From: Adineta vaga
Taxonomy: Eukaryota; Animalia; Rotifera
Direction of reading: 5' to 3'
DNA length: 64,000 nucleotides
NCBI GenBank assembly: GCA_021613535.1
Contig: CP075493.1
Coordinates: forward strand, 10,077,179-10,141,178
Shown: piece after piece, positions 1 to 64,000 of the stretch
Layout of the letters: each line of letters opens with the position of its first letter
Numbering within the stretch: position 1 is the stretch's first letter
The notes under the pieces: model-generated
Seen by the model: only the letters and a program-made list of their open reading frames with translations
The model's database searches: none
Told to the model about the DNA's origin: nothing
Translations under genes and position numbers: made by a program

Positions 1-712
1 TGCGTTAGATACATTCAAATACTTTCCTACAACTGTCAACTTCTTTCCTATCCGTGTTCAACATTTCTATACATAAACAAATGATAACGAAACAATAATA
101 AGTATCTAGTGTATCTTTCTCACGTATTCTTTAATTATAAAGTATGTTTGTCCTTGAAATAGCTTTTGTATTGTCAATATATGTACATATACACATTGAT
201 AATTGGTTCATTCATGAATCCTTTCTATATCGTATATATGTATGTTTTTCATCTGTTCAATCTCAAACAAACAATACTATTTTGAATAGACTTACTCCTT
301 CAAGATTGATAATAATAAATGCAATACTACATAGAAATAGTGCAAAACAAACACTGGCTAAAATTAGAAATAATTTGTTCACTGGTGAACAGCAAGATTT
401 GACTTTATCTGGATGTTCATGGCCATCATCGATTTGCATTTCATGTTGTTTACAAAGTTTTACACCATTCGTTTGTTCATGTCCATTGGCTTTGGCTGCT
501 GCTAAAGCTACATCATGTGCTTGATAGTTTACATCCATATGTGCTTGAAAATTTCCATCGACATTTGTTTGCTCAACTGGTTCCAATGGAATTGCTACTA
601 GCGCATCAATTGTCGAATTTTCAGATGCTACAGGTTGAACGATTTGAGGACTGAGTAACGTACCTTCATCTGGATTGATCGGTGAAGCTGATGTTAAGAT
701 GACGTTGTTCAT
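1..712 (-). CDS. Partial multi-exon gene for an unknown membrane protein. The first exon is about 283..712 and downstream exons run off the window start.
   Basis: ATG at 710-712 (minus strand). The ORF codes MNNVILTSASPINPDEG...CSIAFIIINLEG and ends in a hydrophobic helix immediately followed by a GTAAGT donor near 282-287, so coding continues beyond position 1. I recognise no family. Confidence 0.35.
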
Positions 713-1620
713 TTTCTTAGTAATGTCAGCAACAAGATTAACACAAAAACAGATTTGAAGTGAGTGTCGATATGTATATACTTTTCTTCTCTATTTCTCG
801 TCCGTTCGAACAATAGATATGAAAGAATATGACATGGAGAGAGAGTGTGTATGTGAGATAGAGAAAAGACTAGAGAAGGAGAACGAATGTGTTTCTCTCT
901 TTCTGAAATGAAAAAAGAGAGAAAGAGAAAGGAATAAACGGTCAGCTTTTTTTCCTCTCTTCTGATCATTTCGAACATATATATATATATGTATAGAATA
1001 AAGTTTGATTTAATTTGTAATCAATGAAACGGAAGATTTGAAAGAAGATAGAATGATAACTGTCTTTAGCCTTTTCTAATATCTAACGTATGTTCGAAGT
1101 GCTAATAGATTCATCCAATTATAAATACCGATGTGTTCATGTGCTCAGAGATGCACGAAAAATGTCATACATAAAACATACCATAAAATTCAATGCCAAT
1201 TAGAAGTACGAACGTATTTCGAAGCGATTACATTACGGATCAGACCTAAGCAAAAAATAACAACAACCACAACAATAGAAAAGAAGCTTTGATTTTCATT
1301 TTGATGTTTATCTTTTGCCGAAATATTTTGATTATTATCTTATAGCTGGTATCTAGGGCTTAAGTTCATATGTTGAACGAATTACTTTACACATATCAAT
1401 TACATTGTGAAGTGCATAATTAAACTAGTGTATTCCTTGAGAAGTTATATCTTAATTCTCTAAGTACATTTAATACCTTGTTCACTTTTGTTTTATCTTG
1501 TCTATTTGAAACATTATTTAAATTTTTATTATATTAATTGCGCAAATAATCTTCATATTACTTTCAAAATACAGCACAAAAAGAAAGAAAGATCAATACA
1601 TGTATTCATATAAAAACTTT

Positions 1621-4352
1621 TCAAACATCATCATCATTCGTTCCAATGAAACTAACGTCTAATGTATCTTTTCGACTCGATGCATCATCAATAGTCATTG
1701 ATCGTTTTGTTTCAGCAAGTTTTTCGACTGTTTGTAAACGTTGACCAAGCGATGCCATATTTGCAGAATATTCACCCATGAGACGTGCTAAACGTGTTTC
1801 TAAATTATCAATATTTCCTTCTAATCGTGTAACCTTTTCTGGTATTGCTGCTTCATCTTCTTGTGCAGTTTGAGCTGCTTCTTCATCTAATAGATTATCT
1901 TTTCTTAAATGAGCTTTTCCACGTTCAATTAAGGTTTCGCGTGCTGATGGATATTCAGCTAAGACTTCCCATAAATCTTGTTTTGTTAGACAAAATAAAT
2001 CAGAATATCCCACACTACGAATATTGGCAGTACGACGATTACCGGTTTTACTACCTAAAAAACGAAAACATTGATTGTAATATATATTTTTTAATGCAAA
2101 GAAAATCTAACCAGGTATATTAAGAATCGAAATTTCCCCAAAAACACTTCCTTCTTCTAAGGTAACGAATATTTTTGTTCCATCATCGGATACTACACTT
2201 AATCGACCACGTTTTATTATATACATTTCTTTTCCAATGTCACCTAGAGAAAAAGAAGATTCGTTGGAGATATGTCAAACAAATAAAATAAGTATTACCT
2301 TTTCGACAAACATAGTCTCCTGGACTGAAAATCTGTAATTTTAATCTTGTTACTAGTTCAACTAATAAGCCTGGTTGAGCTTCAGCAAAAATCGGTACTC
2401 GTTTTAATGCAGCTAGATGTACATGTATAGCAATTTCTACACGTAATTTTTGTGGTAATGCACCTTGGAAATAAAAAAATTAACAAAGAAGATGAATACA
2501 GACTAAAATATTTCGTTTTTCTTTGTTACCTAAAACCATATCTTCATTCGCAACTTGTTTTTGTAACCATAAATAATCGAACCAAGTAATAACTCGTCGT
2601 TCGAGATCTTTTCCAACTTTTCGGAAGACCATATATTGTTTAACTTGATCAACTTTTTGTCGAAAATCAGCACGAACTGCGTTCATACTTGCAATAATTG
2701 AACCGACATTTCCGACAACTATAAACATTCAATTTTTCAATGAATTTAACAAGTCTATCAATCGAACTTACTAGTAGCAAAAATGAGCACACCTGTAAGA
2801 AAATCAGCAGTGACAAATAGAACTTCAATCTAAATATATGGATAAAAAAATATCATTATAAATATTACGGTTGTTTTATAAATGCGCAGAATAAATTATC
2901 GACTAGTTGAACAGAGAAGTACAAAATTCAGATGGAGATTACAAACAATGTGATAATATATCTGTCAAATAGGTCATTTAATCTCTAAGCTATTAACCTC
3001 AATTTCTATCCAACATGCGCACGTTCTTCCGTTGACCTTTGCATGGAAAAATTTCTTATTGATAATTCTACAACTTACATCGGTTTCAGGTGGTGGAACT
3101 TCTCCAATATTCGTCAAAACAAGTGTTGACCAGAAAAAACAGTAAAGATATTGTGTTGTTAATGTATTAGCTGTTGGTTTCGTCATATTATATACCCAAT
3201 CATCACTTGAATAACCAATCCAACGACTTATAATAAAATAGAAACAAGCATTCCAATGAATGATAATAAGAATAATAATCAGTAAAGTAACCAGACGAAA
3301 AACATTTGGATGATTTGTTTGCGTTTCGACTTTATCAGAAAATTCTAATGTTCGATAAATTCGAAATAGTCGATTGAAACGTACAGCTGGTAAGAGATAA
3401 AGTTTGGGAATAAAATAAAGAAAATCCGTTGGTAATAATGAAATAATATCCAAGATAAAAGCTCGACTTTTCATATAATGTTTACCTAATTTACCAATAT
3501 CGCGAACGATTAAACCTTGTTCAAGATAACCTGAATAGAAGAGTAATAGAAGAAGATATCAATGAGATTACAACAAAACCTTTTCGTGTTTGTATACATG
3601 TATCAACAATATAACAAAAATCGCAAAGATAATCGAAAATTAACCAAACGATAAGAAGACGTTCTTGGAGAAGAAGAAAAGCACTACGACCAATGAGAAT
3701 TGTATAATTATAAAGAACAGCTAATGAAACAATTGACGACCAATAATAATAGAATGATTGTGAAGGATCTACTACCCAATTTTTACTAGAATTCAAATAA
3801 TAATCGATTTATTTCAAATAGATAAGTTATAAAATCAAACCTATTTTCATCTTGAATTGATTGAATTTTAGAAGAGGGTGCAAATTTTTCCAGAAACGAA
3901 TCTGTTCGTTGAGGAATCACTTGTCGTCCATGATTTCTTTGCATCCATCGTCGAACACGCTATTAGAAGGAAAATGAAAACACATAAAACAATAACGTTT
4001 TCTCTTTCATACAAAATGTAATATCGAGTCAAATTCCTACAACATCGAACATGCAAAATACTTACACCTATCAAATTTACTGCATTCTGAAAAGTATATG
4101 TACAGAAAAAGAAAAGAAATGAGATTGAAAACAAACCTGCGCTCGTCGAACAAGATCGTAGAAACTTGTTTCCTCTCGATGTGGTTGTTGAAGTGGTGTA
4201 TTAGCTAACGTTCGAATAACACTATCGGTTGCAGTGGATAATTCAGAATCAGGTTGTCTTGCTGAATATGCAACCGAAGGTGGTTGTGCATGATTATTCA
4301 TCACTACATACGGTGCAGTACGTCGATGTTGTCGATCTGATGGTGATCTCAT
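1621..4352 (-). CDS. Cyclic-nucleotide-gated cation channel alpha subunit, about 7 exons. Exons include 4137..4352, 3851..3959, about 3521..3796, about 3014..3474, about 2700..2750, and C-terminal exons down to 1621.
   Basis: S1-S6 transmembrane core with a CNG-type pore ([12 protein letters not shown]). C-linker present. cNMP-binding domain (GEISILNI...[17 protein letters not shown]) and a C-terminal coiled coil. Exons are joined by GT..AG introns of 50-70 nt. Confidence 0.9.
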
Positions 4353-6493
4353 CTGGATCGAATATTTTCACGAAATTTTCAAAATCATATAGAATATCTA
4401 GAAGAAATAGAGAACCTTTTCTAGTTCTTTAATACAAATAAGATTAAAATAACACTGTTGATTATTCATTTTATCGAATATCCTTTTTCTCGGGGATAAA
4501 TATGAGGGAAAAAAAAGAGAGAGAGCAAAGCATCGAACGTATACTTCAATTCATTCTTGCTCGATGGACTATTGTCACACATAATTCTAAAAGATATTCC
4601 GGTTTGACAATGTCGCTCGTGCGTGATGATGTTCTTTCGTCAGCGTGCGCATACTCACTTACAAACACATTTTCTCATTTTTCTTATTTTCTATTTCTTC
4701 TTTTCTTAGAAAGAAAAAGAAGAAAAAGAAGTAGAAGAAGAAGATCCCTTTTCTTTTCCCTTTTTAACGCAATATTTTACTACTACCTGTAAAAAGGGAT
4801 GAGACGTGATGCATCAATGCTATTTTAATTTCCTTTTCTTATGACGACTGAAAAGATAGCGAGGGAGGAGAGAGAGACAGAGAAAGAGAAATGACATGGT
4901 TACTTCTGATAGTTGTCATGGAAAACTTTGCGGCTGTCCTTTCTTCTGATACTTACATCAAACGAATTATTTTTCCAATATTGTAATCCTATCCTCGACA
5001 GTTGTGTTGTTCCTTCAATAACTGACATTTCGAAAAAAATATTGGCAAGAAACAGAAAAAAAAGACATAAATGAATTCATAACTTGGTAACCTTTTCAAT
5101 ACATACATCAGATTGAATAGAAAGTAGTAAATTAATTGAAATTAAACTTCAAAAGATTAAAATCATAACTTTACAGATGTCATTACTTATCTATTCTATC
5201 TCAAGAATATCAATGGCGAATGAAAATTGGACTGAAATTTCATATTTTTTTATTGTAACTGTTTTGTAGGTCAATTATGATCATTGTCAATAACAGTATT
5301 CAATGATTGTTCTATTTCGAAAACAAATCGTTTCATGGTATTATCGAGACATTGTTGAAGAAATCTTCTTTAGTTTAGTAAATGAAGCATTAGATGTATC
5401 CATACAGTTTTAGTTGACGAATTTTTGACATGGACAATTTGTATAACTAACGTGTATAAATCATTCACATTTTACATATGTAATTTGACAGATTTGTACT
5501 GTCAACTGACGATGAGATTTTACATTGATTAGTCTTATATATCGGCTAAGAATCAATTGAAAATTAGGATAAAATTTGAATAAGATTTTATGGTATTGTT
5601 TCTCGGTTAATAATATCAATAATCATATGTCAACAAGCAATTTATTCTCCATCTATTTCGTGCAAATATAAAATAGATGATATTGTTGAGTTAATCGGTT
5701 TCTACATTTTTCTCTTCTAATTGTTATCAGAGAAAAATTCGATGAATTTATTCTTTTTTAAGAAATATCGAGGGTTGATATGATCAGATTAAATTTCGAA
5801 TATTCATTCTGTTCGTGATTAAAAATGTTCGATAGAAGGTCAAAAGTGTATACACACACATATGCAGAAAGAAAATATCGTTGGAAAAGAACAGAGAAGG
5901 GAAGTTCTTTTTCTCACGTCGAAAGATACAAAAAAAAGACAGTCGTATACAAACTAGATAAGATTATTGAGATTGTCCTTGGGAAGAACTATACCATATG
6001 GCGTGATACTCGTTTACAATAGGTTTTGGTTCAAAGAACTCATTGTCATTTTTAATAGTAAGAACAGATAAGTAATGTATCATTAAGACTTTGATTCTAC
6101 CAGAGAATGTATAGACATAAATTCAATTGGTGGTAAAATAGAAGACGATAGTGATATAGTTTTTATTTTTGCCAATTTCATTGATATGTGTGTTGATATG
6201 TTATAATATATATATATACATCTTTTTACTCCTAGTTGATATTCTCAATATAAAACAAAACAAAGTGTGAAAAGAAAAATAGATATCGACCTCGAATGCT
6301 GCACTAGTTGTTGTGATGACGTGAATGACATAGGGACGCAACAATGTGAAGAAGTTCTTATCTTTTATTCTCTATTAGTTATGTTGAAGATGAAAGTACA
6401 GAAAATAGACCACAATTATACCTTTATTCTGCTTATGTTTTTCACAATATCTTTTTGAATATTGTTATTATTATTTTCAGTAAACTTCCAAGA

Positions 6494-9400
6494 ATGACTC
6501 AACATGGACTTATCAATAGTGATACAGATGATAATCATAGACAAGATCAACTGGGTAAGTCATAGTAATTGTTTTGTTCTTTAAATGCAATTCAATATCT
6601 TCCGTTAAATATTTCTATATGAAAAAAAAACAAACAACATAATCAATATCAGATGTTGAAGTTTTTATCTTTTCATAGAATCGATGTCATCACAACCAAA
6701 TTCTCAACGTCGCCGTCGTGCAACAACACTAAATTCATTTGCTTCATCTGTTGTGACGAATATCGTTAAACGACCACGTTGGTGTTTTCGGTATGTATGT
6801 AGTACATGTGCGACATCTTGTGTTATGTTTCTTTTGATATCAAAAGATAATTTTGAGTTAAAGAGTCATCGATTAATCATCAATAGTATTTACTTGAAAA
6901 TATTTTCTTTCGAAAAAAAAGAAGAAGATTTTGTTTATCATGGTTAAGAATAACATTTCATTGGTTAAGCGTTATCAAATACATGTAAGAGATTCATTTT
7001 TCAATGTCTTGTCTCTTTCTGTCTGTTGTGCTTGTCAATATAAATCACCCCATTTTGATCATCCGATCAAAATTGTATTTTTATTGTTGTTCTTGAAACA
7101 TATCAAAGTCCTTGAGATGTTTTATTTATATGTATATAATGCAATTCTTAATAATAATAAGAACGCTTCGTTTTTCATTGATTCATCTAGGATGGAATGA
7201 AAAAAAAGCATAGATAACAACACACAATGTTACTAATAGCAGAAATAATCTCATGTTTTCATTTCATACGCCTTCATTTAGTATGTGTTCTATACATTGC
7301 ATAGGAACATTGAAAAAGATATTGAGACAATTATTTCTTTTCTTTTCGTTTCTTTTTTTTATTTTGAAGAATAGATAGAGATATTCAGTTAAGTATTCGA
7401 CCTCGAACGAACAATGTCATTCTTTCGTTGTTTTCTTCGAGTTAAGGACCGAATAAGAAGCAATTAAACGTTCAAATTAATCTGTTTTTTTCTTCTTCTT
7501 CTTCAAGAAATAATCGGAAAAATAAACAATATCATTCATCATAGATATTTTCTTTAGCCCACTTTCTTTTCTTTCCTATAGAGAACGACATACACACATA
7601 TTTCCTATCTGTTTTTTTTCCTTTCCAAAATTCTGTTTTGTTTCTTTCTTCTACTTGTCTTATATTCTCCGAAGAGAATAGTATCAAGAAATGCAATCAT
7701 TAGATTTCCTTTTTCCTCATGTGATTTGAGAGAAATGATGCATCTTTTTCTTATTAAATTGAAAATCGAGCTTGTCATACAATTCCACTTATCAAACATA
7801 TGCTACTCACCATCAATTTGTTTATCTTTTCTAGATCTGCTATTATTGTCTTCTGTCTACTAAATTGTTCCCTTACCTCATTTTTTTCCGTTTCATTTAT
7901 TCATATGTTTTGATAATTTCTTCTTTTGTATTAAACAATTACCAATATGTATGACGCAGGGGCGTATTTTTATAAAAAGTAAGCAGATTTTATTATCAAT
8001 TTAATTGAACCTTTAGGTGAAAAGAAAAACCATATGAAATAATGATAGGTTTGATTTCTCTTTCATACACACACTTTCTATTCCATCAGACAGGGTGTAC
8101 ATTCAATCTTTAATAAGAACAGATGGTTATTCTAATGACATATCAGGTAGATATGTATGATATTTATTCTAATATAACTAACTTTGGTTATTGAGAGCAT
8201 GAAACAACTAACAATAAACTAAGTGATACTATTACCTACATAAAATATTTATTTCTCATCTTGTTTTTATGTATAATTATCTTTATTTTACCTTTTTTTA
8301 AATATATATATAAAGACTAAATCAATCGACCATGAAGGTTTCTATCGTTCGATAATCGGCTGATGTATACCTTTCTCATACATTAAACATACCTCGTGAC
8401 TTAGAAAACAACAAAATAGAAGAGAAGAAAATATTTTTGTCATTTAACATGAGTTTTACGGAATGGGAGGAAGCAGTAACTGCACGAATAGGACATTATA
8501 TTACGAAATTAATACTATGGTTGGTCTAGAATTATATTCAGGTCTTTAATATTGTTTTTACTTCATTTATAGGTATTCAACATTCGTAGTTAAATATTCA
8601 TGGTGCTTCCTATTACTTGGATCGACCATATGTATTGGTCTTGGCTTATCAGCAGTACTATTACGAGATTTACCAGATTTCAATGATCCGACGAAAGTAA
8701 AATCGATTTTCATGTGTGTGTTCAATATGTATGCAAATCTATTTATTTGTAGGGTTTTATTCCACGTGGTAAGCATACATTAACATCACGTTTGTTTGTA
8801 TTGGAAAAATTAAAAAATGAACTGGATAAACAATTAGCGGCAGCAAGGATTATTAATAAGAGTAAATTATCTGTGGCAACAAAATCGCCTCTTTCAAGAA
8901 ATCAAATGAATACATACAACGATGACAATGATGATGATGATGATTTTGATTATGAAGATCCTGTCAGTATGATGAATCTTCTCGAAGATTTAAGATTTAA
9001 TCCAAATGATTGTGCCTTTTTATCACCAAGTCAAAATCAATGTTTAACTAATACACAGGTCTATTCATTATTACGAAATCGAACGGATCTTATGAAAATA
9101 TCGAAAAAAATTGAAAAACAACTTCACAAACCTAATGAACATATATGTACATCAATTGATCTAAGTATGTATTCATTCTTTTCATTAACTTCATGATAGT
9201 TATCAAGCATTTAATACGAATCTTAAAGAAAAAAGAATGGAATTTATACTTGTTTTTTTTCTTCTTAAGATCGTCATTATGAAGTCTATTTTGAAGCAAC
9301 TGATAGATCTTCTCCAAATTTATTATCACTTGATAATCTATTATCATTATGTAAAAAACAAACTGAACTTGTGAATCTATTTCAAGTTCATGCAACATGT

Positions 9401-12400
9401 CATTATACATTACCGGAAATGGTCGCGTATTTTGCTAATAAAACTGATTGTAATGAAATAACTGAAAAAGATATTCAATCATTCATCGTTCGTCTTCAAC
9501 GTTGTCATCAAATTTATGATTCTGGTTTAGTTCGTTTAGCTGGTTTAAAACGTTATCGAATGAAACCATTAGAATTATTTCAATATGATTCATGTTTTTA
9601 CAATAATTTTACCTTTCTTAGTTTGGAATATCTCTTAGATAAAACATTTCTAACAACAAATGAAACTTATTATACAGCTATGTGGTTTTTAAAACCAACT
9701 TTACCAATGAAAGATGTCAATGGTAGTGAAATTCATACATCTGATTCAGCTTATGATTTATTCATTCAACATTTTTATCGAAATTTTAAATTTGATGATA
9801 GACATACAAGAATAGCAGCATTGAATTTTTTGGATATTCGAATACCAACGGCAATGAAACAAATTCGTGTTGATATGTTTTTTGTTATTTTAGCTATTTC
9901 ATTAATTGTTGCCGTAAGTTGAGAAGAATTGATTTTGTTTTTCTTTCTTTTTTTACTATTGAAAATTCATTTAGGTTACTATAATTTATCTTCGTTCAAT
10001 AACTGTTGCTTTAATGACAAATATATGTGTTGTTCTTTCATTTGCTTGTGCATATTTTGCATATAAAATTATTCTTGGTATTGATCTTTTTCCATATATT
10101 AATTTGATGTCATCATTTATCTTAATTGGTATATCGTGTGATAATGTTTTTGTTATATTTGATGCATGGTATTCGGAAAAATTAGATATTTACAATGAAG
10201 CACGTTTACAAAATCGTCAAATTGAATTCTATGGTAAATTAACTGAAAAACAAGAAAAACAATATCGTCGTGATCGAGATTATACGTCGTCGATTGTTCG
10301 ACGACGTTTAACAGCAAAACATGATGCCGATCAGCCACCATTACAAGAAGGTGAAGAAGAAGAACATTTTGATTCAATTAAAAATACTGATCTTGTTCGA
10401 ATAATGAAAGTTAATGAAAATCAAATGATTCAAATGATGGAAGGTGTTCTGAGACATGCTGCTGCAAGTGTTTTTGTTACAAGTTTTACTACATCAGCTG
10501 CCTTTTTCACTAATATGATATCACGAATTGCTTACGTACAGTTATTTGGTTTATTTATGGTAAGTTCATTGATAATTTTATGGATAGTTTGAGATGGTCA
10601 AATTTGATTAGTCTTGTCAGTTGATACAATGAAATTGACGAAATACTATCGTATAAATTCTCATCAATTTTACTTTTTATTCATAGGGTCTTTGTATATT
10701 ATTTAATTTTCTAATGAACATAACTATGATTGTATCATTCGTGATAATCTATGAAAAATTTTGTGAACCCTTATCTGCACGTCTTGGTTTATTCAATCAT
10801 TTTCCTGATTTATTTGATAAAATTATGTTAACTTTAACACGTCTTAATCATGCAATTTTTACTGTTTATATTCCACGATTAATAATCAAGCTTCGTTTTA
10901 TTTTAATAATCATTTTCTTTATTCTCGGTGTCTCTGGTTTATTTCTCGTTTTTCATAATCCAAAATTAACTCCACCGAAATCTCGTCGATATCAATTCTT
11001 TCAATTAACACATCCATTTGAACGTTTTGAATATCAAATGCGTGATGAATTTCTATCATATATCAATGAAGATAAAGATAATGTAACCAATCCAGTGTTA
11101 ATATTTGCATTTGGAGTAGAAGAAACTGATTTAGTACATCCATTCTATCCTGATAAACAAAACTATGTTGATAATGAAACAATAATTTATAATAAAAAAA
11201 TTGATTTTTATGATCCAAAAGTATTACGATGGTTTGATACATTTCTAAAAGATCTTAATCGAAGTGAATTATTTACTAATGTACAAGAAACTTATGAACA
11301 ATGGTTAACTATTGGTAAGAAATAGATAAAATATTAATTTACTTCATATTTATGATTGTTTAGGCAGTTTATTACGTGGATTTTTGAATACAAATGCAAG
11401 AAATTATTCTCCATTTAGTGAAAATGAATTTTTTGTACCACCAACACGAAATGCAACCAAAATTGCAATGAATCGTTTATTTAAATTCTTTAGTGAATCC
11501 AATCAACTTGCATCCGGAGGTGATAGTAATCGTGGTAGTGTTGATTTTCGTCTGGGATTTTTACCCGATGCTAAAACACGTAATTTACGTGCCTTCATAT
11601 TTATCGTGAATATGAATGTTACATTTAATACATATACTGTTCAACATGATTATTATAAAAAGTTACACGATTATTTTGAACAACGTTTACAACAATTAAA
11701 ACTTTCGGAAGGTGTTCATGGACATGTTTATGAACAAGTTAAACACGGGTAGGAAAACTTTCGAAGCGTTCGTTTGTCGATCTTTTCTACGGAGTCAAAA
11801 CTTATGGAGAGATTCATTTTCATTTAAAACACATACTTATGATGTTCTTTTTGTTTTAGTTGGTTTGTTTCACCTCAATTTTTATTCTATGATTTAATGC
11901 GTGAAGTTATACGTGGAACCTATACATCTTTAATATTTTCAATGGTCTTTGCTTTTGTTGTACTTCTTTTGACTTCTGGAAATATTATTATAACATTATA
12001 TGCTATTCTAACAATTATATTTATCATTGCTGATACAGTTGGAATCTTTGTTTTATGTGGATGGGAATTAAGTATTCTTGAAACAATTATTATTATAATG
12101 AGTGTCGGTCTCAGTGTTGATTTTAGTAAGATTGAATAACGAATAACTTTTTCTAATCTATTCATTTCATTTTCTATTAGCTGTACATTATGGTGTTGCT
12201 TATATAAAAGCAGATTGGAAAAGAAATCAAGCACATAGTCGACGAACATCTAATGCATTGAAACTTCTTCATTCAACAAATGCAAATCCAGACGAACATT
12301 TTTCAATAGAACAAGTTTCTGAGCAACAAAAAACTCAACCAACTAAACCGTCAATATTTACTCGTATGAAAATTTGGCATCGACGAGGCAATCTTCAACG

Positions 12401-12798
12401 ATTTCGTCGAATTAAAAATAGTCTTATTCGTGTTGGATCAGCTGTCTTCATAGCTAGTTTAACTTCCTTTCTTGCTGGTGTATCAATGGCACCAAGCAAA
12501 TTAACATCATTTTCTCAAATGGGTTATTTTCTTATGTTAATTATGTTTGTTAGTTGGTTATATGCTACATGGTTCTTTCTTCCATTACTTTCATTTCTTG
12601 GACCAATTGATAAATTTGGTGATATACCGTAAGTGATATTTTTCTCTACGTAATCATTTCTATTTTTTGAAAACTAGATTTGGTAAATTATTTCGTTGTG
12701 GTAAAACGTCATCTTTACCTGTCATACAAACAGTAACAACTAATGACGATGACCAGCTACAATCAAAAGAGAAATTCACTGACGGACAAGCACTTTAG
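6494..12798 (+). CDS. Dispatched-like sterol-sensing-domain (RND/Patched superfamily) transporter, at least 12 exons. The first two exons are 6494..6556 and 6684..6790, followed by a roughly 1.8 kb intron, then exons from 8569 to 12798.
   Basis: N-terminus is ...RPRWCFR|YSTFVVKYSWCFLLLG...LPDFNDPTKGFIPRGK, Dispatched-like. Sterol-sensing-domain signature LIGISCDNVFVIFDAW. Second TM bundle with SVGLSVDFS..HYGVAY. All junctions have GT..AG with consistent phase. Stop TAG at 12796-12798. Confidence 0.8.
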
Positions 12799-13448
12799 TT
12801 CATCTTTTTTCTTTCGTTTTTATACCACTTGTCTTTCGTTAATCTCGAAAAGAAATATCTAAATTAACATCCATTGAAACATCTTTCTCTAGGTGCTGTT
12901 TTGTAGTTGAATCAGATAATCGCCTTTTTTTGGTATTTAGAAACCAAAGATAAGAAATATCTTCCTAATTGTCTTCTGCATTTCTTTTCCTCTCTTTTGG
13001 TTGGACACGTGCAATAAACATACATACAACTTTCAATCGTCTACATACGTGTCTTCGTTGTTTTCTTCTTTTTCTTCTTCATTTCATCTTATTTTATTAG
13101 AGAATGTTTGCTTTTCTTCTAAATGTATCCATGCATGTCTGTATTGTTGTTTTTTTACTCATTTTAAATGTATGTATTCTGTCAAATGTTGGTAGTCGTA
13201 AAAAATATTCTAATTAATAGTGGTAAATTTTGTCTTCAATTTCGTTTGTCTTCCTTATCTTTGAGTAAAATATATTCTATGATTATGTTTATAAACGAGT
13301 TATTTGAAATTTTATGAATTATTTTGTGATTAGTTAATTACTATGTGTAGTTTAGTTGAATATTATTATATGTATATGTTTTCTTAATTGAAACCAAACT
13401 ACTTCATGATATGAATATATTTCGTTATTAAGAAAAAAACAAAATGTT

Positions 13449-14662
13449 TTAATTTTGAGCAAGTTCATGAATTTTCTTTATGAATTGATCAATATCATCT
13501 TCAGTTGTATCAAATGAACACATTAATCTAACTTCACAATTTTTTCTTCTCCACATATAAAATGGAAAGATTGCAGATAAAGGTTCATACCATTCTCGAG
13601 GAATTTCTAAAAAAATTGCACCGGTTTGAACGGGTTTCGTTATACGTATCAATGATTTATTATTCTTCAAAGGAATTGATTCCAAACGTTTTTTTAATAA
13701 TTGTGCCATGGAATTCGAATGTTCACTTGATTTTTTCCATAGATTATTTTGAAGTAAAGTTAAAAATTGCACAGCTATAAATCGTTGTTTAGAAGCTAAT
13801 TGCATGACTTGTTTATGACGAAATTTTAATGGATCATTGGTATCACCACCAGCTTTAAGTAATGATGGATTGAAAACAATTACTGCTTCACCATACATCA
13901 TACCAGCCTAGATAGAAGAGATGTTTATATTGATTAAGTTTTTAATTTGATGAAATATTTACTTTAGTACCACCTAATGAAAGAATATCAACTCCGACAG
14001 CTGTTGTTATATCTTGAAGATTACAATTCAATGATGAAACTGCATTGAATAAACGTGCACCATCCATATCTAGAATGAAATTTGAGTAAGAATTATCTTT
14101 AGAAAAAGGAAAAGGTTTTTTTACGAAAATATAAATTATTTTTCTTTGCTAAGGCAGATAATTGTTTAAGTTCATCGATTGTATAGACTGTTCCATATTC
14201 CGTTGGTTGTGCAATTGATATCATTCTCGGTTGAGCAGCATGCATATCACCAATACAATCAAGTTTTTCTTCGATTTTCTCCAAAATTATTTTACCATTT
14301 TCATCTGTTGGTATTGATATTAATCGTACACCAGTGACAGTTTCTGGTGATGATGATTCATCCGTAATTATATGTGAAATATCCGAACAAATGACAGCAT
14401 GATATGAATGTGTGCAAGCAAGTATTGACAATACATTAGCACCAGTACCATTAAAAACAAAAAAGACGCCAGGTATTGAATCATCATCTTCTGAAGAATT
14501 AAAGACTTGTTTAATAACATGTCGTGCTTCTTCAGTAATATCATCATGACCATAGGCACGTGCATGTGATCTTGATTGAGCTTCTTTCACTAATGCAGAC
14601 ATTATTTCAGGTAATACTCCAGCATAATTATCCGATGCAAACGTACGTAATATATTCGTCAT
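13449..14662 (-). CDS. Low-specificity L-threonine aldolase, bacterial LtaA-type (PLP-dependent, Beta_elim_lyase family), 3 exons: 14099..14662, about 13905..14080, 13449..13900.
   Basis: N-terminus MTNILRTFASDNYAGVLPEIMSAL...FVFNGTGANVLSIL...HVDGARLFNAV...GGTK. It is collinear with Pseudomonas-type LtaA (FASDNYSG...FAFNGTAAN...HMDGARF..GGTKNG). Two short GT..AG introns. Confidence 0.85.
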
Positions 14663-15628
14663 AGTTTGATGGTATTACAATGCTCACAGAATGATCTCGA
14701 TGTGCACTCTTACGGATTCTCTACGATAAAAAGAAAAAGACGAGCAGTTTGAGAGTGTTTATAAAATAATAGATATAGAAGAAAAGAAAAGATAAAGTTT
14801 CATGCAACTATAACACGAGTTGAATTCTTTAGAAGAAATTTCATAAAACAGATGTTTTTTATTCTTGCGTTGCTTTAACAGAGCACATTCATTGTCTTAA
14901 TTTATCAAATATGATGATAAAACAGTAGTTTATTATTCCTTACCGAGTGTATTCGGAAAAATAGTCATTTCTTTATGTTATTTTAAGTATCTCCCGATAA
15001 GATCATCGAACAAAACGGATGCTAATATATGAACACATGCATTCATCGCCAATACTGATTGACTTTTTTATTATCAAGTCTTATTCATCATGACTACGTC
15101 GCCTACTTATATTAAATAACTCATAACATCTAGAACTATAAACAGTCTTCATCAACCACAAATGTTGAGAAACATCATACCATACATCAATAGCGACATC
15201 TAATAAATGAAACATAGCTGTCTATTATATAAATTTTCTATGTCTACAGTCTGCATCCTGAATTGTGCAATTACTAGTCTTTATTCCAATAGATCAATAC
15301 TTCAACTTCAGTAATTGTAATATTCCTTTGACTCTCTATTTTTTGTCAAGTAAAGAAATCAAACAATGAATTTGTGCGAAGCAAGTGCACTCGCAAAACA
15401 GAAAAAAAGTACACACAACCGGCACACAAGAAGAAATATACAACAATAACAACATCAAGAAGGAATAAGAACAATAAATTTTCAATGTGTGAATGTACGA
15501 ATGAAAACAACAGAGAGAAAGATCTTGTTCAGTTCTTCTTTTCGAGCATGACAAGAGAAAAAAAGCAAATACGATTTATTTATATGTATATATATATATT
15601 TATATATCTGAGGAATCGTTTGGGTTGA

Positions 15629-16231
15629 TTATTCTTGTTCATCATCTTCATCATCCTCTTCATCGTCATCGCCACTTTCATTGGCACCGGACGCGGCAGC
15701 AGCAGCAGCAGCTCTTCGAGGATTCGATTTACCAGCAGATGCTTTTGAATCTCCTAAAAACACAACTCAGTGTAAGCAATATGACTTTCTTGTTAATAAA
15801 TTATTTACCTTCATCTTCACCATTTTCTCCAGTATCATCTTCGTCATAATCATCATCAGAAGCATCATCCTCATCGTAATCATCACCTTCTTGATCACCA
15901 CCGACTACCTGTAAAATGCAAGGAAAAGATTTCTAGTTCTTATCTTTCATATTCTCTTTCAAATCACATACGTCATCATCATCTTCATCGTCGTCATCGT
16001 GTAAATGTTCATCTCCATTTTTATGATTCGAAGATTCATCGTCAACTGGTCCATCACCATTTGTTCCATTACGTGCAGCCTTCAAAGCTTTCAATTTTGT
16101 TGGACTTATATCATCTAATTCCGCTTCACGCTTTGTGCCTAGACAAGAGAATTAATGTAGATACTTCAAGGTAATAGATCATGATTTACCTTTGGTAGGC
16201 GTTACAGTTGGTACGGATAGTGCATCAGTTG
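15629..16231 (-). CDS. Small, highly acidic protein of unknown function, 4 short exons.
   Basis: ATG at 16229-16231. Exons reconstructed as MADSTDALSVPTVTPTK | GTKREAELDDISPTKLKALKAARNG...DDDDEDDDD | VVGGDQEGDDYDEDDASDDDYDEDD... | GDSKASAGKSNPRRAAAAAAASGANESGDDDEEDDEDDEQE*. Phases are consistent across three roughly 50-60 nt introns. Confidence 0.5.
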
Positions 16232-17758
16232 AATCAGCCATTGGTTAAGTTCAATTATTTTATAAGAAGCAAATTGTAGTTGTGTAAATGTGCGAGGATA
16301 TATGGAAGAATCAAGTCGACATAGGCCCAAAGAGAGAGAATATGACAAGCAGCTATTTCTTCTCTTTTCTTTTCTTGCAGCGATTGCCGAGTGTGTATAT
16401 GTGTACGACGTCGTCGTCTGTCCTCGCTTAGCTCGTTCCTTTTATATGAAGCTATGTGCGTGTCCTTTTACTGCTGCCGCCGTTCTTTGGCACATAGTCA
16501 TATAGCATAATGAGAGAGAAAAAATCTTCGCTCGTTCGTTCTTTATTTTCCACCAATCCATCGTGCTGATGTTAGTCGACAATGATGACGTTACACAGAC
16601 AGAATATATGGCAAACAATGGATTTTCTCTGTATAGTCGAGAGAAAACGACGGGCAAAGATGACGACAAGCATAAACTGTGAATTGAATAGCGTCAGTGC
16701 AAGCGAACAAATTTTATAATGTTTTCTTTAGCTTGAAGAAATTGGAAAACAGCCATTTTCTCTATACTACATCGGTGAAATTAACAAAGAAATAGATAGA
16801 TATCATCAAAATTAGACTGAATGATCTTTCCATGTAATGTCAAATATTTGCATTATAGAGCAAAAAAGTGATACACTGTAAGAAATATTTTAAAAACAAA
16901 GGATTGTTTGCATGAAATACGAAATATCTGAAGTGAAAAAACAGTACTTATCTATTTAAGATATTTTTAGTTGAGATTAATCTGGACTGAATAATATTTG
17001 GGGTGATTCACTGATGATAATTTTATAGACTTACATACTACGTATGATGCATTGTTTCATGAATGATATACTTGCCTCTTTTAAATACAATTCAGAAGAT
17101 TCTTTTTAGTCGTATTTATAAGAAATAATTTAGATGTCATTCTATTAAAAAATAATGCGTAAAATTAAGAGTATGCATTGTATTAAGCAATAGCAAATCG
17201 AATGAAAGAATGAATGAATATAACATACTCATTCTGTTATGTGAAAAACAACGAACCAATCGAATATGTTCAATATCAATAGATGTAGATATGCTGTCTT
17301 TTCATTCAATGTCAGATAAGAAATTTGATTGATAAAATACAATAAATCATTCATAAATGTGGGAATGTTTCTTTCCAAACTTGCTCTTTTGATCTATGTG
17401 ATGTTTTTCTTCATCTAAGAAGATGAATAAATAGATATACTTATGAAATTCGATTGACGTTCAGGTGTAAGATTCATATTGTCTTATTTTGACGAATTGC
17501 ATAATCAGTTTCGTTGTGTTTCTTTTCTTTCGTTGACACATCATTGTTAGGAAAGTTTGTTGTATTTTTCTCTGAAGATTGTGCAATTCTTATGAGAGAG
17601 ACAAAAACAATTAAATCAAATATGATTATCATGTTTAACATATACTTGGATATACAAGATTAAGATAAAAGAATATATTTTTGATGATTATAAATTTTGT
17701 TATTTCATTTTTAAAGAACTTTCTGACAGTACTACTTTTCTCACTATGAATATATTGT

Positions 17759-18345
17759 TCATTTTGTGTTTGGACGTCGAATGGCACTAATAATTTCTGA
17801 TGCTGATGTATTACTCAATTGTTTGATACTATTATTATTCAATGATATTGATGATGTTGTAAGATTTGATGATGTTGATCGTACTGGAACACGTAAGTTA
17901 CTGTACAGATTTGTGAATAACGATGTTAATAATAATGGTGCTTGATTTTCTATGACATTAATGAGTTTTTTGCCTACGTCAGGATTGAGCATTTCTTTCA
18001 GACCAGTTGCCATGATTTGACCAACAATAGTACCAAGACGATCTAGTGGAAGAATGGATAGAACTGTTGCTGCCGTATCAGTATTGGAAATTTCAGCATC
18101 TTGTTGGCGACGATTACGAACTTGGAAGGCACCGTGATGAACGGTAGATGATCGATTTTTGTCATGTGATAGAAGATCTGTTTTATTTTGTTTCGATTCT
18201 AAAGAGAAATAGAAATGAAGATATCGAAGATAAGTTATTTTGGATAGAAAAATTTCTAACTTGAACTATTCTTCCATGCTTGACAGTGATCAATTGTAAG
18301 ATGTAAGAGAATTGTTACAACAATGAATAAACTTGTTTTGATCAT
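17759..18345 (-). CDS. Small secreted protein, possibly a prohormone-like precursor, 2 exons: 18264..18345 and 17759..18192 (approximate).
   Basis: N-terminal signal peptide MIKTSLFIVVTILLHLTIDHCQA. Donor caa|gttaga and acceptor tctctttag are phase-compatible. The body contains a dibasic site (RNRR) and a G-K-K motif (LNPDVGKK), both typical of peptide precursors. Confidence 0.45.
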
Positions 18346-19151
18346 TATTATTTCGAATGAAGATAAAACCTATTTTTGTTGTTATTCTTATAGAGATACC
18401 AGCTGTAGACGAACATCCTCTTCATAAAGTAAATATGTACAGTATACAAGATGAAGGTAATTATAGTATTATCAGAATAACAAAGCTAACCTGTAGTTTT
18501 AATCATTATCTATTGATCCAACGAATGCAAATATCTATATAGATAGAACATAATTATTTGATCGTTCGATGTCTCAATTGACTTTTCTTTCCATTAGATA
18601 TATCTGAATCGATTTTATTCTATACTTAACAATAATGTATTAATACTATGAAGGTGAGTAATTCAAATTAAATAGAAACAAGATGATTAATCCATTATAT
18701 ATTCATGTGTAGAATTTAATAATTCTCTCTCTCTCTCTCCTTAACCTATGAATTTTGAGTTGCATAATAAGTTAAATATCGTAATACTAATTCAAAGGAA
18801 ACAAAATCGTAGAAGAATTAGACATTTTCAGTTCGACAGAGACTTTCTGTTCTTATGATTTGAAACCAATCTTAACAAATCAAATACTAATTTGAACAAA
18901 TTTCTGTAGTTGCCCTTCGAATAGTAGATGTACTAAATGCAAATTATAGTTTATTGATTACATTTATCGTTGAATTCGATAAAGTTCTTTGATTATTTGC
19001 AGATTGAAGTATCATTGTCGACTTTATTTTTAAAAAAACAGTTATAATCAAAACAAACGATATAACTGAAACAAAGTCTTGATGATCTTTTCTTATTTCT
19101 TTTTCTTCTTAACAAGAAATGTTTCTGATGTTTGCGTTGTAATTATTTCAT

Positions 19152-19879
19152 TTAATCTCGTGGTACATCAACTTGACCATTATTAATTTGGTTAATAACA
19201 TCATGTGGATGTGAACCTTCTACTTTGCAACCAACTGATTGAGCTGTGCCTGGAAAAGAAAGAACGAAAAAAACACAATAAAATATCGATAGTTTTATTA
19301 ATAGATATACCAAGAATTTCTTTCACTGTTCCGTCGAATGTTTTGGCTAATGATCTTACACGCATAACTCGGGCGATTTTATAAATTTCATCAAGTGAAA
19401 TATTGCCATCATGTTTAACTAAATAATTAATAATAAATAAAAATAGAAGTTTAGTTTCCAACAGATTTCTACTGACTATTTTTTTGTTTCTTTCGATCAC
19501 GTGGTGGTTCTTTAAGTGCTTTGATAACAAGTGATGATGCTGATGGAATAACATCAATTTTAGCATTACGATTTTGGACAGTTAATTTGACTGTTACACG
19601 CATGCCTTTCCAGTCACCTGTTGCTTTAGCAATATCATCACCCACTTTTTTTGGTGACTATGCATAACCAAAATATATAAAGGATTTTCATTGAGCAAAA
19701 CAAGAATTACTTACGAGACCGAGAGGACCGATCTTTGGAGCTAATGATGAGCCACCAGGTGCTTCACCACCGGTCACACGGACCATGACTAAAGATAAAA
19801 AAAATATAAAACCAAATCAAAGAAAATTGAAAGTTGATTTACTTTCATAAACGGCTGTTGGATCAAATTTTGGACCCAT
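19152..19879 (-). CDS. RPL12: 60S ribosomal protein L12 (uL11), about 4 exons.
   Basis: [12 protein letters not shown] | ...[151 protein letters not shown]. Near-identical to the eukaryotic L12 consensus. Confidence 0.9.
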
Positions 19880-21456
19880 GATATATTGTTACGAGTGTTT
19901 GAAAATGAAAGATCTACAAAGAAAAACATAAAATAATATCCGTTATTAAGAAACTTTCGTTGTTTCTTTCAAAATTGAATATCGATTTGTGACGAAGAAC
20001 CACTATTTACATTTATTATGGATATTCTATGGAATACTTTAGAACAAATCATAAGAGATAAATGTCGATTTCATGCAAGAGATTTTCAATATGTTTATGA
20101 GATAAATCAAATTCATTTGAGGTTTTTCCTTTTTTCTAATTTCACCAAAATATAATTGAGAAACTTTTCCTAGTTCTGAATTCTGACATCTAACATAGAT
20201 GTCGCTGCTCGATATTAATAAAATCTACTCTATTTTTATTTATCAATGATCAATGTTTTATCTTTAGAGAACAAAAGTGGTGAGAAAAGACTACGTGCTT
20301 TCATTTTTGTTATTCTGTTATTTTAATGATACAAATAGAGATTTTTTTAAATTTTCATTGCAAAATGATTGTTCATCAAAAATTAATTTCTACGAATGAT
20401 CTTTAATGGATTGATATTAACCGAGAAGGTTTTTAGTAGCATCTTGATAGGATTGTACGTTCAGTTAAAAAAAAGACTTGTGAAGGAATGTTTTCATGAT
20501 AATATAAAGAACTAATATTTCTTCCATTAGAAAAGGAAAGAAATCTCCGGGATCGGAACATGATATGAATTTACATTAAAATTCTGAAATATATATATAT
20601 ATAGTTTTAATATATGAAGAGTATTTTATCATGAACAAACTAGATGAGTAAACCATACCAACTGCTAGGTACATTACATAGAAATTTACCATAAGGAAAA
20701 CAAAACTTTCAATAATGTTCGCCTCGCTCTTTAAGTTCATACTATGATCAATTAAGATATGTTTTACTTCTCTTTATGTGATTGATATACTATTTTTATC
20801 TCAGTTTTGATGGTGTACAAAATATTTTCAATGTATCGAAACTACGATGTGTTCAAGCTCTTGAGAATGAATGAATGAATGGCATTGGGAAGTTTAGATT
20901 TTTCAAAATTGAATTTAGAGTCTTATACGTTTTAAAGTATCTTCTAGTTTTTTAATTAATCATTCTAATCGTAGAAGATTTTCTTAGAATTTTAATGCAA
21001 ATAGCTTTTCTATCTTTATCTCAGAAAGAAAATTCCGCGAATAATGAATGTCCTTATTCGTATGAGAATATCAAAAAAGCACTTATCTTTGATGTAAAAC
21101 CAATAATTATGAGGTTTGTTCATAATTATAATCAGTCATGCAAATAAAAGTCTTGATCATATTACATCATGACATGCAAAGGAAAACCTAAAGTAAAATG
21201 TTCATTTTCAATTATCTAGACAACGATTGTTTCCGTAAGAAAGGATCTGTTCGCTTTATCTTTTCATTGACTTATTTTGCTTTTGAATTCACATATTGAA
21301 GAAGTAACATGTTCAAAAGATATTAAGGAAGTGATTCTTTTTATTTGTCATTCATTTATTCATTCAGACGGTACAAGAAAAGACAGTAACTTTATTGAAA
21401 ATGAAGATTCTTTCTTGTTTGTGTCCAAAATACTACTTTTCTTTGTCTTCCATTGT

Positions 21457-22020
21457 TTAACGAAGATAGATTGAATTGACAATTTCATTCATCACTTCCA
21501 TGGGTGGTTTGTTAATTTGTTTACGTTTTTTTAATGTTTGATGTCCTCCAGCAGTATAAAATGATGATCGTTTGTTGACTGATCCACTGAATGGAGTGTA
21601 ATCATCACCATCGTCATCATTAACAGCATTTTGATTAAGTCGCGTAAACCATTTTGGCACAGTCATTTCATTCTCATTAGAATGGGACATGAGAAATTGA
21701 TTAGCATGTGTTCGCGGTTGTCCAAACCAGACAGATGATGATGATGATGGTGCAGAATTTTTTTGATCATAAGTGGAGGGTAATGGTGCTGATGCCAATG
21801 AATCATACATAGATGGTTCGGAGTTTCTATCCATATTTTTGACTGATTCAAGAGGATTTAATGATGGTGTAGGTGAAGAAGAAACATAAGGTAAAAATGC
21901 AACAAAAAGAACAAATATCGTACTGATCATCAAAAATTGTGAAAAAAAGGAATGCGAACCAATTGAAAAAGGACGTAAAATATAATATAAAACTGAGCTA
22001 ATCGATTCTTTGCTTGTCAT
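21457..22020 (-). CDS. Orphan single-exon ORF of 187 aa with an N-terminal hydrophobic anchor and a Ser-rich middle. Hypothetical.
   Basis: This is the only long ORF in a 4.4 kb gene-poor stretch. Composition is protein-like but I recognise no domain. It could be the 3' exon of a gene whose upstream exons I cannot see. Confidence 0.25.
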   Translation of the reverse strand: MTSKESISSVLYYILRPFSIGSHSFFSQFLMISTIFVLFVAFLPYVSSSPTPSLNPLESVKNMDRNSEPSMYDSLASAPLPSTYDQKNSAPSSSSSVWFGQPRTHANQFLMSHSNENEMTVPKWFTRLNQNAVNDDDGDDYTPFSGSVNKRSSFYTAGGHQTLKKRKQINKPPMEVMNEIVNSIYLR

Positions 22021-24307
22021 ATTTGTACGATGTTTTATAATATATTGAATATATGAGAAAAAACAACAGGGCAGTTATCTGAAATAGAATGAAGATTATT
22101 TCTTAGACTTTATTTCTCTCAATTTTCTTTCTCTCTCTCTCTTCGTCAGTTTTATAGATAGCCGAGCTAATTAAAGATTATCAAACATGACAGACAAGCG
22201 TAATACGTTTTATATAAGAAAAACTCCAAGTAGGCGAAAAGATAATAGGAAAAAAAACAATAATTTACTCATTAAAAATAATCTTTTCTATCACAAAATT
22301 GACATTTATAGAAATCCAGACGAGTATTTATCTTATAATAATATATAGTTAACGCAATGGTTAAATGCATTTATTTCTATTCAGTCAACAATATTTAACA
22401 ACTGAGGTTCTACTCATAAAAAAAATATATAGTCGAACAATATACCTTTGTCTAAAGAAAGTTCATTGAATGGATCTGTTTAGCATCATACAGGAACTTA
22501 TATAGAAAAACGTAGAAGACTATCAGTCAGCTACACCTGCTTTGTTTAAAAAGGCGTTAAAAGAAATGAGAGAGAGAGAGAGAAAAATGTATAAGAGGAA
22601 AATACTTTTTATCTATAATTATTTAGCCAATTGACAAGAACGTTTATGAAAACTATATACGCTTCGATGAAACTCTTTTGTTAAAAAAAATCTAATATTC
22701 TATCAGATAAAAAAAAACCGAATAAATCGGATAGATATTCGTATAGTGCAATATAGTTTCATTGAGCTTTAGAATAAACTGGTGTGTATAATCAAGTTTG
22801 CGGGAAAAGGTGTACATCTATTATGTTACTTGTTAAAGATGATCCTTTTGGATTTAATATCCTAATAAACTTCGTTAGATGTATAATATAATGACGAGAG
22901 AATAGAAAAGTGTAAGATAATGATGAATACACAATTTATGTAGTTACCACATATTTCAAGAGTTGCATTGACGTAAGAGAAATCATTGTAATCTAAATAA
23001 CTCTTCAAAAAAAGAATGTTTTAATGTCCTCGACAATATCGAATTCCTTCCGTAAGAACATTATCATCAAAAAAACTAAATGATTAACTCTATTATATAA
23101 AAATATATAGTAAAACTATCATTTAATTTTCTAATAGTTACCTATGACAATACAATTAACGAAAAGAAATTATATTGCGTAGATGCATGTTCCTAAAAAC
23201 GATTTTGTTTTATCTATGATTTCTCTTCTCAATTGATAGAAAAATATTCATGATATTCTCCTCTCACTTACTTATTTCCATTTCCGATAACAAATGCACT
23301 TTTGTTATATTTTAGAGAGCAAAATCAAATATGGAACACAAAATGTTTTGATTTACCTTACAAAAAAAAATCATACTACTTTCATCTATTTTCTCTTTCT
23401 TTTGAGTGGGCTGAATACTCTCTGCTTCCATTCTTGCATCCATAAGCGGACATTTCATCGGAAGTCAATCTTTTACTAATGTTGATATCAAGTGATTGCC
23501 TATGAAACAACATTTTGTTGATTACAAAGACATAAAACAGATCTTTTTTGCGACGGCAAATAATGCAACTTTCTTTTTTCAGATTATATGAATATCAACG
23601 TGCATATTCAACATATAGAGTACTTTAAGTTGCATGTAATTTATCTCAAGAAGCAATGCTTGCATTTAATTAAGATAAAACTACAAAAAGTTTCTGAAAC
23701 CTACTTATATCGATGACGATGACGTAAACCAATTGACACTAAATGACCTAAATTTCAACATATACGATTTCTGTTTGTTTTTATTCGAATAGTGTTTTGA
23801 GAATATAATGTCATCAACGTAGAGTAGTATCGTTAGTATATCTGGAGGGTATACTATTTATTGTTGGGTTAAAAAAACCTGACTCCATTACTAAGATTAG
23901 TGATTGCGTTTGCATGTGTATTCAATAGATAATAAATAATTGAATACTTTTTATCCTCTACATATGAATGTGGTTGATCAAAAATCAAATTATACAAGGA
24001 CTGATGTGAATTTTTGTACTTTATGACTTAACAAATGTTGGGAAGAAACGATTTTATAAATAAGAAGTGAAACGCCTTACGTAGGGCTCAATAAAAATGA
24101 GTTTTTTAATTAAAAATCTATTTATAATGTAATCAATTGATCTTTTCAACTAAGATTAATTTCGAAATACGAAATAGTATTGAAATTTAGGATATCTGTT
24201 ATCAATGTAAATCGATGTTTTAATCGTCCAGAAATATCAAACATTGTATATAAATAGAACAGAAAAAAAACATTTCATCAAAACGATACACACTTTCTAT
24301 TTTATCC

Positions 24308-26519
24308 ATGAAAGTAAAGAATAGAACTCAGCGTTCATCTCGTACTCATCGACATCAACTTTCACATATTCATGCTTGGATTAAATATAAATCAGATAAT
24401 ATATTTTCAGCAGGTCCTGTAGTAATCATTCCTATTCTTGCTCTAATATCTATATGTCTTATTCTGATTTTCTCATCATTATATCTTTGGAGTGGAGAAG
24501 CCAATACATATTCGCAATCATTATGGGAAACATTCATGCGTACACTTGGTTTGAAAGAATTGTTGGTGTTTGCTTCTTTTTTGAATGAAAATCTTTTCTA
24601 GATCCTGGTTCTGCTGCTGAGGATACGGGAGGAATTCATCGATTTATTTCGGCAACAGTGACTATGTGTGGAATTTTTATTATATCAACATTGATCGGAG
24701 CATTAACAACAGGTATGGAAGGTAAATTAGCTGAATTACGGAAAGGACGCACCAGAGTCATTGAAACCAATCATACAAGTACATTAATTCTATTGAAAAA
24801 GAAAAGATGTCATTTTTTTAATTAATTCTTCTAGTTATACTCGGTTGGTCAGCAAAAATCTTTGATATAATCAATGAATTAAGCATTGCCAATGAAAATC
24901 AATCGAATCCATCGATTGTTATTTTAGCTTCGAAAGATCGTATTGAAATGCAAGAAATAATTACACAAAAAATTGATCGAAAACATCATAACACGAAAAT
25001 TATCTGTCGAAATGGCGATCCAATGTCTATTCATGATTTAAATATTCTCTCACCGAATCATGCACGATCAATAATTATCTTAGCACCAACCAATGAGAAT
25101 CCTGATGTAAGTGTTATTAAAACAATCTTAGCCATTACAAATAATCCTCAACGAACGAAATCAAAATTTCATATTGTTGCAGAAATTAAAGAACGTAATA
25201 ATATTGAAGTAGCACGTATTGCTGGTGAGAATAATTGTATATCAAATGATCAAAAAAATTCAATTGAAATCACTTTCTAGGTGCAGATGAAGTCGTTTTT
25301 GTTCATGCTGATGAAATTATCGCCAGAATTATAGCACAAAGCGGTCGTCAATCTGGTTTATCTGTCATTTTATCGATGTTACTTTCATTTAATTATAGTG
25401 AAATTTATTTCAAATCAGAACCATTATTAATTGGAAAAACATTTCATGAAATTCTATTTCTCTATCGTACAAGTACTGTCATCGGTCTGATGTTTGCGGA
25501 TGAAACAATCAAAATTTCTCCATCATCAGATACAATTCTTCAAGAAAATGATCAAATTATTGTTATTGCAGAAGATGATGATGCAATTATTTTACAAACA
25601 AGTTCTCCGTTAATCTATCCTTCAATATCTGCCTTAGTTCAAACAGATATTTCTGTTAAACCATCAATGAATATCAAACAAACAGATATAGAAAAAAATA
25701 TCATTCTTGGATGGAATTCTAAAGCATCTCTAATCGCTAAACAATTGGATAATTATGTGTCTGAAGGAAGTGAATTACATATTTTAACAAATATTGATAA
25801 AGCAACGAAAATTATAACCGAACAATTAGTAAATGAATTACAACGACAAAAGATTTATTTACATTCGGGTGATATTACTAATCGAAATGATTTAGAAAAA
25901 CTAAATTTGTAAATGAAATAAATTTCGTTTGTTTTTTCTTAATTAAAATTCTTTCTTTACTAGATATACTTATCATGATGTTATTCTTCTTGCAAATGAT
26001 ATTAGTAATGAACAAAAACATCAATTAGAAATGAATTCATCTGAAGCAGCTGATGCAGAATGTTTAATTTGTCTATTACATTTACGAAATTTAATCGATA
26101 AAAATCCTCGTCAAAAAACATTCAGTATTGTTACAGAAATGTTCGATATACGAAATCGAGAATTAGCCGAAATTACACGTGCAGATGATTTTATTGTTAG
26201 TCCAAATATTCTTTCGAAATATATTGCACAAATTAGTGAAAATAAAAATCTAACAAAAGTATTTGATGTTCTATTAACAGCAGATGGAGTAGAAATCTAT
26301 CTTCGACCGATTTCATTATTTACAAAACTAGGTATACCGGTTTCATTTAGTCGAATATTAGAAGCATCACTTAAACAACAAACATTAGCAATTGGATATC
26401 GACAAATGAAATATGCACAAGATCCAAATAAATTCTATGGAATAGTTTTAAATCCTGATAAAGACATTTCAATTATCTTTCGACATGATGATAGAATTAT
26501 TGTTCTCGCAGAAGAATAG
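24308..26519 (+). CDS. CASTOR/POLLUX/DMI1-like 2-TM ion channel with tandem RCK (TrkA-N) domains, at least 6 exons.
   Basis: TM1, pore helix (SLWETFMRTL | DPGSAAEDTGG) and TM2 are followed by ELRKGRTRVIETNHTVILGWSAKI...ICRNGDPMSIHDLNILSPNHARSIIILAP...AQSGRQSGLSVILSMLLSF..YFKSEPLLIGKTF..IIVIAEDDD. This is collinear with plant CASTOR (SLRKGRSEVVEQNHTLILGWSDKL...ARQPGLAQIWEDILGF...). Confidence 0.8.
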
Positions 26520-27445
26520 TTTAATATTGATCTATGTTCTCTATATAATAATAAAATCGTCTGAATTGATAACTTCTATTTATTTTTATTTGAATATTTC
26601 ATGATGTAGAACGGTATTTCTCGGTAAACGATCGAACTATTGTTGATTTGTTCGAAGTCTTATGAAATAAATGCTCACGATGAACTGCGCATTCATATCA
26701 ATCTAAGGAAAAATAAAGTCTAACATACCTTGAAGATTGTTTGCAGTTGATCCGATAAAGAACAACAGACGAATGGGAAAGTTAACACACACACATATAT
26801 ATATATAAGGAGTATGTTAATGAAACCTTCTTGATTTATTGTATTTCAAAAGAGTACTTGCCTAGAAAATATCTTCATTATTATTTATATGAATGATCTG
26901 TTCCTCGATTGGATGCCTTGAAAGTTTATATAGAACATAAAATTAATATAAATTTCTTTTTCTATAGACAGTTCATTTGTTATATATATATTAATTGATG
27001 GATTTTTGTTGTCTAAAATGAACTAGTCCTCCCACACGATGAATTATCTCTTTGCATGTTAGAATGTTTGATCTATGGATCTAAAGTCTATTTCTTTTAT
27101 CTTCGATCATAAATTATTCAGATTCATCATTTATATGTTTGTATGTATCACTTCGCCTTTTAATAACATGTTAACAAAAGTACCTAATTTACCTTTTTTT
27201 GAGTATTCGATTGTAATCGGCGTAGGTGTTTTCTCATTATCAAAGCTTTAAACCTTATAAATTTTTCATCTTGATGAGTTTTGATGTATCATATGTCATT
27301 TGTTTAGTTTCAAAAGATGATTTATTTTTCTCAACAGAGAAATCGTCTAATCTAATATTCATATTATCAAAAATAACCTTGAGTATCAGTCTATTTTCGA
27401 TGAAATTTCCAATCACAGCTTCGTTTTTATTTAAGAAAATGTTTA

Positions 27446-27490
27446 AAAAGAAAGAAAGAAAGAAAGAAAGAAAGAAGGAAAGAAAGAAAA
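27446..27490. repeat. (GAAA)n microsatellite.
   Basis: aagaaagaaagaaagaaagaaagaaggaaagaaagaaa. Track ORFs 27226..27504 and 27255..27494 are artefacts of this repeat. Confidence 0.9.
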
Positions 27491-27713
27491 ACACTTATAT
27501 TTAACTGAACAATTGATGTCGAATCCAAAGGTTAGTTTTCTAGAAAAGACTTACTGTTGTTGTGCATCATGTAACCAAGATAAAAACAACGATATGTGAT
27601 CCAACAACTTTTGTTTTGATCATGAATAAAGAAAAAGAAACAAACAAACAAATAAAATAACAAAAAAACAAATGTCGACATTTTTCTACTTGAAAAAAAA
27701 AAGAAGATTTTTT

Positions 27714-64000: not shown

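What the first reader, a model, noticed from the sequence alone, without database searches (positions are those of the whole stretch)
13449..14662. Bacterial LtaA-type threonine aldolase carrying spliceosomal introns, a candidate horizontally acquired gene
The protein belongs to the FASDNYxG subfamily of low-specificity L-threonine aldolases, typified by Pseudomonas LtaA. It is not the LtaE/GLY1/Tha1 type that animals and fungi normally carry. Yet it has two short GT..AG introns and sits between bona fide metazoan genes (Dispatched on one side, an acidic nuclear-type protein on the other). That argues against contamination. It is a candidate horizontal acquisition.
Basis: partly seen in the sequence, partly recalled or inferred. 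Interest (0 to 1): 0.55.

Follow-up and report, generated by a model that had tools for sequence, protein, structure and literature searches.

The report
Bacterial threonine aldolase in a rotifer
This is a real, intact gene for a bacterial-type threonine-cleaving enzyme that bdelloid rotifers (here Adineta vaga) took from Bacteroidota bacteria long ago and fitted with introns; it is a clear but ordinary case, because about a tenth of bdelloid genes arose this way.

Summary
On the minus strand, 14662-13449 holds a three-exon gene with two 55-nt GT..AG introns. It encodes a 367-aa PLP-dependent aldolase of the Pseudomonas LtaA / 5VYE type, not the LtaE / GLY1 / Tha1 type. The window is Adineta vaga, a bdelloid rotifer: the product is 100 % identical to I4U23_003235 on an 18 Mb scaffold.

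Orthologues occur in Adineta, Rotaria and Didymodactylos, and no other animal appears among the best 120 database hits. The nearest other relatives are Chitinophagaceae (Bacteroidota) at 50-57 % identity. In bootstrapped distance trees the bdelloid sequences form one clade (97-98 %) inside a Bacteroidota assemblage.

Contamination is excluded. Intron positions and phases, and adjacency to a Dispatched-like gene, are conserved across four species assemblies and one metagenome contig. GC3 follows each host genome, dN/dS is 0.08-0.33, and every catalytic and pocket residue is kept. A transcript-like contig from a related bdelloid lacks both introns.

The horizontal-transfer reading is supported. 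However, roughly 10 % of bdelloid genes are foreign and mostly ancient, so this is a new member of a known kind. One question stays open: Didymodactylos lacks the shared introns, insertions and synteny, so a second independent capture is not excluded.

The parts
14125..14662 (-). Exon 1 (codons 1-179 plus the first base of codon 180). Contains the FASDNYAG motif (residues 8-15), H97, H141 and E155.
   Evidence: alignment to 5VYE
14070..14124 (-). Intron 1: 55 nt, GT..AG, phase 1, GC 0.24. It splits the LYF|HMDGAR motif.
   Evidence: Same position and phase in A. ricciae, A. steineri and Rotaria sp. and in L007. Absent from the transcript-like contig L008.
13963..14069 (-). Exon 2 (codons 180-215). 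Contains D182 and R185, and ends with the PLP-binding lysine K215 (codon 13965-13963).
13908..13962 (-). Intron 2: 55 nt, GT..AG, phase 0, GC 0.20. It lies immediately after the GGTK lysine codon.
13449..13907 (-). Exon 3 (codons 216-367 plus the TAA stop at 13451-13449). Contains Y332 and R342, and two lineage-specific loop insertions.
8792..12800 (+). Context: the 3' two-thirds of a multi-intron Dispatched-like (Patched SSD) gene, convergent with the aldolase gene. Its last intron is 12629-12677 (49 nt).
   Evidence: The same adjacency is seen in L001, L003, L004 and L007.
15629..16100 (-). Context: the upstream neighbour, a small and extremely acidic protein gene (about 146 aa, three introns in the A. 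ricciae model). No Pfam family.
19155..19870 (-). Context: ribosomal protein uL11/RPL12, an undoubted host gene, with 58-, 61- and 66-nt GT..AG introns. This is the same intron size class as in the aldolase gene.

Best explanation
A gene for a PLP-dependent, LtaA-type low-specificity L-threonine aldolase passed from a Bacteroidota bacterium, most likely a Chitinophagaceae-like lineage, into the bdelloid rotifer germ line. This happened before Adineta and Rotaria diverged, and probably before Didymodactylos split off. The gene has since been domesticated: two spliceosomal introns of host-typical size were inserted precisely into the coding sequence, four short surface-loop insertions accumulated, and codon composition drifted to the AT-rich host norm. 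It has been kept under purifying selection next to a Dispatched-like gene. The inferred enzyme holds PLP as a Schiff base on K215. With H97 stacking on the cofactor and acting as base, and H141 positioning the beta-hydroxyl, it cleaves L-threonine or L-allo-threonine (and possibly other beta-hydroxy-alpha-amino acids) into glycine plus acetaldehyde. The N-terminus starts where the bacterial proteins start, with no obvious targeting extension, so it is probably cytosolic. Shown here: gene structure, homology, phylogenetic placement, synteny, selection and residue conservation. Inferred: the donor's identity below phylum level, the single timing of the transfer, the catalytic activity and substrate range, and expression in A. 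vaga itself.
For: Identity and host: 100 % match to A. vaga I4U23_003235 on an 18.1 Mb scaffold. Taxon distribution: the only named eukaryotes in the best 120 of 5.8 billion proteins are bdelloids (A. ricciae 85 %, Rotaria 80-81 %, A. steineri 79 %, Didymodactylos 58 %). Everything else is bacterial or metagenomic at 52-57 % identity. The best 80 GTDB genome loci are nearly all Chitinophagaceae / Chitinophagales (Taibaiella, Flavipsychrobacter, Rurimicrobium), and a bacterial locus carries a T9SS Por_Secre_tail neighbour. Trees: bdelloids are monophyletic at 97-98 %; bdelloids plus the Chitinophagaceae-like clade get 83 %; further outgroups are Bacteroidota. Integration: intron positions and phases are identical in four species and in L007. 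Dispatched adjacency is conserved. Host genes in the window have 49-66-nt introns. Amelioration: GC3 is 0.15 in A. vaga (window GC 0.30) and 0.37 in A. ricciae (locus GC 0.36), against 0.39 in a bacterial relative. Function retained: dN/dS is 0.08-0.33. PpTA residues A9, Y13, H89, H133, E147, D174, R177, K207, Y312 and R321 correspond to A9, Y13, H97, H141, E155, D182, R185, K215, Y332 and R342, all conserved. The AlphaFold model has pLDDT 85 and pTM 0.86, with TM 0.86 to 5VYE, and low confidence only in the lineage-specific insertions. Splicing: contig L008 (Logan SRR22100213, 73 % identical orthologue, Illumina adapter at its end) reads through both intron sites and through the Dispatched 49-nt intron site.
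Against: The trees are neighbour-joining on corrected p-distances, not likelihood with site-heterogeneous models. The exact bacterial sister is weakly supported (44 %). Bdelloid monophyly drops to 70 % under Dayhoff-6 recoding. Didymodactylos scores higher against bacteria (461-496 bits, 59-63 %) than against other bdelloids (about 444 bits), has one intron at a different site, lacks the four shared insertions and lacks the Dispatched adjacency. No expression data for A. vaga itself were available, and no enzyme assay exists.
Confidence: 0.85

Rival explanations
1. There were two independent captures. Didymodactylos carnosus and the Adineta+Rotaria lineage each acquired the aldolase separately from closely related Chitinophagaceae-like donors. 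The apparent bdelloid monophyly would then be an artefact of AT-driven amino-acid convergence and shared ancestral states.
For: Didymodactylos has a different single intron (codon 35, phase 1) and none of the two shared ones. It lacks all four Adineta/Rotaria insertions and has different neighbours. Its best non-self hits are bacterial, and no other bdelloid appears in its top 120. Monophyly falls to 70 % with recoding, and 16 % of replicates place Didymodactylos inside the bacterial clade. The residues it shares with other bdelloids (HARAYG, QPTEYG, DGAR) are also found in outgroups, so they are ancestral states.
Against: Bdelloid monophyly is 97-98 % in three separate samplings, including one enlarged with Didymodactylos' own best hits. 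No bacterial sequence exceeds 63 % identity to it. Faster evolution in the Adineta/Rotaria stem explains the score asymmetry. Intron gain after the split and loss of synteny over a deep divergence are both expected.
Confidence: 0.15
2. The gene was inherited vertically from an ancient eukaryotic LtaA-type gene and lost in almost all other animals.
For: LtaA-type enzymes do occur in some eukaryotes, for example Leishmania major 1SVV. The gene has introns, host codon usage and stable synteny.
Against: Leishmania 1SVV is much more distant (E = 2e-35, 29-30 % identity) than Chitinophagaceae (over 400 bits, 50-57 %). The bdelloid clade sits within Bacteroidota sequences. No non-bdelloid animal appears among the best hits. 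The canonical animal enzyme, mouse Tha1 8PUM, is only 18 % identical. The introns interrupt an otherwise gap-free alignment to the bacterial proteins, as expected for later insertions.
Confidence: 0.03
3. The gene is bacterial contamination or a chimeric assembly.
For: The closest non-rotifer relatives are all bacterial.
Against: There are two spliceosomal introns of host size. GC3 of 0.15 matches the host. The gene lies 0.8 kb from a multi-intron Dispatched-like gene on an 18 Mb scaffold. The same arrangement appears in four other independent assemblies.
Confidence: 0.01
4. The origin is as in the main explanation, but the physiological reaction differs. The enzyme might act mainly on another beta-hydroxy-alpha-amino acid (as a phenylserine-type aldolase) or in the synthetic direction, rather than degrading threonine.
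For: P. putida phenylserine aldolase 1V72 belongs to the same tier (E = 7e-53, TM 0.85). The family is known for broad substrate range (PMC9922994). Four lineage-specific loop insertions could affect the oligomer interface or the pocket entrance.
Against: The best match is the low-specificity L-TA 5VYE. All five PpTA pocket residues (A9, Y13, H133, E147, Y312) are identical. The insertions are in low-confidence surface loops.
Confidence: 0.2

Closest known systems
Pseudomonas putida low-specificity L-threonine aldolase (PDB 5VYE) and P. aeruginosa PA5413 'ltaA'; the same tier includes 7W0I, 7YVR and phenylserine aldolase 1V72
   Same: Full-length alignment (E = 2e-67; 36-38 % identity; model TM 0.86, rmsd 2.2 A). 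Same FASDNY N-terminal motif. The PLP lysine, both catalytic histidines, the Asp/Arg of HxDGAR, the C-terminal Arg and the five pocket residues are all conserved.
   Different: It is encoded in an animal chromosome with two introns. It is 20-27 residues longer because of four loop insertions. It is closer to Chitinophagaceae homologues (50-57 %) than to the Pseudomonas enzymes. Activity has not been measured.
Chitinophagaceae (Taibaiella, Flavipsychrobacter, Rurimicrobium) 'low specificity L-threonine aldolase' genes
   Same: These are the nearest non-rotifer relatives (50-57 % to A. vaga, 59-63 % to Didymodactylos). They are collinear apart from the insertions, and form the sister or enclosing group in the trees.
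   Different: They are intron-free genes of 339-346 aa in bacterial operon-like contexts, with GC3 about 0.39.
Foreign (horizontally acquired) genes of bdelloid rotifers as a class (Gladyshev et al. 2008; Boschetti et al. 2012; Nowell et al. 2024, PMC11258130)
   Same: Bacterial origin, linkage to metazoan genes, acquired introns, ameliorated composition, and orthologues shared across bdelloid genera, which implies an ancient transfer. This matches the reported pattern that about 10 % of genes are foreign and mostly ancient.
   Different: No paper in the searchable library, and no held supplement of two key papers, names this enzyme in bdelloids. It lies next to conserved core genes rather than in an obviously foreign-gene-rich block.
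Candidate L-threonine aldolase acquired laterally by plant-parasitic nematodes (Meloidogyne, Globodera)
   Same: An independent report of a bacterial threonine aldolase gene in an animal genome, listed among lateral transfers with 'as yet unknown function' (PMC3511272, PMC5664098).
   Different: It is a different animal phylum and presumably a different donor. I could not obtain the nematode sequence, so whether it is LtaA-type or related to the rotifer gene was not tested.
Canonical animal, fungal and enterobacterial threonine aldolases (mouse Tha1 8PUM, E. coli LtaE 4LNJ, T. maritima 1JG8)
   Same: Same fold type I PLP architecture and same reaction class (TM 0.72-0.79).
   Different: Only 17-20 % identity. 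The sequence match is limited to residues 36-222. The NCBIfam LtaE equivalog scores 56.7 bits against a cut-off of 312.

Membership tests
LtaA-type (5VYE / PA5413-like) low-specificity L-threonine aldolase subfamily of Pfam PF01212 | Beta_elim_lyase (PF01212) domain spanning the protein | tested here: met
   E = 5.4e-44, residues 8-297, 151 bits against a cut-off of 27
LtaA-type (5VYE / PA5413-like) low-specificity L-threonine aldolase subfamily of Pfam PF01212 | Full-length similarity to characterised LtaA-type enzymes that exceeds the similarity to LtaE-type enzymes | tested here: met
   5VYE 2e-67, 7W0I 4e-54, 7YVR 7e-54 and 1V72 7e-53, against 4LNJ 5.5e-12. Foldseek TM is 0.84-0.86 against 0.72-0.79.
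LtaA-type (5VYE / PA5413-like) low-specificity L-threonine aldolase subfamily of Pfam PF01212 | N-terminal FASDNY motif | tested here: met
   FASDNYAG at residues 8-15. F8, S10 and N12 are nearly invariant in alignment A1.
LtaA-type (5VYE / PA5413-like) low-specificity L-threonine aldolase subfamily of Pfam PF01212 | PLP-binding lysine and catalytic residues (PpTA H89, H133, D174, R177, K207, R321) and pocket residues (A9, Y13, E147, Y312) | tested here: met
   They map to H97, H141, D182, R185, K215 and R342, and to A9, Y13, E155 and Y332. All are conserved (residue roles from PMC9922994).
LtaA-type (5VYE / PA5413-like) low-specificity L-threonine aldolase subfamily of Pfam PF01212 | Retro-aldol cleavage of L-threonine / L-allo-threonine to glycine plus acetaldehyde | not testable with these tools
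   Needs a recombinant enzyme assay.
LtaE / GLY1 / Tha1-type threonine aldolase | Score above the NCBIfam equivalog threshold, or close similarity to E. coli LtaE or mouse Tha1 | tested here: not met
   NF007825 scores 56.7 bits against a cut-off of 312. Identity to 4LNJ and 8PUM is 18 %.
GntG family PLP-dependent aldolase (NF041359) | Score above the family threshold | tested here: not met
   75.5 bits against a cut-off of 230, and only a partial match to residues 66-204
Horizontally acquired (foreign) gene of bdelloid rotifers | Closest relatives outside bdelloids are non-metazoan | tested here: met
   A formal alien index was not computed, because no non-bdelloid metazoan hit was retrieved for comparison.
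Horizontally acquired (foreign) gene of bdelloid rotifers | Phylogeny places the animal sequences within or beside a donor clade | tested here: met
   The bdelloid clade has 97-98 % support. It groups with the Chitinophagaceae-like clade at 83 %, with Bacteroidota outgroups. These are distance trees only.
Horizontally acquired (foreign) gene of bdelloid rotifers | Physical linkage to bona fide metazoan genes, and eukaryotic gene structure | tested here: met
   Dispatched-like neighbour 0.8 kb away, uL11 5 kb away, two spliceosomal introns, and synteny in five assemblies.
Horizontally acquired (foreign) gene of bdelloid rotifers | Expressed and spliced | tested here: inconclusive
   The transcript-like contig L008 from a related bdelloid lacks both introns and a Dispatched intron. 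The run's metadata could not be checked, and no A. vaga RNA data were available.

The most novel reading that the evidence does not exclude
The same Chitinophagaceae-type threonine aldolase was captured twice, once in the Didymodactylos lineage and once in the Adineta+Rotaria ancestor. That would be repeated, convergent acquisition of one bacterial enzyme by related asexual animals, implying a recurrent selective demand (for example glycine supply or threonine/acetaldehyde handling) rather than a one-off accident. Under either history the locus also gives a datable series of three precise intron gains in a gene that was certainly intron-free at entry.
Probability: 0.15. Interest if true: 0.4.

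Novelty: new member of a known kind. Interest (0 to 1): 0.25.

Why it matters
As a single gene it matters little. It adds one well-documented metabolic enzyme to the long list of bacterial genes domesticated by bdelloid rotifers. Its value is as an unusually clear worked example, because every stage of domestication can be read at one small locus. The donor lineage is identifiable to family level. Two introns inserted precisely after the split from Didymodactylos but before the Adineta/Rotaria split, and one arose independently in Didymodactylos. Loop insertions accumulated, composition was fully ameliorated, selection is purifying, and synteny is stable. It could therefore serve as a calibration case for intron-gain timing in foreign genes, and as a test of single versus repeated capture. 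It also parallels the laterally acquired threonine aldolase reported in plant-parasitic nematodes, which hints that this enzyme is easy for animals to adopt.

Tried and rejected
1. An exact look-up of the A. vaga protein's contig found nothing on record, so A. vaga context comes from the window only.
2. A literature search for 'bdelloid' plus 'threonine aldolase' found only nematode or method papers. Supplement searches of Boschetti 2012 and Nowell 2024 for threonine aldolase, PF01212 and Beta_elim_lyase were empty. I cannot say whether published HGT lists already include the gene.
3. A strict four-group site-pattern test (Adineta/Rotaria, Didymodactylos, close bacteria, outgroups) gave only 3: 0: 2 informative sites and is uninformative.
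4. Pfam on the acidic neighbour returned nothing, so 'nuclear-type' could not be confirmed.
5. I considered whether the MMPL/Patched-like RND gene 4 kb from the aldolase in a bacterial locus could mean co-transfer with the rotifer Dispatched-like gene. I rejected this. The rotifer gene's best solved relatives are animal Dispatched proteins, it has many introns, and RND transporters are common in bacteria.
6. I did not test whether bdelloids also keep a canonical Tha1-type gene. No rotifer genome could be searched directly, and a database search seeded with Tha1 would list only its many close relatives.
7. My first splice-site script used a wrong anchor string; this was corrected.

Full report
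OBSERVATION. The finding's coordinates are exact. On the minus strand an ATG at 14662 opens a 538-nt exon. Two further exons follow (14069-13963 and 13907-13449), separated by two introns of 55 nt each: 14124-14070 (phase 1) and 13962-13908 (phase 0). Both introns begin with GTAAA and end with TCTAG. Removing them yields an uninterrupted 1104-nt CDS of 367 aa ending in TAA. Intron 2 sits immediately after the codon of the PLP-binding lysine (GGTK|AG). CDS GC is 0.32 and GC3 is 0.15, in a window of GC 0.30.

WHAT THE PROTEIN IS. Pfam gives Beta_elim_lyase PF01212 at E = 5e-44. Among solved structures, the full-length best matches are P. putida L-threonine aldolase 5VYE (2e-67), M. vanbaalenii 7W0I, Neptunomonas 7YVR and P. 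putida phenylserine aldolase 1V72. Leishmania 1SVV follows at 2e-35. E. coli LtaE, Aeromonas L-allo-TA, T. maritima TA and mouse Tha1 match only weakly and partially. The NCBIfam LtaE equivalog scores 56.7 bits against a threshold of 312. An AlphaFold model built from a 15-sequence alignment has pLDDT 85 and pTM 0.86. Foldseek reproduces the two tiers: TM 0.84-0.86 at 29-38 % identity for the 5VYE group, and TM 0.72-0.79 at 17-20 % for the LtaE/Tha1 group.

Residue mapping through the 5VYE alignment and the multi-species alignment covers three sets of PpTA residues:
- PpTA H89 (stacks on PLP; proposed base) and H133 correspond to H97 and H141.
- D174, R177, K207 and R321 correspond to D182, R185, K215 and R342.
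- Pocket residues A9, Y13, E147 and Y312 (roles from PMC9922994) correspond to A9, Y13, E155 and Y332.
All are conserved in the rotifer protein.

WHOSE GENOME. The spliced product is 100 % identical to 'hypothetical protein I4U23_003235 [Adineta vaga]' on an 18.1 Mb scaffold. The window is thus from a bdelloid rotifer chromosome.

NEIGHBOURS. Downstream and convergent lies a multi-intron Dispatched-like gene. It has a Patched SSD domain, and its best PDB hits are human DISP1 and Drosophila Dispatched. Upstream is a small, very acidic, multi-intron gene with no Pfam family. About 5 kb away is ribosomal protein uL11/RPL12, whose introns are 58, 61 and 66 nt. The last Dispatched intron is 49 nt. 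The aldolase introns are therefore of ordinary host size.

DISTRIBUTION AND ORIGIN. Among 5.8 billion proteins, the hits above 57 % identity are all bdelloid: A. ricciae 85 %, Rotaria spp. 80-81 %, A. steineri 79 %, an unnamed SRA contig 73 % and Didymodactylos carnosus 58 %. Everything after that is bacterial or metagenomic at 52-57 %, and the named ones are Sphingobacteriales, Chitinophagales, Taibaiella and Flavipsychrobacter. A scan of GTDB species genomes returned 80 best loci that are almost all Chitinophagaceae / Chitinophagales at 43-56 %. One such locus has a T9SS Por_Secre_tail neighbour.

I ran bootstrapped neighbour-joining trees on three samplings:
- 158 sequences including 50 %-identity representatives from 1.8 billion proteins.
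- 247 sequences, enlarged with Didymodactylos' own best hits.
- 41 sequences from named genomes.
All recover a bdelloid clade (97-98 %). It groups with the Chitinophagaceae-like clade (83 %; 44 % in the small named set) and lies within a grade of other Bacteroidota: Cyclobacteriaceae/Cytophagales, Olivibacter, Mucilaginibacter and a Bacteroidota/Kapabacteria representative. This is the pattern expected for transfer from Bacteroidota into bdelloids, not for vertical metazoan inheritance.

INTEGRATION AND DOMESTICATION. Solving the exon structure of each orthologue exactly shows both introns at the same codon and phase in A. vaga, A. ricciae, A. steineri and Rotaria sp. Silwood1. A 54-kb metagenome contig from a further bdelloid-like organism (L007) has the same three-exon layout and the order uL11 - kinase - aldolase - Patched. 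Adjacency to the Dispatched-like gene holds in all of these. The alignment to bacterial proteins has no gap at either junction, so the introns are precise insertions into a once continuous ORF. Adineta and Rotaria share four short insertions that are absent from bacteria. These coincide with the only low-confidence loops of the model. GC3 follows each host genome: 0.08-0.15 in AT-rich species and 0.37 in A. ricciae. Pairwise dN/dS is 0.08-0.33. Contig L008 (Logan assembly of SRR22100213) begins with an Illumina adapter tail. It carries the 73 %-identical orthologue as one ORF across both intron sites, and it also reads through the site of the 49-nt Dispatched intron. Its simplest reading is a spliced-mRNA contig, that is, indirect evidence of expression and correct splicing in a related species. 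The run's metadata could not be checked.

THE OPEN POINT. Didymodactylos carnosus is an outlier. It has one intron at codon 35, none of the four insertions and different neighbours (RAB3GAP2 nearby). Its bit scores are higher to Chitinophagaceae proteins than to other bdelloids. Monophyly with the other bdelloids is 97-98 % with plain residues but 70 % after Dayhoff-6 recoding, and a strict site-pattern test was uninformative. I favour one ancient acquisition followed by accelerated change in the Adineta/Rotaria stem. I leave about 15 % for two captures from related donors.

MECHANISM. By homology the product is a fold-type-I PLP enzyme. An internal aldimine forms on K215, followed by transaldimination with the amino acid. 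H97 abstracts the beta-hydroxyl proton, assisted by H141, and C-alpha-C-beta cleavage releases acetaldehyde and a glycine quinonoid. R185 and R342 bind the carboxylate, and D182 contacts the pyridine nitrogen. This rests on established knowledge of threonine aldolases and on PMC9922994. Activity, substrate range and cellular role in rotifers are inferred, not shown. A phenylserine-type or broader specificity remains possible.

COMPARISON AND NOVELTY. Bdelloid genomes are known to carry about 10 % foreign genes, mostly ancient and shared among species (PMC11258130). Bacterial-type threonine aldolase has also been listed as a lateral acquisition in root-knot and cyst nematodes (PMC3511272, PMC5664098). 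I found no paper or held supplement naming this enzyme in bdelloids. The finding is therefore a sound new member of a well-known kind. It is not an anomaly, and its interest is modest.

VERDICT. Contamination and vertical descent are effectively excluded. I give 0.85 confidence to an ancient transfer from Bacteroidota into bdelloids of a functional LtaA-type aldolase. Interest is 0.25.

Noticed in passing
window 51235-55668 (+): Three long ORFs lie in a row (461, 357 and 561 aa). The first has a Sacsin / HATPase_c_3 domain (PF25794, 9e-16). The third has a full-length DarT ssDNA thymidine ADP-ribosyltransferase domain (PF14487, 7.7e-16, profile 1-201 of 201). DarT is a bacterial toxin-type domain, so finding it in a rotifer chromosome may mark a second foreign or defence-like gene.
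   Followed up: partly
window 57757-59204 (-): Two adjacent, apparently intron-less ORFs (258 and 220 aa). The second has a weak Polbeta nucleotidyltransferase match (4.9e-5, below the Pfam threshold). Their origin is unknown.
   Followed up: partly
window 24300-26520 (+); also L004 1-1065: A Castor/Pollux-type ion-channel gene (PF06241 9e-18 plus TrkA_C). The same family is present near the aldolase locus in A. ricciae, so the wider neighbourhood is syntenic.
   Followed up: partly
L008 (Logan SRR22100213), whole 2298-nt contig: This transcript-like contig joins the aldolase mRNA and the 3' end of the convergent Dispatched-like mRNA through a 632-nt inter-stop region. If it is cDNA, the two convergent transcripts overlap or read through at their 3' ends.
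   Followed up: partly
L007 (ENA ERZ26165376 metagenome contig, 54.6 kb): A bdelloid-like contig with the same uL11 - kinase - aldolase - Patched order. Its GC is 0.50, far above the 0.27-0.36 of the sequenced bdelloid loci. The source organism is unknown.
   Followed up: no
window 13963-13965 / 13962: Intron 2 is inserted in phase 0 directly after the codon of the catalytic PLP lysine (GGTK|AG). Intron 1 splits the conserved HMDGAR motif. Both introns thus lie in the most conserved parts of the protein.
   Followed up: yes
P0125 (JGI metagenome, 1053-nt contig) and P0233: These are fragments 72 % and 60 % identical to the A. vaga protein. P0125 spans residues 179-365 without interruption at the intron-2 site, so it is either a metatranscript or a lineage lacking intron 2.
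   Followed up: no
L005/L006 11033-13023: In a Chitinophagaceae-like bacterial locus, an MMPL/Patched-like RND transporter lies 4 kb from the aldolase gene. This is a superficial echo of the rotifer aldolase-Dispatched adjacency, and I judge it coincidental.
   Followed up: partly
window 43153-44226 (+) and 29142-30059 (-): An intron-less rhodopsin-family GPCR ORF (PF00001, 2e-15), and a 305-aa ORF with long polyglutamine runs.
   Followed up: no
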